Origin: Shigella phage JK42 | DNA length: 64,000 nucleotides | Sequence record: MK962756 | Reading direction: 5' to 3' (one strand) | Shown: positions 1-64,000 of the stretch, one piece after another | How the letters are laid out: each line of letters begins with the position of its first letter | Numbering within the stretch: the first letter of the stretch is position 1 | The notes under the pieces: model-generated | Seen by the model: only the letters and a program-made list of their open reading frames with translations | The model's database searches: none | What the model was told of the DNA's origin: nothing | Position numbers and translations under genes: made by a program

Positions 1-2214
1 TTATTTGGCCGCTTCCACGGCCTTCATGAATTTAACGATTTGAGCGACCTGTTCTTTTGAAAGAGTACCACGTCGTCCCATGTAGTCTGACACAATATGA
101 TAATTGGTTTCGAATTCAATAACCATTTTATCATCATTATCGTAAGCATTATCTTTAAGCTTATCGAAAATTTTAGCACACAATTCTAACTTCTTATTCA
201 GGTCTGTATTAGTAGCACCTGCGAATCGATTCCATCCCCAACGATTATTTACTGTTGAGAGTTTTGCAAAGTCTTTACTGATTTCTTTGTTCTTAGAGCT
301 AAAATACTTACTAAGGAAGTTAAGCTCTTCATTACGAGTAATATGATTCAAATAAGGCTGTGCTCTACGACTTGGTGATACATACTCATCATAATCCACT
401 TTATCGATTAGCGTAATATAGTCATTAATTGATTTTTCGAACAAGCATTCTACTTCACCAAGTTTACGAACTTTCTTAGCAATCTGTGGACGAACTACAG
501 TGAACTCTTTAATACCTGACAAATCAGCAATACGGGTCAAGAAATTGGAGTCATAGTTCAACCAACCTTTATCTGCGTCAAGACATTCAGCATTAGAACG
601 ATTACGAACTATAGCATAACCTTGGATTTCATCAGCTTCACTCGCTGGAATAAAGAGATCTTCTGATACCCAAACATCGTTTTCATTCTTAAAGAACCGA
701 TGAGCACTCGGGGATTTAGGACGAGGCCCATTAGAACGAGTCTTGACTTCAATCCATGGCTTAACGATTTGTAAAAGCTCTGAAGTCTTGTACATGTTAA
801 TGTTGTCGCCATCAAAGATAACTTTAAGACGTTCCAGAAGTTTCATTGCATCTTCGTCTGTAGGGTCAACGAATAGTACGCTTTTACCAAAACCGCGTGG
901 AACTTTACCGGTTAATTTAACCTCGTCTTTAGACATTTCAATTGAATTAAGAGCTCGCATTAATGGAACGCGTCCCTTAACGTCGTCAATAACAATTTCA
1001 ACGTTTTTAATGTTAATGCCAATCAGACTGTTAATTGAAATAGTTGTCGATGAGCTACCACTTTCACGAATACGACGAAGACGAGGGGATTCAACGATAT
1101 CGTATACGACACCAAGATTACACCACTCAGGCCCCATTTTAAAACGTTTGTACAACTCAGAATAAGTTAGTTGTTCTTTAGAGTATTTCAGTGATTCAAT
1201 ATTAGACCCAGCCTTTTCCATGTATTTACGAGCGGTATAACCAAGAGAATCAATTTCACGGAACACATGACGCGGGTATTTACAATCAATCCATTTCTTA
1301 GAATCTTCAGCGAACAATTTAGCATCGATTTCTGCAACGCGTTTATGGATATTTGCTACTGTACGTTTATCAAATGACAATGCTTCACGAGACGGGGCTA
1401 CATCTAGTTCACCCATAGGGAATTTAATATAAGCTGTAGTGCATCGCGTCATCATCCATGTTTGTTCTTTAATAACACTTCCGATTGGATATACAATACC
1501 ACCATAAACAGCCATGATATTACCACGTTCACCCCATGGAGCTTCCTTGGCCAAATATACATCGTCAAATTCAGGAAAGTATTTAATATCTTTAACACCA
1601 CGAACTTCTGCAATATCACCTAGAGGACGCATAACATATGCAATTTCGGATGCGAACTTTTCAAAATCTTCCGGGTTAACCGGTACAACTACTTCTACAC
1701 CCGTACGGTCATCAGGGCCCATCTTATCTACAAAGGTTGGCTTAATTTGTGGACCCGTGTCATCTTGGTAGATTACGTAACCACGAACTTCACCGTTGTG
1801 ATAAGACGTAAGGTTAAACGTATCGGTATATGCTAGTGGAGCTTTAGAGCCGAGTCCGAATCCACCAATGAAATCGTTACTCGATGTTTTAGTTGAAGCA
1901 AAATATGAGTTATAGATTCCTGGCTCTTCATCATTACCTCGAATGGTGAAATCGCTCATACCAGGACCAAAGTCTCGAACTACAAAACGTGGGTCTAAAC
2001 GACCTGGAGCCTGAACAATAAACTTATCAGTGCAACCATTAAGAATTTGTCCATCAATACAGTTTGTGATTAATTCACGTACACAAGCCAATTCTTTGTT
2101 TGTATAAAGGTCATTAGACAAAATCTTATAAACTTTGCTATTGCCTTGAATAGTGAATGCTGTGCTTTTACCACCAGAACCAATAATCGTTTCTTTAGCC
2201 GTTTCAATAATCAT
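1..2214 (-). CDS. rIIA: rIIA membrane-associated protein (GHKL-type ATPase-like N-terminus)
   Basis: 737-aa complete ORF with stop at 1..3; N-terminal sequence and length match remembered T4 rIIA (725 aa); first gene of the canonical T4 map. Confidence 0.85.
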   Translation of the reverse strand: MIIETAKETIIGSGGKSTAFTIQGNSKVYKILSNDLYTNKELACVRELITNCIDGQILNGCTDKFIVQAPGRLDPRFVVRDFGPGMSDFTIRGNDEEPGIYNSYFASTKTSSNDFIGGFGLGSKAPLAYTDTFNLTSYHNGEVRGYVIYQDDTGPQIKPTFVDKMGPDDRTGVEVVVPVNPEDFEKFASEIAYVMRPLGDIAEVRGVKDIKYFPEFDDVYLAKEAPWGERGNIMAVYGGIVYPIGSVIKEQTWMMTRCTTAYIKFPMGELDVAPSREALSFDKRTVANIHKRVAEIDAKLFAEDSKKWIDCKYPRHVFREIDSLGYTARKYMEKAGSNIESLKYSKEQLTYSELYKRFKMGPEWCNLGVVYDIVESPRLRRIRESGSSSTTISINSLIGINIKNVEIVIDDVKGRVPLMRALNSIEMSKDEVKLTGKVPRGFGKSVLFVDPTDEDAMKLLERLKVIFDGDNINMYKTSELLQIVKPWIEVKTRSNGPRPKSPSAHRFFKNENDVWVSEDLFIPASEADEIQGYAIVRNRSNAECLDADKGWLNYDSNFLTRIADLSGIKEFTVVRPQIAKKVRKLGEVECLFEKSINDYITLIDKVDYDEYVSPSRRAQPYLNHITRNEELNFLSKYFSSKNKEISKDFAKLSTVNNRWGWNRFAGATNTDLNKKLELCAKIFDKLKDNAYDNDDKMVIEFETNYHIVSDYMGRRGTLSKEQVAQIVKFMKAVEAAK

Positions 2215-2226
2215 ATTTTTCTCTCA

Positions 2227-2427
2227 TCACAAGTTACGTTTAAAAATTTCTGCCACTTCGAGAAGTTCTTCTTTAGTAGCTGTATCGGTTTGTATTTTAT
2301 ATCGAATTTCTTTAAAGCGTTCTTTAAAGGACTCTGCTGACTCGATATCAAAAAATCTTTGGATAAGCCGGAATTCCCGGAGCACTGCTTTATCAAAAAG
2401 TTCCAAGTCCACGTTATATGTTCTCAT
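2227..2427 (-). CDS. small hypothetical protein at the rIIA.1 position
   Basis: 66-aa ORF directly downstream of rIIA on the same strand; assigned by position only. Confidence 0.45.
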   Translation of the reverse strand: MRTYNVDLELFDKAVLREFRLIQRFFDIESAESFKERFKEIRYKIQTDTATKEELLEVAEIFKRNL

Positions 2428-2452
2428 AATATTCTCTTCAGTAGATTCCTAG

Positions 2453-2503
2453 GGCACTATTACTAAAGACCATATAATCTATCATCTTATGTGTAATAGT
2501 GCC
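2453..2503. repeat. 11-bp perfect inverted repeat (GGCACTATTAC ... GTAATAGTGCC) with 29-nt A/T-rich loop
   Basis: Read directly: arms at 2453-2463 and 2493-2503; lies between the glycosyltransferase stop and the rIIA.1-like start. Confidence 0.4.
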
Positions 2504-2519
2504 TCAGGCTATTCAGGAT

Positions 2520-3620
2520 TTACGCTGTGAAGATTTTATCCCACATCGCAACAACTGCATCTCGGTTATACTTCTTCCATACTGCTTCAGCACGTTTAAC
2601 TCGAGCTTCGTATGTGTCAGTGAATTCTAATACAGCTTTTGTGTAAAGCGCAACTACTTCTTTCTTAGGAGTAGATGAATCAATTTCTACACGCACAGTA
2701 TCTGGGTCGTATTCAAATGTCGCATGAGGATAATCCTTAAAAACTAACTGGATTACAGGGACACCTTTAGAGATGGCTTCAATAGAACTATTCTCTACCG
2801 TACCTGTGTCAGGACAAGTATTAATAAGTGCTTTAGCTGTTTTAAGACGTTCCATGATTTCACTGTGTGGAGCATCAATAATAACAGGATATTTAGCCGG
2901 TGGCGCCCATTTGCTTGGACAGTATCCTGCACCATTTTCGCCTAGTGCTTTAATCGCTTCAAGAGCAACATCAGTACGACGCATTTTAGTGTCATAACGT
3001 TGTGCACTAATAATCAGATCCGTCGCCGGAAGAACTTCTGGCTTTTCAGTCAAACAAATAACCGGATAATCTTCGGCTTCAAACAACGGATTTGCTCGCC
3101 AATAATCATAATCAATTTTGTCAGTCAGACCTGAAGTCATATAACAATATTTACGTTCAAATTCACGGAAGGCTTTAGTAGGAGCATAACTCTTACCACC
3201 ATTCTTATGAATTTGAATAGTCTGGTCCCAAATTTGAACAATGCCACGAGATACCGGTTCAAATGGTGTTGCCATAAAATTCTTATGAACTTTAGAGAGA
3301 CCTGCGTCTTTAATTGCCTGAACGGTTAGTTTAGTCGGTTCCATAGTAACAACAAAATCGTATTCATGAATGCCGGCTAGTTCAACAATCTTACGAGCCA
3401 TAGTATAACTCATACCTAGACTGAATTTAGTCAGATGACCAACAGGATGATGATTAACCTTCCAATCACCAAATGTGTCATTATCAAAGCCGATATAATC
3501 AATATCAGCACCGATGGACACAAGATATTTCAACACATTTAAATGTACTGCTTCAAGACCACCTTGTACACGTTCTGGGTTAAATGGGACTGCGCGAGAT
3601 GGGATAAACATAACTTTCAT
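2520..3620 (-). CDS. GT-B fold glycosyltransferase (GT4-like); candidate DNA hmC sugar transferase
   Basis: 366 aa; N-terminus MKVMFIPSRAVPFNPERVQGGLEAVHLNVLKYL and C-terminal ...TGTVENSSIEAISKGVPVI resemble retaining GT-B enzymes; inserted between rIIA.1 and gene 39 where T4 has gene 60/mobA. Confidence 0.6.
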   Translation of the reverse strand: MKVMFIPSRAVPFNPERVQGGLEAVHLNVLKYLVSIGADIDYIGFDNDTFGDWKVNHHPVGHLTKFSLGMSYTMARKIVELAGIHEYDFVVTMEPTKLTVQAIKDAGLSKVHKNFMATPFEPVSRGIVQIWDQTIQIHKNGGKSYAPTKAFREFERKYCYMTSGLTDKIDYDYWRANPLFEAEDYPVICLTEKPEVLPATDLIISAQRYDTKMRRTDVALEAIKALGENGAGYCPSKWAPPAKYPVIIDAPHSEIMERLKTAKALINTCPDTGTVENSSIEAISKGVPVIQLVFKDYPHATFEYDPDTVRVEIDSSTPKKEVVALYTKAVLEFTDTYEARVKRAEAVWKKYNRDAVVAMWDKIFTA

Positions 3621-3646
3621 AATTAAGCCTTATTAAAATTAAAATG

Positions 3647-3664
3647 AAGCTCCCGAAGGAGCTT
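3647..3664 (-). terminator. hairpin AAGCTCC-CGAA-GGAGCTT followed on the minus strand by a U-rich tract
   Basis: 7-bp stem with 4-nt loop overlapping the gene 39 stop codon; minus-strand reading gives hairpin then CAUUUUAAUUUUAAU. Confidence 0.5.
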
Positions 3665-5480
3665 AGGACATCCATTCTTTACGAAGTTCTGAATCATCAC
3701 CCATCAACATTTCAAAGAGTTCTTTCCAATTTTCAGGAAGTTTAACTACGTCGTACACAGGGTTCTGAATCATTTCACGATATTCTGACTTTTCAAGGGA
3801 GCCTAATCCCTTGATGTATCTAATACTATGCTTAGGCAGTGTATCTTTAACTTCTTCATACTCAGCTACAGTATAAAACCATTTTTGAGTTTTGCCAATT
3901 TGTGCAATAATTACAGGTGTTTTAACAAAGCGAATACGTCCTTGTTCAAACAATTCAGGCCAATTACTAAAGAAAGCAAGCAAAGCCGGATAAATACTTC
4001 CAAGGCCGTCATGATCGGCATCGGTCATAATTGCAATATTACGGTAGTTCGTATTCTCTGCCTTTTCACCAAGAATAAGACCTGTGATAGCACAGATATC
4101 AAAGAGCTCTTTGTTCTTCATCATATCAGCATATGACATACCCCAGCTATTCATCACCTTACCACGTAATGGGAATCCACCGTGTAGTTCACGGTCACGA
4201 ACATCAATGAGATAACCAATTGCAGAATCACCTTCTGTTAAGAACAATGTCGTATCTGCATCTTTACCACATTGGTTAGCTTTAATATGCTTATGAACCT
4301 TAGCTTTAGTTGCCTTTTTAGCTGCTTTAGTTTCTGCAGCCTTTTCTGCCGCCAATTTACGAGCTAATGCTGCTTCAACAATAGGCATAATCAAGGCTTC
4401 GTTTTTAAGAAGTGCCTGAGCAATTTTCTTAGCATCTAATTGGATATGATTACGAATATCACCATACGTTGACGTTAAACGTTCTTTAGTCTGAGAATCA
4501 AAACGCATGTTGCTCATGTCTCTAATAAACATCAACATTGTGAGACATTCTTTAACACGAGCTTTAGTGACTTCAATACCCTTATATTTCTTTTTAATAC
4601 CGGGCAAAAGATGTTCGCAGATATCATCCATTACACATTCAACATGATGACCACCATTTTTAGTATGGATGTTATTCACATAAGTTAAATGACGGAAGCC
4701 ATCTGGTGATGTTGTGAATGCTATAGAGACTTTATCATTTTCTTGAATGATGTTATCTTCACCAAATTGTTTAGCAAATCGTTTAAAATTACCATCAACC
4801 TTTTTACCATTAAATGTGAACTTGATATCAGGATAAACGACTGCCAATGTTTGAAGTCTGTCTAAAGTAATATCTAAATAAATTTGAGATAAATTATGCT
4901 CTTCAAATGAAGAGAAATCAGGAGTGAAGATTACTTTAGTGCCTTTACATTTAGATTTCTTAGAAGACCATGATTTGTTTTCCATTCCGTTTGAACAGTT
5001 AACAGTGATTTCATTTTCGCCATCTGACGTGATGCCTGTAAACAACGTAGAGAAGATATTAGTTAAACTACTCCCGACGCCGTTCATACCACCAGTCTTG
5101 CGTTCAGAATCATCACCAAAGTTACCACCAGCCTTTGGAATAGTCCAGGCTGCTACAGGCCCAGGAATTTGTTCACCTGTTTGGTCGGTAACTAAACCTT
5201 GAGGAATACCACGTCCGTTATCTTCCACCGAAACTTGATTATTTTTAATTTGCACATCAATTTTATTTGCAAACTTAAATGATGTACGAATAGATTCATC
5301 AACCGAGTTGTCAATAATCTCATCGATTAATTTAACCAGACCAGGAACATATTCAACTTGTTGATATTTACCAAACAAAAAACGCTCATGTGCTTCTTTA
5401 GCAGAAGAACCAATATACATACCACTACGTTTCTTAATATGTTCTACATCTGACAATACCTTAATTTCATTTTTAATCAT
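3663..5480 (-). CDS. 39: DNA topoisomerase II large (ATPase, GyrB-like) subunit, fused 39/60 form
   Basis: 605 aa, GyrB-like sequence (…KKRSGMYIGSS…); the length fits the unsplit form of gp39 and no gene-60 bypass element is present. Confidence 0.9.
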   Translation of the reverse strand: MIKNEIKVLSDVEHIKKRSGMYIGSSAKEAHERFLFGKYQQVEYVPGLVKLIDEIIDNSVDESIRTSFKFANKIDVQIKNNQVSVEDNGRGIPQGLVTDQTGEQIPGPVAAWTIPKAGGNFGDDSERKTGGMNGVGSSLTNIFSTLFTGITSDGENEITVNCSNGMENKSWSSKKSKCKGTKVIFTPDFSSFEEHNLSQIYLDITLDRLQTLAVVYPDIKFTFNGKKVDGNFKRFAKQFGEDNIIQENDKVSIAFTTSPDGFRHLTYVNNIHTKNGGHHVECVMDDICEHLLPGIKKKYKGIEVTKARVKECLTMLMFIRDMSNMRFDSQTKERLTSTYGDIRNHIQLDAKKIAQALLKNEALIMPIVEAALARKLAAEKAAETKAAKKATKAKVHKHIKANQCGKDADTTLFLTEGDSAIGYLIDVRDRELHGGFPLRGKVMNSWGMSYADMMKNKELFDICAITGLILGEKAENTNYRNIAIMTDADHDGLGSIYPALLAFFSNWPELFEQGRIRFVKTPVIIAQIGKTQKWFYTVAEYEEVKDTLPKHSIRYIKGLGSLEKSEYREMIQNPVYDVVKLPENWKELFEMLMGDDSELRKEWMS

Positions 5481-5529
5481 GTTGTCTCCTCGTTATGAAG
5501 GTATTCTATCATCCGAAATCTAAAGCAAA

Positions 5530-5545
5530 AAGGGCCGAAGCCCTT
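5530..5545 (-). terminator. hairpin AAGGGC-CGAA-GCCCTT plus U tract
   Basis: 6-bp stem with 4-nt loop overlapping the stop of the 140-aa ORF; minus strand continues UUUUGCUUU. Confidence 0.5.
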
Positions 5546-5966
5546 ATTTAAATTTAATTTTCTGAAGTGCATCAATTGCAGCCAAACGCCCTTGTTCACT
5601 TTTAACTGTAATGACCACATCACCTGATACGATCACCGAACCATCAACAAATTCTATAGAGCCTTTTTTGAAATCTACGGCTGTATCTGATTCAGGAACT
5701 TCTTCAAAGAATTTAAATTCTGCACCGTAAATTAGAATATCACCTTGCATACTAATGATTGTACGTCCAGGTCCATCGGTTTCAGCGGCAATCATTGAAA
5801 CACCGTAACCAATCATCTCTTCCACAATAAAATCTTTGGACAATAAAGTAGTATGCAGATTAGTATTAAGACGTTTACCAGTCGTATTAAGAATTCTCAA
5901 GAAATTATCTTCCTGTCCTTTGATAATACGATATTTCTTACCAACTTCAAAACCTTTAAAAGACAT
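5544..5966 (-). CDS. hypothetical protein
   Basis: 140-aa ORF between terminator hairpin and coupled small ORF; no recognised motif. Confidence 0.5.
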   Translation of the reverse strand: MSFKGFEVGKKYRIIKGQEDNFLRILNTTGKRLNTNLHTTLLSKDFIVEEMIGYGVSMIAAETDGPGRTIISMQGDILIYGAEFKFFEEVPESDTAVDFKKGSIEFVDGSVIVSGDVVITVKSEQGRLAAIDALQKIKFK

Positions 5967-5968
5967 AA

Positions 5969-6148
5969 TTAACCCTTCTTAAGTAAGTCGTAAAAACCAC
6001 CGTTCACATGTTTAGGAGCAGAAACCCGACGAGTAGACAGACGATGACATTCAGGGCAAACATCGTTTTCTCGTTCAGAAATTCTTTTAATTTTTTCATA
6101 TTCATGACCACAATCTTCAGATTGACATTTATAGTCGTATAACGGCAT
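5969..6148 (-). CDS. small zinc-ribbon protein (FmdB-like CxxC...CxxC)
   Basis: Hand translation: [59 protein letters not shown]; start overlaps upstream stop (TAATG), stop abuts next ATG; below the ORF-track length cutoff. Confidence 0.5.
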   Translation of the reverse strand: MPLYDYKCQSEDCGHEYEKIKRISERENDVCPECHRLSTRRVSAPKHVNGGFYDLLKKG

Positions 6149-6579
6149 TATTGTTCCTTAAAATGTGCTTTCAACATTTGATATAAAGACCATGCCTGGT
6201 CGTTATTTTCGATAGTAATCTTCATCACAGGAAATTCAGACAATTCATCAAGTTCACCAGAATCTTGCTCTTCGGACGCTTGATATGGATTTCCAACTTC
6301 GTCAAAGAATTCTGCTTCATTCGTGGAGAGCCAGATAAAGTTTTCATCAAGGATATCACCACCTGTTGCGTATCCAACCATGCCGGTAGATGTCACAATT
6401 TTAGTAGGACGACCAAGATGGTCAACATCTAATACTTTAAATGGTTCCATGCCAAGACGTCGTGCATAAATCCCATTATCAGTGTGGTCTTTAATAAACT
6501 CTTCTTGGGCACGTTTATCTTTAAATTGGTACCATGAGTTAACGCGGAATTTATTAGCCATTAGTAAGTTTCCTTCCAA
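6148..6579 (-). CDS. hypothetical protein
   Basis: 143-aa ORF, acidic C-terminal half. Confidence 0.5.
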
Positions 6580-6833
6580 TAAGTTGTACCATTTTCAGTG
6601 ATTTCACGGAAGATACCATAGATAGGCATTTCATCACCGAGTTTTTCGTAAACGTAAACCACTTCAGTGTAGCATAAAAATTCGGTCCAGTTTTTCTGTA
6701 CAACAACTAAATCAGGATTAAACAGAACATCTTCAAACTCATCGATGTTTGAATCAGTAGTTACGTTTTTAATGATTTGACGTTTCATAATATTCTCCTC
6801 TTGTTTTGATATGTCTATAGTATCATAGACCAT
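6561..6833 (-). CDS. hypothetical protein
   Basis: 90-aa ORF in the gene chain. Confidence 0.45.
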
Positions 6834-6845
6834 AGTTGTTGTACA

Positions 6846-7370
6846 TCATTTTAGCAAAATAAAATCAACTTGTTCTGCTAATGAACGTCTGAACATTAAT
6901 TGACAACTTCCGAGTATGAAATCAGGTGCTTCATAGACCGCGATGTAGTATCCTTTAGCTTTCAAGAGTTCAACATCCACCTGGTCATCAAACCATGCAT
7001 AAACCGCGTCAACACTTTCAAATCCAAAATAGAACCCTTGAGCCCAATCTTCACTCAATTCAAATGTGTGCTCAATTCTATAGTATCTTAAGATATTTTG
7101 TTCAAGGAGTTTGTCTTCATTTACTGTAGGACGATTAGGGACATTATAGTTGTCGCCGTGATGGTAGAAGTTACCTGAGAGTATTCCATGCTTATCAAGG
7201 AACTCCCATGTTTCTTCAGAGTTGTCAGTGCCTGACCAACCGTACGGCGAGCGAGGTTCTTTATTCCAAGAGGTTTCCCAAATTCTGACGGCTTTACCGT
7301 CTTCGATAGCAATTCCGGGTAATGATTCACGTTGAGTACAAAAACTACGTTCTACGCGGTAAACTAACAT
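6846..7370 (-). CDS. hypothetical protein
   Basis: 174-aa ORF with an early-promoter-like element just upstream (7391-7426). Confidence 0.55.
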   Translation of the reverse strand: MLVYRVERSFCTQRESLPGIAIEDGKAVRIWETSWNKEPRSPYGWSGTDNSEETWEFLDKHGILSGNFYHHGDNYNVPNRPTVNEDKLLEQNILRYYRIEHTFELSEDWAQGFYFGFESVDAVYAWFDDQVDVELLKAKGYYIAVYEAPDFILGSCQLMFRRSLAEQVDFILLK

Positions 7371-7390
7371 ATTATTCTCCTCTGGTTGAT

Positions 7391-7426
7391 ATGGTTATAA
7401 TATCAAAACCAGAGGAGAAGTAAACT
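7391..7426 (-). promoter_or_regulatory. sigma70-type early promoter (GTTTAC -35; A/T -10)
   Basis: Plus strand shows ttataatatc ... gtaaac; minus strand reads GTTTAC, ~16-17 nt, TATTATAA; sits in the intergenic gap. Confidence 0.4.
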
Positions 7427-7429
7427 ACT

Positions 7430-7849
7430 TTATGCAAAAGATGCTTGGCTATATCCTTTGATTTGGAATTCAGGAACTACCATGAACTGTCCGGCGAAAA
7501 CGATGTTATAAAGCTTAACACCATCTTCAACCCATTGGTCTGAAATAAAACCAGCGACTTGATTCGTTGTCCATGGAGACCCATCAGTTGCGGCAGCAAT
7601 AGTAAATTCATGATCTTTTACAACTAAAACTGACCTGCACAGTTTCCATTTGAATGCTTTTTCTTCTGGTTCAATGAACTGACTTGAGACGTAACCAATG
7701 TTACCATTAACATCTCGAACTTTAACTTCGTTACGTCCAAAAACCGGATCACTCACAGAAAGAACTTCAACCAACTTCCCGGCAACTTTAGAGCGAGAAG
7801 CAACAGATACATATACGTAATCACCTGTAGAGAGATTTACAATATTCAT
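7430..7849 (-). CDS. hypothetical protein, tandem paralog A
   Basis: 139 aa; shares ASRSKxAGKLVEV, FKWxLC and GFISDQWVEDGxKLYNIVF with the adjacent ORF. Confidence 0.55.
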   Translation of the reverse strand: MNIVNLSTGDYVYVSVASRSKVAGKLVEVLSVSDPVFGRNEVKVRDVNGNIGYVSSQFIEPEEKAFKWKLCRSVLVVKDHEFTIAAATDGSPWTTNQVAGFISDQWVEDGVKLYNIVFAGQFMVVPEFQIKGYSQASFA

Positions 7850-7858
7850 AATAATTCC

Positions 7859-8320
7859 TTAAGCTTTACGAGGAGACACATAGCGAGTGATTTCAGATTC
7901 TTTAACAACTCGGAAGTCACCTAAGAATACGATATTGTATAACTTTTCACCATCTTCAACCCATTGGTCGCTAATGAAGCCACACATAGTATCAGTTTTG
8001 CTTGAACCGTATTCATCGATGAAGTCAAATTCTTTATCAGTCTGGAATTCAACACCTTTACACAAGGCCCATTTGAACTGTGTAGTAGGCTCAACGATAT
8101 CGCTTGAAGCAAAGTGGGCACTTACACGAGTTTCCAAGAATTTAGGACTTACATAGGCGAACTGAGTTTCAGTTTTTCCAGAACTAGGAATGATTCGAAC
8201 TTTAACTTCTTTAATACGGCCCATGCCATTAGTACGAAGTCCTACTACTTCAACCAGCTTTCCTGCAGCTTTAGAACGAGACGCTGTCGATACACGCTTA
8301 ATTTCACCAATATTAATCAT
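7859..8320 (-). CDS. hypothetical protein, tandem paralog B
   Basis: 153 aa; paralog of 7430..7849 (same conserved blocks). Confidence 0.55.
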   Translation of the reverse strand: MINIGEIKRVSTASRSKAAGKLVEVVGLRTNGMGRIKEVKVRIIPSSGKTETQFAYVSPKFLETRVSAHFASSDIVEPTTQFKWALCKGVEFQTDKEFDFIDEYGSSKTDTMCGFISDQWVEDGEKLYNIVFLGDFRVVKESEITRYVSPRKA

Positions 8321-8351
8321 ATTTTTTTCTCTCTTTGTTTAAGTTGAATTC

Positions 8352-8380
8352 ATTATACTCCATCCATCCTTGGTTGTAAA
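8352..8380 (-). promoter_or_regulatory. early promoter TTTACA-N17-TATAAT, copy 1 of a repeated 31-bp element
   Basis: Plus strand cattatactccatccatccttggttgtaaac; minus strand gives -35 TTTACA, 17-nt spacer, -10 TATAAT. Confidence 0.5.
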
Positions 8381-8386
8381 CCGGTT

Positions 8387-9064
8387 TTATCGCTGTTTTA
8401 CACTTAACGGGTCAGGATTCTCAGGGACATCTTCAAGGCCAAGCGCATAACGCTGAGCATATTTTAACATCAAAATATCTTTAGCACAATCATGAATACT
8501 ATCATGGGCAACGAATCCTTTTAGCGTACCCATCGGTAATGGACACATACTTAATCCTCGTGTCAACGAGTAAGCTTCGATTGCCGTACGAATATCACGT
8601 TGAGCCCAGAATTTAACCGGTTCTAATTTATCAGTATCAATATCTGGTTCAAGAACACCTTCATCACGATAGAGGTCACGAATCAAATCGACCAAGATCG
8701 GGAAGTCAAAGCTCATACCACGGCACCACATCTGTGATTTCCATTGGTCAACTTTATTAGCTCGACAATAATCTAAAAAGATTTTAATGCCTTCAAGCGT
8801 AGTGACATCGTCTTCAGACGGAGCCAGGTTTTTACGCGCTTCTGCTGACTGTTCTTTCCACCATTTCATAGTGGATTTAGCGAAAACTCGCTTCCCTTTC
8901 TGAGAAGCTAAATTAAATTTAATTCGCTTACCTCGTTGAACAAGTTCTTCAAATGATTCAACAACTTCAGGGTCGGAATTATATGCAATAACCGCAAGGT
9001 CAATAACAGCCGCTTTTGATGTATTGCCGAATGTTTCAAAATCTATAATAACATCAGTGCTCAT
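8387..9064 (-). CDS. dexA: exonuclease A (DEDDh 3'-5' exonuclease)
   Basis: 225 aa; N-terminal ...IIDFETFGN... exonuclease motif; size and position after dda as in T4. Confidence 0.8.
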   Translation of the reverse strand: MSTDVIIDFETFGNTSKAAVIDLAVIAYNSDPEVVESFEELVQRGKRIKFNLASQKGKRVFAKSTMKWWKEQSAEARKNLAPSEDDVTTLEGIKIFLDYCRANKVDQWKSQMWCRGMSFDFPILVDLIRDLYRDEGVLEPDIDTDKLEPVKFWAQRDIRTAIEAYSLTRGLSMCPLPMGTLKGFVAHDSIHDCAKDILMLKYAQRYALGLEDVPENPDPLSVKQR

Positions 9065-9073
9065 AATTTTCTC

Positions 9074-10387
9074 TCAAATAAAATGGACGTCAAAACGACC
9101 ACGAGTTGTGCCGACATACAATAACTGTTTAGCTAATTCTGAATCAGCATAATGGATACACGGTGTATAAACAAAGGCCGTGTCAACAGACATACCCTGG
9201 GCCTTATGGAAGGTTGATACTGGTAGTGCCTTCACCTTAGTGAACATACGTTTAGCATCCCAGAATTCGCTCCATGGAGCTTTACCGCCTTTATTCCAGA
9301 ATTTGTATGTTTCTGCGGTCTTAGCCAAAAACAAATTGAATTTATAAAGCTCTTCTTCAGAAGAAATAACCTTTATATCTTCGCGGATGTATTCTTCATC
9401 ATCCCCATATGTTTCTACTGTAAGATTCCAGTATCGTATCATATATTCGCCTGAAACACCACGTGCTTTAACGAATGTAGACGTTTCTACAGCATCTCGA
9501 ATACGAACGAATTGCCCATTATTGAAAAGCATTTCAGTCATATTTTTGCCATCTAGCTTGTACGTCTTAGTAAACGGCTCTTGTAGAACAATGACTTCGT
9601 CTTTAATAAATGGTTTTTCTGTTTCAAGAAGTTTTCGGCGAATAATTGAATTTAACTTGTCCACCGACTTATTTGTGAATGCCATCATTCGATTTTCGAA
9701 AAGGTCTTCAGGAGTTTTAACGACGTTAAAATAGTTCATCATATACGATTTAAGGTCTGTATATCCGTGAACACCGTGTCCATCAACTACTTTATCGTAA
9801 ATCCATTTGCCATTACGAATATCAGTCGCAACATCAATAATTGGTGCATTGCTACGTTTAACTTCTGTAAGGTTGCATTGCACGAAGTCTTTGTGAGTGA
9901 AGAAAGGACTTAGATATGCAGTTGATTCGCCTGGGTCTACCGGTCGAATCTGGCATCGGTCGCCGATTCCAATTACTGTGCACCATTTAGGGATACTAGC
10001 TAACATTATTTTAAACAGAGAACGGTCGCACATTGACGCTTCATCAAATAACAGTACACGACACAAGGCTAAGTCGGGAACCTTTTTCTGTTCAAACAAT
10101 ACGTTTTCTTCGTATGTAGTTGGGTTGATTTTAAGAATGCTATGAATAGTCGATGCTTCTTGACCTGCAAGTTTGCTTAGAACCTTTTTAGCAGCATGTG
10201 TAGGGGCTGCTAAAATAATACCTGATTCTCCGGCAGAAATAAGAGCTTCAACGATGAATCTAGTAAGGGTTGTTTTACCTGTACCAGCAGGCCCATTAAT
10301 AGTTACATGATGTTTCTTTTCTTTAATAGCGTTCATAACAACGTTGAAGGCGTTTTTCTGGCCTTCAGTCAAATCATCAAATGTCAT
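9074..10387 (-). CDS. dda: Dda DNA helicase (SF1B)
   Basis: 437 aa; MTFDDLTEGQKNAFNVVMNAIKEKKHHVTINGPAGTGKTT... matches remembered T4 Dda closely, including Walker A. Confidence 0.92.
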   Translation of the reverse strand: MTFDDLTEGQKNAFNVVMNAIKEKKHHVTINGPAGTGKTTLTRFIVEALISAGESGIILAAPTHAAKKVLSKLAGQEASTIHSILKINPTTYEENVLFEQKKVPDLALCRVLLFDEASMCDRSLFKIMLASIPKWCTVIGIGDRCQIRPVDPGESTAYLSPFFTHKDFVQCNLTEVKRSNAPIIDVATDIRNGKWIYDKVVDGHGVHGYTDLKSYMMNYFNVVKTPEDLFENRMMAFTNKSVDKLNSIIRRKLLETEKPFIKDEVIVLQEPFTKTYKLDGKNMTEMLFNNGQFVRIRDAVETSTFVKARGVSGEYMIRYWNLTVETYGDDEEYIREDIKVISSEEELYKFNLFLAKTAETYKFWNKGGKAPWSEFWDAKRMFTKVKALPVSTFHKAQGMSVDTAFVYTPCIHYADSELAKQLLYVGTTRGRFDVHFI

Positions 10388-10695
10388 CGTAAAGTCCCTG
10401 CAATTGGAATACTAACAATATGGCCTGTGTCCAGAATTCGTTGATACAATCTTTGCGTCTCCGCATCTAGTTTAACGTGTTTCATTTCAAGCTTATTAAA
10501 CCAGAACTTACGCGGAGTTTCGACCATTCTTAGAACTCCCATTTTTAAATCTGTTTTATACTGTGTTTTCAAAGTATCGAAAACTTTATCTGCAATATCC
10601 TTTCTAAAAAATACTGCAGGACGATGTTCATCAAGTGGAACTGGGACAGTAAATCCTTCCATATCTCGATAAACTATTGCATATACATAAACCAT
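10384..10695 (-). CDS. hypothetical protein at the dda.1 position
   Basis: 103-aa ORF overlapping the dda start by 4 nt. Confidence 0.5.
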   Translation of the reverse strand: MVYVYAIVYRDMEGFTVPVPLDEHRPAVFFRKDIADKVFDTLKTQYKTDLKMGVLRMVETPRKFWFNKLEMKHVKLDAETQRLYQRILDTGHIVSIPIAGTLR

Positions 10696-10697
10696 AA

Positions 10698-11444
10698 TTA
10701 ACCTTTAATCAGTTGGAATAATGATGCGCTAAGTGGTAAGCCACGTTTCAATTTTAATTTACCAATGAAACCAATCTTTTCAAAACGTTGCAGACCTTGG
10801 ATAACTTTATCATATGTATCGAAAAGCGATTCAGCGTCAGTTAATTTAGTTTTAGTTTTCCAGTCAGAGCCTTTAAGAAGAACGTTGAGTTTAGTAAGTT
10901 CATGGCCTTCTGCTTGATGTGAGCCATTAATGCGTGCTTTCAAAGCAACAATTCTAAGTTTAGATTCGTTAGATAAAGGTTGATTTTTCATCATGTTCGC
11001 CATATGCTTAACACGATTTTCACGTTTTGCTCGGATTTTTAAAATAGTATCATAAACCTTTTTAATTTGGGCCCATTTCTTCTCGTCGAGATTAAGTTTC
11101 TCTACTTTACAGGCAGAAGGATTAGCGATACGTCTTGCAACAGCGTCACGTTTCTCAATAAGTTCTTCTAATGTTAAATCAGAACGAGCCGTGTTATATT
11201 TTTTCTTAACCGGGATAACATTACCTTTAATGTAGCCGATATCGTTATTAAAACGTTCTAAGGATAATTTCTCACCTTCAACAGAGTTATTGAAAGATTC
11301 ACCTGAGTAAGCGCAGACCTTTTGATCAAGAATGTTTTTAAGGTAATTAAAGTCTAAGTTAAAATCCTTAGAGCGTCTCTTCGCAGAAGCTCTGGTGTGG
11401 TCAAGACGACGATTGATTTTGTTAATTTTATTATTTGATAACAT
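10698..11444 (-). CDS. srd: Srd-like protein (by position)
   Basis: 248 aa, basic and helical; position between dda.1 and modA as in T4; no motif-level confirmation. Confidence 0.45.
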   Translation of the reverse strand: MLSNNKINKINRRLDHTRASAKRRSKDFNLDFNYLKNILDQKVCAYSGESFNNSVEGEKLSLERFNNDIGYIKGNVIPVKKKYNTARSDLTLEELIEKRDAVARRIANPSACKVEKLNLDEKKWAQIKKVYDTILKIRAKRENRVKHMANMMKNQPLSNESKLRIVALKARINGSHQAEGHELTKLNVLLKGSDWKTKTKLTDAESLFDTYDKVIQGLQRFEKIGFIGKLKLKRGLPLSASLFQLIKG

Positions 11445-11597
11445 AATATTTTCCTCTGTCTTACGGACGTTAAGGTCATTTAGCTGATAAGCTTATAATA
11501 TCATGCCCTCAGGTAGTGTACACTCTTTTTTCGTAAAATGCTTTAATTTTTTATGTGTTATAATGGTTCTGAGTTCCATCCGGTTATTCCAATTCAG

Positions 11598-12206
11598 TCA
11601 GTAACTGACAATAGACAGATTCCAGATTGTATAACGTCCATCTTGAATAATAGAATCTACACGCAGTGTAGTCCCTATAGGGAGCATAAATTCACATTCG
11701 TCGGATATAAGTCTAGCATTAGACCGTCTTGTCGCTTCAGGGAAAGCTCCATTGAACTCACAAGATGGCGCAGCCAGAATCATGTTAAGCATATGTTCAC
11801 GGAAGTTGAAAGCAAATGGTGCATCTTTGATGCAGAACATATTAAATGTTCCGTAAAAATTATACGAAGCAAAGTTACGTGCTACACCGAACACTGGGCT
11901 GAAGCTCATTACTCTGTCAAATTTAATAATACTACCAATGCCTTTATCATCAAGTGTGGCCATAGTTTTCTTAGAGATTCCACGATACATTGTCTCAGGA
12001 ACAGAAGACGTCCAATTTCTACGAACGATTGAACTTAACTCCTGTTGAATACAGTCTGGCTTGTTTTCCATACACTGCCAAAGGATGCTTTGTTCATTAT
12101 CGTTGAATTGACTATCAATTTCGTACTGCAATACATCTTGATATTCGGGGTTTTGAGCACGACGAACCATTTCTTCAATTTCACACTCGTTATACGGCAT
12201 AAACAT
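11598..12206 (-). CDS. modA: ModA-like ADP-ribosyltransferase
   Basis: 202 aa; paralogous to the next ORF; T4 gene order srd-modA-modB; contains YRG ... S-rich ... E pattern. Confidence 0.6.
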   Translation of the reverse strand: MFMPYNECEIEEMVRRAQNPEYQDVLQYEIDSQFNDNEQSILWQCMENKPDCIQQELSSIVRRNWTSSVPETMYRGISKKTMATLDDKGIGSIIKFDRVMSFSPVFGVARNFASYNFYGTFNMFCIKDAPFAFNFREHMLNMILAAPSCEFNGAFPEATRRSNARLISDECEFMLPIGTTLRVDSIIQDGRYTIWNLSIVSY

Positions 12207-12263
12207 TTAGGTTTCTCCTGTGGTTGATAAAGGTATAATATCATCATCGGAAGAGTTTGTACA

Positions 12264-12845
12264 CTAAAAATTCAACATTTTCAAATGAATGATTTTGTAT
12301 AATCGAGATAAAGGGTCATATTCTAAGTCTTCAATTTCCACAATCTCAAATCGAGAGATGCCTGAGACCATGTACTCTTGTTCAGATTCAATCATATCTA
12401 GTACATCGATACGAGTTTCTTCCATAACATGCTTAGGGTTCTTTCCGGCGAGTACAATGTTAACCATATTTTGGTAGTAATCAAAAATGAATGGAGCATT
12501 CCTGAGACTAAGAATAGTGTACGTCTGATATTCCCATCTCCCGGAGAATTGACGAGCTGTACTGAAATCAGTTGTGAACGACGTTACTCGTCCAGGAGAC
12601 CAATGGCAACCAACAGAAAGAAGTGAAAGACGTTCTACTTCTTCTGGAGTTACACCCCGGTAGAGTTCTACTGGTACTGTAGAAGTCATATGCTTACGAA
12701 CAAGATGGTCTAATTCATAGTGGAAATCCGGGTCTTCCTTAGAATCGGTGCAAGCCCAGAGAATGTTTTGTTCTTGGCGGGTGAATTTACTATCAATAAG
12801 ATTTGTTAGATATTCACGTTCTTGAAGTTCAGATTGACATGTCAT
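12264..12845 (-). CDS. modB: ModB-like ADP-ribosyltransferase
   Basis: 193 aa; shares blocks with the modA-like ORF (QNILWxC, VPxxLYRG); early promoter upstream at ~12869-12906. Confidence 0.6.
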   Translation of the reverse strand: MTCQSELQEREYLTNLIDSKFTRQEQNILWACTDSKEDPDFHYELDHLVRKHMTSTVPVELYRGVTPEEVERLSLLSVGCHWSPGRVTSFTTDFSTARQFSGRWEYQTYTILSLRNAPFIFDYYQNMVNIVLAGKNPKHVMEETRIDVLDMIESEQEYMVSGISRFEIVEIEDLEYDPLSRLYKIIHLKMLNF

Positions 12846-13061
12846 GATAGACCTCCATTTAAAGATAAGCCTATCATAACACGAGAGGAGGGAATGTAAA
12901 CTACTTTTTAAGCTTTCCTACTAAAGGACCATCAGGACCAGGTTGTTCTAACATGAATAAGGATGCTTTAAAAAGCAATGTCAGCCCTTTCACCATTCGA
13001 TACCATGTCTCAAAGTCTTTTTCCTTGATTTCTAGTAAGAATTTCTCTTTCAATTTCTCTT

Positions 13062-13250
13062 TCATTTCCAAGGGCTCCATGGTGGAGGGTCATCATAATA
13101 AGAGGCGAGGTCTTTCAGGACATCTAATGGTAAACTAAAGCCATGACGCTGTATAATACTATCTAGTTCATCAACAAGTTCACTACGATGCACTTTAGGA
13201 GCCTCAACTTCAGGCTCGTCAAACATACTCATAAGGTCCATATTATTCAC
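13062..13250 (-). CDS. hypothetical acidic small protein
   Basis: 62-aa ORF ending ...PPPWSPWK. Confidence 0.4.
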   Translation of the reverse strand: MNNMDLMSMFDEPEVEAPKVHRSELVDELDSIIQRHGFSLPLDVLKDLASYYDDPPPWSPWK

Positions 13251-13707
13251 CTAAATAAAAACTAGGCTGCTCGGAGAATGTTTCTAGCGCTACACCTTTT
13301 GTCTTAAAAAATTTCCAAATAGCTCGTTGCAAATGGGTTAAATCTGCTAATGATGTAATAAAGTATTTTTTGGCAAAATACTTGTGGTCTCGCTTTTCAA
13401 ACAAGTCTAAACGCTTTTCAGGATTCGCATAAACGGCATTTTCTGTAGATTCATACCCTAAGTCCTTTATGCCTTCTTCAAGACTAAACGGAGAATTTTT
13501 AGAATGAGTAATAGCTCCAACTCGCTCTACACGAATTTTGTAACCTTTAGGAATCTGCAATTTGCAGAATTCTTCTACGATATATTGCGGATTATTTAGA
13601 CTTTTGTTAATGAGAATAGCTATTTCTAGTGGAGTCTTATCTTCTACTGGTATATGTTTAAACGACTTGGCTTCAAGCAAATACATTTTAAATAACATAG
13701 CATCCAT
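13243..13707 (-). CDS. hypothetical protein (mrh-region position)
   Basis: 154-aa ORF; positional guess only. Confidence 0.45.
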   Translation of the reverse strand: MDAMLFKMYLLEAKSFKHIPVEDKTPLEIAILINKSLNNPQYIVEEFCKLQIPKGYKIRVERVGAITHSKNSPFSLEEGIKDLGYESTENAVYANPEKRLDLFEKRDHKYFAKKYFITSLADLTHLQRAIWKFFKTKGVALETFSEQPSFYLGE

Positions 13708-13913
13708 TATAATTTCCTCGATGGTTCACCCATATAAAGTTTTACAATACGTTCGCCTTCATCTTCGACGAGCTTTTCTTCATGTTTCTGGAATTCTTTA
13801 GCCATATTCTCTTCAAGAACATCCAGCCAATCTTCTGGACCGACACCATCGTCCCAGCTTTTAAACCATTTAACTATCTTGTTCATTCGCAGCTCCCTGA
13901 GCTTGAACCACAA
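13707..13913 (-). CDS. hypothetical protein
   Basis: 68-aa ORF, start-stop coupled with neighbours. Confidence 0.4.
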   Translation of the reverse strand: MWFKLRELRMNKIVKWFKSWDDGVGPEDWLDVLEENMAKEFQKHEEKLVEDEGERIVKLYMGEPSRKL

Positions 13914-14096
13914 TCAGAATAACTTGACCCAGAATCACCAGGCCAAGACGATACGTATGAATGATTATAACTTGAAGAGCTTGAAGCATTAACCTGTTTT
14001 GTTTTTGGACGAACAACTTCTTCCATCATTCCGTCACCGATATATTCCCAACTTTTTTCGTGTGTATCAGGAATAGGCATCATACCTTCGCCTGGT

Positions 14097-14324
14097 TTAA
14101 CAGCAAACAACTTCTTCAGTATCGTAAGCATTAATTGTTCCTCGAACAAAACGAACACCACCGTCATCCCAGCGGATTTCGGCATTAAATTTGACGTCTT
14201 CACCATCCATCATGAATGAGTGTACGACTACATCATCGTAATATCCAAGACCGTATTTCAACGAAACTTCTTGAGCAATCAAAGCACCTAATGTGTTATT
14301 AGGTTTAATCCAACGATTTAACAT
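14097..14324 (-). CDS. hypothetical protein (shortened from ORF-track 14097..14432)
   Basis: Internal ATG at 14324..14322 is preceded by GAGGAG; the longer ORF would run through the soc terminator hairpin. Confidence 0.45.
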   Translation of the reverse strand: MLNRWIKPNNTLGALIAQEVSLKYGLGYYDDVVVHSFMMDGEDVKFNAEIRWDDGGVRFVRGTINAYDTEEVVCC

Positions 14325-14398
14325 ATTGTTCTCCTCTTGAGTAAGTAAGAATATCTTAACACAGTTTTTAGTGGTTGTAAACTGTAGAAACAAAAAAA

Positions 14399-14416
14399 GG
14401 AATCCCGAAGGATTCC
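14399..14416 (-). terminator. intrinsic terminator GGAATCC-CGAA-GGATTCC plus U7
   Basis: 7-bp stem, 4-nt loop, followed on the minus strand by UUUUUUU; 9 nt downstream of the soc stop. Confidence 0.65.
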
Positions 14417-14424
14417 TTGAATTA

Positions 14425-14661
14425 TTAACCACCTATTTGTGTAGGCGTAAACATTGCAGCATTCTTAGTTTTCCAGTCAGCTGCATCAGAAACTACAGTA
14501 GAATATGCCGCCTTTTCAGAAGGAAAGGTCTGATAATGAGAATCTGCAATCCGATGTTCGTTTGAATAAATTTCAAACGGTACAGAAACTTCCATACCTT
14601 TAACTTCTTTACCTTCACCAGCCGGACGTGTAAAGGTTTTGATATTAACGTAACCACCCAT
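14425..14661 (-). CDS. soc: small outer capsid protein Soc
   Basis: 78 aa; GYVNIKTF...HYQTFPSEKAAYSTV matches remembered T4 Soc. Confidence 0.8.
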   Translation of the reverse strand: MGGYVNIKTFTRPAGEGKEVKGMEVSVPFEIYSNEHRIADSHYQTFPSEKAAYSTVVSDAADWKTKNAAMFTPTQIGG

Positions 14662-14692
14662 AATTAACTCCTTTGTTGTTTAATTACAGGTG

Positions 14693-14700
14693 TATTTATA
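14693..14700 (-). promoter_or_regulatory. late promoter motif TATAAATA
   Basis: Plus-strand tatttata, i.e. TATAAATA on the minus strand, ~32 nt upstream of the soc ATG; soc is a late gene. Confidence 0.45.
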
Positions 14701-14706
14701 ACTTAA

Positions 14707-15228
14707 TCAGTAACCATTATCCTGACGTTCAAAGTTGTGTTGGTTTTTCAAGTAGTAAAGTTTAAAGATTTCTTCAGCCGAAAGACCTAGACCTTGGAAC
14801 ATATTTAGAACGAAATGCAGAATATCAATCATTTCAAATTTAATTTCAAGCTGGTCTTCAGGAGACAGTTCATCGATACGACGATTTCGATATTCAGCAT
14901 GTTGTGCCTTCCACGGCTTCCATACACTGCTGGCGGCTTTTTCACCATTGCTCATACCGCCAAGTGAAGTCAGCAGTTCACGGAATTCATCGTCAATATA
15001 ATCTTTCTGATTCCGCAGCCAATCAACAACATCACCAGCAGTGGCCAAATCATCAGGATGTTTGTTATGTTCAGGCTTGTCATTTGCCAGACGAACCTGT
15101 AAAGATTTCTGCATATCAAGCATTACCTGCAATGGGTCTTTATCTTCGTGAATCAGAGCATTAAAATAAGCTTCTTCTGCTTTATCAACACCAGAAATAA
15201 GTTGTGAACATTCGTTAAAGTGTGCCAT
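14707..15228 (-). CDS. 56: dCTPase/dCDPase (MazG-like dCTP pyrophosphatase)
   Basis: Matches remembered T4 gp56 (MAHFNEC...DPLQVMLDMQ...IDDEFRELLTSLG...YYLKN); start taken at the second ATG, the upstream in-frame ATG is part of an AAAGGA ribosome-binding context. Confidence 0.85.
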   Translation of the reverse strand: MAHFNECSQLISGVDKAEEAYFNALIHEDKDPLQVMLDMQKSLQVRLANDKPEHNKHPDDLATAGDVVDWLRNQKDYIDDEFRELLTSLGGMSNGEKAASSVWKPWKAQHAEYRNRRIDELSPEDQLEIKFEMIDILHFVLNMFQGLGLSAEEIFKLYYLKNQHNFERQDNGY

Positions 15229-15316
15229 TATTTTTCCTTTCAATTCAGTATAAGAGAGTTAATTCTACCATTAATTTTATAAAGCGTAATAAATAATAGG
15301 TAACTAAGGAGATATT

Positions 15317-15514
15317 ATGTTTAAACTTCCATCGTTAATCAACGCTATTAAAGGCAATAAAAAGAAAACTGCTATAGCTGCAATAGTTGTAGGTGGCATT
15401 ATTTCATGGAACTTCGGGATTGCACCGTTGTTAGTTGCCCATGGTGTTATGGTTCCTTCTGTTCCTTTGGATACTGTAGTTGATTTGGCCTTTGCTATTA
15501 TAGGGCTTGTTTAA
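15317..15514 (+). CDS. small hydrophobic (membrane) protein, plus strand
   Basis: 65 aa, largely hydrophobic; strong SD TAAGGAGA 6 nt upstream of ATG; convergent with gene 61, divergent from gene 56. Confidence 0.45.
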   Translation: MFKLPSLINAIKGNKKKTAIAAIVVGGIISWNFGIAPLLVAHGVMVPSVPLDTVVDLAFAIIGLV

Positions 15515-16533
15515 ATCTTCGAATAACGAGATAATCTCATTTTAGCATGCAACCCACTTGAAATATTCTGTTTCATATATTCTAAAATTTCTTGTGGTGT
15601 TGCATTTTCTTTCATTACCATATCATTCACATCCTTTGATCTCCATGGAGCTCGGTCCCAGAACATGACACGTTCGCCTGCATCAACTAATCGCTTCATG
15701 CGAGCTATAGTATCTGGATGCCTAGGTTCATTATCCATTACCCATACCCGACGTTCTTTAAATGGTACCACATCTAAATCTATCGAGCCGCCTGTAATAG
15801 CGATTGCATTGGGTATGAATAAACTATCAATAGGGCCTTCCATTACCCAGACGTCCCCTTCCTTAACACGTTCAACACCATAAATTTTTGTTGCAGACTC
15901 AAACGCTTTAATAGTGATATATTTCTGAGGAGCATCTTTACGAAGTGCACGTCCTTGGAATGACTCGGCCTTCCCATCTTTATTAAAAATAGGAATAACT
16001 AAACGTGGTTCGGGAATCTCTTTCTTATACGTACCAGGTTGAATCTTGTTGACCAATTTGGGCCATTCTAATGTGAACCATAATCTGTTCCACGATTCTT
16101 TAGGAATACACCGAGACTTAACATATTTCACAATAGGATGCTCTTCAGGCAACTTGTCCAGACGAGAACAAGACGGCAAAGAATTTATAGTCTTTTTCTC
16201 CGGTTCTGGTTTATGTTCATGAACCTTTTCAATCTTTGGTTCCATTCTAGCTTTTTCTTTACGAACTTCCATTAGATATTCGCGATAAAGCTCTTCATCA
16301 TACTCTTTTAAGTATCCGGAAATTGTATTGTGGTATTGACAGTTATAGCAATGTACATTACCAGGAGTACCACCGTAATACCATCCGCGGGCTTTCATTG
16401 CATCTGTCTGGGAGTCGCCACAAACTGGACAACGAAACGTTAATTTAAATGTGCTTGAATTATTGATTTGTCTAAAACGAGGGAGGTGAGAAAACGCACG
16501 ATAAGCAAATTCATTATCTATCCATTCAGCCAT
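15511..16533 (-). CDS. 61: DNA primase
   Basis: 340 aa; N-terminal zinc ribbon CPVCGD...CYNCQYH; matches T4 gp61 in length and position. Confidence 0.9.
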   Translation of the reverse strand: MAEWIDNEFAYRAFSHLPRFRQINNSSTFKLTFRCPVCGDSQTDAMKARGWYYGGTPGNVHCYNCQYHNTISGYLKEYDEELYREYLMEVRKEKARMEPKIEKVHEHKPEPEKKTINSLPSCSRLDKLPEEHPIVKYVKSRCIPKESWNRLWFTLEWPKLVNKIQPGTYKKEIPEPRLVIPIFNKDGKAESFQGRALRKDAPQKYITIKAFESATKIYGVERVKEGDVWVMEGPIDSLFIPNAIAITGGSIDLDVVPFKERRVWVMDNEPRHPDTIARMKRLVDAGERVMFWDRAPWRSKDVNDMVMKENATPQEILEYMKQNISSGLHAKMRLSRYSKI

Positions 16534-16572
16534 AGTATTCTCCAGAGGCCTTAAATTAATAAGGCCATCTTA

Positions 16573-17067
16573 TCACAACTTATTAATATTTACTTTAATT
16601 CGCTTTCTTTTCTTGGAAGGAATTTGTTCGGGACCTTTATTTACAATTGCACCTGTAGTAGTTCCTGATGCAATAGCTTGAGGGCTGCCACCTGAATCGC
16701 CAGCAACCATATCCTCAAATAAAGGGAGCTCTTTAAATATTTCTTTCTGTTGTTCTTCCGTAATGTTATAGCGTGAAGCTACAGCACTCCAGGCAGACAT
16801 CATTGAGGCCATTCCATTAAGACCTGGAACAGTGCTCATCATTCGCTTCATTGAACGAACTGAAGCATGAAAAGGTGTATAAGCCGCTTTCTCTTCAGGA
16901 GTAGAAGGACGTTTAAGAACACTTCCACGTTCATCGATGATTTTGGCTTCGTATGCTTTCCATTCGGTAAAAGGTTTTTGCATTAGTCGAATAAACTTAT
17001 ATGCGTAAACAGAATCTATTGCAGTGTTAATAATACCCATAGGTACCTCCTGAGTATATTTAATCAA
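16573..17067 (-). CDS. hypothetical protein (61.1 region)
   Basis: 164-aa ORF. Confidence 0.5.
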   Translation of the reverse strand: MIKYTQEVPMGIINTAIDSVYAYKFIRLMQKPFTEWKAYEAKIIDERGSVLKRPSTPEEKAAYTPFHASVRSMKRMMSTVPGLNGMASMMSAWSAVASRYNITEEQQKEIFKELPLFEDMVAGDSGGSPQAIASGTTTGAIVNKGPEQIPSKKRKRIKVNINKL

Positions 17068-17257
17068 TTACAAAGATTGCTTTGTCACCATTTATATCTG
17101 TGACTTCATATGTAGTGCCTTCATACTGTGGAATATTCCAAATTACACCATCATTAGCTTTTACGCTAATATGGCATTGGTGTTTTGAAACAACTTCATA
17201 ATCTTCAAAACTTGTAAAAACACTAATTTTAGAACCAGTGCAAATTGCAGTAGTCAT
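17060..17257 (-). CDS. hypothetical small protein
   Basis: 65-aa ORF. Confidence 0.4.
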   Translation of the reverse strand: MTTAICTGSKISVFTSFEDYEVVSKHQCHISVKANDGVIWNIPQYEGTTYEVTDINGDKAIFVID

Positions 17258-17258
17258 T

Positions 17259-17918
17259 TTAACCTCGATTCATAAATGCATTAAATATTTGGTCATCAAC
17301 AGAAATTTCTAATTCGACTTCAATTGCTTCAGCCTTTTCTTCAGGTGGTAATTCGTATCCACACACTACAATTTTTTCATCGATATCAAAATATATAGAA
17401 GCAATACGATTAATGTTATTTTCAGTTAAGTCCAAATCAACATCAACATCTTTTTGGCCTACACTTAGAGGATAACTAATACGGGTTATTTTATTATCTT
17501 TAACAAAGAGTCCACCAACATACTCTGTACTACGTTTGAAGTTTACACGTTTCCGAATTGAAAGATATGATACATCTTTACCGTGAGCTCGGCTCATAGG
17601 ACATAATGAATAGCTAGAATAAGAGATGTCAAATCCTACACCTTCAATATGAGCCAACGTGTCATGATTAAACCAATTATAATCATATGCCAAATCCATT
17701 ATATTGTAATATGTGAAAGGCACAGGATTAACATCATATGTTGTACCTTTAAAATCTGCCCAGGCAACGATTTCGTTATCTTTAACAATTACAAAAATTA
17801 CACCAATATGGTATCCGTTATTATTTTCATTCGGCGTTATATTATAACATTGTGCATTAGGAAATTTACCATATTTAAATGGCGCATTTTTGTGCATATA
17901 ATAAATCATATTATTCAC
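17259..17918 (-). CDS. hypothetical protein
   Basis: 219-aa ORF. Confidence 0.5.
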   Translation of the reverse strand: MNNMIYYMHKNAPFKYGKFPNAQCYNITPNENNNGYHIGVIFVIVKDNEIVAWADFKGTTYDVNPVPFTYYNIMDLAYDYNWFNHDTLAHIEGVGFDISYSSYSLCPMSRAHGKDVSYLSIRKRVNFKRSTEYVGGLFVKDNKITRISYPLSVGQKDVDVDLDLTENNINRIASIYFDIDEKIVVCGYELPPEEKAEAIEVELEISVDDQIFNAFMNRG

Positions 17919-18204
17919 CTGTGATTTCGGTTACGATATCTTTGTTATCGAAATTAGGGTCACAATACAAAACATAGTTGTACTGCATGATACCGCCAGA
18001 CTTAAGTTGTTCAACAACTTTATTAACCATATTAGGACGGTCTCGTTTAGTGATGTTCATGATATCAGAGAAGATTTGTTGTTCAACATCTTCTTGATTT
18101 GCAGTCATTGACCACTCACAGAGGTCTTTATCATAACCTGCCGTAACTGGAGCCGGTGCACATGATACTGCAAGTAAGATTGCTGCCAATGATAACTTTT
18201 TCAT
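17911..18204 (-). CDS. sp: Spackle periplasmic protein (superinfection exclusion / lysis inhibition)
   Basis: 97 aa with signal peptide; GYDKDLCEWSMTA...IMNI.KRDRP...LKSGG.MQYNYVLYCD matches remembered T4 Sp. Confidence 0.75.
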   Translation of the reverse strand: MKKLSLAAILLAVSCAPAPVTAGYDKDLCEWSMTANQEDVEQQIFSDIMNITKRDRPNMVNKVVEQLKSGGIMQYNYVLYCDPNFDNKDIVTEITGE

Positions 18205-18267
18205 TTTAACTCCTTAGTTGATTTGATAGGACTACTATACTATAGTCCATCTATAATGTAAACAAGT

Positions 18268-18516
18268 TTATTCTTTTTCGCGAATAATAATTACTTGTTG
18301 AGGCTGCTGAGCCGATTTCTTTTCGGCAACGATAGACCAAATTAAAGTTCCAATCCAACCAACCATCGTCCAGTTAAAGAGTAAAGATACAAAGAAGATT
18401 GCTGTTGTGCTTTTTGTGCCACGAATAAGTGCGATTACCCAAGGCAACATGTAAATGATGATTGAACCAATACCTGCGATTAAAACTGCTACTGAACTAG
18501 CTACGAATAATTCCAT
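18268..18516 (-). CDS. small membrane protein (two predicted TM helices)
   Basis: 82 aa, two long hydrophobic segments. Confidence 0.5.
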   Translation of the reverse strand: MELFVASSVAVLIAGIGSIIIYMLPWVIALIRGTKSTTAIFFVSLLFNWTMVGWIGTLIWSIVAEKKSAQQPQQVIIIREKE

Positions 18517-18577
18517 GTTAATTTCCTCTTGATTTGTTATGTTTATAGTATCTTGTTTTAACTTTGGTGTAAACCAA

Positions 18578-18946
18578 TTAATTAAATTTGTTTAAACGTT
18601 CAATACACTGGACGTAGTTATTCGCGATTTGTTTCTGGGTAGGCTCTTTACCAGTTGTTTCAACATAGCGAATGAATGCGATTTCAGTAGCCTGTAGACA
18701 ATGTTCTTTAACGCGTTGTTCTTTTGACAATGCTACGGTATCAGAGTCACGATAACGTTGAGCATGGGCATCAGCTTGAATCATTCGATTACCTACAGTA
18801 ACCGGGTCTTCCACTTCAACTTTAGGTTGGTCGTACTGTTTAACATTCGGATTGTAAATCAATTGGCCGACGTTATTAGGGATAAAGCCATGGGCACCAC
18901 ATCCGGTTAATCCAAACACCATTGCTAAAGCGATTAATTTTTTCAT
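18578..18946 (-). CDS. putative lipoprotein
   Basis: 122 aa; signal peptide with lipobox LTGC; early promoter upstream (18978-19014). Confidence 0.55.
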   Translation of the reverse strand: MKKLIALAMVFGLTGCGAHGFIPNNVGQLIYNPNVKQYDQPKVEVEDPVTVGNRMIQADAHAQRYRDSDTVALSKEQRVKEHCLQATEIAFIRYVETTGKEPTQKQIANNYVQCIERLNKFN

Positions 18947-19017
18947 TTCAATTTCCTCTGTAGTTGATAGAAAGATAGTAACACAGTATGTGGGGCTTGT
19001 AAACAGTTATTTTAAAA

Positions 19018-19206
19018 TTATCGAAAATCTGCTTCGAAAACTTTCTCGTCATTAACAAATGCTTTAACTAATGCTTTGTTCACTTCAGCAAGTTGTACCG
19101 TAACCCACTCGATTTCTTCGCGATCACCTGATAACATGATATCTTTAGTGAACATCTCACCGCTTTTAAACCAACCGATAAAAGTAACTTTAGTTAATTT
19201 GCTCAT
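19018..19206 (-). CDS. dmd: Dmd-like antitoxin (discriminator of mRNA degradation)
   Basis: ...VTFIGWFKSGEMFTKDIM...AEVNKALVKAF... resembles remembered T4 Dmd; start taken at the internal ATG overlapping the upstream stop (ATGA). Confidence 0.55.
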   Translation of the reverse strand: MSKLTKVTFIGWFKSGEMFTKDIMLSGDREEIEWVTVQLAEVNKALVKAFVNDEKVFEADFR

Positions 19207-19520
19207 ATTTCCTCGCAAAATGCCCATTCAGCGTGATAAACTGTAGCGCCTTTAGTATCATTCATTTGAACTACATCTACCGGAGAAATTACTCGATAGA
19301 GACGTGGTTCACCTCCATAAGAGCGTGCTGCTCGTCCTGCATAAATCTTTGCTAAACCGATATCTTCAGTAAAGAATACACGATCCAAGTTTTTCTTACG
19401 TCCAGTTTCAGACAGAACTCCTGTTTCTTCAGGAGGACAAAGCATGTTTTCGATGTTAGCTGAACTACTTGAACCGTGATAAAAAATCTTAAATTCTGCT
19501 TTACAATCGATGGTTTTCAT
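19203..19520 (-). CDS. hypothetical protein
   Basis: 105-aa ORF with early promoter upstream (~19543-19583). Confidence 0.45.
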   Translation of the reverse strand: MKTIDCKAEFKIFYHGSSSSANIENMLCPPEETGVLSETGRKKNLDRVFFTEDIGLAKIYAGRAARSYGGEPRLYRVISPVDVVQMNDTKGATVYHAEWAFCEEI

Positions 19521-19575
19521 TTTGTTCTCCAGTAGTTGATAGGTCTATAATAACACAACTACTGGAGAAGTAAAC

Positions 19576-19950
19576 TTAAAAACGTAATTTAGATATATCC
19601 GCGTTGATTTCGTTTTGGTTTGCGTCGTATGCAATTAAACGAACCGCTTTAGATGGGTCATTCAATGCATAGAAATGATGGAACATTGCTCGAACGATAT
19701 CACCATTTACGAGTTCTACCTGGATAGGAGAACCTTTTTCGAGTTGGAAATGTTCATAAGCTTTGATGGTTCGTAGATAATCAAGTTTTTGATTTCCAGC
19801 TCCAACTATTTGTACGATACGTTTGCCTGTGTTTTCCATACGAGATACAATAGTTTTAGGAGCAAGAATAACGTAGGTTGCCAGCGGAGAAACTACTTCA
19901 ACAGTTGTGTTTTCGGTGATTGCAGTAAAAATTGCTTGAGACATATTCAT
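19576..19950 (-). CDS. hypothetical protein
   Basis: 124-aa ORF with early promoter upstream (~19979-20010). Confidence 0.5.
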   Translation of the reverse strand: MNMSQAIFTAITENTTVEVVSPLATYVILAPKTIVSRMENTGKRIVQIVGAGNQKLDYLRTIKAYEHFQLEKGSPIQVELVNGDIVRAMFHHFYALNDPSKAVRLIAYDANQNEINADISKLRF

Positions 19951-20015
19951 AATGTTTTCCTCTTGGTTTGTGTAAGTACATCATATCATGCCTAGAGGAA
20001 GATGTAAACCCCGAA

Positions 20016-20033
20016 AGGAGACCGAAGTCTCCT
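20016..20033. terminator. hairpin AGGAGAC-CGAA-GTCTCCT; T-tract follows on the plus strand
   Basis: 7-bp stem; plus strand continues TTTTTATT (canonical for the plus orientation); minus strand continues UUCGGGGUUU (weaker); immediately 3' of gene 41. Confidence 0.4.
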
Positions 20034-20038
20034 TTTTA

Positions 20039-21481
20039 TTAAAATTTTAACTCATTGGCTAAGCTATCTAGGTCAGCACGTGTTGCTTTGGCTTTACCTA
20101 CGCGTTCCGTACGATTCACCTCTGCCTGACGCATCTGAGCACCTGCGTTTTCATTTACTGTGTTAGGTGTGTTCATGCCTTCTTGCTCAATCTCAACCCA
20201 TTTCTGATTGCCTTTACGTACACCCATCAGGAATTTATTCCACTTATTCTTATCGCCGTATCGTGATTTGATTTGTTTGATAAGTTGTTGTTCAGCTTGT
20301 GCAAGTTCTTCGGTTTCAATTACAGCCAACATGAAATCTGCCGTTGCTGGTAAACCTGCTGATTCTGCGATATCACTCATGTTCATGTCTGAAGCATCCC
20401 ATGCTGCACGTCCTACTTGAGCTGCAGTCCATAGAACTGTTTCAGATTCTACTGCTAATGCACGAAGTTCTTCTGCGATAGCTTTAACTAATGTGTAGCT
20501 ATTTTCAGTGTAAACTCTGATACGACAAGACCCACAAATACCTAAGTAATCAACCATGATTACAGATGGCACAAAGTTCTTCTTAAGTTTTAACTCATTA
20601 AGCAATGCACGGAATGTATTAGCATTAGCTCCGCCAGTAGGATACTGTTTAACTACTAAACGTCCTAATGTTGTTTTTGAACGCCATTTTTCCATCTTGG
20701 CTTTATATTCAGCATAAGATACGTTACCATCATCGATATCATCGAGTGATACGTCAAGCATGTTTGCATCTATACGCTTAGCACAAACTTCTTCAGCCAT
20801 TTCCATGGAAATATAAAGAACATTATGCCCTGTTTGAAGATAATCTGCAGCAAGTGAACAAAGGCCTAAAGATTTACCGACGTTAACACCAGCCATTAAA
20901 ACGTTTAGTGTACCGGTTTCAGCACCACCTTTAGTGATTTTATTCAAAATGTTTAATTTGAACGGGACCTTACGTGCTTTATTTAGATAAGAAAGCCAAC
21001 GTGCTTCATAGTCTTCCATCCAGTCATGCCCAACATAACTATCGAACGAAATTGAAAGTGCTTGACGCATAATATCAGGAATAGCTCCTACGTCAGGCAT
21101 TTTCTTGTTACGTTGTTCTGGAGGTAGTTCAGCATTAGACTGAATCTCAATGATTTTGGATGTAGCATTATACATCGCTTTTTGCTGGACATATTTCTCA
21201 GTTTCTTTAACCAACCATTCGTGGTCTTCAGGAGTATCAGCCAATTTTTCAATTAGGTCTGAAGTTCCTTTATATTCGGCTTCAGTTAAAGAACTGTTAT
21301 CTAAAGCCACCTTTAACGCATTGATAGATGGCATTGCATTATATTCGTTAACGTGGCTCTTTATAATTTTAAAGACATTTTTTGCCGGTCCACGCTCAAA
21401 ATACTCAGAATCCATATAAGGCCAGACCTTAGAAAAATAAGCCTGGTCGTATACTAGATGAGACAAAATAATTTCTACCAC
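20039..21481 (-). CDS. 41: replicative DNA helicase (DnaB-like)
   Basis: 480 aa; MVEIILSHLVYDQAYFSKVWPYMDSEYFE... matches remembered T4 gp41. Confidence 0.92.
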   Translation of the reverse strand: MVEIILSHLVYDQAYFSKVWPYMDSEYFERGPAKNVFKIIKSHVNEYNAMPSINALKVALDNSSLTEAEYKGTSDLIEKLADTPEDHEWLVKETEKYVQQKAMYNATSKIIEIQSNAELPPEQRNKKMPDVGAIPDIMRQALSISFDSYVGHDWMEDYEARWLSYLNKARKVPFKLNILNKITKGGAETGTLNVLMAGVNVGKSLGLCSLAADYLQTGHNVLYISMEMAEEVCAKRIDANMLDVSLDDIDDGNVSYAEYKAKMEKWRSKTTLGRLVVKQYPTGGANANTFRALLNELKLKKNFVPSVIMVDYLGICGSCRIRVYTENSYTLVKAIAEELRALAVESETVLWTAAQVGRAAWDASDMNMSDIAESAGLPATADFMLAVIETEELAQAEQQLIKQIKSRYGDKNKWNKFLMGVRKGNQKWVEIEQEGMNTPNTVNENAGAQMRQAEVNRTERVGKAKATRADLDSLANELKF

Positions 21482-21490
21482 GATAACTCC

Positions 21491-21853
21491 TTAAAAGAAT
21501 TTAAATTTTTTCTTGGTTCGTTCATTAAAAGCTTGTTGTACTTGCATTGTAACACATTTTTCAACGTGTGGTGCAAGTTCTGCTTTTCTGTCCTGGTCAA
21601 GAACTGCAAAGTCCATTACGATTTTACCATCAACCCAGTCTAGTTTTGTAATATAGACTATATGATGGGAACCGTCTTCAAGTGTAATCAGAATCTCTTG
21701 AATGACATTTTCCATTGCTGAACGGATAATTTTAAGAGATTCATTAAACACTCGTTCTTTGCGAATGTCTTCCCCTTCCGAAGAAGGGGATTCATCAACG
21801 ATTTCTAGATTTAAATCATCGAGATTATTCATCGAAATCTTCCATTTCGTCAA
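21491..21853 (-). CDS. 40: gp40-like protein (by position)
   Basis: 120 aa between 41 and uvsX as in T4; no motif confirmation. Confidence 0.45.
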   Translation of the reverse strand: MTKWKISMNNLDDLNLEIVDESPSSEGEDIRKERVFNESLKIIRSAMENVIQEILITLEDGSHHIVYITKLDWVDGKIVMDFAVLDQDRKAELAPHVEKCVTMQVQQAFNERTKKKFKFF

Positions 21854-22997
21854 GGTCGTTTTCTATATCTGCTGCAGATGGAGCATCAGAAGTTTTAACC
21901 GGAACTTTAGTTGTTGCTTTGCAATTAATAAGGTCGTTAACAGCGTCATCAACTTCTTTAATAGAAGAGATAGCACCTAGTTTATATTTAGTTTCAATTG
22001 CATCTCGGAAAGGTTTGTGTTTAAACAAAGGTCCCCAGAATTCTACACAATCAGTAGCTTTAGCACGCCATGATTTCTCTTCACGAATCATTTCACCTGT
22101 TTCTTCGTCAAGGAATTCACGAGCATACCACCCAGCTTTAGGCTTAACTACAAAACCAATTTCAGTTGCCATTTCTAACAAGCCACTGAATGGGTCGATA
22201 CCACCATCAAAATTAACTGTGATTGGGAAAGTAGATTTCTCTTTAACTGTACGAGATTTTTCTGCTTTCAGTGTGAAATCGTACCCAGTCAATTCTGTAC
22301 CTTCTTTAACCTGACGTTTAGAGATAAAGAATACAGTGTTAGCCGAGTAAAGAATACCTGTACCACCGCCCATAATCTCTTTAGGATACAATCCGCCGAT
22401 TTCCATTGCTGTATGGTTAATTGCAACACACGGAATATCTTTAATAGTCAGATAAGGAGTCACAATGCGGAACAAAGATTTAAGTGCCTTAGCACGAGAC
22501 ATATCACCTACAACTTTCTCGTTCAACGCATCTTCGGTTTCTTTCTTAGATGCAGTATTACCGATTGAATCGATAAAGATAATAACTTTATCACCGCGTT
22601 CAATCGCGTCAAGCTGATTAGTCATATCAACTTTAAGTTGTTCGACAGATTGAATCGGAGTATGAACTACACGGTCTAAATCAACACCCATTGAACGAAA
22701 ATAAGATTCTGAAGCACCGAATTCTGAGTCATAAAACAAACAGATTGCATCTTTATATTTCTTCATATATGCTGCAACCATGGTCAGCCCAAACAATGTT
22801 TTAAAGTGTTTAGAAGGAGCAGCAAAAATAGTTAAGCCTGATTGCAACCCGGCATTCAGTGCACCACCTAGTGCAATATTCAACATCGGAATACGAGTAG
22901 GGACTTCATCACGATTATTAAACAGCTTAGACTTAGTCAAGTCTGCAGTCATTTTAGAAGTAGAAGCTTTAATCAGACGAGATTTTAAATCAGACAT
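21825..22997 (-). CDS. uvsX: UvsX recombinase (RecA-like)
   Basis: 390 aa; MSDLKSRLIKASTSK... and ...GWYAREFLDEETGEMIREEKSWRAK... match remembered T4 UvsX. Confidence 0.92.
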   Translation of the reverse strand: MSDLKSRLIKASTSKMTADLTKSKLFNNRDEVPTRIPMLNIALGGALNAGLQSGLTIFAAPSKHFKTLFGLTMVAAYMKKYKDAICLFYDSEFGASESYFRSMGVDLDRVVHTPIQSVEQLKVDMTNQLDAIERGDKVIIFIDSIGNTASKKETEDALNEKVVGDMSRAKALKSLFRIVTPYLTIKDIPCVAINHTAMEIGGLYPKEIMGGGTGILYSANTVFFISKRQVKEGTELTGYDFTLKAEKSRTVKEKSTFPITVNFDGGIDPFSGLLEMATEIGFVVKPKAGWYAREFLDEETGEMIREEKSWRAKATDCVEFWGPLFKHKPFRDAIETKYKLGAISSIKEVDDAVNDLINCKATTKVPVKTSDAPSAADIENDLDEMEDFDE

Positions 22998-23095
22998 TGT
23001 ATTTTTCCATAGGCATCATTATATTTTACTCATGTTTAAAAGATAAGATGATTATATACTAAGGGTTATACAGCATTTAAAACTTTAAATGGCTC

Positions 23096-23644
23096 TTAAC
23101 GAGCCCATTTGATAATTTCTGTAATCAAATAATTACGTTCGCTTGCATTAAATCCTATAACTTTGTTAGCACCATCATGATTAAGTAATTGATACGTTTG
23201 GATTTTGTTATGAATTGCAAACTCTTCAAAATGTGAAATGACTGTATTAAAACCGAATGAAGACAAAGTAATAAGGTCGTCTTCAAAACTTTCAGTCATT
23301 TCGTTACGTGTTAAAATAATTGTGAACACATCATGGTTTTGGCAAAGACGAACATAGTCCTGTTCATAAACGTCAAGAATCGAGTCCGCATCTTGTCGAA
23401 TACGTCCATAAACCCAGTTACTAATATATCCACGGTCTAACAGATAAATCTTAGTAGGGTCTAAATAATTCAACATCGTTTCGAAACAGCCAACTTCATT
23501 TCGAGACTTAACATCGAAACGTCCATCAACTGTTCGTTTAGGGAAATCAATCTTTACATATCTTTCACTAATTTCCATTATGTCATTAATGAAAGTTGTT
23601 TTACCAGCATTATCCGGGCCATCTACTAAAATAATTTTAGCCAT
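23096..23644 (-). CDS. P-loop nucleotide/nucleoside kinase-like protein
   Basis: 182 aa; Walker A ILVDGPDNAGKTT in the thymidylate-kinase/deoxynucleoside-kinase style; occupies the T4 beta-gt locus. Confidence 0.5.
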   Translation of the reverse strand: MAKIILVDGPDNAGKTTFINDIMEISERYVKIDFPKRTVDGRFDVKSRNEVGCFETMLNYLDPTKIYLLDRGYISNWVYGRIRQDADSILDVYEQDYVRLCQNHDVFTIILTRNEMTESFEDDLITLSSFGFNTVISHFEEFAIHNKIQTYQLLNHDGANKVIGFNASERNYLITEIIKWAR

Positions 23645-23645
23645 T

Positions 23646-24545
23646 TTATTCCTCGATTACGACATCTTCATATTTAGGTATATTATACGGCGAAGAAATT
23701 AAAGCATTAAAGTAGATGAACTCACCAAGACCTGGATGGAATACTTCTTCAGGATTTTCGAAATATTGAATTTTCGGACGTCCTTTAAGAATTTGATAGT
23801 ACTCAGTTTTAGTTGGTTTAAAAATTCGAATCAGCGCTTCTTCAGGATACTTATTTCTGTCGAAGCTATTATTTGGATCGGTTATATAAAGCGGTTGACC
23901 TAATTGAATTGCGCATTCAACAACTTGTTCAAAACGATAGCATGGGTCACTAATTCGAAATGGATGAAAAATACCATCTAGATGAATAGGAGCCAAATCA
24001 CCTACAAGACGCTGCATGATGGAAGGACGTATAACTTTCTGCGTTACGATAATCTTATTACCATCTGCACCAGCGTTAACCAGCACTTCTTTTTGACGTT
24101 CATTCAACACAGTAGTTTGAAGTGAACGATTAACCGACAACATATCGGTTTTTAAGAATTCGTCAATATAAAAACGTGGTTTATTAGGGTCTGCAGTGAT
24201 ATTGAAATTGAATTCCACATCAAAAGCGCCGTCATATCCAGTGATATCTGTGATTAGAAAATCACAATCATAATAAGCAATTAATGAATCAACCACAAAT
24301 TCATTTTCAGACCAGAAATATTTACGAGTGTTATACGCGTTATCTTTATACCATAATGGAACAAACTTAAATTCTGGAAAAAGACGTTCGCATTCTTTAA
24401 TATCAGATGCATTACGTGGATATGTAATCACATCACCCGGATTAGCACGGTGCAAATGAAGTTGGAAGTTGCCATCCTTAAGGATAGCATACTGTCCAGT
24501 TTCATAAGACCGCATACTCAAGATAGGTACGCGGAAAATAGCCAT
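23646..24545 (-). CDS. hypothetical protein (beta-gt positional replacement)
   Basis: 299-aa ORF between the kinase-like gene and gene 42; no recognisable motif. Confidence 0.5.
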   Translation of the reverse strand: MAIFRVPILSMRSYETGQYAILKDGNFQLHLHRANPGDVITYPRNASDIKECERLFPEFKFVPLWYKDNAYNTRKYFWSENEFVVDSLIAYYDCDFLITDITGYDGAFDVEFNFNITADPNKPRFYIDEFLKTDMLSVNRSLQTTVLNERQKEVLVNAGADGNKIIVTQKVIRPSIMQRLVGDLAPIHLDGIFHPFRISDPCYRFEQVVECAIQLGQPLYITDPNNSFDRNKYPEEALIRIFKPTKTEYYQILKGRPKIQYFENPEEVFHPGLGEFIYFNALISSPYNIPKYEDVVIEE

Positions 24546-25261
24546 TAGTCAAGGAATCCTTTAACATAATCAAAATCACGTTCAAACACATGGGCACTTA
24601 CCATGGTATGAGTATAATCACCAACTTCTACACCACATTCATTAGCGATATAATGAAGTAATTTTCCTTGGAGATAAAAATCCAACTGCATAACAACAGC
24701 ACAGTTCTGAGAACGCATATGACAGTGGGTATAAAGCTTACCATCACGAATATAATAAGTCACTGAGTCAGTACATGGATATTCAAGCGTTTCGTCCGAA
24801 TCAAGCAAAGCCTGATCAGAACTTTCTAGAATTTGGAACACAACTCTTCGAGAGTTAGGCTTCTCTTTAAGTTCTTTTAGAAGAGCTGGTAATTGAGCCG
24901 CAATGCGAGGACCATAGAAAGTGTTGAAGTTCGCCGGCAAAACATCTGATTTTGGTTTAGAAATAAATTTAGCGACATTAGGATATGCCTTAAACGCTTC
25001 TTCTGCGTTGGTACCACCAGAAATCATAAACTTCCAGAAGTCTTCGGCATATTCATAAGAGATGCGGTTAATACGTGGGTCGGTCATTTTGAATGATGAT
25101 GGAGTGTCAACAACTACTGTCATAGACCCAATTTCATTACAACGTCCAATACGAGAATCAGTTACGAATTCCGGGTTTTCTAAAATTTCACGATTGACTG
25201 CTTTAAATGCGGTTTGAAAATCTGCGGCTTTGATATATTTCATTGTGTTATGTTTTCCCAT
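24545..25261 (-). CDS. 42: dCMP hydroxymethylase (thymidylate-synthase fold)
   Basis: 238 aa; SRRVVFQIL...YPCTDS...YIRDGKLY...HMRSQN aligns by eye with the T4 gp42 / thymidylate synthase active-site region. Confidence 0.7.
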   Translation of the reverse strand: MGKHNTMKYIKAADFQTAFKAVNREILENPEFVTDSRIGRCNEIGSMTVVVDTPSSFKMTDPRINRISYEYAEDFWKFMISGGTNAEEAFKAYPNVAKFISKPKSDVLPANFNTFYGPRIAAQLPALLKELKEKPNSRRVVFQILESSDQALLDSDETLEYPCTDSVTYYIRDGKLYTHCHMRSQNCAVVMQLDFYLQGKLLHYIANECGVEVGDYTHTMVSAHVFERDFDYVKGFLD

Positions 25262-25302
25262 GTTTACCTCAATACAATTATTATATACTCAATTCGTAAA
25301 GC

Positions 25303-25542
25303 TTATTTGAATTTCTTGGCAATGTTGATATAACGTAAAGCTTCAGCATCGATACTTCCAAGAACACTATGAAGAAATGCATCAGCGTAGTATTCCAATT
25401 GAACAGGTTCTTTAATCACTTTAGCCGCTTTAGTTTCAAACAGGCCCATCAGGGCCTTTTTAAGAATTTGTTCATTAGTGTTCAGTTTCATAGTCAAAAT
25501 CTCTTCATTAAGTTGGTGGTTAAAAGTTTTTCTAGAAATCAT
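25303..25542 (-). CDS. hypothetical small protein
   Basis: 79-aa ORF. Confidence 0.4.
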   Translation of the reverse strand: MISRKTFNHQLNEEILTMKLNTNEQILKKALMGLFETKAAKVIKEPVQLEYYADAFLHSVLGSIDAEALRYINIAKKFK

Positions 25543-26714
25543 TCCGGGTACCTCAAAGCGTCATCAGAGTTAGTTATATCAATAATAGATATAGAGTTTT
25601 CTGCTAACCCGTTTTTAGATAATTGACGTTTATAATATCTTTCACAATATGTACACGTCGTCCCGCAGATTTCATTAGCACAATCGAAATCTGGATGTCT
25701 GAACCACCTTTTTTCTAAAAAGCCATCTAACAAAGAGGTTTCAATATTTACTGTATGTGAAAACTCAGTTTCGTTTTCAAGAGTGAAAATAGTCTCTAAA
25801 GGCTTCCACAGTTCTAACAAATTACCTTCAAACTTTTCAGAAGCGTATGCTTCAAGAACTTTCAAAATGTAGTCTGTGCTACCTGTACGTCCTGAAACTT
25901 TGAATTGAGTGATACCAATATCATTATAAAGTTTCAAATCTTGAGGACGAACAAAACGAGTTCTCAGCCAGTTAAATGGGTCTGTATCACGAGCTTTAAT
26001 GCAGTGTTGCATTGGATATCCATTTAAGGATTTAGCATCATCAGCGGTAACATCAGTACTATGGAAAATATAGCAAGAGTCACGATAGCTACAATGTGTT
26101 GTATACCCTTTACCAGCATTAGAACAGAACTCATTTACAAGAACTTCAAATATTATATTGTTCTTATTGCAAAACTCTGCTGCACGCTTCAGGAAAGAAA
26201 CTGAACGGTTCTTATGAATTCCACAGCAGACCTTTTTGATATTATATTGGTCATGCAAGTATTTGATTTGAGTTACAGCATCGACATGTAGAATTGTTGA
26301 AACTTCAATCTCAATGTCTTTATTGACTTCACGAACAATTTCCATAACAACAGGGTTAGCGATAGTAATACGCCATACGCCTATTGACCAAAGATACTGA
26401 ACATAATCCTGAATAGCTTTCTTCTTCCACTCAACTAGTTCTCTTTTTGAACCAGGATTTATCGTGTTGAGTGTATAGTTAAAGCAAATACCTAATTCGT
26501 TACAACGTTTAACGTAATCTTCTAACATCTTTTTGTCAACGTCAGGAAGCCTAAAATCAGGTCTGGCTGCTACAAAAGCCATTTCTCTTGTAGAGCCGTA
26601 TACTTCGTTTATCAAGCTATTAGGATAAGTTTTATTGAGCTCTACGATTTTATCAAGAAGAGCTAAATCAAAATTCGTTCCGATTTTAAAAGTATTCATT
26701 TTTTTGCATCTCAC
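25539..26714 (-). CDS. Cys-rich protein with C-terminal CX4CX3CX2C cluster (possible Fe-S enzyme)
   Basis: 391 aa; ...FCSNAGKGYTTHCSYRDSCYIFH... and ...DFDCANEICGTTCTYCERYY... ; the CGTTCTYC segment fits the CX3CX2C pattern with an aromatic residue before the last Cys. Confidence 0.45.
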   Translation of the reverse strand: MRCKKMNTFKIGTNFDLALLDKIVELNKTYPNSLINEVYGSTREMAFVAARPDFRLPDVDKKMLEDYVKRCNELGICFNYTLNTINPGSKRELVEWKKKAIQDYVQYLWSIGVWRITIANPVVMEIVREVNKDIEIEVSTILHVDAVTQIKYLHDQYNIKKVCCGIHKNRSVSFLKRAAEFCNKNNIIFEVLVNEFCSNAGKGYTTHCSYRDSCYIFHSTDVTADDAKSLNGYPMQHCIKARDTDPFNWLRTRFVRPQDLKLYNDIGITQFKVSGRTGSTDYILKVLEAYASEKFEGNLLELWKPLETIFTLENETEFSHTVNIETSLLDGFLEKRWFRHPDFDCANEICGTTCTYCERYYKRQLSKNGLAENSISIIDITNSDDALRYPE

Positions 26715-26755
26715 GTTAATTGATGCGATGGTTTTTGCAGGTCTTACTTAAATTA

Positions 26756-27157
26756 TTATAGATTTGGTTTATATGATTTAAATGTTTCGAATTCGCCTTT
26801 ATTCATAAGAGCTTTGAATTCATCAGGACGCATAGCTTTGTCGTCGATAATCCAATCATATACTGGTTTATGTGTTAGCAAATTATGGTACTTCAAACCA
26901 ATGTTTTCCAAGTTCTGAATCAGACTTGGGAGAATGTCAATTGCTATACGACCAGGACCTACTGACTTCATACCACGAGCAGTGTAAAGCGTTATGGTAT
27001 GCCCTGCATCATACAGGGCATTAATGGCAGACACCATTTCGACGTCTGGTTTGAAGTTCACGTAATCACGATTGTTATTCCATTCCGTGATGCAATCATC
27101 GACATCAAAACAAAGATTAAGCATGTTTTCTACACGGTGCATTAGATTCGTTCCCAT
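26756..27157 (-). CDS. HAD-superfamily phosphatase-like protein
   Basis: 133 aa; motif I-like FDVDDCIT, later T, K and IIDDK acidic motif. Confidence 0.5.
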   Translation of the reverse strand: MGTNLMHRVENMLNLCFDVDDCITEWNNNRDYVNFKPDVEMVSAINALYDAGHTITLYTARGMKSVGPGRIAIDILPSLIQNLENIGLKYHNLLTHKPVYDWIIDDKAMRPDEFKALMNKGEFETFKSYKPNL

Positions 27158-28827
27158 TGATGAGTGATATCGCCACCGATTGGACGATAGGAAACACCAG
27201 TTTCTTTATCAGTTAGTACCCATTTACCAGGATTTTTTGTAATCAGAGTAGCCGTTACAGGTTCTGCTACGTCATAACTAATAGAGCCGTCCTGAAGTAC
27301 ACGGCCCATGTTACGTAATTGCTTAGTCAGAAGTTCCATACCTTTATAATATGCGGCTACCGCTTTAAGTGGATTATTCTTGAAATAACCACCTAATGCA
27401 ATCCAGATAATTGCCACTGCCAAATGATGATACTCGTTAAACGAACTCATCTTTCCATATTTGTAAACTAATGGATTGATGTTAATAGTCACATTACAAG
27501 TTGTTTCATCAATAGTAAACTGCCCCCAGGTCGGATTAGCATTGAATTCATCATAACCTGAAACAGCATAAAGCACTTTAGCTTCATCATACAATTTTGG
27601 CCCGTAAATCTTGGTTTCGCCAAAATATCCACGAGGGTCGATAAACTTGACTTCGCCGTTATCAGTAATCATAGTATTACTGAAGTTCGGGTCACCATGA
27701 ATAACAGAGTACTGTCCCTGAGAACGGTTATGATAACGAATAAGGTGTTCTAAAGCTTGTTTCAGCATTGGCTTCAGACGTCCAATCTTAGTGTAGTTCA
27801 CATGTGTGATTTTACCAAATGAATCAATCAATGGTTGAATGCTTTCACAACGATCAATAACTTTCGTATAGAATTCTTTAGTGAAATCACGACGAACAGT
27901 TTCAGGACTTACAAAATAAGTGTCTGTGCTGAATTTCAGTGCATCTAAAATTGCATCAATAATTTGTGGACGAGCAAGACTTGATTTTGATTTAATATAT
28001 TCAAATGCCGGCTTACCTTTAATGCGTTCCATTTCAAAGTTATTTTCATTAACAGAAACTAACTGAGGAACTGAATCTGATTTCACTTTCAAATACCACG
28101 AAATCTCATCTTTCTGAAGAGCTCGACCATGTTCGGTTAATGCGAATTTAGTTACAGTTTCTTCGCCAATTTCAACTGCATTAAAACTACGATTAAGTTC
28201 ACGAACTTCATGAGCCTTTTCAAGTTTAGGCATATCACCTAAATCAATTATATTCATAAGCTCTGATTTATTGAATGCGCTGCCGTAAAGGAATTCTACG
28301 AAATCACGTCCTTTGCAGTATTCATGAATTTCCTCATCGGTAGAACCCATATAGAATTCCCAGTCTTTGAACTGATAAATTCCTACAACATTACCACCTG
28401 TTGAACCTACGTTAGTGATATTTTCACCGTCGAAATTATATCGACATTCGTCACCCTTAACATAGATTGCGTTAACATTCCAAGACCATGAACCAAAATC
28501 AGGAATAATATCACACCAGTTAACAATTACATTATGGCCGTCTAAATCTTTGTGTAATTTAGCAAGAGCATAAGCAGAACCATACGCTTCATCAACTGTA
28601 CGAATAGTCACATTGAACCCTTCTTGCTCACAATAAGCTCGAACAGTTTCAGCAAATTTTGAATGAACTACTACAATAATTTCATCTGCGCCAAGGTCAG
28701 AATAAATTGTATACAAATTGCTCAGAATAGTGTCTTGTTTATAATTAACAAGCACCTTAGGAATATGATGCGTTATTGGATACAAACGAGTTGCCAGTCC
28801 AGCACCAAGAATAACAGCTTTTTTCAT
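27142..28827 (-). CDS. bifunctional sugar-1-phosphate nucleotidyltransferase (N-term) / APH-fold anomeric sugar kinase (C-term)
   Basis: 561 aa; N-term MKKAVILGAGLATRLYPITHHIPKVLV resembles RmlA/MurU-type NTases; C-term ...VIHGDPNFSNTMITDNGEVKFIDPRGYFG is the HGDxxxxN...D kinase motif of APH/choline-kinase/AmgK-type kinases. Confidence 0.7.
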   Translation of the reverse strand: MKKAVILGAGLATRLYPITHHIPKVLVNYKQDTILSNLYTIYSDLGADEIIVVVHSKFAETVRAYCEQEGFNVTIRTVDEAYGSAYALAKLHKDLDGHNVIVNWCDIIPDFGSWSWNVNAIYVKGDECRYNFDGENITNVGSTGGNVVGIYQFKDWEFYMGSTDEEIHEYCKGRDFVEFLYGSAFNKSELMNIIDLGDMPKLEKAHEVRELNRSFNAVEIGEETVTKFALTEHGRALQKDEISWYLKVKSDSVPQLVSVNENNFEMERIKGKPAFEYIKSKSSLARPQIIDAILDALKFSTDTYFVSPETVRRDFTKEFYTKVIDRCESIQPLIDSFGKITHVNYTKIGRLKPMLKQALEHLIRYHNRSQGQYSVIHGDPNFSNTMITDNGEVKFIDPRGYFGETKIYGPKLYDEAKVLYAVSGYDEFNANPTWGQFTIDETTCNVTININPLVYKYGKMSSFNEYHHLAVAIIWIALGGYFKNNPLKAVAAYYKGMELLTKQLRNMGRVLQDGSISYDVAEPVTATLITKNPGKWVLTDKETGVSYRPIGGDITHQWERI

Positions 28828-28868
28828 GTTGAAGTCCTCATTGGTAAGTAGGAGTATTGTACACTATT

Positions 28869-29012
28869 CTAGTTAAAGCATTCATACTTTGCTTGTAGTC
28901 CAATCATAATCCATCCAATTACAAGTGTTGGAATCATTACCGGAGCCGTTAAGCTCCAGTAGATAGTCATGACAAGCATCAATAGTAAAAGTCCTATTGT
29001 TATTGCTTTCAT
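28869..29012 (-). CDS. small predicted membrane protein
   Basis: Hand translation: MKAITIGLLLLMLVMTIYWSLTAPVMIPTLVIGWIMIGLQAKYECFN (47 aa); start overlaps the SIS gene stop (ATGA); below the ORF-track cutoff. Confidence 0.3.
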   Translation of the reverse strand: MKAITIGLLLLMLVMTIYWSLTAPVMIPTLVIGWIMIGLQAKYECFN

Positions 29013-29644
29013 TGTTCGCCTCGTAACATGGCACCTAGTGCACCGCCTGGATGGAACTTAAGGAAATCATTAGAGGTAAATCCACGTTCAGACGAAAGGT
29101 TGATAGCAAACGTATCGATAAGTGCTAACAACAATGTAGTGGACATCGTCGGAGCTAAAGAGTTCTCGTCAACTTCTACCGCGATACCGGTGCAGAACGT
29201 ATAATCAAAAAGAGCTTCGTATTCTTGTGGAATGTCAGGGTTACAATGTAACAGAATCTGTTTAACCTGAGGACGAATCATACGAAGATGTTTAGCAACA
29301 CCTATCATTTCTTCAGTTTTACCAGAACGACTAATATGAATCAACACGTCATTAGGCGCAATAAATCCTGCGTCACCATGAGAATAATGCCCGGTGTTCA
29401 AATACATGCTAGGAATACCTAGTGAAGCAAAAGTCTCGGAAGCTTTAGTTGCGATATTAGCATTCTTACCAACACCTGTAATAATTACCCGGCTTTCATA
29501 ATTACTAAGTCCAGGGCGTCGAAGAGTTTCTAGAATAGCATTATAACGAGCAGGGTTTTGACTAATTACTTTAGCCATAGTGGCAAGAGATGAAGCTTGT
29601 TTTACGATTGCGTCAATAGCGATAGTAATAGGAGTAGTTTTCAT
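29009..29644 (-). CDS. SIS-domain sugar-phosphate isomerase, KdsD/GutQ-like (arabinose-5-phosphate isomerase) without CBS domains
   Basis: 211 aa; VIITGVGKNANIATKASETFASLGIPSMYLNTGHYSHGDAGFIAPNDVLIHISRSGKTEE aligns with the remembered KdsD SIS core (GMGKSGHIGKK...HGDLGMV...ISNSGES). Confidence 0.7.
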   Translation of the reverse strand: MKTTPITIAIDAIVKQASSLATMAKVISQNPARYNAILETLRRPGLSNYESRVIITGVGKNANIATKASETFASLGIPSMYLNTGHYSHGDAGFIAPNDVLIHISRSGKTEEMIGVAKHLRMIRPQVKQILLHCNPDIPQEYEALFDYTFCTGIAVEVDENSLAPTMSTTLLLALIDTFAINLSSERGFTSNDFLKFHPGGALGAMLRGEQ

Positions 29645-29684
29645 ATTTCTCTCATTTAATTAGTTGGCCGTCCTTGGCATTATA

Positions 29685-30114
29685 TCAAAAATCAAACATA
29701 TCGAACAGAGATGCTTTCTTCTCGTAATCGAGTTTAGCTGCTGATGTGAATCCTTCAAGTGGTTTAATAAATGTCTTCTCAAGGAGAACAGTGTAGTCCA
29801 TCCAATGAAGTACATCGTCTTTAATTAAATCTGTGATTTCAGTACCAGAAGGCCATGCGATACATTTATCACCGAATGGGTTTCCTTCACGTAAAGGCAG
29901 AACATATACTTTTTCACCTTCTACAACTTGTGGTGCATCAATATTACCTTTGATAGCTCGGTTATATGTCAGAATTCCACGTATATGGAACGGGCATTTA
30001 GGACCCGGGAATCCACCTACGTCGTATTTAGCAATGTTATTCGCAGAAGATACCGACGCGATGCTAATATAATTCAATTGACGGAATTCTTTTTCAAACT
30101 CTTTAAAATATTCT
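29685..30114 (-). pseudogene. detached 3' segment of gene 43 encoding the polymerase C-terminal region and clamp-binding tail
   Basis: In the polymerase frame this segment encodes ...EGFTSAAKLDYEKKASLFDMFDF, the expected gp43 C-terminus; separated from the main ORF by the duplication. Confidence 0.6.
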
Positions 30115-30502
30115 ACTTCATTGGATGGCTGATGTGAATCCTTCAAGTGGTTTAATAAATGTCTTCTCAAGGAGAACAGTGTAGTCCATCCAATGAAGTA
30201 CATCGTCTTTAATTAAATCTGTGATTTCAGTACCAGAAGGCCATGCGATACATTTATCACCGAATGGGTTTCCTTCACGTAAAGGCAGAACATATACTTT
30301 TTCACCTTCTACAACTTGTGGTGCATCAATATTACCTTTGATAGCTCGGTTATATGTCAGAATTCCACGAATATGGAACGGGCATTTAGGACCCGGGAAT
30401 CCACCTACGTCGTATTTAGCAATGTTATTCGCAGAAGATACCGACGCGATGCTAATATAATTCAATTGACGGAATTCTTTTTCAAACTCTTTAAAATATT
30501 CT
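29740..30502. repeat. 375-bp direct repeat, two copies (29740-30114 and 30128-30502), joined by a 13-bp spacer
   Basis: Read directly: copies identical except one mismatch (t/a near 29986/30374); the spacer acttcattggatg is the reverse complement of catccaatgaagt found inside the repeat; period 388 bp is not a multiple of 3. Confidence 0.9.
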
Positions 30503-32784
30503 TGTAATGATTCTTCACCTTCTTGAAGCATACGACGAATACATTCTTTAAGAGCTTTCTGTACTGCTTTAGGGGTCGAAGATTTCTGAGTCTCTAGACC
30601 CATGATTTTGAGTTTAGGCTCAGCGTATCTGGTTCCTTCCATATCCCACACGTTTAATGCATAACGTTTCTTACCAGTCCAGAATCCACCAATACCTTTA
30701 GAACCGAGCGGAGGACCAGCGATAGCTTCTCGGTCCATGAACATTAAGTGTTGTTTATTGTTCATGTATTCACACATTTCACGGAAACCTTTATCAATAG
30801 CTGGTTCCATACGTTCACGAGCGAACTTATCTAAGAAGTCTACCCAATGGTTGGTATCACGGAATTTAGATTCACCAACCTTATCAATAATTTTATCTGC
30901 AGATACGTAAATGGAGTCTGTATCACCATATAGAACGAAAGCTTCACCTTCTGTACCACAAACTTCATTCAGATATTCATTAACTTTACGTTCAATCCAC
31001 TGTAAAGCCATTTGTCCGAATGTTGTGATTGCAGTAGCATTACGCAAATCATAATAACGGAACCAAACGTTGCCAAGTGCACCATAAAGTGAGTTGATAA
31101 GCAATTTACGGTTAATTTGTGCGGTCATACCTGCAACTTCAGTACGTTGAGCTCTAAACAACATTTCATTAAGAGATTTAGCAGACAACTTTTTAATCTT
31201 TTCTTTAATCTCATCACTGAAGTCGAAACGATAATCAACATCTAATGGTTCGTCAACAGAAAGATTAGGATTATGCAATGCCTCTTTAATTATTTCGCCG
31301 TTACGTTGAGCCGCAAGCATGTAACCTTTATGTTCTTTACGTTGATTAAAGACCTTAGTGATTTCAGTTGGAACTACACCATCACGGTCTTTATAATACA
31401 TCATGCCGTTAGGAGAGCAACTGTACACATCTGAAGGACGTTCAGCGATTGCGTTAATATAATCATGCAGTGGAGCTACTTTAAACGTTCCTGCTATTGT
31501 TTCCGGGCTAATATTCACTTGGCGAATAATACTTGGATACAGAGATGTAAGGTCGAAACTCATTACATATTTGTATCGATTTGGAATAGGTTCCTTAACA
31601 AAAGCGCCAGGATAAGGTTGAACCGGGTGAGAACGACCTTGTGGAATCACCTTGTTTTGTTCTTTAAGGCTATTAAAAATAATAGCATCCCAAGTTTTAA
31701 TTGGACTGAACACAGATTGAATCTGAATTTTAGCATAATAACCCATGTCCAAGCTCAAGTTGATGAACTGACGCTTAGAATCAATTTGCAATACACGATA
31801 CACGTCGATAATGTTATAAGAAATATATCGTTGGTGATTGCTTTCACGAAGCTTAGAAATAGGGCCGTCATATTTCAGTTTACCAACGTTCAATTCAAAT
31901 TCTGAAATGTAATCCAGAGAATACGACGGTTGATTGGTAAAAGAGAATTTTTTGTAAAGGTCAATGTAATCAAGAACAGAGATACCGAACAATGTAATGA
32001 TTTCACGAGAACCATACATGTTTTCGATAACTTTAACACGAGTTTTACGATGTGGCGATAAACGTTTCGCAGTAGATTCGCCAAAAATATTCTTGATTCG
32101 GTTATACACATATGGAATATCAAATGACTCAACGTTCCATCCAGTCAAAATGACAGGAGTTTTCTGTTGCCAGAAGTTGAGATATTCCATCAACAATTCT
32201 TTTTCGTTATCGAACGGCATATAAATGATTTTATCGATAATTTCAGATGGAACTTCATCACCGCCTTGTTCTTGAAGCTTAGCAGCGATTTCAATAGACC
32301 ATTCTTCTACATTACCATATGGAGAATTCAATAGATCAAATACGTAGAACCTGTCGTCAATTGAGTCATAATGGGTGATAGCATCAATCGGATGTTTTGC
32401 TTGTGACGGCTCAGGGAACCCATCCGGAGATGTTACTTCGATGTCGAAGTTAGCCACACGAATTTTTGTATGGTCGTATTTGATTTCATAGTTATAAGTG
32501 TCAGACAAATACGCCAATTTGAAATCGTCCATGCCAAGTGCTTCAAGTCCGATATCTTCCATGCGTTTAATCCATTGGGAGGCATCACGCATATTAGCGA
32601 ACAGCTTACGAGTACACGGCTTACCGTAGATATCGAAATATTTCGTAGCCTGACTTTCTGGACAATGAGCAAACAGTGATGGTTTATATTCTACTTCACG
32701 AGTACGTTCACGGCCATTAGAATCGATGTAACGTTCAAAAATTGAATCACCAATCTGTTCAACCGTTAAGTAAAATTCTTTCAT
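30118..32784 (-). CDS. 43: DNA polymerase (family B), C-terminally truncated by the duplication frameshift
   Basis: 888 aa; MKEFYLTVEQIGDSIFERYIDSNGRERTREVEYKP... matches remembered T4/RB69 gp43; the ORF ends ...EGFTSAIQ instead of the clamp-binding tail. Confidence 0.9.
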   Translation of the reverse strand: MKEFYLTVEQIGDSIFERYIDSNGRERTREVEYKPSLFAHCPESQATKYFDIYGKPCTRKLFANMRDASQWIKRMEDIGLEALGMDDFKLAYLSDTYNYEIKYDHTKIRVANFDIEVTSPDGFPEPSQAKHPIDAITHYDSIDDRFYVFDLLNSPYGNVEEWSIEIAAKLQEQGGDEVPSEIIDKIIYMPFDNEKELLMEYLNFWQQKTPVILTGWNVESFDIPYVYNRIKNIFGESTAKRLSPHRKTRVKVIENMYGSREIITLFGISVLDYIDLYKKFSFTNQPSYSLDYISEFELNVGKLKYDGPISKLRESNHQRYISYNIIDVYRVLQIDSKRQFINLSLDMGYYAKIQIQSVFSPIKTWDAIIFNSLKEQNKVIPQGRSHPVQPYPGAFVKEPIPNRYKYVMSFDLTSLYPSIIRQVNISPETIAGTFKVAPLHDYINAIAERPSDVYSCSPNGMMYYKDRDGVVPTEITKVFNQRKEHKGYMLAAQRNGEIIKEALHNPNLSVDEPLDVDYRFDFSDEIKEKIKKLSAKSLNEMLFRAQRTEVAGMTAQINRKLLINSLYGALGNVWFRYYDLRNATAITTFGQMALQWIERKVNEYLNEVCGTEGEAFVLYGDTDSIYVSADKIIDKVGESKFRDTNHWVDFLDKFARERMEPAIDKGFREMCEYMNNKQHLMFMDREAIAGPPLGSKGIGGFWTGKKRYALNVWDMEGTRYAEPKLKIMGLETQKSSTPKAVQKALKECIRRMLQEGEESLQEYFKEFEKEFRQLNYISIASVSSANNIAKYDVGGFPGPKCPFHIRGILTYNRAIKGNIDAPQVVEGEKVYVLPLREGNPFGDKCIAWPSGTEITDLIKDDVLHWMDYTVLLEKTFIKPLEGFTSAIQ

Positions 32785-32865
32785 TTAATTTCCTTTAGAC
32801 GAGTTATTGTCTTTTGTTTGTTGATGAACTTATTATACTCCAAATGGGACCGAAGTCCCATTGCT

Positions 32866-33243
32866 TTAATTACCAATTGTATATTTTGCTTTCAAAGTCC
32901 AGTCATCTTTCTGTTTAAAAGATATAACACGGAAGTTATTAGTCAGGCCAAACAGATCTTCACGAGCAGAGTCTTCAATAACAATCAAGCCCCAGTCTTC
33001 AAGCAACTGAGCAATCGAATCACGTCGTTGGTAGTCTTCACCATCAATATCAACCTGACGTCCGTCCATACGCAACATTTCTTTAAAGTGGACGATGTAG
33101 TATTTACCTTGCTTTTGGAGGATATGACAGGACTGATAAAGAACTTTATCCTTGTTATTAGCGATGCCCATACGGGTCAAAGTCTCTTTGACTTTCAGAA
33201 AATCTTCAGGGTTCTTCAATTTAATTTCAATCATTTTTACCAT
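32866..33243 (-). CDS. regA: RegA translational repressor
   Basis: 125 aa; ...[35 protein letters not shown]...[11 protein letters not shown]... matches remembered T4 RegA. Confidence 0.9.
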
Positions 33244-33800
33244 TCCAATGCTAATTTTTTAAATTGTTTTTGTTCTTTCACATTTTTTGTAACTTCTTTG
33301 AGAAACTCATCAGTGACCATGGCCTTCAGTTCTTTAAGGACTATTGGCAACTTGTTATTTTTTTCAAGGAGCCGCTTATACTCGGTAGCATCATTCATGT
33401 TGATTGTGTAATGTTTCATCAACAGTTTGATAACTAGTAACTCTGAAGTGTCTTCAACTAGTTTAGCCCATTTAGAGAATCGACGACCACGCGGAATTGC
33501 AGCCATCATATAGTTGAAGTGCGCTTCATCACTTAATTCAGAACCGACTAAGTTCATCATGTAAACAGCTGGCATACATTCCGGGAACTGGGATAATGAG
33601 TTCTCAACCATAAATTTTGAGTAGTCGACCTGAGCAATTGACATAGATTTCTTTTCATTAATAGCATTAATGATTTTAAAGAATTCATTCTCAGGTTTTT
33701 CTTTAAACATATCAGCACATTTTTGAATCGCATCAGCGTCATTAGACTTCCATGCAATTTGGTGCTCGTTAAGCTGGACGTCATCATCGAATAAGTTCAT
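33237..33800 (-). CDS. 62: clamp loader small subunit
   Basis: 187 aa, same length as T4 gp62; position between regA and 44. Confidence 0.8.
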
Positions 33801-33801
33801 A

Positions 33802-34764
33802 TTATTTCCAAGTTAGTTCGCAGGTCAGTTGAAGAAGCATATACATAACATGTAATTCAATATTACTTGCTAATCCATGAAACTTATTATTTTCGCCTGC
33901 AATTTCATAAAGCGAAATAATACTTTTACCTGGTGCAACTTTGTCATAACACTCAGAAACTAATTTATCGATGAACCATGAATAATCTGCGGCATATTTT
34001 GGAGCTAATGCACGAAGCTGTTTGATATCTTTGTTCTTCATTGCTTCGATAACATCAGAGACTGTGCCACGGTCATTAGTTACGATAGACAAAATACCCG
34101 CATCAAGAACACCTTTAGATGAGTACTGGTCTAATTGGCCAATTGTACGACGAAAGTCCGGGAAGTTCTTTTTAACCAGAGCTGCAACAACTTTCATATC
34201 AGCGATTTCGATATTTTCGTTCTTACAGATTTCAACCATGCGATGAATCATTTTCTTCATCATTGAGATTTTATCTTCTTCGGTTGGACGTCCGAATTCG
34301 ATAACTCGACAACGACTACGTAACGGTTCGATAATTCCATCGATGTTGTTGGCAGTAATAATAATAGAACAGTTACTAGAGAATTCTTCCATGAATGTAC
34401 GAAGGTGACGTTGTGATTCGGCGAGGCCACTACGGTCAAATTCATCAATAACAATAACTTTAGGCTTGCCTTCCATTGAGACTGAACGAGCGAATGCAGT
34501 TAACGGACCACGCACAAAATCAATCTTACAATCAGAACCGTTGACGAACATCATTTCGGCATTGATATCATTACATAATGCTTTTGCTACGGTTGTTTTA
34601 CCTGTACCAGGAGATGGAGAGTGTAAAATAATATGAGGAAGTTTTCCTTTAGATACTAAAGACTTGAATGTTTCATGGTCATACGCAGGCAGAATACATT
34701 CGTCAATGGAAGAAGGACGATATTTCTGTTCTAGAATGTGTTCTTTGGAATTGATAGTAATCAT
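33802..34764 (-). CDS. 44: clamp loader AAA+ ATPase subunit
   Basis: 320 aa; Walker [11 protein letters not shown]; Walker B VIVIDEFD; position. Confidence 0.9.
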
Positions 34765-34839
34765 GTAATTTTCCTCATTATCATTAAACTGGAGGATTTC
34801 TCCTCCATAATCGTATCACAATAAACGTAAAGCTTTGAC

Positions 34840-35526
34840 TTAGAAGTCGTGAGTAGAATCGGCTTCCATCGCAATAACATAACTTACTTGAGAGCTTTCA
34901 AACTTAGCTGCAACTTTATCACCAGCTCCCCACAACATTACTTTATAGTTACCTGGCTGGATTTTCATATTAGCCATATTGATTACGAAGTTAAAGTTAT
35001 TAGAACCGTCATAATCAGTAAGAGTCAAAGAATACTTAGGACGAGTTAGTCCGGAATCTTCAACTTTATTATAGCCATTGATAACAATTTTACCATCTTT
35101 ATTTGTAATAGCAATTGTATCAATCTGAAGTCCACGTGAAACTCGAAGCAATTGTTGAAGGTCTTCAGCTTTAATTTCAGTAATCACAGAAGCCACTGGG
35201 AATTGAATTGGCTTATTAGGAAAAACAATGGTGCTCTTGTCAGCGGCAGGCCAATAAACTGTGGAACGTGTATCTGCAATTTTAATATTGCCATCAGTAT
35301 GCATTGAAATTTCGGCATCATCAGACACTAGACTCAAAATGCTTAAGAAGCTATTCAAATCATAAAGTGCTACGTCAAAATCAATTTCATCAGAGATATT
35401 TGCTTCCGCATAAGTGGTGCCATTAACTGCACGAGTCATAATAAATTTACCTTGACTCAGCAGAATGCCAGAGTTAATAGAGGCAAAGTTTTTCAGAATA
35501 GCGATAGTATCTTTAGACAGTTTCAT
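34840..35526 (-). CDS. 45: sliding clamp
   Basis: MKLSKDTIAILKNFASINSGILL... matches remembered T4 gp45; start taken at the second ATG. Confidence 0.88.
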   Translation of the reverse strand: MKLSKDTIAILKNFASINSGILLSQGKFIMTRAVNGTTYAEANISDEIDFDVALYDLNSFLSILSLVSDDAEISMHTDGNIKIADTRSTVYWPAADKSTIVFPNKPIQFPVASVITEIKAEDLQQLLRVSRGLQIDTIAITNKDGKIVINGYNKVEDSGLTRPKYSLTLTDYDGSNNFNFVINMANMKIQPGNYKVMLWGAGDKVAAKFESSQVSYVIAMEADSTHDF

Positions 35527-35568
35527 TTTATTTCCTTTCAAGACAATTCAAAGTTTATAACAAATTTA

Positions 35569-35985
35569 TTATGCAGCAACCATCTGCTTTTTAATAGCTT
35601 CAGGCAGTGATTCAATATATTCTGGAATTTTAGAAGCAACAATTTCGCCAGCTGCAATTAGTTGTTCGTCGGCATCAACACAGTAAAAATCTTCAAGGCG
35701 TTCAGAACCGTCTTTATCAAGAACGATTTTAGCACCTGCTTCGATAGAATCTTTATAGTGCTTACGCATCAAATGAATCCACATATCCGACACATCGTTA
35801 TCAATAAAACCATAAATCATAAAACGAGTTTCTTGTGGCAAAGATTGGAGTTTTTTAGCACTTGCGTCATCACAATGCAGGACCCATGCTTTACGAACAC
35901 GATTATGGTTATGCGGGTTAGCGTCAGTACGGATAGAAGTAACTTTCAGATCAGCAGCGGTAAAACCTTTAGCAGTAGTAAACAT
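35569..35985 (-). CDS. rpbA: RpbA-like RNA polymerase-binding protein (by position)
   Basis: 138-aa ORF between 45 and 46. Confidence 0.45.
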   Translation of the reverse strand: MFTTAKGFTAADLKVTSIRTDANPHNHNRVRKAWVLHCDDASAKKLQSLPQETRFMIYGFIDNDVSDMWIHLMRKHYKDSIEAGAKIVLDKDGSERLEDFYCVDADEQLIAAGEIVASKIPEYIESLPEAIKKQMVAA

Positions 35986-35997
35986 ATTATTTCTCTC

Positions 35998-36198
35998 TTA
36001 TTCGTAGAAGTCGGTAACTGTCCATGCGGAATTGCGATTAGACATTATTTTATTATACTCATCTTTAAAAGCAGATTTGAGCATTTGTTCAGTGACAATA
36101 TGTTCTTCACCTGAAAACGTATTGGTCAAAACATATTTTTTAATTTCAGGGACAACGAGAAGATGTTGTCCAGTTGAATACTCCATGTTGTTCTCCAT
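35998..36198 (-). CDS. hypothetical small protein
   Basis: 66-aa ORF. Confidence 0.4.
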   Translation of the reverse strand: MENNMEYSTGQHLLVVPEIKKYVLTNTFSGEEHIVTEQMLKSAFKDEYNKIMSNRNSAWTVTDFYE

Positions 36199-36240
36199 TT
36201 AATTTGATGTGGTCATTATAACCACATCGTGTTAAAGCGT

Positions 36241-37929
36241 TTATGAAACAGTCATTACAGTAAATCGTCCAACTTTGCTCATTTGCAAATGTTGTCCATA
36301 ACGTTGAGGGTCATGGTCCCTATGAGAAATAATGAACACGTTAGTATTTTGTAAACTTCCAAGAATGGTATCTATAGCCTTAACAGCTTCAGAATCAACT
36401 GCCCCATCAAAAACCTCATCAAGAATCAGAGTGTTGATTTTAACACCAGAGACCTTTTCAGCAATATCTCGCCATGTAAACAACAACGCGATATCAATGC
36501 GTGCTTTTTCACCTTGACTAAATGAAGCATAACTAAAATCTTCACGACCACGTGATTTTATAGATTCATTGAATTCTTCATCAATAGAAAACACGTAATC
36601 GGCTTCCATAATTTTAAGATAATGGTTAATCTGCTTGTTGAACAGAGGCACATATTTTTTAATGATAGCACCTTTAATACCAGAATCTTTTAACATATCT
36701 GTGATAATACCACGATGGTATTTTTCAAGAACGATATCCGATTTTGTTTTAATGATTTTATCAAGTTCTTTTTGAAGCAAAGCTATCTCATCGGCATGGT
36801 CGATAAATTCTGCTGAGGCTTGCTCTATTGCAGCTTTAACTTTCTTAGCTTTATCAATAGTGGCAATCATTGCTTGTTTCTTGGTACGAATATCAGATGC
36901 AAGGTCCTGCTTAGTCTTAACATTAGCTCTATATTCATCAACTAGGACACTCAGGTTATCTCTGTGACATGTAAGTTGCTCGAATGAGTGATTACATTCG
37001 TGAAGCTTATCGGTAATCTTAGAGACAATAGGGTCACCCTGGTGCAACTGTGATGCGCAAGTAGGACATGTACCGCCATCGTGATACATCTTAATAACTT
37101 TGTTGTATGAGTCGATTTTAGATTTAATCAAGAATGCTTCTTGTCCTATCTTGTTGAATGCCTCAGTAGGGTCTTCATCAAGAACGATATTAAGTAGTCG
37201 CTCATTAGCTTCTTCGATTTCTGCTTTTAATGAACGAGCTTCTTTGGCTAGGTCGTCATACATATTCTGTAGACGCGCTACATTATCACCAGATAATTTC
37301 TTTTGACGTTCGATATTCTCGTTATAAATCTTAATTTGTTGGATAACACCATCTTTCTTAGCATCGAGAACTTGTCCCTGGGAATTAAGTTCTCGAACTT
37401 GAGACTTATTGATTTTATCCATTTCAGCGAGTGTGCCGACTTCTAAAAGGTCTTCGACAAGTTTTCTACGAGCAGGGGTGCTAAGAGCCATGAAAGGGGT
37501 ATACCCTGCCGTCCCAAGCACAACGATCTGTTTAAAAGACGCGTATGACATTCCGATGCTACGTTCAAATTCTTCTTGGAAGTCACGACTGCTGGCAGAT
37601 TCATCGAGACGAACACCGTCAACGGAGATTTCGAAAATATTGGGCTTTTGGCCGCGTCTAATGAAGTATTTTTTATCATCGAATTCCATCCAAAGCTCAA
37701 CTAAGAGCTCTTTCTTGTTCGTGCTATTAATGATTTGTCCTTTCTTAACATCACGAAATGGTTTACCGAAAAGTCCGAAAGTAATGGCTTCTAACATCGT
37801 AGATTTACCACCGCCATTTTTACCAGTGATTAATGTCTTTTGGACTTTATCTAATTGGATATCAATAGGATTCCCACCTACCGACATGATGTTTTGATAA
37901 CGAACACGATTTAATTTAAATGATTTCAT
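36241..37929 (-). CDS. 46: recombination endonuclease subunit (Rad50/SbcC-like ATPase)
   Basis: 562 aa; Walker A GKNGGGKST, coiled-coil middle, CPTC zinc hook, C-terminal ABC signature region. Confidence 0.88.
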   Translation of the reverse strand: MKSFKLNRVRYQNIMSVGGNPIDIQLDKVQKTLITGKNGGGKSTMLEAITFGLFGKPFRDVKKGQIINSTNKKELLVELWMEFDDKKYFIRRGQKPNIFEISVDGVRLDESASSRDFQEEFERSIGMSYASFKQIVVLGTAGYTPFMALSTPARRKLVEDLLEVGTLAEMDKINKSQVRELNSQGQVLDAKKDGVIQQIKIYNENIERQKKLSGDNVARLQNMYDDLAKEARSLKAEIEEANERLLNIVLDEDPTEAFNKIGQEAFLIKSKIDSYNKVIKMYHDGGTCPTCASQLHQGDPIVSKITDKLHECNHSFEQLTCHRDNLSVLVDEYRANVKTKQDLASDIRTKKQAMIATIDKAKKVKAAIEQASAEFIDHADEIALLQKELDKIIKTKSDIVLEKYHRGIITDMLKDSGIKGAIIKKYVPLFNKQINHYLKIMEADYVFSIDEEFNESIKSRGREDFSYASFSQGEKARIDIALLFTWRDIAEKVSGVKINTLILDEVFDGAVDSEAVKAIDTILGSLQNTNVFIISHRDHDPQRYGQHLQMSKVGRFTVMTVS

Positions 37930-38180
37930 ATGTATTCTCTTCGAATGAAGTCCTCTACATATTTTAACATGTCATCTCTATCAGCAAAATATTCATCTAG
38001 TTCCGCATACATAACAACACCTGGTGCATACTCGCAAGTAACATACATTGTTCCAAAGAAACGAGGAGTTGATTCCTCGTAATTCTCAGTCCATTCAACG
38101 ATACCAATATAACCGTCACCAATACTAAATTCATGACGATGGATTTCATAATCAGTCTTCGCCATTATACGCATCCTCAA
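37926..38180 (-). CDS. hypothetical small protein
   Basis: 84-aa ORF. Confidence 0.4.
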   Translation of the reverse strand: MRMRIMAKTDYEIHRHEFSIGDGYIGIVEWTENYEESTPRFFGTMYVTCEYAPGVVMYAELDEYFADRDDMLKYVEDFIRREYI

Positions 38181-38409
38181 TACACGCTTCAGCCATTTTA
38201 AGAATAGAGCCGGGAGTATCGTTGTCCATTATATTAAAGCTAAATTCAATAGCCCAGTCGGTGCAGACATGAACTGCTTTAACTTCATTGCCTTCAACGC
38301 GTAATGGCTCAATCCAATACTTGATAGTGTTCTCGAATCCATCATCGTCTTTAACGTCCATTTCAACTTCAAGTCCAAGCCCAGCATTATTAAATTCATC
38401 TAAAGTCAT
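38152..38409 (-). CDS. hypothetical small acidic protein
   Basis: 85-aa ORF. Confidence 0.4.
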   Translation of the reverse strand: MTLDEFNNAGLGLEVEMDVKDDDGFENTIKYWIEPLRVEGNEVKAVHVCTDWAIEFSFNIMDNDTPGSILKMAEACIEDAYNGED

Positions 38410-39425
38410 TGTGTTGCCTCAATATAAAGTTCGTTGGAATATTTGACCAGCGCTTCTCTGTCTTCGTCTGAGATATCTGGAATCGCGTCAATATATTCTT
38501 TAATGATATCTTGAAGTGATTTAATCTCGATTTCCTGGTCATCATCAGATTCAACACTGTTATCAACTTTAGAAACCATACGAAGAGAGTGAACTACTTT
38601 TTCAAGTTCAGATTCAAACTTAGTCAACTCTGAATCAATTTCTGATACTATAACACGTACGGCTAGATTAGTATAATCAGAATAATTAATTTTGCCTTTA
38701 AACGGATAAGTGATTCGTCGATGCCATGTTGTTTCATTAGGAATAAATTCCATACGTTCAACATCAGTGTCAAATACCCAGAATCCGCGTGGGTCGTTCT
38801 CATCGCCTGCAGTAAGGGTCCATGGTGTCCCAATATATTTGACGTTAGCAGCTTCAGAGATTGTGTGGAAGTGGCCGGACCAGACTTGTTTATAGGTCTT
38901 TAAGAAATCAGGTTCAAGCCCATGAGACTTCATTCCTTTATAGAAATAAAAGCCATTCAGTTCCCAGTGCCCAACACAATACGCTGCGGAAGAAGTCTTG
39001 ATGTGCTCTAAGATTTCACCTGTATTTTCTTCACACATCCATGGAACGATATCAATCAGACATCCGTCAAAATCTACAGTAGTTGGATGTTCATAAATAG
39101 TAAAGTTTTCAAATTGAGTTAACAATTCAGAAACAGTGTTAGGTGTTATTGTATTCTTAAACGCCATGTCATGGTTTCCTATCGTGACATGAACGTGAAT
39201 GCCTGCTTTAGAAATCATATCAACGATTTCACGATTGAATTCCATTGTACGATGTGTTATTGCTTTACGGACGTCAAACCAATCACCGTACTGAATCCAA
39301 GTTTTAATCCCGTGTTTCTTAGAGTATTCAATTGCTTGACGAATACCATCACGTTGAATATCTTGAACCCATGGGTCGTCTTGTTTGACTCCGATATGGA
39401 AGTCGCCTAAGTGCAAAATTTTCAT
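38406..39425 (-). CDS. 47: recombination endonuclease subunit (Mre11/SbcD-like)
   Basis: 339 aa; MKILHLGDFHIGVK... phosphoesterase motifs GDWFD, GNHD; matches remembered T4 gp47. Confidence 0.9.
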   Translation of the reverse strand: MKILHLGDFHIGVKQDDPWVQDIQRDGIRQAIEYSKKHGIKTWIQYGDWFDVRKAITHRTMEFNREIVDMISKAGIHVHVTIGNHDMAFKNTITPNTVSELLTQFENFTIYEHPTTVDFDGCLIDIVPWMCEENTGEILEHIKTSSAAYCVGHWELNGFYFYKGMKSHGLEPDFLKTYKQVWSGHFHTISEAANVKYIGTPWTLTAGDENDPRGFWVFDTDVERMEFIPNETTWHRRITYPFKGKINYSDYTNLAVRVIVSEIDSELTKFESELEKVVHSLRMVSKVDNSVESDDDQEIEIKSLQDIIKEYIDAIPDISDEDREALVKYSNELYIEATQ

Positions 39426-39477
39426 ATTATTTCCTCATTAGTTAATTCATTTTATCATCCATTTATAAAGCAAAAAA

Positions 39478-39495
39478 GGAACTCCGAAGAGTTCC
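39478..39495 (-). terminator. intrinsic terminator GGAACTC-CGAA-GAGTTCC plus U6
   Basis: 7-bp stem; minus strand continues UUUUUUGCU. Confidence 0.55.
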
Positions 39496-39668
39496 TATCC
39501 ACATAGTACACCGTACAGAGGCTCATTTGAACTTTTAAATCGAATGGGCTTGTATGTAATAGTTCCTTCGGCTTTAGCTTTATCATAAGACTCTTTAAAA
39601 CGTCTCATTCTTTCTGCTTTGCCTTTACGGATTTTATCGAAATTTTCAGAAGTCGGGATGTTCGTCAT
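39495..39668 (-). CDS. small hypothetical protein
   Basis: Hand translation: MTNIPTSENFDKIRKGKAERMRRFKESYDKAKAEGTITYKPIRFKSSNEPLYGVLCG (57 aa); stop abuts the terminator. Confidence 0.3.
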   Translation of the reverse strand: MTNIPTSENFDKIRKGKAERMRRFKESYDKAKAEGTITYKPIRFKSSNEPLYGVLCG

Positions 39669-39707
39669 GCATAAGCACCTCTCAGAAAATACCTAAATCG
39701 ATTTCTC

Positions 39708-39914
39708 TCATCGTTTCCACCATTTCTTAACTTGAAATGAATCGACCCATACGAGTTGTTTTGGGTCTGCCTTTACAATAGGCGGACAAATTTCTGTAAT
39801 AGAACCGTCGTGATATTCCTTTTCAGAAATTTTAACGCAAAGAGGACCACTCAATTTAAGGGTGAACCCTGCGTTCAGCTTCAGACGTTTAAACTTTGTT
39901 TGAACTAGCGCCAT
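39708..39914 (-). CDS. hypothetical small protein
   Basis: ORF-track 39708..39929 shortened to an internal ATG to avoid overlap. Confidence 0.35.
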   Translation of the reverse strand: MALVQTKFKRLKLNAGFTLKLSGPLCVKISEKEYHDGSITEICPPIVKADPKQLVWVDSFQVKKWWKR

Positions 39915-40212
39915 TAATGATGTCCTCAATAGCCTGACGAGTAGTAATCCACTGGATTTTAATTAACTTGTCATTATATGGTTGTCGTAGAATATCCCGA
40001 GATTTCTTAATAGCATATTCATAAGCTTCGAAGTTGTTTTGAATTGCTGCTTCTTGAGCATGAGCATAAAGACGGTTTAGTTCAAAACGATTCTTTTTAA
40101 GAATCTTTTCAGATTTTTTACGTGCTTCAGCTTCATTTTTCTTTTGGATTTCTTGTAGCATTTTAGCTACTGCATCTTCTGCTTCTTTATTTTCAATAAT
40201 CTCGGTAGTCAT
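39889..40212 (-). CDS. hypothetical protein
   Basis: 107-aa ORF, Lys/Glu-rich. Confidence 0.45.
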   Translation of the reverse strand: MTTEIIENKEAEDAVAKMLQEIQKKNEAEARKKSEKILKKNRFELNRLYAHAQEAAIQNNFEAYEYAIKKSRDILRQPYNDKLIKIQWITTRQAIEDIINGASSNKV

Positions 40213-40213
40213 A

Positions 40214-40423
40214 TTATCTCATTAAATTAAAATAAAAACGTCCGTCCTCTTCAATACAGAACTCGTACTCAACCGGGGTCCCATTTATCGAAAATGACAC
40301 GTCATGTGGGTTCAAAGGGTCGATGTCAAAATTAATTTTAAATTCTCGACCCAACAGTTTTACCAAATAAGGGATTGCTTCGTCAAAAGGTTCTTCTAAG
40401 TAGTTAGAGATGTCAATTGTCAT
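40214..40423 (-). CDS. hypothetical small protein
   Basis: ORF-track 40214..40507 shortened to an internal ATG near the gene 55 stop. Confidence 0.35.
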
Positions 40424-40970
40424 CCTCATATAAAAAATCCAAACTAGGCGAATCGCTAACAACTTCCTTCTTTTCAGCCCCAGGAGCTTTATAAGCGGAT
40501 TCTTCATAATGCGTCATTTTATCGTAGATGTCTTGAATAAACGTTTCATCTACCAACGCTACCATATCATCGTCATGACTGTCGTAGACATTATGAACGA
40601 AGTAACTATATTTCTTTGCAACTTCCTTACGTTCTTTTTTGATACGTTGGACAAAAGCATTAAAACAAGCTCGAGTTATGTATGCATGTGGGTTATTGTA
40701 CTTAGTTTCGTCGAAATTATGAAGTCCCTTAATAGAGGCTTCAATCCCATCTGCAATCATCTCCTGCTTCCAAGACTGGGTATATCCTGAAAAGTTGAAA
40801 CGTTTGGACAGGCCTTCGGCGATAAGCATAATTGCTAAACCGATGGTATCATTCTGACGAATAATTTTGTTTGGGTCTTTATTATTTAAGAGCTCCTTTT
40901 TCCACTCGATTATAGCGGCGAGAAGCTCTTTATTATTCACATAGTTATTTTTAGGTTTTTGTTCAGTCAT
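40413..40970 (-). CDS. 55: late-transcription sigma factor
   Basis: ...[74 protein letters not shown]... matches remembered T4 gp55 nearly residue for residue; start set at the Met aligning with the T4 start. Confidence 0.88.
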
Positions 40971-41042
40971 AAGTACCTCTTGGCTCAATTCATAGGTCTA
41001 TTATATCATAATATTTAGAGACCTATCTTAAAGCACGAGATA

Positions 41043-41312
41043 CTATCGGAGCAAACAATAAGCCTGAAACACTTTTTCCATTAAACGTTTGAACTCATGG
41101 ATATCGATATAAAGCTCAGTAAGACCGGCATTATAAAGAAAATCTAAAAAGTTCTCATGTGTTTCGTTATAGTCGCCTTCGTTTAATTGAGATACATGAG
41201 TTTCCCAAAAACCAACACCTTTAACGAATGGAAAATACGTGACTTTCATGTATTCGTCAACATAAAATTCGCCCAGCTTTTCTTCAGTTATACTGATTCG
41301 AGTTAATTTCAT
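41043..41312 (-). CDS. hypothetical small protein
   Basis: 89-aa ORF. Confidence 0.4.
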   Translation of the reverse strand: MKLTRISITEEKLGEFYVDEYMKVTYFPFVKGVGFWETHVSQLNEGDYNETHENFLDFLYNAGLTELYIDIHEFKRLMEKVFQAYCLLR

Positions 41313-41536
41313 TCTAGTTCCTTTGCTGCTTCAAGAGCAGCATCCAGCGAATCAAATTGGTCAACGAAATCAATATTCAACGCATCGTCAACCGTAGCAT
41401 ATAACCACCATTGTTTGAATTCGTATTCTAGAATAAATCCAGGACCTTCAATCTGAGGAAGACCTAGACTATTTGTACCAACTTCGTAACCAGCTAGACG
41501 CAGGTCATTAATCAAAGTTTCTGTTAATACGCTCAT
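41309..41536 (-). CDS. hypothetical small acidic protein
   Basis: 75-aa ORF. Confidence 0.4.
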   Translation of the reverse strand: MSVLTETLINDLRLAGYEVGTNSLGLPQIEGPGFILEYEFKQWWLYATVDDALNIDFVDQFDSLDAALEAAKELE

Positions 41537-41913
41537 TTTACCGCCTTAACAATTTTAAGGTCAACGAATTTTTTCTTACGTTGATTTTTCATACGACGGA
41601 TAGTCTTTTCAGAGATTTCATGTTTCTGATAAGCTTTAGATTCAACACCAAATGCAGCAACGTCAAATTCAGAAAGAATATATTGTACTAGAATTTCACG
41701 AATAGAATTACGTCCAATTTTCTGGTTGTGTTTTTGCATGATTTCATAAAGACGGAATTCCCATGCGTCAAGAACTTGAGGAGTAACAATATTGCCAGAT
41801 TCCAGAAGAGCAACAACTTTATCGAAAGCGAAAGAATTAACTACGTTTTTGATTTTAGTAGACATATTATTTTCCTCGGTTATTTTATTATCCAACGAGA
41901 GAATTATACTCAT
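41533..41913 (-). CDS. hypothetical protein
   Basis: 126-aa ORF, basic C-terminus. Confidence 0.45.
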   Translation of the reverse strand: MSIILSLDNKITEENNMSTKIKNVVNSFAFDKVVALLESGNIVTPQVLDAWEFRLYEIMQKHNQKIGRNSIREILVQYILSEFDVAAFGVESKAYQKHEISEKTIRRMKNQRKKKFVDLKIVKAVK

Positions 41914-41931
41914 CTCTCAAGAGTTTGTATA

Positions 41932-42171
41932 CTATTTTTTAAGCATGAAAAGTAAGTAATTTGTATCACGTGGAGTAATATCAACACCCATATCAAAGAT
42001 GCCTTTATAGATTGGGTATTTGTTTTCGGTTGTATCGAAGCTGAAACTATTTCCATCACATCTAACAGTAATAGCATCTGTTAAAATGTCATACTCAATC
42101 CTAACAATTGAATCCCCAATTTTAACGTCGAGGTGTTTTTTGAATTTGATAAAATCTAATTCTTGGGCCAT
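41932..42171 (-). CDS. hypothetical small protein
   Basis: 79-aa ORF. Confidence 0.4.
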   Translation of the reverse strand: MAQELDFIKFKKHLDVKIGDSIVRIEYDILTDAITVRCDGNSFSFDTTENKYPIYKGIFDMGVDITPRDTNYLLFMLKK

Positions 42172-42234
42172 GATATTTTCCTCATTTTAAGACGATAGGA
42201 AGTCATGTTATTATCTTCCTATCGTTGTACATTA

Positions 42235-42447
42235 TTAACCGAACTTTTTAGCGCCTTTCCAGCCTTCGTACATAACTGCGCAAGTCAATAGCACGGCATG
42301 TTGGCATTCTTTGTATTTGTAAATCCAGAACCAGCGTAAAAAGTCTTCATCCTCAACACCGTTGAGTTTCATATTGGCAAAGAATTCGGCACGTTCTTCA
42401 CGAAGCTTTTGCGATAACATAGATTCAGGATTCATTTTGTGTTCCAC
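42235..42447 (-). CDS. hypothetical small protein
   Basis: 70-aa ORF. Confidence 0.4.
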   Translation of the reverse strand: MEHKMNPESMLSQKLREERAEFFANMKLNGVEDEDFLRWFWIYKYKECQHAVLLTCAVMYEGWKGAKKFG

Positions 42448-42566
42448 GCCCCATTTTCATCGATGAACTTAATCCAGTCATTTACAGACCATTTAGTTGT
42501 ATCACCCTTTGGATTAACATTTAAAGTATATAATCCCTGCTTAAAAAGCATTCGTTTGATATTCAT
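42432..42566 (-). CDS. hypothetical small protein
   Basis: ORF-track 42432..42659 shortened to the internal ATG at 42566, which has GAGGA upstream. Confidence 0.3.
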   Translation of the reverse strand: MNIKRMLFKQGLYTLNVNPKGDTTKWSVNDWIKFIDENGAWNTK

Positions 42567-42573
42567 AATTTCC

Positions 42574-42867
42574 TCAACTGTAACGATAACATTCGTTAGC
42601 TTTACGTTTGGCTTCAGTATGAGAAGTATTATAATCATACTCTTCTTTACTGTAAACATCTTTTTTCAACTTACGAACTTCTTTGCGGAGTTGTCGATTC
42701 ATTTCGTTCTTGACTTCAGAATCAACGCCTTTCATACGTTTCCATTTATCTGAGCGGAAGATGTTTTCAACCATGTCTTTGTGGCTAACACCGTCAGGAG
42801 CTTTACGCTTACCAAAATAGTCGTAATCGCGAACTTTCAAATCTTTACGACGATATGTTTTACCCAT
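42574..42867 (-). CDS. hypothetical basic protein
   Basis: 97-aa ORF, Lys/Arg-rich. Confidence 0.4.
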   Translation of the reverse strand: MGKTYRRKDLKVRDYDYFGKRKAPDGVSHKDMVENIFRSDKWKRMKGVDSEVKNEMNRQLRKEVRKLKKDVYSKEEYDYNTSHTEAKRKANECYRYS

Positions 42868-42874
42868 AAGTACC

Positions 42875-43123
42875 TCAGAGGTTGATTGATACGATGCGTT
42901 TGATAAAATTCACTTCACTTACTGAAAGGTCTTTAAGACCGATTGATTCTAAACGCTGAGTAAGCGTCAACATCGGGATATAATCCCAATGAGTTTTATT
43001 TGCTTGATAAGTACGAACGCCATTAGCAATTTCAACATGCAAATCGGAAATGGTAATGAATACCGGATGCTCGTCGTTAACTTTAAGGGTTAGAACAACC
43101 TTCTTTGAATCTAAACTAATCAT
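42875..43123 (-). CDS. hypothetical small protein
   Basis: 82-aa ORF. Confidence 0.4.
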   Translation of the reverse strand: MISLDSKKVVLTLKVNDEHPVFITISDLHVEIANGVRTYQANKTHWDYIPMLTLTQRLESIGLKDLSVSEVNFIKRIVSINL

Positions 43124-43302
43124 GGCTTAATTTCCTTCGCAATTGAACAGAAGATACCACGGTCACAAAGCATTTCACCAATTTCTGGATATTTGATTGA
43201 ACGGTACCAAACATCCAGGCTTGAAACTCTGGTTATCTGTACGGCATTACCATTGACAGAATAGTACTGGTCAACCTTAATTTCTTTATCTTCAATTGTC
43301 AT
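43120..43302 (-). CDS. hypothetical small protein
   Basis: 60-aa ORF. Confidence 0.4.
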   Translation of the reverse strand: MTIEDKEIKVDQYYSVNGNAVQITRVSSLDVWYRSIKYPEIGEMLCDRGIFCSIAKEIKP

Positions 43303-43453
43303 TTTATTTTCCTCTATAGTAGATGGTTTATAATCTTAACACATTTATTGAGGATGTAAACTGTTTTATGAAAATATTTTTTGATTTGAGAGGGGCACAA
43401 GGAGGTAGTGAAGTGAAGATTCCAATGGATTATATTAGAAATGAGATAAAGAA

Positions 43454-43472
43454 GACCAGGCGGCACCTGGTC
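43454..43472 (-). terminator. hairpin GACCAGG-CGGCA-CCTGGTC
   Basis: 7-bp stem overlapping the stop of the nrdH-like gene; a moderately U-rich tract follows on the minus strand. Confidence 0.4.
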
Positions 43473-43797
43473 AATCTTCTATGATATCAGAGTCATATCC
43501 TAATGAAATCAAGGACTTTTTAAACTCTGCAATATTCTTTTGTTTCTTATCATTTAAAAATATGACAGGATAACGAATATTAAGTGAAGTGAATCCTGCA
43601 CGTTTAGCAAGAGATACGATTAAAGGACGGTCATATTCAATCTTACCATTATTAGTGAGGACTTTATAAAATGTATAAGGAGCATTGAGCTCCTTTAAAA
43701 GTTTTGTAACAGTATAACATCCTGGACAACGTCCAACTTCTTCAGGGATGCCATAAATTTCAATCTTGTTCTTTAAGTTCGAGTTTTGTTCCACGAG
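43471..43797 (-). CDS. nrdH: glutaredoxin-like protein (CPGC redox motif)
   Basis: Contains IEIYGIPEEVGRCPGCYTV...; position upstream of nrdG/nrdD as for T4 nrdH; probable GTG start at ~43797 with AAGGA upstream. Confidence 0.5.
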   Translation of the reverse strand, partial: LVEQNSNLKNKIEIYGIPEEVGRCPGCYTVTKLLKELNAPYTFYKVLTNNGKIEYDRPLIVSLAKRAGFTSLNIRYPVIFLNDKKQKNIAEFKKSLISLGYDSDIIED

Positions 43798-44077
43798 AAA
43801 TAATTCCTTGGTAAGCCCAATAAGGAGGATTAACAGAATCCTCACCAGAGTTTTCTTCAGGAAAATAAACCTGGATAACGAAGCCGGATTCATCAAAGGT
43901 AAAATAAACCGTAGGCAGTTCACCTAACAAATCGGCACGAGCGTTGATTTCTTCGAGGTCTTGTTCACGTCCAGCCCAGAAGCTTGGGTTCAGACTACAT
44001 TCATAGAAATAATAGTCATTACCGAACATATCAAAACCATTCCAACTCTCTACTACATACCGCTCAAAACTAATCAT
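43760..44077 (-). CDS. hypothetical protein
   Basis: 105-aa ORF. Confidence 0.45.
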   Translation of the reverse strand: MISFERYVVESWNGFDMFGNDYYFYECSLNPSFWAGREQDLEEINARADLLGELPTVYFTFDESGFVIQVYFPEENSGEDSVNPPYWAYQGIISRGTKLELKEQD

Positions 44078-44079
44078 AA

Positions 44080-44295
44080 TTAAGCCTTTTTATCAAGAAC
44101 AGAATTCAGTTTATTAGTAATTTTGTCCAAACGTTCATTGAATTCGCTGGAGGATAAACCCTTTTCTGGAGAAATTAAACTAATCACGAAAAATACACCA
44201 GTAAAAGGAATAAGAAAAATAGCTCCAACTGCCATAAACAAAAAGAACGTTACAGTTGTAAGAAAATCAGCTAAACCTTTACGAAATTTGTACAT
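44080..44295 (-). CDS. small membrane protein
   Basis: 71 aa with a long hydrophobic segment. Confidence 0.45.
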   Translation of the reverse strand: MYKFRKGLADFLTTVTFFLFMAVGAIFLIPFTGVFFVISLISPEKGLSSSEFNERLDKITNKLNSVLDKKA

Positions 44296-44405
44296 ATTTA
44301 CCCTTAATTAACTAAGCATTGATAATCATTAAACTATATTGCGAATAAAATTCTGGACCAAAACGAAAAATCATATCATTTATAGTATCCATAATGTAAT
44401 TCAAT

Positions 44406-44876
44406 TTAATCATGTTTCCACACCCCATCGGTATTTGACCAAAGTCGCTGATTATCTGATCCTCGCCACAGCTTTTTAGTCGGAAGATTTTTCTCATACT
44501 TCCCATCAATAATAACATCAACATATTTAAGCATTTCTAGTTGTTTAATATCTTCAAACTTATATCCTGTCCACAACCAAATGCTTTTATTGGGATAAAG
44601 ATTTTTTACTGTTTGAGCAATGCAATGAATAACATCTCGGTTATCAGGATAGAGAGGGTCACCTCCGGTTATAGTTAATCCTTCTATATAATCATTATTC
44701 AAACATTCAATTAACTGTTCTAGTGTTTCACCAGTGAATGGAACACCATTTCTAGCATTCCATGTTGATTTATTATAACACCCTTCGCATTTATGCAAAC
44801 AACCCGTAACGAAAAGAACGACCCTGCATCCAGGGCCATTCACAAAATCGCAAGGATAAAATCTATCATAATTCAT
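44406..44876 (-). CDS. nrdG: anaerobic ribonucleotide reductase activating protein (radical SAM)
   Basis: 156 aa; Cys cluster CLHKCEGCYN and overall NrdG-like sequence. Confidence 0.88.
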   Translation of the reverse strand: MNYDRFYPCDFVNGPGCRVVLFVTGCLHKCEGCYNKSTWNARNGVPFTGETLEQLIECLNNDYIEGLTITGGDPLYPDNRDVIHCIAQTVKNLYPNKSIWLWTGYKFEDIKQLEMLKYVDVIIDGKYEKNLPTKKLWRGSDNQRLWSNTDGVWKHD

Positions 44877-46690
44877 TGGTGTTTAACCCTATGCATGATT
44901 TCTTTATTTTTACCGAGATTAAATCCGCGTTCGTTCGGATTTCCCAAATAACCACATGTTCTTCTTATTGTGTTCATCTTTTTAGGATCAGTTTCTCCAC
45001 AAATAGAACAAACAAATCCGTTTTCAGTAGGAGTCATTTCATGGGTACTTCCACATGTAAAACATTTATCCACTGGCATATTAACACCAAAATAATCTAA
45101 ATGTTGTGCAGCATAATCCCAGACGGCCTCAAGTCCCTTTAAATTGTTTTTCATATCTGGAAGTTCAACATAAGAAATGTGACCACCTGTCGCTATGAAA
45201 TGATATGGCGCTTCACGAGAAATCTTTTCAAACGGAGTAATATTTTCTTCTACTGAAACATGGAAACTATTAGTGTACCAACCTTTATCAGTAACATCCT
45301 TTACACTTCCATATTTTTCTGTATCAAGTTTACAGAAGCGGTAACAAAGGTTTTCAGCAGGAGTAGAATACAAACTAAAAGCAAATCCAGTTCTTTCGGA
45401 CCACTGTTTAAGATGAGCATTCATTTTAGTTAAAATTTCTTGCCCAATATCACGACCGACAAGAATATTCAATTCGTGAATACCAATGTATCCTAAAGAC
45501 ACTGAACTTCTACCGTTTTTAAATAACTCAATTATGTCGTCATCAGGTTTAAGACGAACCCCGAATGCACCTTCTTGGTAAAGAATAGGAGCAACAGTCG
45601 CTTTAACTCCTTTTAAGGAACTAATTCTACACATCAAAGCTTCAAAACACAGATCCATTCGTTCATTGAACAATTCGATAAATTTCTGTTCATTGAACTG
45701 TGTTCCAATATAAGAATCTAGCGCAATACGAGGAAGATTTAATGTTACAACACCGAGATTATTACGTCCATCAAGAATTTCATTACCAGTCGAATCTTTC
45801 CATACGCTCAAGAAACTACGGCAACCCATCGGAGAAACAGGAACTGAAGAACCGGTAATAGCTTTATTATTCTTAACCGAAATAATGTCAGGATACATTC
45901 TTTTGCTTGCACATTCTAACGCAAGTTGTTTAATATCATAGTTTGGATCATCTTTATAAAGATTAACACCTTCTTCAACAAACATAACAAGTTTAGGAAA
46001 AATAGGAGTTATTCCATCACGACCAAGACCTTTAATGCGGTTTTTAAGAATTGCCTTCTGAATCATTCGTTCAGTCCAGTCAGTTCCCGTACCAAATGTA
46101 ATTGTTACAAAAGGCGTTTGTCCGTTTGAACTAAAGAGAGTATTTACTTCGTATTCATAAGCTTGGAATGCGTCATAGACATCTTTTTCTGTTTTAGATT
46201 GAGCATAATTCAACGCATCAGCGATTTGCCATTTTTCTGCATCTTCAACATGTTTAGCGTATGTGCGTTTAACATAAGGAGAAAGAACTTTATCTACATT
46301 CGCAAATGTAGTTCCGCCATACTGGTGTGAAGCAACTTGTGCGGTAATTTGTGCCATAATTGCAGTAGCAACACCAATCGATTTAGGCGTTTCAATTTGA
46401 GCATTGCCTAATTTAAATCCGTTCTCAAGCATTCCCTTTAAATCTACTAAACAGCAATTAGTAAAAGGCAATGATATACTGTAATCTAAATCGTGAAAAT
46501 GAATTAACCCGGCATTATGAGCATTTACAATATGGCTCGGAAGAATACTACAAGCGATATGTTTAGAAACAATACCGGCCATTAAATCTCTTTTTGTTGG
46601 AAAGACACGAGAATCTTTGTTGGCATTTTCGGTATTTAATTCTTTATCTTTATTTGAAATAAAATTTAAAACATCTTTCTCTAAAGACAT
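44873..46690 (-). CDS. nrdD: anaerobic ribonucleoside-triphosphate reductase
   Basis: 605 aa; C-terminal zinc ribbon CFTCGSTHEMTPTENGFVCSICG and glycyl-radical region RTCGYLG; uninterrupted (no intron). Confidence 0.9.
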   Translation of the reverse strand: MSLEKDVLNFISNKDKELNTENANKDSRVFPTKRDLMAGIVSKHIACSILPSHIVNAHNAGLIHFHDLDYSISLPFTNCCLVDLKGMLENGFKLGNAQIETPKSIGVATAIMAQITAQVASHQYGGTTFANVDKVLSPYVKRTYAKHVEDAEKWQIADALNYAQSKTEKDVYDAFQAYEYEVNTLFSSNGQTPFVTITFGTGTDWTERMIQKAILKNRIKGLGRDGITPIFPKLVMFVEEGVNLYKDDPNYDIKQLALECASKRMYPDIISVKNNKAITGSSVPVSPMGCRSFLSVWKDSTGNEILDGRNNLGVVTLNLPRIALDSYIGTQFNEQKFIELFNERMDLCFEALMCRISSLKGVKATVAPILYQEGAFGVRLKPDDDIIELFKNGRSSVSLGYIGIHELNILVGRDIGQEILTKMNAHLKQWSERTGFAFSLYSTPAENLCYRFCKLDTEKYGSVKDVTDKGWYTNSFHVSVEENITPFEKISREAPYHFIATGGHISYVELPDMKNNLKGLEAVWDYAAQHLDYFGVNMPVDKCFTCGSTHEMTPTENGFVCSICGETDPKKMNTIRRTCGYLGNPNERGFNLGKNKEIMHRVKHQ

Positions 46691-47502
46691 AATTCTAATT
46701 TATCCTTTTGAAATTCTTCGTCTAAATATGGGTTCCAACCCATTTTAAACCTTTTGATGAAATTATCAATTCTAAATTTCGGTAAGTTTAAATCCGCAAA
46801 AATAGATGATTTACTTTTAAAATCTGGACCTAAATAATCATATAAAATTTCTGCGTATTTTAACCATAATATATAAGTACCAGATTTAATTGCTCTCGGA
46901 GTTTTCCAAGGTTTTACGCCGTACATCGGATTTCCACTTCCTTTATGCCTGATAGAAGATGAAATTCCAATTTTAATTTTAGCTTCCTTTGTGTGCGAAA
47001 ATCCATGATGTGGATTTTCTTTCCAGTATTTTTTAGAAGCTTCTGATATTTTCTTTCTGGCTAAATTAGTATGATGCTTTCCATAAAATCCATGATTTTT
47101 ACCTTTATTACGATTTCTTTTAATCATGGTTATTGATTGCTTTTCTCTAGTTTCTTTAGAAGGAGAAACACCGTACGTTGTAAATTGACCATTAGCATAT
47201 GCTAAATTAAAATACTCTTTATTCCATATATCTTTTTCTATATTCTTTTGAAATTCAGCTTCAATGCTAGTTATTTGTTCATCTCCGACTAATTGAAAAT
47301 ATAATATTTCAACTTTCGGTGTTTCTTTCAACAGAGCTTTTTGAAATTCGGAAGATGACGAAGACGAATAATAAAATTTACCATTTTTATCAATAATATT
47401 CGTTCCGTCAAAAGTGCAATTGGTTTTACTTCCAATATAATAATATGGCGGGGTTTTAGCATTAATTCTACTAATAAATGATAGTTTATATACTACATTC
47501 AT
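46681..47502 (-). mobile_element. free-standing GIY-YIG homing endonuclease (Seg-like)
   Basis: 273 aa; N-terminal VYKL...YYIGSKT GIY-YIG-type motif, basic C-terminal region; wedged between 49 and nrdD, overlapping both. Confidence 0.55.
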
Positions 47503-47972
47503 TTTAAACTCTTTCTAAGCTGCTTTTTGAATGAAGCTATTAATTGTGTTTTAGTATCAGATTCATTATATTCAAATCCTCTTTGAAGCATCTCAGCCAT
47601 CATTTCCTCTTTACCTAGTCTTGAGAACTCTTTAGTTTTGTCTGGAACAAAATTAGGATGGATATTATTATCAGAATAATCTTGTTTCAAATAAGCAAGA
47701 AGAGATTCAAGCCATTCGAGGTAGTCGACATCACGACCTTTAAGACCAGAACGGTTGAACTTATGCTTCATTTGGCCTTCTGCTGCGTTGCACAGATTAC
47801 AGAGTAACCCACGAACTCTACCTGCTTTTGGCCCGTTTAATTCGTGGTCGTGGTCAAGATGGTTACCTTGAACATCAGGGTCTAATTCACGGTGGCAAAT
47901 AGGACACTTACCATTCTGTGCATCATAAAATTTTTGTTTTTCTTCTTTATATTTTGCGCCTGATAATAACAT
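47499..47972 (-). CDS. 49: endonuclease VII (Holliday junction resolvase)
   Basis: 157 aa; MLLSGAKYKEEKQKFYDAQNGKCPIC...HLDHDHELNGPKAGRVRGLLCNLCNAAEG... matches remembered T4 gp49. Confidence 0.92.
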   Translation of the reverse strand: MLLSGAKYKEEKQKFYDAQNGKCPICHRELDPDVQGNHLDHDHELNGPKAGRVRGLLCNLCNAAEGQMKHKFNRSGLKGRDVDYLEWLESLLAYLKQDYSDNNIHPNFVPDKTKEFSRLGKEEMMAEMLQRGFEYNESDTKTQLIASFKKQLRKSLK

Positions 47973-48007
47973 GATAAACCCTTACCTTAAATAGATAAGG
48001 GTATTTA

Positions 48008-48433
48008 TTAACTTAAACGTCTTTCTAAATATTCAATGTATTCTGCGGCTGCTTGCATCAGGTTACCTTCATAGCCGTCGTTATTTTCTTGTCCGGCTAA
48101 TTTAGCTAATGCATAAGAAATTCGTTCACCTTCGAATTCACCAAGTTTACTACCTAGCACATCCGAAATATCAGCCGAATCAATTTCTTCAAGTTCATCT
48201 ATTGAATGTGATTCCCAGAAGCACCAAAGAGAAGTATCACGGTCATAGATGCAAAGTTTCTCACCAGTGTTCAACATCACTTCAATAATGCCATGGTCGC
48301 CATAACCATCTTCGGTCGTAGTACCAATTACCTTGATGATTGTATCTTTCTTTAATTCAGGAAACTTATCTTGGAGTTCTTCGTCATCTTTAACAATCTT
48401 GAACCACTTACCACGTGTGTCAGAAATATTCAT
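48008..48433 (-). CDS. hypothetical acidic protein
   Basis: 141-aa ORF. Confidence 0.5.
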   Translation of the reverse strand: MNISDTRGKWFKIVKDDEELQDKFPELKKDTIIKVIGTTTEDGYGDHGIIEVMLNTGEKLCIYDRDTSLWCFWESHSIDELEEIDSADISDVLGSKLGEFEGERISYALAKLAGQENNDGYEGNLMQAAAEYIEYLERRLS

Positions 48434-48434
48434 A

Positions 48435-48632
48435 TCAATATCCTCTATAAAAGTTGCGATGCGTGCGTTTCGCTTTGCGAAGCTGACGTTTAGTTGGTCG
48501 AACCGTAAATGGTCGTCCGGAGAAAAAATTTGGTTCAGTTTTAATCAACACATACCAATCGTGTTCGCCACTTTTTAATAAACGGTATAACAATTTAACT
48601 TGCATAATAATCTCTTCCCATTTCCAAATCAA
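48435..48632 (-). CDS. hypothetical small basic protein
   Basis: 65-aa ORF. Confidence 0.35.
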   Translation of the reverse strand: MIWKWEEIIMQVKLLYRLLKSGEHDWYVLIKTEPNFFSGRPFTVRPTKRQLRKAKRTHRNFYRGY

Positions 48633-48733
48633 TCATATCGTTTACTGTAGGTTCATCATAACACGTTTCTTCGTCGTTGTAAACTGTTTCGACGTCTGGC
48701 TCGACTGTCTCCCATCGAGCCGAATACCATGGC

Positions 48734-49090
48734 TTAACCCCGGAGTTTATTGAGCTCTTCATAATCAATCCAGGATTCTAGCCCTGACGGCAGGTCACAT
48801 TCAATGTTCCACAGAAGCTCTTCAATGGCTTGCAGGCGATTATATTCTTCAACGGTAATGGTAACCATTGGTGCAACCGGTTCTGCCTTTTTAACCATCA
48901 TGTCGTTCATCAGGACGTAAAGGTCATCACGAACGACAGTGTCGTTCCATCCCCATGATTTGGCTTCGTAAGCTAATGATGAAGGGAGCACATTTAAAAC
49001 TTCAATAATAGTTGGAGCATCAGGACCAAGTTCATTGGCACAAACTTCGTATACATCTTGGAAATCTTTAAGATTTAATGAATATGTCAT
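48734..49090 (-). CDS. hypothetical protein
   Basis: 118-aa ORF. Confidence 0.45.
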   Translation of the reverse strand: MTYSLNLKDFQDVYEVCANELGPDAPTIIEVLNVLPSSLAYEAKSWGWNDTVVRDDLYVLMNDMMVKKAEPVAPMVTITVEEYNRLQAIEELLWNIECDLPSGLESWIDYEELNKLRG

Positions 49091-49108
49091 TTAAAATTTT
49101 CTCGCAGG

Positions 49109-49405
49109 TTATTGTTCTACCCATGAACAAGAGACTTCAAAATCAGGACCACCGTATTCCCAGTGATATTCACCAACAGGAATCCAGTCACCGTGCTCGT
49201 TTTCTTCATAGTCCTCAGGCTCAAGGCCAACGAATCGCCATTGGACACCGATGATTCGATTACCCATCATTACTCGAAATTCGCCCCATGGATTATCTAT
49301 AGCATACTGAATATCGTTCTTGGCACGAGAGCACATTTCTTGATATAATAAAGCTTCTAATTCACCCTGGTCATAAGGGCCAGGGAAAGTTAAATCAATA
49401 CTCAT
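49109..49405 (-). CDS. hypothetical protein
   Basis: 98-aa ORF. Confidence 0.45.
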   Translation of the reverse strand: MSIDLTFPGPYDQGELEALLYQEMCSRAKNDIQYAIDNPWGEFRVMMGNRIIGVQWRFVGLEPEDYEENEHGDWIPVGEYHWEYGGPDFEVSCSWVEQ

Positions 49406-49665
49406 TTAAAATATTCTCGTAGTTGGTCAAATCCACCAATGTGACTTCCGTCAGGAGCAAACACCTGAGGCATAGTCAATCCAACTTGTGATTCACGTCC
49501 AAGCTTAACCAGAAGCTCAGTAATTTTCTCATCATCGAACACACCTTTTTCCGGCATAACATTAATGAATTCGAATGGTTGTTTCTTAACAGTCAGCAAT
49601 CGTTTCGCATTATCACAATAAATGCATTTATGAATAGTAGAGTCATACCCGTACACTTTAAACAT
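49402..49665 (-). CDS. nrdC: thioredoxin/glutaredoxin
   Basis: MFKVYGYDSTIHKCIYCDNAKRLLTVKKQPFEFINVMPEKGVFDDEKI... matches remembered T4 NrdC; start at the second ATG. Confidence 0.85.
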   Translation of the reverse strand: MFKVYGYDSTIHKCIYCDNAKRLLTVKKQPFEFINVMPEKGVFDDEKITELLVKLGRESQVGLTMPQVFAPDGSHIGGFDQLREYFK

Positions 49666-50071
49666 TATTTTTCCTTTCATCGATTAAATATGCAATGCCA
49701 AATACAATACATGTAATAAAACCTGTGATACAGATAGAAACCAACAATACTGTACCAAAGAACCAAATCAAGTTATCTTTGGTAGTTTGTTTGATATCCA
49801 TCTCACGAATTTCTATAGCTATCGTATCACCTTTATTCAGAAGAGTATAAAACGACGGTGATACACGCCTGTCAAAAACTCGTCCTTGCTCATCTTTATA
49901 GACTGCAATAAATTCTAATTTAGAATATTTTCCTGTAGATTGACCTGAGATTAATTCCACTACCTCCACAGGAATTACTTTAGTTTCCATGTAAGTATTC
50001 TGGCTGTTCCAAATGAATGGAATAATAGCAAAAACTAAAGCTGTGATAAAACAACGAAGGCTATATCTCAT
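49658..50071 (-). CDS. membrane protein (two TM segments)
   Basis: 137 aa; N- and C-terminal hydrophobic helices. Confidence 0.45.
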   Translation of the reverse strand: MRYSLRCFITALVFAIIPFIWNSQNTYMETKVIPVEVVELISGQSTGKYSKLEFIAVYKDEQGRVFDRRVSPSFYTLLNKGDTIAIEIREMDIKQTTKDNLIWFFGTVLLVSICITGFITCIVFGIAYLIDERKNNV

Positions 50072-50376
50072 TATAATGTTCTCTCAAATTTGTGGAAGCA
50101 TTTACGGCATTTCAATTTCAAGTTATCACTGGTCCAGTTAACCAGTTGGACTTGGATAGTTCCACATTCCGGGCATGGATGTTTTGCTGCCGATTTGGCA
50201 GCATTTTCACGTCGTTCAACCATTTTCATTATTTCGTTCCATGCTGGAGGAACAAACTCTTCTTCACCGTGGATTTTATCTCGCTGAACAAATTCAATCT
50301 TTGAACTATCATCAATAAACTTAACCAAGCCATGATTAGTGCTCATATCAATATCCTCTAAAAGACGTAGTTTCAT
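50071..50376 (-). CDS. zinc-ribbon protein
   Basis: 101 aa; C-terminal CPECG...CRKC. Confidence 0.45.
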   Translation of the reverse strand: MKLRLLEDIDMSTNHGLVKFIDDSSKIEFVQRDKIHGEEEFVPPAWNEIMKMVERRENAAKSAAKHPCPECGTIQVQLVNWTSDNLKLKCRKCFHKFERTL

Positions 50377-51326
50377 TATAACACCTCAATGGCATTTCGT
50401 AAACCATCCGCTTTCGCATTCAGAGCTTTTAACGATTTAGTTTGTTCTGCAATCTGGGCTTCGACTTCTTTCAGACGAGATTTGAGATATTCGCGTTCTT
50501 CTCTTAAGTTATCAACTTTTTCTGCTTTAGGCTCTTTAATAGGCTTAGGCTTATACTCGTTAGGGTTCTTCAACTTAATTTGAATGCGAGAACTGTATAA
50601 CATTGAACCATTATCTTCGGTTTCATCATACATTTCTACCACGTCCATGATTCTTAACATCATGCGAAGTTTATAAGACAGCGAACGAATGGTTTTATTG
50701 TGCTTCTTAATTTCTTCAGCTTTCATGGTGCCGAGATTACGTGAGTAATAATAAGGAACCTGAATATCAATTGATAATGATGCGGTACCATTACCGGTTG
50801 GTTTGAACACTGCAGTAACCCAATCTTTAGCATGAACTGTATTTGTACGATCATCGCCGCCTGTGAATAATTTACGAGAATGTTTAAAAAGCATATTCAC
50901 TTGGTTATTGAATTCACAAGCAAATTTATCAGCAAATTTAGTTTCAGGAATGGTAGTTAACCAATCAGCCAAATGAGTCTTTTTAACATCATTAACAATA
51001 GTGAATTCAACCAAATCGGTTTTAGATGTCACAGATTTAATAAAGCTCGGCTTCATAAAGTTTTTAATGTTATCGCGAGCTACAGTAGAAGATAATAAAC
51101 GAGAACGTTTGAACCATTGAAGCAGTGTCCCTAATGAATGAGAATATGCATTTTGAGTATCTTTACAGATATGATTTTCTTGGCCTATGTATGTACCAAA
51201 ATCTCGAAGAATACCACTTACTACATCTCGGTGTGGAACATCAAATCCTAGTACACCAGAAGCACGTTGGGCATGAACGTTAGCGATAAGGCCTGCAAAG
51301 TATTCAATGTAATGTGAACGTGTCAT
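50376..51326 (-). CDS. hypothetical protein with C-terminal coiled coil
   Basis: 316 aa; C-terminus ...REEREYLKSRLKEVEAQIAEQTKSLKALNAKADGLRNAIEVL; driven by repeated promoter copy 2. Confidence 0.5.
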   Translation of the reverse strand: MTRSHYIEYFAGLIANVHAQRASGVLGFDVPHRDVVSGILRDFGTYIGQENHICKDTQNAYSHSLGTLLQWFKRSRLLSSTVARDNIKNFMKPSFIKSVTSKTDLVEFTIVNDVKKTHLADWLTTIPETKFADKFACEFNNQVNMLFKHSRKLFTGGDDRTNTVHAKDWVTAVFKPTGNGTASLSIDIQVPYYYSRNLGTMKAEEIKKHNKTIRSLSYKLRMMLRIMDVVEMYDETEDNGSMLYSSRIQIKLKNPNEYKPKPIKEPKAEKVDNLREEREYLKSRLKEVEAQIAEQTKSLKALNAKADGLRNAIEVL

Positions 51327-51355
51327 AATATTTTCCTCTCGTTAAGATAAATTCA

Positions 51356-51384
51356 TTATACTCCAACCATCCTTGGTTGTAAAC
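51356..51384 (-). promoter_or_regulatory. early promoter TTTACA-N17-TATAAT, copy 2 of the repeated element
   Basis: Plus strand attatactccaaccatccttggttgtaaa; spacer contains the inverted repeat CAACCA-TCCT-TGGTTG. Confidence 0.5.
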
Positions 51385-51388
51385 TGAT

Positions 51389-52348
51389 TTATGATTTTAA
51401 CGCATTCATTGCGTTAAAAAGTTTAGAATACTGCAACTGGAGATTCGTTACAACACTTTGAGCATCACGAAGCTTAGCTTGTGCTTTGTCAAGTTCAACA
51501 GACAGTTGGTCCATAGTGGCCTTGATTTGATTGTAATGGTAATCTTCGACCGGAAGAAGGTCATTAGAAACATTTAGTTTTACTGCAGACAGTTTGCACA
51601 CATTTGGCAAACCTTTAAACATTGATTTACCCGAAGTAGAATAAGCACTTAGGACTTCGGCCTGTTCAATTGGGGTCCCAGTAAGCGATGCTTCAAACAA
51701 TGCATTTTCCTTTTTAAGATTTTGATAGTATTCAGAGTCTTTGTGCCACCACGGCGCAGGAACCTTTTTACCAATAGATACACGAGCCTGGATAGCGATA
51801 TTGCCCTTATTCTTGATAGGGTCGATAATATTAAGCTCACGAGAATAAATTGCTTTAATCTGGTGAATATTATCACCTAAAACTTCCAACGCTTGGTGGA
51901 ATACACGAGCAACGTTATCATTCTTAGGTTTATACGTGAGAGTGAACTCGTTCTCACTGATAACCATGATTTCCAACTTATCGTAAGTATATTTCAAATG
52001 TTTCATGTTAATTGCTTGAGGACGAATACGAGAAGCAATGGCCATCAGATTGTTAAGGTTATTCCGGAACTGCTTAGCGAAATATTGTCCTTCACCGCCA
52101 ATACAAAAATTACGAAGTTTCTGTTTGGCCAATAAACGGCTGAACTCGCCATTTTTAATGAACTCTTTAACGGGTGTGTTAGTAACGCATTCAAATTGAG
52201 TAAACTTACGAGAAGTAATCCCATAATATGAACAGATTTCCTCAATCTCTTCAGGAGTCTTTACAGGCATACGGATAGGATTAGGTCCTGGAGTATATGC
52301 GTTCGAGGTAAATTCTTTGATAAGTTCTCTACGTGTAATAAAAGCCAT
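51389..52348 (-). CDS. hypothetical protein with C-terminal coiled coil
   Basis: 319 aa; C-terminus ...LSVELDKAQAKLRDAQSVVTNLQLQYSKLFNAMNALKS; driven by repeated promoter copy 3. Confidence 0.5.
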   Translation of the reverse strand: MAFITRRELIKEFTSNAYTPGPNPIRMPVKTPEEIEEICSYYGITSRKFTQFECVTNTPVKEFIKNGEFSRLLAKQKLRNFCIGGEGQYFAKQFRNNLNNLMAIASRIRPQAINMKHLKYTYDKLEIMVISENEFTLTYKPKNDNVARVFHQALEVLGDNIHQIKAIYSRELNIIDPIKNKGNIAIQARVSIGKKVPAPWWHKDSEYYQNLKKENALFEASLTGTPIEQAEVLSAYSTSGKSMFKGLPNVCKLSAVKLNVSNDLLPVEDYHYNQIKATMDQLSVELDKAQAKLRDAQSVVTNLQLQYSKLFNAMNALKS

Positions 52349-52374
52349 TTTATATTCCTCATGTTGAAAAATTT

Positions 52375-52403
52375 ATTATACTCCAACCATCCTTGGTTGT
52401 ACA
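52375..52403 (-). promoter_or_regulatory. early promoter TGTACA-N17-TATAAT, copy 3 of the repeated element
   Basis: Plus strand attatactccaaccatccttggttgtaca; identical spacer palindrome. Confidence 0.45.
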
Positions 52404-53399
52404 TCATTCCTTAAGAAGTTTTACTACCTGAATAAGATTAGCTCGTTCTGTTTTATTTTTACCATTTAAGCCTGCTAATCGTGAGATTTCATCGTCAGTC
52501 TGTTGAATAGTTACATTAAGTTCGTTAATCAAAGCTTCAAAGTATTTGATTTGCTCAGCATGTTTTGATTCAAATTTCTGAACCGGAATAACGTCTTGGT
52601 TCAGTTCATCAATAAGGTCTTTAAGAGCATCTTCTTGGTTGATATCATATTCAACTTCTTTTATTTCTTCAACGAGCTCGTCTTTATATCTAACGTCTTT
52701 TAGTCCTGGAGCTGGTCCTGAAATCTCTTCTTTAAGAGTACAAACATACCCAATACGGTATCCAACGCCGTCTCGCTTGATATCAACTTCGTCGATAAAT
52801 CCACAATGTTTAAGTCCAGAGCCGATTATGTCAAAATATCCTTGACGTCGTCCTTCAAACGTTACACGAACTACTAAGACGGTTTTGCCACCGACCTTTT
52901 GAAGCTCACATTTATAAAAGTTTGTTGAACCTGAATAACATGGATGAGTTTTAAAGTTCATCTGACGATCTAGGCCCATTTGTAAACGTGCTGTTACGGC
53001 CATAAAACGTGTTTGGTTCTCGTTAAGATGAGCAACAATCCATTTCAAAGGCATTTTACCCTGTTCACGGCCGAACAAATCAGTACGTCCTAGATTACGC
53101 AGGATGTTGTTAGAGTTAATCATCGACAGAACGTTAAGTTTATTCAGCGCGCTGAAGATTCCATCAGCCATTGATTTTCCATAACCTTTACACGCTTTAA
53201 TAAGTGCTCGCGGCAGATTAGTATAGATTTCAGACGGCATATGAAAATCAAATTTACTAGTCAGTAATTGATGAACTTGGATAGCAATTTGCTCATAATT
53301 AAGTGCTCTGCGATCGTTATGGTCTTTAAACCATACTTTAATCTGTGAAGCACATAAACCGTTAATTTCATGTTTTACCGCATCAGATGTAATGCTCAT
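52404..53399 (-). CDS. hypothetical protein with C-terminal coiled coil
   Basis: 331 aa; C-terminal heptad-like region. Confidence 0.5.
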   Translation of the reverse strand: MSITSDAVKHEINGLCASQIKVWFKDHNDRRALNYEQIAIQVHQLLTSKFDFHMPSEIYTNLPRALIKACKGYGKSMADGIFSALNKLNVLSMINSNNILRNLGRTDLFGREQGKMPLKWIVAHLNENQTRFMAVTARLQMGLDRQMNFKTHPCYSGSTNFYKCELQKVGGKTVLVVRVTFEGRRQGYFDIIGSGLKHCGFIDEVDIKRDGVGYRIGYVCTLKEEISGPAPGLKDVRYKDELVEEIKEVEYDINQEDALKDLIDELNQDVIPVQKFESKHAEQIKYFEALINELNVTIQQTDDEISRLAGLNGKNKTERANLIQVVKLLKE

Positions 53400-53461
53400 A
53401 ACTATTTCCTCAGATTGAATTGGAACTCAAAACCATTATAACCCGTCCTTGGGTAAAGCGT

Positions 53462-53989
53462 TTATGCGTGAACCGTCTTTAAACGTTCTTCAAATTTCCG
53501 AAGAGTACTAATACGTTCTGCTTTCTGTTTTGTATAGTTTGCAATACGTTCTGAAGTGAGAGCGTATCGTTCGTTTACTGTTTCTTTCATGAAGTCAGGG
53601 ATTTCACGAGAAGCTTTAATTTCATCAAACTTATCGAGTACTGCCTGGTCTTCAGCAATTAAATTTTCGTACATCTCGATATCTTTCTTGATGAAGTCGA
53701 TATCTTCCTGGGTTACTTTGGATAAACGAGATGCTTTATCCTTTTTGTACTGCTCGTTAGTTTCACGAGACCAGAATAATGTACGTTTTTTGTTAGTGTT
53801 TTTGTAGACTTCCACAATTCCAACTGAATCGATGATAACAATCCAATTCCAGCGAGATTTGAAAATCTGACCTCCGTCCACGGTAATCTCGTTACCATAA
53901 GCAATGTCATTAAAGAACTTACTTTGTGCTTCAGATTTAAATTTACCGTCGTTATAATTTACCAGGTTGAAAATATCTTTAGCGTTCAT
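53462..53989 (-). CDS. hypothetical protein
   Basis: 175-aa ORF; early promoter upstream at ~54011-54045. Confidence 0.5.
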   Translation of the reverse strand: MNAKDIFNLVNYNDGKFKSEAQSKFFNDIAYGNEITVDGGQIFKSRWNWIVIIDSVGIVEVYKNTNKKRTLFWSRETNEQYKKDKASRLSKVTQEDIDFIKKDIEMYENLIAEDQAVLDKFDEIKASREIPDFMKETVNERYALTSERIANYTKQKAERISTLRKFEERLKTVHA

Positions 53990-54047
53990 GTTTTACCTCC
54001 AGTAGTTGATAGGTCTATAATAACATAACCATAGACCTTGTAAACAA

Positions 54048-54335
54048 CTAAAAGAAACTTTTTTCGGTATTTTTTCCACTGAACCAAACAGACTTCGGGA
54101 TTTTTTGTAATTTTTCAGATTTAAGTTTCTCTTCCTGTTCTTTCTTATATACACCCTTGTCGTACTGGAGCATCTCTATGGCATTCTTTTGCAAACGATC
54201 TAAGGTAATTAAGGCTTTAGTTTTTCCTTTCAAGGAAGAATCCTGGCGAACCTCCTCGCTATATTGCATTGTAGAACTAACCATACGATGAGCATAGAGT
54301 TCGACTGCGGCTTTAATTTTTTGCATAAAATCCAT
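54048..54335 (-). CDS. hypothetical small protein
   Basis: 95-aa ORF. Confidence 0.4.
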   Translation of the reverse strand: MDFMQKIKAAVELYAHRMVSSTMQYSEEVRQDSSLKGKTKALITLDRLQKNAIEMLQYDKGVYKKEQEEKLKSEKLQKIPKSVWFSGKNTEKSFF

Positions 54336-54472
54336 AACATATCCTCTTTGATTTGTACATCATTATTTTAAATATTTCTATGCCCTCAGTAGGTTCCTGG
54401 TGTCCTTCTTTGAGGTAAGCCATATGATTATTCATCTTTATGGCTTTTGTTACCTCAGAACTTCCTATAAGC

Positions 54473-55474
54473 TTATTTCAGTAAAGTTACTTCAGAGATT
54501 TCCTCCCAACCATCTTTATCAGTTGAAATAAAATCTGCTACATAAAGAGCCGTACGTAATGATACATTGCGAAGACGAGATACGTTAGCCTTCATCCAGG
54601 ACAATGCTTTATACGTTTCTGCATCCGTCAGACCACGTTTCTGCATCATGTCAGTAGATAATATTACATCTTCAACTCGAACCATAATCTCTTCATTAGA
54701 GTGTACTCCAAGGTCGAGATACACTGAACGAGATACTAAAGCTTGAAGATGTGGAGCAAGTTTCGAACCCCGTTCTAACTCTTTATCGATATCAACGTTT
54801 GTAATGAAAACGATAGTACCTTCAAACTCAAATTCTTTATCAATACCCTTATCCTCGAGATAAGATGACGCAGTGCTCCAACAAACTTTGCGTTTATCTC
54901 CGGTATCTAATGCTGCTTTAAGAAGGTTCAGGATGTCCATATCTGAGAATACGTCAACGTCATCGATTAAGAGAACGCTGTCTGCATCACGGTTGAGCCA
55001 AAGTTGTTCGTAAAGGCCAATACCAGAGATTTTACCATTAATGCTTTTGTATTTGATGAAACCATTATCATTAGCATTATTAAGTGCTTTATCCAGAGAA
55101 TACGTCTTACCAATACCAGCTGCACCTGAAATAATGAGTGAACGAATTTTGCCATCGATAATACCATTCGTCATCATGTTCATTACTTTAAAGCGTTTGT
55201 TGATACGGGTTTTCATATCTTCAGTGCTTTCAACAACTGCAACTGGTGATGTCTCAACTCCTTCCGTTACGATGTCTGATTTGAAGACCCATACTCCACG
55301 TTCAGAACCATCAATAATAACGAAAATTTTACCATCACCTAAGTGGGAACATTCAGGATTAAGCTTTGCCGGGAACCATGTCTTTGTGGCAACATAAGAA
55401 CCAGAGATTTCGTTATTACGATAGATACCTTTTTTGATTTGAACGTTGAACATTTTATTCTCCAATTTACTCAT
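54473..55474 (-). CDS. P-loop ATPase (AAA-like)
   Basis: 333 aa; Walker A GAAGIGKT, Walker B-like VLLIDDVD. Confidence 0.55.
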   Translation of the reverse strand: MSKLENKMFNVQIKKGIYRNNEISGSYVATKTWFPAKLNPECSHLGDGKIFVIIDGSERGVWVFKSDIVTEGVETSPVAVVESTEDMKTRINKRFKVMNMMTNGIIDGKIRSLIISGAAGIGKTYSLDKALNNANDNGFIKYKSINGKISGIGLYEQLWLNRDADSVLLIDDVDVFSDMDILNLLKAALDTGDKRKVCWSTASSYLEDKGIDKEFEFEGTIVFITNVDIDKELERGSKLAPHLQALVSRSVYLDLGVHSNEEIMVRVEDVILSTDMMQKRGLTDAETYKALSWMKANVSRLRNVSLRTALYVADFISTDKDGWEEISEVTLLK

Positions 55475-55552
55475 TTCGTTTCGATAGGTCTATAATAACA
55501 TATCCTAAAAGCATGTACACTACTTTTTTTAAAAATATTTTAACCCCCTAAA

Positions 55553-55568
55553 GGGACCCGAAGGTCCC
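55553..55568 (-). terminator. hairpin GGGACC-CGAA-GGTCCC
   Basis: 6-bp GC-rich stem 6 nt past the stop of 55574..55840; weak U tract. Confidence 0.4.
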
Positions 55569-55573
55569 CGCAT

Positions 55574-55840
55574 TTACTTATCGCACTTAGCAACATAATT
55601 AGGCATATCACAGAATACGGAGCGAGTAACTATTCGTCCCTTTGACCATGCTTCAGTTGCTTGTCCGGCCGTGCTATTAATATAGCTTGATTTGATATTC
55701 TCAATACCCTGAGAATGTGATGCATTTACCGAACCGTTGGAAGGCCCAGAAGACTGGTTACCACCAGCTCCTGTACCTGTGGTAGCACCAACAGAGAATG
55801 CCATCATTACTGCGAATAAACCAATTACTAATTTTTTCAT
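55574..55840 (-). CDS. secreted small protein (signal peptide)
   Basis: 88 aa; N-terminal MKKLVIGLFAVMMAFSVGA; TATAAATA late motif ~33 nt upstream. Confidence 0.5.
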   Translation of the reverse strand: MKKLVIGLFAVMMAFSVGATTGTGAGGNQSSGPSNGSVNASHSQGIENIKSSYINSTAGQATEAWSKGRIVTRSVFCDMPNYVAKCDK

Positions 55841-55871
55841 ATTTACCTCAAGTTAAGAGTTATTTATCTAC

Positions 55872-56861
55872 TTATTTATAGTAAGAATTATGATTTTCGA
55901 GATAGACTTGCTCAAGGAAATCATCCCAGAAACTCATATCTACTTTTTGTTGCATACCGTTCTTAGCGGCTTGTTCTGACGCATGTTCAACTTGGTCAAC
56001 GATATCTTCTAGGAATTCTTGTACAGTTTTAAACGTATGTTTACCAAGCTTAACATCGAGAATAAATGGAGCATCCTGAAGTGGGTAAACCAGGTCGCCG
56101 GTTTTGTAAATTTCCAATAATTGAAGTCCACCACGACATGCATGACTCAATGCTTTCCAGTCAATACCTTCGTTGGCTTCTGCCTTACGAGCACGTTCGC
56201 CATAGTTCTCTTCCAGTTTAACCAGGATGGCATTGAACTCTTTATTGGTTAACGTATCTTGGAATTTACGGTCTAACAGATTATAGAATGTTTGCTTACC
56301 TGTTTTCTCGTTTTCGGTTTCAACCCACGAAGCAAATTCACCTACGGGCAGAACATTCTTCATATGTGATAAACGAATTACTGCACCATTATCAAAGTAT
56401 TGTCCCCATTCATTAGAACGTTTAAGGGCTTGACGAAGAACAGCCAGTCGAGAACCCTTAACACCGTATTTAGAAGCTTGCTTACGGACATACCCTAAAT
56501 AAGATTTCATGTTAGTGGTATAGAAACGAGACCTGTTATCTTGAATATACTTCCATACATCAGGCAAATCAGATTTAACTACTAGACTTTGTGGAGTGTG
56601 AAGCATATCTAATGCGACGGTTTCACCATCCGCAGCTAGTTTAAAGAAATATTTGAGACTATACAACTCATGGTCCACGTCGTCTTTTGTGTTCTTAGAA
56701 GATGTGTTATTCGTGTTCTTGCTCATGTGTTCTTTAACGTTACCGGTCAAGATATCACGAGCATGAGGGACATAAATTTCTTTAAAATCGACATCAGATT
56801 CAGGAGTAGACGTTCCATAAAGGTGGCTACCAAAGTAGCCTTTCATAATTGTTTTCATCAT
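55872..56861 (-). CDS. polymerase-beta-type nucleotidyltransferase-fold protein
   Basis: 329 aa; N-terminal ...GYFGSHLYGTSTPESDVDF... fits the GS-x9-13-DxD minimal NTase motif; helical C-terminal domain. Confidence 0.5.
   Translation of the reverse strand: MMKTIMKGYFGSHLYGTSTPESDVDFKEIYVPHARDILTGNVKEHMSKNTNNTSSKNTKDDVDHELYSLKYFFKLAADGETVALDMLHTPQSLVVKSDLPDVWKYIQDNRSRFYTTNMKSYLGYVRKQASKYGVKGSRLAVLRQALKRSNEWGQYFDNGAVIRLSHMKNVLPVGEFASWVETENEKTGKQTFYNLLDRKFQDTLTNKEFNAILVKLEENYGERARKAEANEGIDWKALSHACRGGLQLLEIYKTGDLVYPLQDAPFILDVKLGKHTFKTVQEFLEDIVDQVEHASEQAAKNGMQQKVDMSFWDDFLEQVYLENHNSYYK
55873..55880 (-). promoter_or_regulatory. late promoter motif TATAAATA
   Basis: Plus-strand tatttata upstream of the secreted-protein gene. 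Confidence 0.4.
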
Positions 56862-57331
56862 TTAGCCTTATATTCAAGAGTAGGACAGACTTTTTCTTTA
56901 CGAGCTTTAAGGTATTCACCTATTAATGATTTCTTACGTTCAATAGGCTCAAGTCCATTTTTAATTCGTTCTTGGTTTTGCGCAATGAGCTCAATTTCTT
57001 TATAATATTTTCTGTCGTTATATTTGTCTAACAGCCAAGACGGACCAATTACTAACCCTGTAGCAATAAAAGCCATGACTGCTACAATTAAAATGCCTAC
57101 ACCAATTGAGGCCGGAACTAATGTCCATAGACTGCTAAAAACAAAGAATTTAGTTAAAATTTCCTGGCCAATAATTGTGACTGCTGCTAAAATCGCAAAT
57201 CCAATAATTGAAACAGCCAATACCGGGATTAACGTTTTCCAAAAATAAGCACACAACGTTTTCGGGCGATTCCATGTACTATTGAACGCGGCATAAATTT
57301 TAAAGTGCCAAGAGTTTTCATTGATAATCAT
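56858..57331 (-). CDS. membrane protein (multiple TM segments)
   Basis: 157 aa with several long hydrophobic stretches. Confidence 0.5.
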   Translation of the reverse strand: MIINENSWHFKIYAAFNSTWNRPKTLCAYFWKTLIPVLAVSIIGFAILAAVTIIGQEILTKFFVFSSLWTLVPASIGVGILIVAVMAFIATGLVIGPSWLLDKYNDRKYYKEIELIAQNQERIKNGLEPIERKKSLIGEYLKARKEKVCPTLEYKAK

Positions 57332-57340
57332 AATAATTCC

Positions 57341-57871
57341 TTATTTCAAAGTTGGGATAATAGAATCGAGATAAGCTTTAAGAGCAACTGCTTCATCTTT
57401 GTCTAATGTAATGATATGCTGACGAAGGTCATCAATTTGGCGAATAACTACGACATCACCGTCTTCATAAGAAGGATTAACGCCTAGGACTGTTGTATAG
57501 TCAGGGCGGTCCTGATTTGTAATAAAAGCATTACGGCATTTAGCCCATTGAAGTTTGGCCTTTTTGGCAGTTTCAGATTCTATGAATTCTTTCACCTTAG
57601 TGACGAATGTTTTCCAATTATTGATAGAAAGGCATTCATCTTCTGTTTCGATATTAACCCCACTATAAAGACCGTGATAAAAACGAACTTGAAGGTCTTC
57701 ATCAATGTTAATTACAGATGCATGGCCGGGCGGATTGAGTTTCAAAATCTTGTCCAGTTCCATAGGAAGAATAGTAACAGCATCATCTTCTTGTGTCAGA
57801 ACGTAAGCATAACCACGTTTTTCGATACATAAATCGCCAAACAACTCGGTTGTTTCAATTACAGTTTTCAT
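57341..57871 (-). CDS. hypothetical protein
   Basis: ORF-track 57341..57883 trimmed to the first ATG (the track start is TTG). Confidence 0.5.
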   Translation of the reverse strand: MKTVIETTELFGDLCIEKRGYAYVLTQEDDAVTILPMELDKILKLNPPGHASVINIDEDLQVRFYHGLYSGVNIETEDECLSINNWKTFVTKVKEFIESETAKKAKLQWAKCRNAFITNQDRPDYTTVLGVNPSYEDGDVVVIRQIDDLRQHIITLDKDEAVALKAYLDSIIPTLK

Positions 57872-57872
57872 A

Positions 57873-58052
57873 TTATTCACCAATTAAAGTTTCAACAAAA
57901 TTCACCAAAGCATTCTGGCAAGCGTCAACCTGATTTTCATAAAAATCTCCGTTATCATTTACCGCATGATAAGCTACATCATTCAAATCTGAATCAGCTT
58001 CACGTAAGTCACGGATAAGGTCCATCAATTTATTAGCTTGTTCACGGGTCAT
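57873..58052 (-). CDS. small hypothetical acidic protein
   Basis: Hand translation: MTREQANKLMDLIRDLREADSDLNDVAYHAVNDNGDFYENQVDACQNALVNFVETLIGE (59 aa); coupled to the upstream small ORF by ATGA. Confidence 0.3.
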   Translation of the reverse strand: MTREQANKLMDLIRDLREADSDLNDVAYHAVNDNGDFYENQVDACQNALVNFVETLIGE

Positions 58053-58159
58053 TTTACCATACTCGTTTCAATAAGATTCACTATGCCGTTTACCATGTTA
58101 TAAGTAAACATCGGATAATTGTATTGTACTACAACATAAGCGATAAGCAAAAGTTTCAT
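58049..58159 (-). CDS. small hydrophobic peptide
   Basis: Hand translation: MKLLLIAYVVVQYNYPMFTYNMVNGIVNLIETSMVK (36 aa); GGAGA 5 nt upstream; early promoter at ~58171-58210. Confidence 0.3.
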   Translation of the reverse strand: MKLLLIAYVVVQYNYPMFTYNMVNGIVNLIETSMVK

Positions 58160-58216
58160 TTTGTTCTCCGTTTGTTTTGATAGGACTACTATAACATAGT
58201 CCTACCAAGATGTAAA

Positions 58217-58450
58217 CTACCGATTGTGTTTTAAATGTTGATAAAGTTCTTCAACTTGTTTAGGGTCCAAAACAATTAAGTCATTTTCTTGACGAAGATA
58301 AATCCATCCCTTATCCCCAGGGCCATTTTTACAAAACATCACCACCATATCATCATCTTCAGCGCTTTCAGGTAAAAGTTCAAGTACACCGTCTTCAGAT
58401 TTTCCAGTATAATCGTAAAGCATAATATCCTCACATAATCTCGTTAACAT
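58217..58450 (-). CDS. hypothetical small protein
   Basis: 77-aa ORF. Confidence 0.4.
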   Translation of the reverse strand: MLTRLCEDIMLYDYTGKSEDGVLELLPESAEDDDMVVMFCKNGPGDKGWIYLRQENDLIVLDPKQVEELYQHLKHNR

Positions 58451-58679
58451 ACATTTGCAATTCGGTGTGGGCTTCGGCCATCTTTTTCATAGCTCTGTTA
58501 ATGTCGATGTCTCCATCTTCGCAACCATGAGCATTTTCCCAATCAGATACCGCATTAGCGTACTCTTCAATCAAAAACATTAACTTAGAAATTTTTTCTT
58601 TACGTGACATAACGTTCTCCTCTAGTAAGTAAGGTTTACTATAACACAACCTGAGGAGAAGTAAACTGATAGATGCCAA
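58431..58679 (-). CDS. hypothetical small protein
   Basis: 82-aa ORF; early promoter at ~58631-58669. Confidence 0.4.
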   Translation of the reverse strand: MASISLLLLRLCYSKPYLLEENVMSRKEKISKLMFLIEEYANAVSDWENAHGCEDGDIDINRAMKKMAEAHTELQMYVNEIM

Positions 58680-58680
58680 A

Positions 58681-58704
58681 AAGCCCCGACCTTTCGGAAG
58701 GGGC
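58681..58704 (-). terminator. intrinsic terminator AGCCCC-(12-nt loop)-GGGGCT plus U5
   Basis: 6-bp GC stem; minus strand continues UUUUUGG; immediately after the stop of 58704..59015. Confidence 0.55.
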
Positions 58705-59015
58705 TAGTAAATTAGATAGATGTAGGCTCTAATTTTATTTTCATGAACTCGGCAAATTGTCTGGCAGTTTTTAATGCCTTGTTCATGACATTCAAATGCA
58801 TCATCACAGGGACTATTTTTGTAATGCTTTGCCATATACTTATAGAATTTTTCAGAATTCTCGACATTTTGAATTTCAAACAAAGTATATACGTTTTTAA
58901 TCCCTGATTCCATAAAGTTATCAAAATATGGGTCAATATGCGCAGTACCAACGATAGGAGTTGTTGCTGCAAAAAACCCCAGCATCGCTATGACAGCTAT
59001 CGCTCTTAAGGCCAT
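58704..59015 (-). CDS. secreted Cys-containing small protein
   Basis: 103 aa; signal peptide MALRAIAVIAMLGFFAATTPIVGTA; four Cys in the mature part. Confidence 0.5.
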   Translation of the reverse strand: MALRAIAVIAMLGFFAATTPIVGTAHIDPYFDNFMESGIKNVYTLFEIQNVENSEKFYKYMAKHYKNSPCDDAFECHEQGIKNCQTICRVHENKIRAYIYLIY

Positions 59016-59027
59016 ATAGGCCTCCTG

Positions 59028-59240
59028 TTAATTTTGGCCAGTATTTATTTTTCGCCTTTGGACGGCCTTAACATCTGCGAGGTATTTTTCCAGCTTGCGC
59101 TTGCGTGTATAATCAGCTTTAGAACCAGTTTGACGGATATCCTCGTTTAAATGAGAAATAGAATGTCCTAATTCTCTTCGGATTTCATCTAATTGGGTTA
59201 CAGTAAGATTACGAAGTTGTCTTTCGTTTAATTGCTGCAT
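59028..59240 (-). CDS. hypothetical small basic protein
   Basis: 70-aa ORF; TATAAATA late motif at 59265-59272. Confidence 0.45.
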
Positions 59241-59264
59241 ATATACCTCTTGGTTAGATATTAG

Positions 59265-59272
59265 TATTTATA
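59265..59272 (-). promoter_or_regulatory. late promoter motif TATAAATA
   Basis: Plus-strand tatttata ~25 nt upstream of the 59240 start; overlaps the tk stop. Confidence 0.4.
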
Positions 59273-59849
59273 ACAACCCTGTCAAATCATTCCAATGCTT
59301 CCGGCATAATGACACATATCTATCGGTATCACCAATTTCAATTTGACTGCCATCTGTAATTGGAAGTCCGTCTTCCGTGACTCTAGCTACCATTGTGGCC
59401 TTTTTACCACAATGACAGACACCTTTAAGTTCAACAAGCTTATCGGCAATAGCCATTAATGCTTGAGAACCTTCAAATAGATTACCTTTAAAATCTGTTC
59501 GTAGTCCATATGCCATTACCGGCACATTGTACACGTCAACAATACGACTAAGTTGATACACCTTTTCAGTAGTTAAGAACTGAGCTTCGTCAACAAATAC
59601 ACAATGAATATCCTTTTGTGCTGCAGCCCATTTATAAAATTCAAAGATATCCATGTCTTTTGTAATTATATTGGCATCCTGACGAATACCAATACGAGAG
59701 ACTATTTCACCTTTTGAATCGCGAGTATCAATAGCCGGTTTAAGAACTAATACACCCATGCCACGTTCTTTATAGTTATGTGCAGCAGTAAGTAATGAAG
59801 CAGACTTACCAGCGTTCATAGCGGCATAGGTAAAAATTAAACTAGCCAT
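59268..59849 (-). CDS. tk: thymidine kinase
   Basis: 193 aa; Walker A AAMNAGKS, zinc ribbon CHCGKKA...CRKHW; typical type II TK. Confidence 0.9.
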   Translation of the reverse strand: MASLIFTYAAMNAGKSASLLTAAHNYKERGMGVLVLKPAIDTRDSKGEIVSRIGIRQDANIITKDMDIFEFYKWAAAQKDIHCVFVDEAQFLTTEKVYQLSRIVDVYNVPVMAYGLRTDFKGNLFEGSQALMAIADKLVELKGVCHCGKKATMVARVTEDGLPITDGSQIEIGDTDRYVSLCRKHWNDLTGLL

Positions 59850-59858
59850 AAGAGTCCC

Positions 59859-60041
59859 TTATAGTGAATTCACATAGTCAATGAGTTCTTGTTCTTTCCT
59901 GTCAAATGATTCCAACAATGCTTGATATTCTTCGTCCGTCAAAGGAGCATATTCATCGTACGCATTGGTGGCTGCTTGCTCATCCAATAGGTCATGGATA
60001 AGTTCGAACAGTTTAGTTTTCTCTTCTTTAGTCAATTTCAT
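59859..60041 (-). CDS. hypothetical small acidic protein
   Basis: 60-aa ORF. Confidence 0.4.
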   Translation of the reverse strand: MKLTKEEKTKLFELIHDLLDEQAATNAYDEYAPLTDEEYQALLESFDRKEQELIDYVNSL

Positions 60042-60265
60042 TTAGGTTCACCTTCTTTAACGAAATCTGGGTAAGGGTAAAATCCTGAGTAAAACCCTTC
60101 ACCTTTATGATTGCTACAACCTTTGTTCGAACAGTAACACCAATAATCAAAATCACAAGCCATTTCGTCATTGCATAAAGCAAAAACTACAGGCCATTCG
60201 CATTTTTCGCATTTAGCACCTGTAAGAATTTTTGTTTGACTCATAGCCATGTCACCTTTAAGCAA
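60038..60265 (-). CDS. small Cys-rich (zinc-binding?) protein
   Basis: 75 aa; CEKCEW...C...C...CYC...C cluster. Confidence 0.4.
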   Translation of the reverse strand: MLKGDMAMSQTKILTGAKCEKCEWPVVFALCNDEMACDFDYWCYCSNKGCSNHKGEGFYSGFYPYPDFVKEGEPK

Positions 60266-60468
60266 TATTCTTCTACATGTTGTTTACGGCCTTTCTTATC
60301 AATAAAGGTATATTCAACGAATGTTCCGATGTAGTCTTTATCTACATCATGTGGACTATTAATTGGACATTTAGTACGACAAATGCGTTCCCATTGACGA
60401 ATAATTACTGCCTTATTCTTTGGATCGTATGGATGTGGATAATGTATATTCATAATAACGGTTCCCAA
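60241..60468 (-). CDS. hypothetical small protein
   Basis: 75-aa ORF. Confidence 0.4.
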   Translation of the reverse strand: MGTVIMNIHYPHPYDPKNKAVIIRQWERICRTKCPINSPHDVDKDYIGTFVEYTFIDKKGRKQHVEEYCLKVTWL

Positions 60469-60947
60469 TCAACAATCACAATTTCTAGTTTAGTAGAATA
60501 CGTATCTAAAATCTCTTCGATGACATCCCAGTTTCCACCACCAATACCTGCACCAATTCTTGGCATATAAATTACAGGCTTTATTATCTTATTCTTTCCG
60601 AATTCATTTAATTCTATTATACAATTCATTAAAGCAGAGTACTCAAAATTAGGTCCCGGCTCAAACTGTGTATAAAGATTAAAGCAATAAGCTTTATGGG
60701 TCTTAAAATATTTTTCATAAACCGAATAAGTCCCGAGTTTAGACTTGTCTCCGAATTCGGTTTGAAGTTTATCGGCTTCTAAAATTTTTGGATAAGCCTT
60801 TGCTAATTGGCCTGCTACACCGGCGCCCATTGTATGAAAACAATTACACCCATGAGCAATATTATTACCTTTAGAAAACAGGGCGACAATATCGCCCTTG
60901 ATATAGTTTTTAATCACTTGCTGCAAGTCCTCTATTATAAGAGTCAA
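60450..60947 (-). CDS. macro-domain protein (ADP-ribose binding/processing)
   Basis: 165 aa; NIAHGCNCFHTMGAGVAGQL fits the macrodomain N-x6-GGGVA-type motif; later IGAGIGGG glycine-rich loop. Confidence 0.65.
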   Translation of the reverse strand: MTLIIEDLQQVIKNYIKGDIVALFSKGNNIAHGCNCFHTMGAGVAGQLAKAYPKILEADKLQTEFGDKSKLGTYSVYEKYFKTHKAYCFNLYTQFEPGPNFEYSALMNCIIELNEFGKNKIIKPVIYMPRIGAGIGGGNWDVIEEILDTYSTKLEIVIVDWEPLL

Positions 60948-61257
60948 CTAGACGGTCCACCATAGAATTGCATGCTGCCTTATCTTTAGGTTCCGCCACC
61001 GAGCATTCTAATATTTGCCATTTTTTATAGTATCTTTTAATTAAGGTAGACGCCTTGAACCTACTAGACGCCCCGTCTTTTTCTCCGTCTTTATACGCAT
61101 ATAACAATTTTTGTGAAAAATCTACTTTACACTCTTGACTTTTACCACAGTAATCAGACGCCGTTCTGTTTGTATACTCCGTTACATCAGTATATGTAGT
61201 ATTAGCAAGAGCGTTAAATGAAACCAAGCCAACTATTAAAGCCAACATTTTGGTCAT
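60910..61257 (-). CDS. secreted Cys-containing protein
   Basis: 115 aa; signal peptide MTKMLALIVGLVSFNALA. Confidence 0.45.
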   Translation of the reverse strand: MTKMLALIVGLVSFNALANTTYTDVTEYTNRTASDYCGKSQECKVDFSQKLLYAYKDGEKDGASSRFKASTLIKRYYKKWQILECSVAEPKDKAACNSMVDRLVDSYNRGLAASD

Positions 61258-61796
61258 TCTTTTATTTCCAGTAGTTTATTTGATTTAAGGTAATTAGCCT
61301 TTTCTAGGACTTCAGAAGCATATTTACTTCCGGCACTTGTCTTCCATCCCGCATTATATGAGGATATAGCTTTTCTTATATCCCCGTTATGTATATTTAA
61401 CCAATAAGAAAATTCGATATAAGCCCATCTGGCTGAATTAGACCGCTTAGATAGCATTTTCTTAATTTGGGCATCAGTCATATTATAACCAAGCTGGTTA
61501 ATTCTTGCCCTCATTGTCGGTAGATAATTTTGGAACATTCCATACGCATGGTGACCTTTCTTATCTTTAAGATTAATACCGGCAGATGATTCCTGCCATA
61601 GTATTGCGGCCATTATGTATCCAAGTCCTTTCTTATGCATATTTTCATGCGTTTTAAATTTTCCATCCTTAGAAAACTGTTCCCCAAACTGATAAGCATA
61701 ATTCAAGTTATCGAGTTGGACATTACTAAAAGTATGCTCGGAGCTATGTGCTGATAATGAAAGAGCAAATAGACCAGCGAGTAGTGCTTTTCTCAT
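61254..61796 (-). CDS. secreted lytic-transglycosylase-like protein
   Basis: 180 aa; signal peptide; ...IMAAILWQESS...AYGMFQ resembles the SLT-domain catalytic ES and GLMQ-type motifs. Confidence 0.5.
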   Translation of the reverse strand: MRKALLAGLFALSLSAHSSEHTFSNVQLDNLNYAYQFGEQFSKDGKFKTHENMHKKGLGYIMAAILWQESSAGINLKDKKGHHAYGMFQNYLPTMRARINQLGYNMTDAQIKKMLSKRSNSARWAYIEFSYWLNIHNGDIRKAISSYNAGWKTSAGSKYASEVLEKANYLKSNKLLEIKE

Positions 61797-61804
61797 GTTT
61801 ACCT

Positions 61805-62263
61805 CTAGATTTTAATCACTGCTTTAGAAGCTTTTCCTGGTAGTCGTTTGTTGTTAATAATAGCCATTCTGCATTGAAGAGTCTTCATTTTGAATGCCGG
61901 ATTTTCGCGACAAACTGTAAGTCCTAACCAAAGATTTCCATCAGTTATTTCTAAACGACCCGGGCGATATTCGACACCTTCGACAAAATCTTCATCAACA
62001 TCTGGACGTGCCGGCATTGATAAAAATTCTGCAACTTCTTTAACATGATTTTTTACTTTATGAAATAATTCAAAAACGTAATTCTCATCTATTTCTCTCT
62101 GGATGGCACGATCTAAGAGATGTTGAGAATACTTGATATGAAAGCCTGGTAGTCCAAGAGACTTTGCAGCATCTTTTATACCGGCATTTATTTTGCGGAA
62201 CTCCGTTTCAAAGATTCGACGGAGTTTATTACGGCGGATAAAAACGTCTGAATTGATAGTCAT
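61805..62263 (-). CDS. regB: RegB site-specific endoribonuclease
   Basis: 152 aa; MTINSDVFIRRNKLRR...HIKYSQHLLDRAIQREIDENYVFELFHK...RLEITDGNLWLG...QCRMAIIN..RLPGKASKAVIK matches remembered T4 RegB. Confidence 0.9.
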   Translation of the reverse strand: MTINSDVFIRRNKLRRIFETEFRKINAGIKDAAKSLGLPGFHIKYSQHLLDRAIQREIDENYVFELFHKVKNHVKEVAEFLSMPARPDVDEDFVEGVEYRPGRLEITDGNLWLGLTVCRENPAFKMKTLQCRMAIINNKRLPGKASKAVIKI

Positions 62264-62324
62264 TTTGATTTCTCCTCTAGTTGACAGGTCTATAGTAACA
62301 CAACTAGAGGAGAAGTAAACTACT

Positions 62325-62540
62325 TTATTGATAAAATGGAGTTAAAGCCCAAGATTCTTTAGATACCATATTGGCGAAATGCCTCATCTCTTCGATTTGG
62401 CGTCGACGCTGGTCAGCATAGTCTTCTTCGCCTTCTTCCTTACAATCTTCAAGGTCTTCTTCAAGATACTTTAAGTATTCACTACAAATTTTGTTGACCT
62501 TTTCTTGAAAGTCCAATAACCCAGTAATAGTAGAAGCCAT
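62325..62540 (-). CDS. hypothetical small acidic protein
   Basis: 71-aa ORF. Confidence 0.4.
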   Translation of the reverse strand: MASTITGLLDFQEKVNKICSEYLKYLEEDLEDCKEEGEEDYADQRRRQIEEMRHFANMVSKESWALTPFYQ

Positions 62541-62806
62541 TAGTATTTTTCCTCAGGTCGAAATACTGCACGACACGCCCACATGCTGGCTTCTTTTAGA
62601 TGTTGCTTAGCATACTTAAGAGCCTGCACTGCATCCATATCTTCTTTGGTTTGTTGCTCTGTTTCATTTTCTTTCAAGATATATGCTTCTTCAATCAGAG
62701 CATCAAACAACAATCCAAGACGGACTTCTGCATCTTTAATAGCGTTCACTTTACCGATTTTATCATCGGTATGCGGCTTGTAGCCTTTGATGTCTTCAAT
62801 CGACAT
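62540..62806 (-). CDS. hypothetical protein
   Basis: ORF-track 62540..62974 shortened to the internal ATG at 62806, which has GAGGA upstream. Confidence 0.4.
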   Translation of the reverse strand: MSIEDIKGYKPHTDDKIGKVNAIKDAEVRLGLLFDALIEEAYILKENETEQQTKEDMDAVQALKYAKQHLKEASMWACRAVFRPEEKY

Positions 62807-63020
62807 AAGGAATTTCCTCATCGGTGGCAAGGTCATATTCGACCAATTGGATAGGCTCATTAATACCATATCCACGTACAGTGATATCAGTTGTCGGATA
62901 GTTTCCAGTAATATCACCCATTCTAAATGATTCAATGAATGATTGCTCGCCTGAGCAACTAAACCAGGCGGCAAAACATTTTAAAACATCTTCAGACCCT
63001 TCTATAATCAATTTAGCCAT
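62796..63020 (-). CDS. hypothetical small acidic protein
   Basis: 74-aa ORF. Confidence 0.4.
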   Translation of the reverse strand: MAKLIIEGSEDVLKCFAAWFSCSGEQSFIESFRMGDITGNYPTTDITVRGYGINEPIQLVEYDLATDEEIPYVD

Positions 63021-63382
63021 TATAGACTCTCAGTAAAGGTACGAGCGATAACGTCGCGCTGCTGTTCTGGAGTCAGAGAGTTAAAGCGAACTGCATAACC
63101 GGATACACGGATGGTCAGCTGCGGATATTTTTCTGGATGCTTAACTGCATCTTCTAGAGTTTCACGACGCAGAACGTTAACGTTCAGATGTTGACCACCT
63201 TCAATTTTAACTTTAGGGTGATGTTCAATTTCAATTTCACGGGCATGCAAACCGTAGAAAATTTCCGGGTCTACAATAGCGTCTTCTTTAAAAGTCTTAG
63301 AGACAATAATCCGGGCTTGAGTACCGTCTTCAAAATAAATAGTGCCTTTGTGTGTGCCTTCAAGAATTTGATATGCTTTCAT
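63020..63382 (-). CDS. autonomous glycyl-radical cofactor (GrcA/YfiD-like)
   Basis: 120 aa; C-terminal ...[16 protein letters not shown]... is the glycyl-radical signature (RVSGY). Confidence 0.7.
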
Positions 63383-63388
63383 ATAACC

Positions 63389-63687
63389 TCAATTAGAAAA
63401 TAAATTTATCCAAGTTTTTTCTTTAATCAAAAATGGGTCGGAATTAAACGCCATTAAACTTTGAGTGATTAATCCCTTAAATGGCCCATCAATAAATTCC
63501 ATTTTGAAATGTGGAATACTAGTCATCAGTCGTGCATTAGGAGCAGTACAAAGAACCTGCTGACCTGCGAACGGACCTTTAGTCAAACGATATCGTTTAG
63601 GTTTAAAATGGTAAATCTCATAATTTTCTACAAGAGCCCTTTTATTGCATACCGGGCTATTATAACAATATTCAAAAACTTCAATAG
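63389..63687 (-). CDS. hypothetical protein
   Basis: ORF-track 63389..63760 shortened to the ATG overlapping the upstream stop (ATGATGA). Confidence 0.4.
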
Positions 63688-64000
63688 TGGTCATCATTGC
63701 ATTCCAATCACAAAAAATTGAGGACGAGCAATACCGCCGTTGCAATATTTGCTTTTGCAACAGTGTTGGACTGTTTTAATATGTACATTGTAAATCTTAT
63801 CCATATCAGGAGCTTTAATAGGCTCGTCAATTATATACAGAATACGAGAAAGCGTTAATCCACGGAATTTAGAACCTTCATTGCCAATAAAACTACGAAC
63901 AGAATCAGTAAATAAACGGAATCGAATATCGTCGCTAGAATAACGAGAAAATTCTTTTTCAATGTTGCCAGCAGAAATTTTAGCATAAGCTGAAGTATTA
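63682..64000 (-). CDS. hypothetical protein, 5'-truncated by the window edge
   Basis: Open minus-strand frame from the window end to a TGA at 63682-63684; C-terminus ...HCCKSKYCNGGIARPQFFVIGMQ. Confidence 0.4.

Follow-up and report, generated by a model that had tools for sequence, protein, structure and literature searches.

A GT-B glycosyltransferase gene beside rIIA.1 in Shigella phage JK42 and its probable role as the second DNA arabinosyltransferase

The gene and the RNA structures at its ends

The window analyzed here, a stretch of 64,000 nucleotides, comes from a Mosigvirus, or RB69-like phage, and spans its first 64 kb. Situated on its minus strand between rIIA.1 (2227-2427; Pfam T4_RIIA1) and the fused 60+39 topoisomerase gene (3663-5480) is a gene for a 366-aa GT-B glycosyltransferase (2520-3620), which begins with ATG and is preceded by a Shine-Dalgarno-like AAGG (3628-3631, minus strand), read from the sequence and located 7 nt 5' of the start codon. 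As the earlier note on this DNA had recognized, this is the slot held in T4 by gene 60 and mobA. The surrounding DNA is 98-99% identical to other Mosigvirus genomes and shares its coordinates with RB69. The protein is 99.2% identical to its orthologue RB69 ORF003c/gp3 (NP_861693) and 98% identical to the crystallized glycosyltransferase of phage HY126 (PDB 9IQZ; 9IR0 with UDP), and the few substitutions that separate it from them include nothing substantive. Its match to PHROG 8302 (E = 3e-222) covers residues 1-366, indicating full-length homology. The gene is, in other words, the already described and crystallized sugar transferase of the RB69 ORF003c/gp3 type, real but not new. A DNA-arabinosyltransferase role was proposed for this type of gene in papers from 2018 to 2026, RB69 gp3 bears the published label "beta-arabinosyltransferase 2," and the gene, fold, UDP complex and probable role are all in print already.

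Directly upstream in the transcript, and overlapping the gene 39 stop codon, a C(UUCG)G tetraloop hairpin occupies 3647-3664 on the minus strand (AAGCTCC-TTCG-GGAGCTT). Its 7-bp stem includes four GC pairs capped by the UUCG loop and is followed by the tail CAUUUUAAUUUU, with CATTTTAATTTT placed directly after the hairpin. The terminator-like hairpin of the earlier note is thus present, with the stem-loop and U-tract of rho-independent terminators; the records of KAW3E185 and PhAPEC2 annotate it as a terminator called by ARNold, and it is invariant in seven Mosigviruses. Its folding is not unusual for its local context (z = -0.72). Eight C(UUCG)G hairpins occur in the window, all on the minus, transcribed strand, which marks this one as generic punctuation rather than a gene-specific bracket. 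The interruption of its U-tract, together with the lack of a promoter-like site between the hairpin and the ATG, suggests leakiness. Near the glycosyltransferase gene there is no late TATAAATA box, and sigma-70-like matches fall only inside gene 39, at a frequency no higher than in shuffled sequences. The element resembles either an intrinsic terminator with some leakage or a structure that stabilizes RNA. It would be the usual T4-type punctuation of a transcript, placed where gene 39 ends, so that read-through probably puts the glycosyltransferase gene on the same transcript as gene 39.

The downstream structure is of a different kind. A long minus-strand stem-loop (2448-2508) lies in the gap that separates the glycosyltransferase stop codon from the start of rIIA.1, and is built around the 11-bp perfect inverted repeat reported earlier, GGCACTATTAC/GTAATAGTGCC at 2453-2463/2493-2503. 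This core has four further pairs on its outer side and a small hairpin on its inner side, and the arms extend to 16 nt at 88% complementarity. With a minimum free energy of -28.5 kcal/mol (z = -4.6), it folds better than every one of 200 shuffles. The stem is followed by AAUCUACUGAAGAG in place of a U-tract, and the terminator scan does not list it. Nor did an Rfam scan of the gene and its flanks, this stem-loop included, return a match, and the arm motif is not repeated elsewhere in the window. The structure is kept in seven Mosigviruses, with a single A.C mismatch in RB69 and a CT>TC change in AV114 that completes a 16-bp perfect stem. Those changes, one breaking and one improving the pairing, are the only pair-affecting differences at either hairpin among the seven sequences, in which covariation gives no support for either structure; at 97-99% identity, the alignment is uninformative in this respect. 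Most plausibly, the stem-loop would act as a 3' stabilizer or processing site.

Could the two structures be functional ends of a cassette that is mobile or under its own regulation, serving as recombination or homing sites or as a terminator/regulator pair? Comparison of the window with Dhakavirus JS98 finds homology only outside 2398-3662, such that the gene and both structures appear as one swapped segment, and JS98 carries two unrelated small ORFs in the slot. AV114 carries a homing-endonuclease gene along with a divergent allele of gene 39; the two join precisely at the final 12 nt of gene 39, beside the hairpin. In Acinetobacter phages, the paralogues of the glycosyltransferase reside at a different locus. 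Against such a role for the structures themselves, the upstream and downstream elements share no sequence relationship, the former is a member of the class of eight noted above, and JS98 too has a hairpin after its gene 39, albeit a different one. GC content (0.39-0.41 inside the gene versus 0.35-0.41 outside) carries no signal of recent acquisition. The segment has no flanking direct repeats, the window contains no integrase or homing gene, and the gene has no promoter-like site of its own after the hairpin. We therefore regard functional cassette ends as improbable. Of the acquired or separately regulated cassette proposed in the earlier note, what survives is a swappable segment between conserved genes; separate regulation is not borne out by an upstream hairpin that belongs to a genome-wide class, nor by two structures that both lack covariation support.

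Fold and family of the 366-aa protein

The AlphaFold2 model of the protein (pLDDT 90) consists of two Rossmann-like domains with an inter-domain cleft, as in GT-B enzymes. Structure prediction and comparison with T4 beta-gt and other GT-B enzymes, the check that had been suggested, thus upheld the fold and not a kinship with beta-gt: the T4 beta-glucosyltransferase has neither sequence nor close structural similarity to the protein. The T4 alpha-glucosyltransferase (alpha-gt; PDB 1Y6F/1XV5) likewise gave no sequence-profile match. Scans against Pfam (no family at E <= 1, Glycos_transf_1, PF00534, included) and NCBIfam found no family. The likeness to CAZy GT4 and Glycos_transf_1 is structural only. 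The best non-orthologous structural matches are BshA, PimA, MshA, WaaG, WaaB and sucrose-phosphate synthase, all at 10-15% identity, and the acceptors of such GT4-type enzymes (BshA, PimA, MshA, WaaG, sucrose-phosphate synthase) are unrelated to that considered here. GT4 enzymes typically bear an EX7E motif. This motif is absent from the family, in which the conserved glutamates E276 and E281 are spaced as EX4E. Invariant throughout the family are G20-G21, R208, R214, K263, E276 and E281. E281 and G20-G21 are candidates for the ribose-binding glutamate and the N-terminal glycine-rich loop of GT-B enzymes; Thomas et al. aligned E281 with E311 of T4 alpha-gt. The donor-site residues of the family are conserved. 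In the crystal structure of the 98%-identical orthologue (9IR0), UDP is bound.

The company that the protein keeps in structural searches raises the question of whether it glycosylates something other than DNA, such as LPS or lipid of the host, some small molecule, or a protein of the phage. PimA, BshA, WaaG and WaaB are GT-B enzymes that act on lipids, small molecules and polysaccharides, and some database records name the protein a PimA-like mannosyltransferase or a "cell wall biosynthesis" glycosyltransferase. These resemblances, however, are at 10-15% identity, and the family has no Pfam or NCBIfam match. In the phage genome collection, the family occurs only in Straboviridae that have the arabinose/5-hydroxycytosine cluster, in Acinetobacter phages it sits inside the arabinose operon, and paralogues act on DNA in vitro (PMC13326640). 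A non-DNA acceptor is, accordingly, very hard to credit.

The arabinose and 5-hydroxycytosine cluster

The earlier note saw in this gene the enzyme that moves a phage-made sugar onto hmC. A GT-B enzyme of a phage DNA-sugar pathway it is, but the base is 5-hydroxycytosine, not hmC, with arabinose attached to the C5 ether oxygen (PMC13326640, PMC13390438). In RB69-like phages, this base carries beta-Araf-(1-3)-alpha-Araf. A complete arabinose/5-hydroxycytosine cluster lies within the window at 23.1-29.6 kb, about 20 kb from the glycosyltransferase gene, which is therefore an orphan by position and not otherwise. All members of the cluster described below are on the minus strand. The acceptor base is the product of a ThyA-like 5-hydroxy-dCMP synthase (24545-25261; Pfam Thymidylat_synt), near-identical (E = 8e-161 to PDB 9IQC/9IR2) to the crystallized HY126 enzyme, which has been described as a flavin-containing hydroxylase homologue; activity was shown for its RB69 counterpart, gp48 (PMC13326640). 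A SIS-domain arabinose-5-phosphate isomerase (29009-29644; Pfam SIS) corresponds to RB69 gp55 and is syntenic with genes of DLP1, DLP3 and LC53. The bifunctional NTP-transferase/kinase at 27142-28827 (Pfam NTP_transferase plus kinase-like matches), similar to HY126 AfhE, is of the RB69 gp52:53 type that makes UDP-arabinofuranose (PMC13326640). Two smaller products have no Pfam match. One (26756-27157) holds the position of RB69 gp51 and HY126 AfhF, a HAD-like phosphatase by synteny with the "HAD-like protein" of DLP1 (PMC13326640). The other (23096-23644), an ORF between the first glycosyltransferase of the cluster and uvsX, is nucleotide-kinase-like and holds the position of RB69 gp45; the syntenic genes of DLP1 and LC53 are annotated as thymidylate-kinase-like.

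The remaining member is a second GT-B-fold gene (23646-24545), which encodes a 299-aa protein equivalent to RB69 gp46:47 and DLP3 gp79. Located between the gene-42 homologue and uvsX, beside the ThyA-like gene, it takes up the position equivalent to beta-gt. The canonical glucosyltransferase loci, reported as empty, are thus so only in part: no GT-sized ORF follows gene 47, where alpha-gt would be, whereas the beta-gt position is filled. Its model (pLDDT 94) matches MshA and UDP-GlcNAc 2-epimerases in Foldseek, i.e., a GT-B/UDP-sugar-enzyme fold. The family comprises 348 phage records, LC53 and Thanatos among them, and is found in all arabinosylating relatives. This type of protein was proposed as the first, base-proximal arabinosyltransferase (PMC13326640), for which it is probably a better candidate than the 366-aa enzyme. 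A recent duplication linking the two glycosyltransferase families was tested by profile-profile comparison, which returned a probability of 0.3%; at the level of sequence, they are unrelated. Any division of labor between the two GT-B proteins is nonetheless provisional, since UDP-xylose pyrophosphorylase activity was reported for the Thanatos counterpart of what would be the first transferase (PMC12838424).

Copy number, acceptor and product

The family of the 366-aa enzyme is tiny: of 1.84 billion representative clusters, 11 belong to it. The family is limited to Mosigvirus, with one copy, and to T4-like phages of Acinetobacter, with two copies within the arabinose operon, and in the phage database its hosts are nested within those of the 299-aa family. 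One record named "Tegunavirus" also matches the family; no such record is among the matches listed when a divergent family member serves as the query. This distribution parallels the number of sugars on the DNA. LC53 and Thanatos, which had no match to the family in the phage database search, have mono-arabinosylated DNA (10.64898/2025.12.19.695335; PMC13326640). The DNA of RB69, NP, Bas46 and Bas47 is di-arabinosylated, and that of DLP3 is tri-arabinosylated (PMC13326640). Hence there are no copies in mono-arabinosyl phages, one in di-arabinosyl Mosigviruses and two in tri-arabinosyl Acinetobacter phages, the copy number tracking the sugar number minus one.

A closely related known system is that of the Acinetobacter phage DLP3, a Lazarusvirus, whose gp77 and gp76 (arabinosyltransferases 2/3) belong to the same family and the same arabinosyl-5-hydroxycytosine pathway as the JK42 gene. 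The JK42 protein is 43% identical to gp77 and 41% identical to gp76 over the full length. The two DLP3 genes are paralogues arranged in tandem inside the arabinose operon, their products sharing 58% identity, whereas Mosigviruses have one such gene, 20 kb off the cluster; the sugar chains differ likewise, a tri-arabinoside in the Acinetobacter phages as opposed to a di-arabinoside in Mosigviruses. In vitro, with UDP-Araf as the donor, gp76 and gp77 jointly place a third arabinose on RB69 DNA, and no single DLP3 glycosyltransferase is active on bare 5-hydroxycytosine DNA (PMC13326640). One copy in di-arabinosyl phages, two in tri-arabinosyl ones, and paralogues that extend already arabinosylated DNA together indicate that the likely acceptor is the first arabinose, not the base.

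This bears directly on the reading in which the 366-aa enzyme is itself the base-proximal transferase, moving the first arabinose from UDP-Araf to the modified cytosine while the 299-aa protein does something else. Such was the view of the earlier note, and of a proposal from 2018, once hmC is replaced by 5-hydroxycytosine. However, LC53 and Thanatos arabinosylate their DNA without any homologue of the enzyme, its copy number follows the sugars minus one, and the DLP3 paralogues, which extend arabinosylated DNA, are inactive on the bare base (PMC13326640). We consider this reading unlikely; with a second GT-B-fold gene beside the ThyA-like gene, the 366-aa enzyme is not the sole candidate for transfer to the base and probably not the best.

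Our preferred interpretation is that the 366-aa protein is probably a UDP-binding GT-B extender, which would place the second arabinose onto arabinosyl-5-hydroxycytosine DNA, with the hairpin as mere punctuation. In the pathway we infer, dC would be replaced by 5-hydroxy-dC via the ThyA-like enzyme (24545-25261), and UDP-D-arabinofuranose would be produced by the cluster at ~26.7-29.6 kb. The GT-B enzyme at 23646-24545 would act first, attaching the alpha arabinose to the C5 oxygen; the enzyme at 2520-3620, working on replicated phage DNA, would then join the second arabinose to this one through a beta-(1-3) linkage. Acceptor, linkage and order of the two GT-B enzymes are conditional throughout this scheme. 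By analogy, the donor would again be UDP-Araf, given the UDP complex of the orthologue (9IR0) and the use of UDP-Araf shown for DLP3 gp76 plus gp77 only. The outcome would be a mixture of mono- and di-arabinosyl forms, as in RB69-type phages.

That gp76 and gp77 are active only together (PMC13326640) suggests that a single-enzyme model may be too simple. The enzyme might be non-autonomous, engaged in a complex or an obligate cooperation with the other GT-B protein, and might contribute acceptor recognition besides or instead of catalysis. In phage NP, mono- and di-arabinosyl forms occur at 1:4, so the second arabinosylation step is incomplete, a further point in favor of such dependence. The HY126 orthologue, on the other hand, was crystallized alone with UDP, Mosigviruses have a single member of the family, and 20 kb separate its gene from that of the other glycosyltransferase. 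On balance, we think obligate cooperation distinctly unlikely, and return to the extender as the more probable role.

Addition of a sugar to another sugar already present on DNA has a precedent. The beta-glucosyl-alpha-glucosyl-hmC transferase of T2 and T6 is a second glucosyltransferase, and makes gentiobiosyl-hmC. It is a functional analogue of the extender proposed here, extending a sugar that a modified cytosine in DNA already bears, yet it differs in base (hmC), sugar (glucose) and donor (UDP-Glc); the T2/T6 data on hmC glucosylation are cited in PMC13390438 and PMC6024577. As for the biological purpose, arabinosylated 5-hydroxycytosine shields RB69-type DNA from restriction enzymes as well as some CRISPR nucleases and some modification-dependent ones, and the number of sugars appears to alter which defenses are evaded (PMC13326640, PMC13390438, PMC12923530). 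An assignment of enzymes to sugars would help in the engineering of Mosigviruses for therapy and in the production of DNA with defined glycosylation.

The stereochemistry of the second bond merits a closing observation. BshA, PimA, MshA, WaaG and sucrose-phosphate synthase, the close structural neighbors of the 366-aa protein, are retaining enzymes, so that an alpha-linked UDP-sugar as donor would sit awkwardly with a beta product. Assigning the linkage from retaining versus inverting neighbors was tried and proved not decisive, their identity to the protein being just 10-15% and the answer hinging also on the anomeric configuration of the donor. More speculatively, one might entertain, with considerable doubt, that the enzyme recognizes a sugar carried by duplex DNA and makes the beta-(1-3) Araf-Araf bond on a retaining-type scaffold, and that the stem-loop at 2448-2508 could tune expression of the enzyme and thereby the ratio of mono- to di-arabinose. 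Were this true, either the UDP-arabinofuranose made by the phage would have an unusual anomeric configuration, or the catalytic mechanism would have changed within a GT4-like fold.

A GT-B gene in the gene 60/mobA slot and its known product

The 366-aa GT-B ORF occupies 2520–3620 on the minus strand and starts with an ATG seven bases downstream of an AAGG. It is flanked by rIIA.1 (2227–2427; Pfam T4_RIIA1) and by the topoisomerase II large-subunit gene, gene 39 (3663–5480; 605 aa), annotated in the RB69 record as a fused "60plus39" gene. This position corresponds to that of the split gene 60 and mobA in T4, as the earlier note had proposed. DNA of the region is 98–99% identical to ~150 Mosigvirus genomes; in RB69 the coordinates are identical and the ORF is RB69ORF003c. 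The protein has no match in Pfam or NCBIfam, and matches PHROG 8302 (annotated "unknown function") end to end. A profile search of PDB sequences matched it to the 369-residue chain of 9IQZ/9IR0, the glycosyltransferase of phage HY126 (E = 3e-163). These structures are presumably those of He et al. 2026 (Nat Chem Biol). Phage database records disagree on the orthologues, naming them hypothetical protein, DNA alpha-glucosyltransferase, ATP-binding protein, or GDP-mannose-dependent PimA-like mannosyltransferase.

Both the literature and the PDB already contain the finding as a whole. Arabinose was detected in RB69 DNA by Thomas et al. (2018, PMC6024577), who, using custom HMMs and HHpred, nominated ORF003c as an arabinosyltransferase with a GT-B fold. 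The chemistry was subsequently revised: the base is 5-hydroxy-dC, produced by a ThyA-like enzyme, and its C5 oxygen carries beta-D-Araf-(1-3)-alpha-D-Araf in RB69, with gp3 (ORF003c) designated "beta-arabinosyltransferase 2" and gp46:47 "arabinosyltransferase 1" (Lee et al. 2026, PMC13326640).

Candidate first and second transferases

The equivalent of gp46:47 bears on a premise of the earlier note, namely that both canonical T4 glucosyltransferase loci are empty. This is correct for alpha-gt: 3′ of gene 47 (38406–39425), only ORFs of 73–107 aa precede the next larger gene, leaving the position without a transferase-sized gene. The beta-gt-equivalent position is in fact occupied: flanked by the gene-42 homologue and uvsX, it includes a second GT-B-fold protein of 299 aa (23646–24545). 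In descending order, the genes here encode a SIS isomerase (29009–29644), an NTP-transferase/kinase (27142–28827), a small ORF in the HAD position (26756–27157), a U32-like protein (25539–26714), a ThyA-like protein nearly identical to PDB 9IQC/9IR2 (24545–25261), the 299-aa protein, a kinase-like protein (23096–23644), and UvsX (21825–22997). The peptidase-U32-like protein (391 aa), embedded in this arabinose/5-hydroxy-C cluster, has a syntenic "putative peptidase" in LC53; the DLP1 and DLP3 operons are without one.

No Pfam family matches the 299-aa protein. Its structural model (pLDDT 94, from an alignment of 36 sequences) matches MshA and further GT-B transferases, as well as UDP-GlcNAc 2-epimerases, which are structurally related; the protein shows no profile similarity to the ORF003c family (hhalign probability 0.3%). 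The RB69 record still divides its gene into ORF046c/047c. The Thanatos homologue, TH1_063, was reported to act as a UDP-xylose pyrophosphorylase in vitro (PMC12838424), which conflicts with the transferase assignment of the family (PMC13326640).

We examined the published gp3 assignment by the phyletic distribution of the two families. The ORF003c family is very narrow, comprising 11 clusters among 1.84 billion representative proteins in an exhaustive HMM search. Its 211 records in the phage genome collection comprise Escherichia and Shigella Mosigviruses, with one copy each, 55 Acinetobacter T4-like phages, each with copies at two places, and a single record whose organism name begins "Tegunavirus". 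This last record matches at <60% identity and, if real, would represent a third lineage; Yersinia phage records of that genus gave no match. The family of the 299-aa protein reaches much further, with at least 138 protein clusters and 348 phage records, extending to Dhakavirus, to Klebsiella, Edwardsiella, Yersinia, Proteus, and Serratia phages, among them Serratia phage LC53, and to Shewanella phage Thanatos-1.

Mono-arabinosylated DNA was reported for LC53 and Thanatos (10.64898/2025.12.19.695335; PMC13326640), and neither, though both are in the searched database, has an ORF003c-family match. RB69, NP, Bas46, and Bas47 are di-arabinosylated, and the Acinetobacter phage DLP3, whose DNA is tri-arabinosylated (PMC13326640), carries two tandem paralogues within its arabinose operon. 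Zero, one, and two copies thus accompany mono-, di-, and tri-arabinosyl DNA, such that copy number is one below the number of sugars in every phage for which chemical data exist. The protein encoded here is 43% identical to DLP3 gp77 and 41% to gp76, which are closer to each other (58%), making it co-orthologous to both. In published assays, gp76 and gp77 together extended RB69 DNA by a third arabinose, with UDP-Araf as donor; bare 5hoC DNA was not modified by any DLP3 transferase alone (PMC13326640).

Taken with the DLP3 biochemistry, the copy-number pattern best supports a probable role for the enzyme in adding arabinose to an arabinose already present on DNA. Two observations tell against it: its structural neighbours are known as retaining enzymes, yet the distal linkage is beta, and the Thanatos 299-aa homologue was reported to have pyrophosphorylase-type activity. 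The earlier note had cast the ORF as the best candidate for the enzyme placing a sugar on hmC, which is half right: a DNA-sugar transferase it is, yet the base is 5-hydroxy-dC (PMC13326640), and the copy pattern and DLP3 biochemistry indicate that the base is probably not its acceptor.

Flanking RNA structures

Both predicted flanking structures are real features of the sequence. Upstream in the transcript, a terminator-like AAGCUCC-UUCG-GGAGCUU hairpin (3647–3664) overlaps the stop codon of gene 39 and has CAUUUUAAUUUU on its 3′ side. It is unchanged in seven Mosigviruses, is annotated as a terminator by ARNold in two related records, and does not stand out from its local context (z = −0.72). 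By script, eight C(UUCG)G hairpins whose stems reach at least 5 bp were counted across the window. All lie on the transcribed minus strand (3647–3664, 5530–5545, 14397–14418, 20014–20035, 21771–21790, 32843–32862, 39477–39496, and 55552–55569); their stems measure 6–9 bp, and in several a U-tract follows. Such hairpins are familiar in T4-type intercistronic regions. Given this common class, and since no promoter-like site was found between the hairpin and the glycosyltransferase ATG, the simplest reading is that the gene would be co-transcribed with gene 39 by read-through.

Downstream, the 11-bp perfect inverted repeat (2453–2463/2493–2503) extends to even longer, 16-nt arms at 2448–2508. The 80-nt region folds at −28.5 kcal/mol (z = −4.6; 0/200 shuffles as good), and the stem-loop is conserved among the Mosigviruses compared, with an A·C mismatch within the "perfect" core in RB69 itself. 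In the Mosigvirus AV114, a CT>TC change closes the bulge in the outer helix to give an uninterrupted 16-bp stem, mildly suggesting selection on pairing. No U-tract follows the stem-loop and Rfam has no match to it; it ends 20 nt before the rIIA.1 ATG, leaving that ribosome-binding site uncovered. Our best guess, held with low confidence, is a 3′ stabiliser or processing site.

A replaceable segment

Comparison with the Dhakavirus JS98 supports the earlier proposal of a cassette insofar as the segment has been swapped. Gene 39 is homologous up to its stop codon (3663), where homology ends, to restart inside rIIA.1 at 2397; together, the glycosyltransferase gene and both structures thus make up a single non-homologous block. 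JS98 instead has a 588-bp gap here, unannotated in its record (NC_010105.1 2437–3024), with two plausible small, unrelated ORFs (53 and 107 aa) and a different terminator-like hairpin, GGGCCGCAAGGCCC-UUUU, between them, while in Acinetobacter phages the family lies in the arabinose operon. In Escherichia phage AV114 (OR352944.1 76527–79147), a 265-aa homing-endonuclease gene separates gene 39, an allele 80% identical to that of JK42, from a GT/rIIA side that is 94.5% identical. Endonuclease gene and allele adjoin the GT segment precisely at the final 12 nt of gene 39, which are repeated at the junction, marking this boundary as a recombination hot spot. The same boundary in T4, with mobA, is likewise a recombination hot spot. 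The other sense of cassette, recent acquisition or mobility, is disfavoured by ordinary GC content, by flanking structures unrelated to each other, and by the 64-kb window, in which no mobility gene was found.

In Shigella phage JK45 (MK962757.1 about 2412–3417), the rIIA.1 start, the stem-loop, and roughly the final 400 bp of the glycosyltransferase gene are covered by a tandem duplication whose copies are 100% identical and spaced 503 bp apart, and an additional 136-aa ORF results. The duplication could be very recent, or an artefact of assembly. Elsewhere in the window, intergenic inverted repeats at 7375–7419, 19520–19574, and 62265–62319 share UUCUCC.../...GGAGAA arms on the transcribed strand. 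At the first and last, the 3′ arm contains the Shine-Dalgarno sequence, placed a few bases ahead of an ATG on the minus strand (7370; 62263), and the repeats look like the ribosome-binding-site-sequestering hairpins known from T4.

What the first reader, a model, noticed from the sequence alone, without database searches (positions are those of the whole stretch)
5969..6148. Unannotated-size zinc-ribbon ORF translationally coupled on both sides
A 59-aa ORF missed by the 60-aa cutoff encodes an FmdB-like CxxC...CxxC zinc ribbon ([19 protein letters not shown]...CPECH). Its ATG overlaps the upstream stop (TAATG) and its stop abuts the next ATG. Small zinc ribbons in phage early regions often act as regulators of host enzymes.
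Basis: seen in the sequence. Interest (0 to 1): 0.35.

Follow-up and report, generated by a model that had tools for sequence, protein, structure and literature searches.

The report
Known phage gene 39.2, GroEL modulator
The 59-codon reading frame is a real, strongly conserved gene, but an ordinary one: it is the RB69/T4 "39.2" small zinc-ribbon protein, already annotated in hundreds of T4-like phages and shown in 2012 to tune the host GroEL chaperonin.

Summary
The ORF exists as described, on the minus strand (6148→5969, 59 aa). It passes the curated cut-offs for the FmdB zinc-ribbon family: Pfam PF09723 scores 49.3 bits against 34.4, and TIGR02605 scores 48 against 31.3. It evolves under strong purifying selection (variable sites at codon positions 1/2/3 are 15/12/40; dN/dS is 0.05-0.13).

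It is not unannotated. The protein is 100% identical to RB69 ORF006c, and the window is the left end of an RB69-like Mosigvirus genome. It is the syntenic ortholog of T4 gene 39.2 (goF–39.2–…–39) and is present in 848 phage records.

T4 gp39.2 (NwgI) is experimentally characterised. It shifts GroEL towards its open, co-chaperonin-binding state, and a T4 39.2 deletion cannot grow on certain groEL mutant hosts.

- The first zinc knuckle is Cx4C, not CxxC.
- The downstream ATG lies 2 nt after the stop.
- The TAATG overlap is specific to this strain; RB69 has a 2-nt gap there.
- Such tight junctions are routine: 39 of 93 gene pairs in RB69's first 50 kb.

The "FmdB-like transcriptional regulator" label is inherited from a name, not from any test found here. 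Verdict: already known, low interest.

The parts
5969..6148 (-). Gene 39.2 ortholog (59 aa + stop). It encodes an FmdB-family zinc-ribbon protein: ribbon core at residues 1-42, conserved tail SAPKHVNGGFYD at residues 43-54.
   Evidence: ORF. Pfam PF09723 49.3 bits. TIGR02605 48 bits. 100% aa identity to RB69 NP_861696. dN/dS 0.05-0.13. AF2 pLDDT ~89 for residues 1-40.
6146..6162 (-). Start region of 39.2: AAGGA Shine-Dalgarno-like motif, then the goF stop TAA overlapping the ATG by one base (AAGGAACAATAATG).
   Evidence: Read directly. RB69 and phi25-307 have TAA-TA-ATG instead.
6148..6561 (-). goF ortholog, immediately upstream. The likely start is the ATG at 6561 (MANKF...); the TTG at 6579 listed by the ORF tool is probably not used.
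   Evidence: 74% identity to T4 goF. RB69 goF is annotated at the matching position.
5544..5966 (-). 140-aa ORF immediately downstream, with its ATG 2 nt after the 39.2 stop. It matches RB69 ORF005c; function unknown.
   Evidence: PHROG 622. 39% identity to the 123-aa ORF downstream of 39.2 in Tequatroviruses.
5530..5545 (-). Terminator-like GC hairpin plus T-run directly after the 140-aa ORF and before gene 39. It may mark the end of the transcription unit that holds 39.2.
   Evidence: Consensus scan only; not tested.

Best explanation
The ORF is the Mosigvirus (RB69-type) allele of T4-like phage gene 39.2 (NwgI).

It encodes a 59-residue protein made of two parts. The first is a compact four-stranded zinc ribbon with ligands C8, C13, C31 and C34. 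The second is a flexible, conserved C-terminal tail (SAPKHVNGGFYD).

It is expressed from the early gene cluster dexA–motB–cef–goF–39.2 upstream of topoisomerase gene 39.

By orthology with the characterised T4 protein, it most likely binds the host GroEL chaperonin and shifts its open/closed equilibrium towards the open state, which can bind GroES or the phage co-chaperonin. That would secure GroEL-dependent folding of phage proteins in hosts whose GroEL is suboptimal. It is dispensable on standard laboratory hosts.

Shown here: gene reality, family membership, orthology and synteny, selection, and predicted fold. Taken from the literature: the GroEL effect, for T4. Inferred: that the RB69-type allele in this window does the same, that zinc is bound, and that the neighbouring genes are translationally coupled.
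For: - Identity: 0 aa and 1 nt difference from RB69 ORF006c, whose note reads 'similar to T4 accession AAD42464'. 43 of 57 residues are identical to frame-corrected T4 gp39.2.
- Annotation in relatives: labelled '39.2' in phage IME08 and 'gp39.2' in Yersinia phage phiR1-RT.
- Synteny: goF→39.2→...→39 holds in Mosigvirus, Tequatrovirus, Dhakavirus and Yersinia phages.
- Spread: tblastn finds it in 848 phage records, essentially all T4-like.
- Family: PF09723 and TIGR02605 both score above their curated cut-offs.
- Selection: 15/12/40 variable sites at codon positions 1/2/3; dN/dS 0.05-0.13 with saturated dS.
- Structure: pLDDT 80 overall and ~89 for residues 1-40, with strands at 3-8, 16-20, 28-30 and 37-40; the tail is low-confidence. 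The best viral structural match is T4 Q01434, the protein from the gp39-comCA intergenic region.
[quoted passage not shown] It shifts GroEL towards the open conformation, and a T4 39.2 deletion is blocked on specific groEL mutant hosts (PMC5153855; PMC4396842; both cite Ang & Georgopoulos 2012, Genetics 190:989).
Against: - My memory that the RB69 allele itself was tested is unverified.
- The window protein differs from T4 gp39.2 at about 25% of positions, so conservation of function is inferred.
- No structure of a gp39.2–GroEL complex, and no solved structure of any FmdB-family member, was found.
- Zinc binding is not demonstrated, and distant homologs replace the second ligand with His.
Confidence: 0.82

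Rival explanations
1. It is a transcriptional regulator, as the propagated product name 'FmdB-like transcriptional regulator' says. On this view it would bind DNA or RNA polymerase/sigma to redirect host or phage transcription early in infection.
For: - The product name appears in PHROG 1076 and many GenBank records.
- The neighbours include transcription modifiers (MotB paralogs).
- Weak, non-significant Foldseek similarity to the sigma-binding zinc ribbons RbpA and the YdjO-SigA model (E 0.4-0.9).
Against: - No experimental support for a transcription role was found. A literature search for FmdB plus zinc ribbon returned one unrelated paper.
- Pfam and NCBIfam name it only 'zinc ribbon domain' and 'FmdB family zinc ribbon protein'.
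- The only experimental data reported for an ortholog point to GroEL.
- The structural matches are generic zinc ribbons with E > 0.4.
Confidence: 0.06
2. It is a small adaptor that acts mainly on another host or phage target, for example something linked to its conserved neighbours goF or cef (RNA metabolism) or the topoisomerase. On this view the GroEL effect is secondary or appears only on overexpression.
For: - Constant linkage to goF and gene 39 in Tevenvirinae.
- The tail motif is shared with the very broad cellular FmdB family, which suggests a generic, conserved partner.
- The GroEL phenotype is described as 'subtle'.
Against: - In Krischvirus and Muldoonvirus the gene sits next to dexA or other ORFs without goF, so the linkage to goF is not universal.
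- The deletion phenotype on groEL mutant hosts arises at native expression level.
Confidence: 0.1
3. It is a chance ORF or non-coding spacer in an AT-rich region.
For: It is only 59 codons long, and spurious ORFs of similar or greater length occur on the opposite strand nearby.
Against: - Curated family thresholds are passed.
- 848 homologous phage loci.
- Third-position-biased variation and dN/dS around 0.1.
- The four Cys are invariant or nearly so across 125 relatives.
- A confident predicted fold.
- A purified protein and a deletion phenotype exist for the T4 ortholog.
Confidence: 0.01

Closest known systems
RB69 ORF006c (NP_861696.1), the RB69 gene 39.2
   Same: Identical amino-acid sequence (one synonymous nucleotide difference). 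Same neighbours, and genome coordinates that differ by only 3 nt.
   Different: In the window, a T→C change removes goF's usual stop codon. goF therefore runs one codon further, and its new stop overlaps the 39.2 ATG (TAATG). RB69 has TAA-TA-ATG at this junction.
T4 gp39.2 / NwgI (Ang & Georgopoulos 2012), the GroEL modulator
   Same: - Syntenic ortholog, goF→39.2→...→39.
- 43 of 57 residues identical after frame correction.
- Same Cx4C...CxxC ligand pattern and the same GGFYDLLKG tail.
- The top viral structural match is T4 Q01434.
   Different: - About 25% of residues differ.
- The T4 RefSeq entry annotates only 45 aa because of a 1-nt frame difference.
- The downstream neighbour differs: T4 has 39.1, the window has a 140-aa ORF.
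- Function was tested for T4, not for this exact sequence within the sources I could read.
FmdB family zinc-ribbon proteins (Pfam PF09723 Zn_ribbon_8; TIGR02605 CxxC_CxxC_SSSS)
   Same: - N-terminal MP.Y.Y.C signature, four ligands, the I-S-E-R linker and the CP.C second knuckle.
- A post-ribbon 'AP...G-G-aromatic-Y' tail related to the canonical 'AP.F.LKG.GWY'.
   Different: - The first knuckle has a 2-residue insertion (Cx4C), seen in about a third of the aligned relatives.
- The tail variant GG(F/Y)YD marks a subgroup that comes from T4-like phages in most cases where a source is named; one cluster also holds a Pantoea sp. genome record.
- No Ser-rich C-terminus.
- I found no tested function for the cellular family.
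Phage co-chaperonins gp31 (T4) and CocO (RB49)
   Same: Phage-encoded small proteins that adapt the host GroEL machine to phage needs. This comes from the literature cited in PMC5649160's reference list and from general knowledge.
   Different: Those are GroES-like heptameric lids with a different fold and no zinc ribbon, and they are essential for capsid protein folding. gp39.2 is a non-essential accessory modulator with no sequence or fold relationship to them.

Membership tests
FmdB family zinc ribbon (PF09723 / TIGR02605) | Profile score above the curated gathering or trusted cut-off | tested here: met
   PF09723 scores 49.3 bits against 34.4. TIGR02605 scores 48.0 bits against 31.3.
FmdB family zinc ribbon (PF09723 / TIGR02605) | Two Cys pairs (nominally CxxC...CxxC) placed to bind one zinc ion | tested here: met
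   C8, C13, C31 and C34 are present. In 125 aligned relatives these columns hold Cys in 124, 119, 125 and 125 sequences. The first pair is Cx4C here. Metal binding itself is not testable with these tools.
FmdB family zinc ribbon (PF09723 / TIGR02605) | Zinc-ribbon fold (two beta-hairpin knuckles) | tested here: met
   The AF2 model has pLDDT ~89 over residues 1-40 with four strands. The Foldseek PDB matches are all zinc-ribbon modules but none is significant. BFVD matches to FmdB-family phage proteins have probability 1.00.
FmdB family zinc ribbon (PF09723 / TIGR02605) | Function as a transcriptional regulator, as implied by the name | not testable with these tools
   No experimental evidence was located. 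The name should not be read as a function.
T4-like phage gene 39.2 (NwgI) orthologs | Sequence orthology to T4/RB69 gp39.2 | tested here: met
   100% identical to RB69 ORF006c and 43/57 to corrected T4 gp39.2. tblastn finds 848 records, with a continuum of identity from 100% down to about 40%.
T4-like phage gene 39.2 (NwgI) orthologs | Conserved genomic position between goF (or dexA) and topoisomerase gene 39 | tested here: met
T4-like phage gene 39.2 (NwgI) orthologs | Modulation of GroEL: suppression of groEL alleles, and a requirement for phage growth on groEL mutant hosts | not testable with these tools
   Reported for T4 in PMC5153855 and PMC4396842. It needs genetics or biochemistry for this allele.

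The most novel reading that the evidence does not exclude
The flexible, conserved C-terminal tail (SAPK.V-N/H-GG-F/Y-YD) is the element that contacts GroEL, perhaps by docking in the apical-domain groove in the manner of the GroES mobile loop (AGGIVL, recalled from memory).

This tail is homologous to the 'AP.F.LKG.GWY' tail of the widespread cellular FmdB family. If the tail is the contact, that large family of 'putative regulatory proteins' of unknown function could be chaperonin modulators rather than transcription factors.

Nothing here tests this. It rests on motif conservation and on the low-confidence, probably disordered tail in the model.
Probability: 0.08. Interest if true: 0.55.

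Novelty: already known. Interest (0 to 1): 0.1.

Why it matters
It matters little as a discovery. The gene is annotated in relatives and its T4 ortholog has a published function.

There is practical value for annotation:
- The label 'FmdB-like transcriptional regulator' carried by hundreds of T4-like phage records is a name inherited from a family. The only experimental data point to GroEL modulation.
- The T4 RefSeq entry appears to truncate the protein to 45 aa, losing the most conserved tail motif.

The unexplored structural basis of the gp39.2–GroEL interaction, and the unknown role of cellular FmdB proteins, remain modest open questions.

Tried and rejected
- The primary paper (PMC3296260 / DOI 10.1534/genetics.111.135640) is not held. 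A search for '39.2 + RB69 + GroEL' found nothing. Several citing papers hold only the reference.
- phmmer of the protein and an hmmsearch of the 125-sequence profile against PDB sequences gave only generic zinc-finger or zinc-ribbon pattern matches: bL31, designed C2H2 arrays, Rpo12, MCM. They were rejected as uninformative.
- The first AF2 run, on a 5-sequence alignment, gave pLDDT 53 and was discarded. The word-seeded homolog search returned only 8 close relatives.
- The promoter scan is not above chance (16 found against 12±3.8 expected), so I assign no promoter. The terminator-like hairpin at 5545..5530 is a consensus match only.
- I considered whether goF and the 140-aa downstream ORF are paralogs flanking 39.2, since both hit PHROG 622. 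Pairwise BLASTP shows no significant similarity (E=0.46), so this is left open.
- I used T4_ev240 to check the T4 frameshift, but its 39.2 allele is not T4-like, so it cannot settle the question.

Full report
**Observation.** The reading frame is present exactly at 5969..6148, but on the minus strand. It runs from the ATG at 6148..6146 to the TAA at 5971..5969 and encodes 59 aa: [59 protein letters not shown].

Reading directly, the stop codon of the upstream ORF (TAA, 6150..6148) shares one base with the ATG (TAATG). An AAGGA motif sits 8-12 nt upstream. The next ORF's ATG (5966) follows the stop after two bases (TAA-TT-ATG).

Two details in the finding need correcting. The first cysteine pair is C8-x4-C13, not CxxC; the second pair, C31-P-E-C34, is CxxC. 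And the stop does not strictly abut the next ATG.

ORF length alone is not evidence of a gene here. The region is 37% GC, and one search lists antisense ORFs of up to 102 aa within known genes.

**Is it a gene?** Yes.
- It scores above the curated thresholds of Pfam Zn_ribbon_8 (PF09723; 49.3 bits against 34.4, E=5e-13) and NCBIfam TIGR02605 'FmdB family zinc ribbon protein' (48 bits against 31.3). It also matches PHROG 1076.
- tblastn finds it in 848 phage records, almost all T4-like phages of enterobacteria. Identity ranges continuously from 100% to about 40%.
- I extracted the gene from nine annotated loci and a frame-corrected T4 copy and built a codon alignment. Among eight close homologs, 15, 12 and 40 sites vary at codon positions 1, 2 and 3 over 58 codons. 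Pairwise dN/dS against the window is 0.05-0.13, with synonymous sites at or near saturation.

**What it is.** The window is the left end of an RB69-like Mosigvirus genome.
- A 2-kb stretch around the ORF is 97-99% identical to many Mosigvirus records.
- Gene coordinates are almost the same as in RB69: gene 39 lies at 3663..5483 in RB69 and 3663..5480 here.
- The protein is identical to RB69 ORF006c (NP_861696.1), with one synonymous nucleotide difference. RB69's annotation says 'similar to T4 accession AAD42464'.
- In T4 the gene in the same slot, between goF and gene 39, is 39.2. Its sequence, [37 protein letters not shown]..., is plainly orthologous, with 43 of 57 residues identical after frame correction.
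- The order goF→39.2→(39.1-like ORFs)→39 holds in Mosigvirus, Tequatrovirus, Dhakavirus and Yersinia phages. In Moonvirus, Krischvirus and Muldoonvirus the gene is still in the dexA–39 early region, with different neighbours.
- Phage IME08 labels it '39.2' and Yersinia phage phiR1-RT labels it 'gp39.2'.
- It is therefore not an unannotated gene. A CDS lies under the match in 38 of the 40 sampled records; the other two carry no annotation at all.

**What it does.** T4 39.2 has been characterised.
- According to that summary, genetic and biochemical work suggests that Gp39.2 shifts GroEL towards its open conformation, which can bind host and phage co-chaperones. A T4 39.2 deletion is completely blocked on specific groEL mutant hosts.
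- PMC4396842 says the same and classes it with ORFans that fine-tune host proteins.
- Both cite Ang & Georgopoulos 2012, Genetics 190:989. I could not open that paper.
- My recollection that the original selection recovered the RB69 allele, which would be this exact protein, is from memory and unverified.
- The most likely mechanism for the window's gene is therefore an early-expressed accessory protein that binds host GroEL and biases it towards the co-chaperonin-accepting state. This would safeguard GroEL-dependent folding of phage proteins in hosts with suboptimal GroEL.
- Gene reality, orthology and fold are shown here. The GroEL effect is taken from the literature on T4. Its transfer to this allele, about 75% identical to T4's, is inference.

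**Anatomy.**
- An exhaustive HMMER search of 1.84 billion cluster representatives gave 302 relatives at E≤1e-3.
- In a 125-sequence alignment, C31 and C34 are invariant. M1, P2, Y4, Y6, C8 and C13 are conserved in at least 90% of sequences. About a third of the relatives share the 2-residue insertion that makes the first knuckle Cx4C.
- Krischvirus and Muldoonvirus homologs have CxxH in the first knuckle instead.
- With this alignment AlphaFold2 gives pLDDT 80. Residues 1-40 score about 89 and form four strands (3-8, 16-20, 28-30, 37-40). The tail, residues 41-59, scores 57-67 and is probably flexible. A shallow 5-sequence alignment had failed (pLDDT 53).
- Foldseek against the PDB finds only generic zinc-ribbon modules (MCM N-terminal domain, aRF1, Rpo12, RbpA), none significant (best E=0.41).
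- Against predicted viral structures, the top hit is T4 Q01434, 'Uncharacterized 5.1 kDa protein in Gp39-comCA intergenic region'. That is the truncated T4 39.2. Other phage FmdB-family proteins follow.
- No FmdB-family member has a solved structure detectable by sequence.

**The tail.**
- Beyond the Pfam domain, the motif SAPK.V(N/H)GG(F/Y)YD is kept even in the most distant phage homologs.
- Of the 156 proteins held, 20 carry GG[FYW][YFW]D.
- The tail-bearing clusters that have names are from T4-like Yersinia phages, plus one cluster that also holds a Pantoea sp. genome record on a 349-kb contig. One unnamed tail-bearing cluster (P0017) has a longest contig of about 167 kb, the size of a T4-like genome.
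- 45 proteins match the looser pattern G.G(W/F/Y)(Y/F/W), which covers the canonical FmdB-family tail 'AP.F.(L/F)KG.G(W/F)Y'.
- The tail therefore looks ancestral to the family rather than a phage invention. It is the natural candidate for a partner-binding element, but this is untested.

**The 'coupling' claim.** The arrangement is as described, but it is neither special nor conserved in detail.
- RB69, phi25-307 and the Tequatroviruses have TAA + 2 nt + ATG upstream. The window's 1-nt overlap arises from a T→C change that extends goF by one codon.
- Downstream spacings range from a 4-nt overlap to a 6-nt gap across genera.
- In RB69's first 50 kb, 39 of 93 neighbouring gene pairs overlap or lie within 2 nt, 17 genes are tight on both sides, and 14 of 94 CDS are 60 codons or fewer.
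- Translational coupling is plausible but is a generic property of T4-type early clusters.
- A consensus scan gives promoter-like sites at chance level. It also finds a terminator-like hairpin at 5545..5530 (minus strand), just after the downstream ORF.

**The product name.** 'FmdB-like transcriptional regulator' comes from family-name propagation. I found no experimental support for a transcription role. Pfam and NCBIfam call the family only a zinc ribbon. The rival 'transcription factor' reading gets low weight.

**Verdict.** The feature is an already known, experimentally characterised gene, and interest is low.

Noticed in passing
L002 (T4 NC_000866.4) about 3690-3715 on the minus strand, i.e. 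record positions about 5690-5715: T4 RefSeq annotates 39.2 as 45 aa ending ...VSAS*. Removing one T from GCTTCC restores ...VSAPKHGNNGFYDLLKG* (58 aa). That is the length quoted by Georgopoulos, and it recovers the tail conserved in all homologs. This is probably a reference sequence error or a strain-specific indel. UniProt Q01434, the '5.1 kDa protein', inherits the truncation.
   Followed up: partly
L002 (T4) 3399-3700 on the minus strand: T4 39.1 also looks frame-broken. An ORF starting MKYISRSIAALVLAVSL... begins 2 nt after the corrected 39.2 stop and terminates early, while the annotated 39.1 (MLINATKVL...) continues in another frame. In IME08, YenM_P8 and a48 the two parts form one ~86-aa protein with a signal peptide and a lipobox-like motif (SL(V/A)GC).
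   Followed up: partly
P0007, P0008 (Shigella phage vB_SsoM_113, Salmonella phage Manna): Some deposited 39.2 homologs are 47-aa variants that switch frame after the C31-P32 position (…DVCPNVIVCLLVGLLLLSM), losing the fourth zinc ligand. The out-of-frame text resembles the 35-aa alternative-frame ORF at window 6004..6111. These are probably assembly or indel artefacts or pseudogenes.
   Followed up: no
window about 8314-8382, compared with RB69 8376-8872: About 490 bp of RB69 (ORF012c plus motB.1) are absent from the window. Otherwise window 2000-10000 is 96-97% identical to RB69.
   Followed up: partly
window 7430-7849 and 7859-8320 (minus strand): Two tandem MotB-like paralogs (Pfam PF17613, E=8e-23 and 1e-39). 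RB69 has the same arrangement; T4 has a single motB.
   Followed up: no
window 5544-5966 and 6148-6561 (minus strand): Both ORFs flanking 39.2 hit PHROG 622 and goF-labelled PHROGs, yet they show no significant pairwise BLASTP similarity (E=0.46). They may be very distant paralogs bracketing the zinc-ribbon gene.
   Followed up: partly
window 3663-5480 (minus strand): The topoisomerase II large subunit is a single unsplit 605-aa gene here, as in RB69. In T4 it is split into genes 39 and 60, with the translational-bypass element. phi25-307 carries a homing endonuclease gene directly downstream of it, overlapping its stop codon.
   Followed up: no
L008 (Krischvirus Aragogtheria) and L009 (Serratia phage SP1), CDS starting at 1501: Distant 39.2 homologs have CxxH instead of Cx4C or CxxC in the first knuckle, giving a Cys-His-Cys-Cys ligand set. 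They keep the GG(F/Y)YD tail.
   Followed up: no
P0006: A 38-aa partial FmdB protein, 79% identical to the window protein over the 64% of it that aligns (and matching the first 38 residues of P0004), is deposited under Enterococcus faecalis on a 336-bp contig. This is most likely coliphage contamination of that assembly.
   Followed up: no

What the first reader, a model, noticed from the sequence alone, without database searches (positions are those of the whole stretch)
7430..8320. Tandem paralog pair of unknown early proteins
The adjacent 139-aa and 153-aa ORFs share conserved blocks (ASRSKxAGKLVEV, FKWxLC, GFISDQWVEDGxKLYNIVF) with divergent middles, indicating a local duplication followed by divergence. 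Both are downstream of copy 1 of the repeated early promoter.
Basis: seen in the sequence. Interest (0 to 1): 0.35.

Follow-up and report, generated by a model that had tools for sequence, protein, structure and literature searches.

The report
Tandem MotB paralogs in T4-like phage
The two adjacent genes are real, old duplicates, but they are not unknowns: they belong to the phage T4 MotB family of DNA-binding proteins, and this duplication was first described in phage RB69 in 2006, so the finding is ordinary.

Summary
ORF153 (7859-8320, minus strand) and ORF139 (7430-7849, minus strand) are homologous: 43% identity, BLASTP E=1e-30, z=43 against shuffles.

The label "unknown early proteins" is wrong. 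Both match Pfam PF17613 (motB) far above its cut-off. ORF153 is the counterpart of T4 MotB (49% identity). ORF139 is the second copy, "MotB'", described in 2006 as RB69ORF010c and listed in a 2021 MotB survey.

The window is a Mosigvirus (T4-like phage) early region. The pair sits between dexA and a motB.2-like gene, behind a strong sigma-70-type promoter that has three copies in the window.

- **Age:** the duplication is old (dS 1.8 between the copies).
- **Selection:** both copies are under purifying selection (dN/dS about 0.2).
- **Distribution:** about 207 of 773 MotB-bearing phage records carry both copies, always as a fixed two-gene unit.
- **Divergence:** MotB' has a shorter, uncharged N-terminal domain and a 5-residue linker in place of 15-50 residues.
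- **Exchange:** the unit has its own history, with much higher dS than its flanks within Mosigvirus and much lower dS than its flanks against Tequatrovirus RB68.
- **Collapse:** fused MotB/MotB' genes occur in metagenomes.

The function of MotB' is untested.

The parts
8352..8380 (-). Sigma-70-type early promoter (TTTACA, 17-nt spacer, TATAAT). It lies inside repeat family D4 (8339-8387). The inferred transcription start is near 8345.
   Evidence: Consensus scan gives 11 of 12 matches, the best in 5800-10800. D4 has three copies in the window. The same element precedes motB in all Mosigvirus loci examined. Its function was not tested.
7859..8320 (-). motB ortholog, 153 aa. It has a basic KOW-like N-terminal barrel (residues 1-63, net charge +8), a low-confidence (probably flexible) linker (pLDDT below 50 at residues 66-79) and a C-terminal beta-barrel (about 82-148).
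   Evidence: PF17613 at 1.1e-39. phrog_1671 at 5e-64. 49% identity to T4 MotB, E=3e-44. AF2 model with pLDDT 79. Charge figures.
7850..7858 (-). 9-nt gap between the genes. The ribosome-binding site of the second gene (TAAGGA) overlaps the stop codon of motB. There is no promoter or terminator here, so co-transcription is inferred.
   Evidence: Sequence. The junction TAAGGAATTATTATG is identical in RB68. The 9-nt spacing is the same in L001, L002, L004 and L020-L023.
7430..7849 (-). motB' (RB69ORF010c-type MotB paralog), 139 aa. It has the same two-barrel fold, an uncharged and shorter N-terminal domain, and a 5-residue linker.
   Evidence: PF17613 at 7.7e-23. phrog_1671 at 9e-51. 38.5% identity to T4 MotB, E=5e-27. 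AF2 model with pLDDT 87 and pTM 0.72. dN/dS 0.16 among orthologs. Charge and linker figures.
7375..7443 (-). PeSL-like promoter plus stem-loop cassette that bounds the pair downstream. The hairpin spans 7375-7419 and the promoter-like TTTACT-16-TATTAT spans 7424-7397. The 3' arm of the hairpin contains the GAGGAG ribosome-binding site of the next gene.
   Evidence: Repeat family D2/D3 has 6 copies in the window. The RNA folds at -23.9 kcal/mol, z=-5.6. Promoter scan gives 9 of 12. GTTTAC-N17-TATAAT-type sites number 6 against 0.94 expected.
6846..7370 (-). Context: motB.2-like gene, 174 aa, downstream neighbour. It is not a detectable MotB paralog.
   Evidence: 34% identity to T4 MotB.2, E=2e-15, and no significant similarity to ORF153 or ORF139. 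phrog_1106.
8387..9064 (-). Context: dexA exonuclease, upstream neighbour.
   Evidence: PF16473 at 4e-20 and phrog_255 at 1e-81. Annotated as exonuclease in relatives.

Best explanation
The locus is a two-gene early cassette, motB followed by motB', in a Mosigvirus (T4-like) phage. Both products belong to the T4 MotB family: a small KOW/Tudor-like N-terminal beta-barrel joined to a conserved C-terminal beta-barrel that carries the G[FY]I[ST]DQWVEDGxKLYN[IV]VF motif.

Shown here:
- The two genes are homologous.
- They belong to the MotB family and share its two-barrel fold.
- The duplication is old and both copies are under purifying selection.
- The two genes keep a fixed order and spacing.
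- The pair has been exchanged between phage lineages as one unit, bounded by repeated promoter cassettes.

Inferred:
- Host RNA polymerase transcribes both genes immediately after infection from the promoter at 8352-8380.
- ORF153 acts like T4 MotB. T4 MotB coats DNA without sequence preference, alters how the host silencer H-NS (and StpA) sits on DNA, and raises burst size about two-fold.
- ORF139 has diverged in function. It keeps the family C-terminal domain but has lost the positive charge and hairpin of the N-terminal domain and the flexible linker. It probably binds DNA more weakly, and works beside or on MotB or a shared partner rather than as a redundant copy.
For: - **Family membership:** PF17613 scores of 136.4 and 81.6 bits against a cut-off of 25. 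phrog_1671 hits. 49% and 38.5% identity to T4 MotB.
- **Fold:** both AF2 models have an N-terminal barrel plus a C-terminal barrel. The best PDB matches are tandem Tudor (53BP1, E about 4e-4) and KOW6-KOW7 of DSIF, at low TM-scores of 0.3-0.4. The best viral matches are MotB-family and 'KOW domain-containing' proteins of T4-like phages. This agrees with the published HHpred KOW-like N-terminal domain (PMC7827196).
- **Context:** the gene order is dda, dexA, motB, motB', motB.2-like, cef, goF. The window is 98.5% identical to Mosigvirus NicPhage.
- **Promoter:**
- **Both copies kept:** dN/dS is 0.23 for MotB and 0.16 for MotB' across 11 loci. MotB' is exactly 139 aa in nearly all close relatives.
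- **Old duplication:** dS is 1.83 between the copies.
- **Divergence:** N-terminal-domain net charge is +5.3 (range 2 to 8) in 47 MotB sequences and -0.4 (range -2 to +1) in 17 MotB' sequences. Linker length is 15-50 aa against 5 aa.
- **Unit behaviour:** dS among Mosigvirus loci is 0.47 and 0.38 for the pair against 0.06-0.10 for dexA, cef and motB.2. Against Tequatrovirus RB68, dS is about 0.5 for the pair and 1.0 to saturated for the flanks. The junction is identical.
- **Function of T4 MotB:** PMC6070864 and PMC7827196.
Against: - No experiment exists for any Mosigvirus MotB or for any MotB'. DNA binding and an effect on H-NS are extrapolated from a T4 protein that is 49% and 38.5% identical.
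- T4 MotB's own mechanism is incompletely understood. A motB knockdown barely changes the T4 transcriptome (PMC6070864).
- The loss-of-charge argument is indirect. The C-terminal domain could also bind DNA, and PMC7827196 assigns it an OB-fold DNA-binding role.
- The promoter is only a consensus match.
- Fold matches to PDB are weak (TM 0.3-0.4).
- The position of MotB' relative to the other MotB clades is unresolved. The grouping with Mosigvirus-type MotB has only 48% bootstrap support.
Confidence: 0.85

Rival explanations
1. ORF139 is a redundant or decaying extra copy of motB that simply adds dosage and has no distinct role.
For: It has the same family, fold and operon as motB. Most MotB-bearing phages, 566 of 773 records including T4, manage with one copy. 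Natural fusions that collapse the pair into one hybrid gene occur in at least four samples.
Against: dN/dS is 0.16, lower than for motB itself. Length is a constant 139 aa, and the ribosome-binding site and 9-nt spacing are conserved across genera. Differences specific to the MotB' group are fixed: an uncharged N-terminal domain, a 5-aa linker, and 8 positions conserved differently in the two groups. The copies are anciently diverged (dS 1.83), yet both persist.
Confidence: 0.12
2. ORF139 is a partner or antagonist of MotB. It would pair with MotB, or with the same host target, through the shared C-terminal domain, and tune MotB's otherwise toxic DNA coating.
For: The C-terminal motif is almost invariant in both groups, while the N-terminal domain has lost its charge. 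The two genes are always adjacent and co-transferred. T4 MotB is highly toxic when expressed alone (PMC6070864). The same C-terminal domain is also attached to a third, LSm-like N-terminal domain in MotB.1 (PMC12152347).
Against: There is no evidence of any MotB-MotB' contact, and no complex prediction could be run here. Phages with a single motB need no such partner.
Confidence: 0.25
3. The shared blocks reflect composition or recent gene conversion rather than divergence from an old duplication.
For: One 22-nt run (GACCAATGGGTTGAAGATGGTG) is identical in both copies. Recombinant hybrids break exactly in the conserved blocks.
Against: z=43 against shuffles, with composition-adjusted E=1e-30. 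Synonymous sites are near saturation overall, and only 37 of 63 shared residues use the same codon.
Confidence: 0.02

Closest known systems
Phage T4 MotB (Pfam PF17613; NP_049626)
   Same: ORF153 is 49% identical over the full length. It shares the two-domain layout, the basic N-terminal domain, the acidic flexible linker, the C-terminal motif, early-promoter control and the position in the dexA-cef early region.
   Different: The gene order differs. In T4 it is dexA, motB.2, motB.1, motB, cef. Here it is dexA, motB, motB', motB.2-like, cef, with no motB.1. T4 has only one motB.
RB69ORF010c and other 'MotB-like protein' genes of Mosigvirus and some Tequatrovirus phages (RB68, RB51, Sf24, ime09, PP01)
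   Same: ORF139 is 84-100% identical to these proteins, with the same 139-aa length and the same position 9 nt downstream of motB. The RB69 gene was described as a paralogous duplication of motB in PMC1524935. Table S6 of PMC7827196 lists nine phages with a MotB count of 2 (RB69, RB51, APCEc01, JS09 and others).
   Different: Nothing substantive. The window's copy is 100% identical to that of phage mar005P1.
T4 MotB.1 family (LSm-like N-terminal domain plus a MotB-type C-terminal domain)
   Same: It shares the C-terminal motif (GWVTDQWIEDGVELLNVVH against GFISDQWVEDGxKLYNIVF) (PMC7827196, PMC12152347).
   Different: Its N-terminal domain is unrelated. The window lacks this gene, although its closest relatives carry it between dexA and motB.
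PeSL (promoter-early stem-loop) cassettes of T4-type phages
   Same: The element at 7375-7443 combines a sigma-70-like promoter with a stable stem-loop and is repeated 6 times in the window. Indels and allele swaps at this locus end in repeated promoter elements. PMC2839356 and PMC4122927 describe the same behaviour.
   Different: The upstream D4 element was not tested for a stem-loop. Terminator activity and mini-circle formation were not tested.

Membership tests
MotB family (Pfam PF17613) | Profile match above the curated gathering score (25 bits) | tested here: met
   ORF153 scores 136.4 bits (E=1.1e-39, profile positions 2-157 of 162). ORF139 scores 81.6 bits (E=7.7e-23). phrog_1671 gives 5e-64 and 9e-51.
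MotB family (Pfam PF17613) | Two-domain layout: a KOW-like N-terminal barrel plus a conserved C-terminal beta-barrel (PMC7827196) | tested here: met
   AF2 models (pLDDT 87 and 79) show two all-beta domains in both proteins. Foldseek finds tandem Tudor and KOW6-KOW7. TM-scores are low (0.3-0.4), and the C-terminal domain looks more like an SH3/Tudor barrel than the published OB-fold call.
MotB family (Pfam PF17613) | Located in the dexA-cef early, non-essential region of T-even-type phages, behind an early promoter | tested here: met
   Neighbours are dda, dexA, motB.2-like, cef and goF. The promoter consensus match is 11 of 12.
MotB family (Pfam PF17613) | Non-specific DNA binding, co-purification with H-NS and StpA, toxicity in E. 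coli, and about a 2-fold gain in burst size (PMC6070864) | not testable with these tools
   Only indirect evidence is available. The N-terminal domain of ORF153 is basic (+8), like that of T4 MotB (+5), while that of ORF139 is +1.
MotB' subgroup (RB69ORF010c-like) | 139-aa protein, at least 80% identical within the group and below 60% to any other MotB, encoded directly downstream of motB | tested here: met
   The identity distribution is bimodal, with 207 records at 80% or more, 566 below 60% and none between. The group is monophyletic in 200 of 200 bootstraps. The 9-nt spacing is conserved.
PeSL regulatory cassette (the flanks, not the genes) | Strong sigma-70-like promoter combined with a stem-loop, repeated in hyperplastic regions, at indel boundaries | tested here: inconclusive
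   The downstream element meets the sequence criteria. For the upstream D4 element, only the promoter and its role as a recombination endpoint were shown. Terminator activity was not tested.

The most novel reading that the evidence does not exclude
motB-motB' is a mobile two-gene cassette whose halves have split one job. MotB would be the basic, DNA-coating component. MotB' would be an uncharged, rigid derivative that keeps the family's C-terminal interaction domain and either modulates MotB or binds the host target (H-NS/StpA) directly. On this reading the deep allelic diversity and the transfer between genera reflect selection by different hosts' nucleoid proteins or defences.
Probability: 0.25. 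Interest if true: 0.4.

Novelty: already known. Interest (0 to 1): 0.12.

Why it matters
The finding matters little on its own. The genes are annotated as MotB-like in RefSeq relatives, and the duplication was published in 2006 and counted again in 2021.

Three points of modest value remain:
- The second copy is a distinct, conserved subgroup with a neutral N-terminal domain and almost no linker, and nobody has characterised it.
- It is a natural comparator for finding out which part of MotB binds DNA and which part deals with H-NS.
- The locus is a clean example of promoter-cassette-bounded module exchange and collapse in T-even phages.

Tried and rejected
- **PDB sequence search with ORF153:** no relative with a solved structure. 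The only hit was a chance match at E=0.3.
- **IMG/VR locus survey:** it returned only 15 loci, 3 of them with the pair. The copy-number survey therefore rests on tblastn against the phage collection.
- **Whole-protein net charge as a discriminator:** rejected. The MotB group ranges from -14 to +7, because of acidic linkers and spurious N-terminal extensions. Only the domain-level comparison is informative.
- **Dating the duplication relative to the MotB groups:** a C-terminal-domain tree rooted on MotB.1 puts MotB' next to Mosigvirus-type MotB with only 48% bootstrap support. This is unresolved.
- **ORF174 as a third distant paralog:** a visual C-terminal resemblance in a MAFFT alignment was not backed by BLASTP (E=1.1). 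It is instead the MotB.2 counterpart.
- **Gene conversion as the source of the conserved blocks:** rejected on synonymous divergence.

Full report
**1. What is at the coordinates**

On the minus strand there are two ORFs: 7859-8320 (153 aa) and 7430-7849 (139 aa). They are separated by 9 nt, and these 9 nt together with the stop codon of the first gene contain the ribosome-binding site of the second (TAAGGAATTATTATG).

BLASTP with composition adjustment aligns the two proteins over their full lengths at 43% identity, E=1e-30. The Smith-Waterman score is 239 against 29 +/- 5 for 2000 shuffles (z=43). Both halves are significant separately: N-terminal domain z=14.6 and C-terminal domain z=33.6.

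The middles differ because the 139-aa protein lacks about 13 linker residues and a 6-residue hairpin tip.

**2. What the genes are**

Both proteins match Pfam PF17613 'motB' (136.4 and 81.6 bits against a cut-off of 25) and PHROG 1671 'MotB-like transcriptional regulator'.

Similarity to the T4 proteins, taken from NC_000866:

| Window gene | Best T4 match | Identity | E-value |
|---|---|---|---|
| ORF153 | MotB | 49% | 3e-44 |
| ORF139 | MotB | 38.5% | 5e-27 |
| ORF174 (6846-7370) | MotB.2 | 34% | 2e-15 |

The surrounding genes are dda, dexA, cef and goF. The DNA is 98.5% identical to Mosigvirus vB_Eco_NicPhage and 92-98% identical to many other Mosigvirus genomes. In those genomes the two genes are annotated as 'MotB-like transcriptional regulator (x2)'. 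The proteins are therefore not unknown.

**3. What is already published**

- Nolan et al. 2006 (PMC1524935) named RB69ORF010c as a paralogous duplication of the adjacent motB.
- Patterson-West et al. 2021 (PMC7827196) surveyed MotB homologs and predicted a KOW-like N-terminal domain and an OB-fold-like C-terminal domain.
- Their text notes two motB copies in RB69. Their Table S6 lists nine phages with a MotB count of 2: RB69, RB51, O157 typing phage 3, APCEc01, JS09, PhAPEC2, Sf24, Shf125875 and SHSML-52-1.
- T4 MotB binds DNA without sequence specificity, co-purifies with H-NS and StpA, is toxic in E. coli, and doubles burst size (PMC6070864).
- T4 MotB also changes H-NS footprints and de-represses H-NS-controlled host genes (PMC7827196).
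- I found no functional work on the second copy.

**4. Copy-number survey**

tblastn of ORF139 against 50,697 phage records finds 773 records and 981 places. The identity distribution is bimodal: 207 records have a copy at 80% identity or more, 566 have only a match below 60%, and none lies between.

The 208 extra places match the 207 high-identity records almost exactly. Every listed high-identity record has two places and, apart from one Klebsiella phage record, every listed low-identity record has one. So roughly a quarter of MotB-bearing phages carry the pair.

These are Mosigvirus genomes plus a subset of Tequatrovirus genomes (RB68, ime09, PP01 and CEV1; RB51 and Sf24 in Table S6). In every locus inspected the order is motB then motB', with a 9-nt gap.

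**5. Age and selection**

Between the two copies in the window dN is 0.52 and dS is 1.83, which is near saturation. Only 37 of 63 shared residues use the same codon. The duplication is therefore old, and the blocks are conserved at the protein level.

Across 11 loci, dN/dS is 0.23 for motB and 0.16 for motB', so both are under purifying selection.

In a C-terminal-domain tree rooted on MotB.1, MotB' and Mosigvirus-type MotB are each monophyletic in 200 of 200 bootstraps. Their sister relationship has only 48% support, so the timing of the duplication relative to the other MotB groups is open.

**6. How the copies differ**

AF2 models built from a 67-sequence alignment give two all-beta domains in both proteins. 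The ORF139 model has pLDDT 87.4 and pTM 0.72. The ORF153 model has pLDDT 79.1 and pTM 0.45, with a low-confidence linker at residues 66-79.

Foldseek against PDB returns tandem Tudor domains of 53BP1 (E about 4e-4 to 8e-4) and KOW6-KOW7 of DSIF. TM-scores are only 0.3-0.4, so this is a resemblance of fold class (two SH3-like barrels) and nothing more. Against viral models the hits are MotB-family and 'KOW domain-containing' proteins of T4-like phages.

Comparison of 47 MotB and 17 MotB' sequences:

| Feature | MotB | MotB' |
|---|---|---|
| N-terminal domain net charge | +5.3 (range 2 to 8) | -0.4 (range -2 to +1) |
| Linker length | 15-50 residues, acidic | always 5 residues |
| C-terminal domain length | about 73 residues | 74 residues |

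Forty-two alignment columns are conserved identically in both groups. Eight are conserved differently.

I infer that MotB' has lost the electrostatic part of non-specific DNA binding and the flexible tether, while keeping whatever the C-terminal domain does. This inference is untested.

**7. The pair behaves as a cassette**

Among Mosigvirus loci the flanking genes are nearly identical, but the pair is deeply diverged at an ordinary dN/dS:

| Gene | Mean dS among the loci compared |
|---|---|
| dexA | 0.07 |
| cef | 0.06 |
| motB.2 | 0.10 |
| motB | 0.47 |
| motB' | 0.38 |

Against the Tequatrovirus RB68 the pattern reverses:

| Gene | dS, window vs RB68 |
|---|---|
| dexA | saturated |
| cef | 2.4 |
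| goF | 1.0 |
| motB | 0.52 |
| motB' | 0.56 |

The motB-motB' junction in RB68 is identical to the window's. The pair therefore has a history separate from its surroundings and has moved between genera as one unit.

The pair is bounded by repeated promoter elements:
- **Upstream:** the D4 family, with three copies in the window.
- **Downstream:** a six-copy promoter plus stem-loop family at 7375-7443. Its hairpin folds at -23.9 kcal/mol, z=-5.6.

A direct example lies next door. In NicPhage and most close relatives, a motB.1-like gene (164 aa) sits between dexA and motB, flanked by two D4-type promoter copies. The window has a single hybrid promoter and no motB.1. The two alignment pieces overlap by 67 nt inside the repeat. 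Ten of the 40 best-matching records share the window's shorter arrangement.

**8. Collapse of the pair**

Three database proteins are hybrids with a MotB N-terminal part and a MotB' C-terminal part: P0028, P0029 and P0031. Their joins lie in the FKWxLC block or the DQWVEDG block. P0028 and P0029 are encoded as the only full-length motB-type gene at this locus, alongside motB.1, which also matches the motB Pfam model. They occur in contigs from four different sequencing runs. The context of P0031 was not examined. Unequal recombination between the copies therefore occurs, and the fused gene persists.

**9. Expression (inferred)**

The promoter at 8380-8352 (TTTACA-17-TATAAT) is the best sigma-70-type match in the 5 kb scanned. 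T4-style GTTTAC-N17-TATAAT sites are enriched in the window, with 6 found against 0.94 expected. No promoter-like or terminator-like site separates the two genes, so co-transcription as an early message is the simplest reading.

**10. Verdict**

This is a correct observation of an ordinary and already described feature. The residual interest lies in the uncharacterised MotB' subgroup and in the tidy evidence for cassette-like exchange. Neither would surprise a T4 specialist.

Noticed in passing
window 29740-30502: A 375-nt stretch (29740-30114) recurs 388 nt downstream with one mismatch, inside the 3' end of the DNA polymerase (gp43-like) gene. This breaks the gene into an 888-aa ORF (30118-32784) that lacks the normal C-terminus and a 172-aa fragment (29685-30203) that carries it (...LDYEKKASLFDMFDF). 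The best-matching relatives cover these 1201 nt in 813 nt, so they lack the duplication. It is either an assembly artefact or a real tandem duplication.
   Followed up: partly
window 7375-7443; also 12213, 19525, 53995, 58616 and 62270: A six-copy PeSL-like family of early promoter plus stem-loop. In the 7375-7419 copy, the 3' arm of the hairpin contains the GAGGAG ribosome-binding site of the motB.2-like gene, and the 5' arm lies in the promoter spacer. Read-through RNA from upstream could therefore mask that site, while RNA started at the local promoter could not. This mechanism is inferred, not tested.
   Followed up: partly
window 8321-8387 compared with L001 3500-3600 and 4070-4160: The window lacks the motB.1-like gene that its closest relatives carry between dexA and motB. 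In NicPhage that gene is flanked by two copies of the D4 promoter element. The window has one hybrid copy, consistent with deletion by recombination between the promoter repeats.
   Followed up: yes
L003 (T4) 2722-2808 and 2795-3151: T4 motB.1 (119 aa, ending ...GGWVTDQWIGRWR) appears frameshifted relative to relatives of 164 aa or more. The last 29 residues of the conserved C-terminal domain are still encoded just downstream in another frame, 86% identical to NicP_036 residues 136-164.
   Followed up: partly
window 8321-8365; L001 3525-3566: Many database MotB entries of 165-175 aa begin MEYNEFNLNKERK... That ATG lies inside the -10 region of the promoter, so the extension is probably an annotation artefact. 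In the window, an A7 run in place of A6 before the true start puts that upstream ATG out of frame, leaving the 153-aa form.
   Followed up: partly
L024 1373-1894; L025 4001-4492; L026 2199-2690; L027 37-528: Natural hybrid genes (MotB N-terminal domain fused to a MotB' C-terminal domain at the FKWxLC block) replace the tandem pair in metagenomic contigs from four runs.
   Followed up: yes
window 6846-7370: The motB.2-like gene lies downstream of motB' here and in other Mosigvirus genomes, whereas in T4 and RB68 it lies directly after dexA. The locus has therefore been rearranged between genera.
   Followed up: partly
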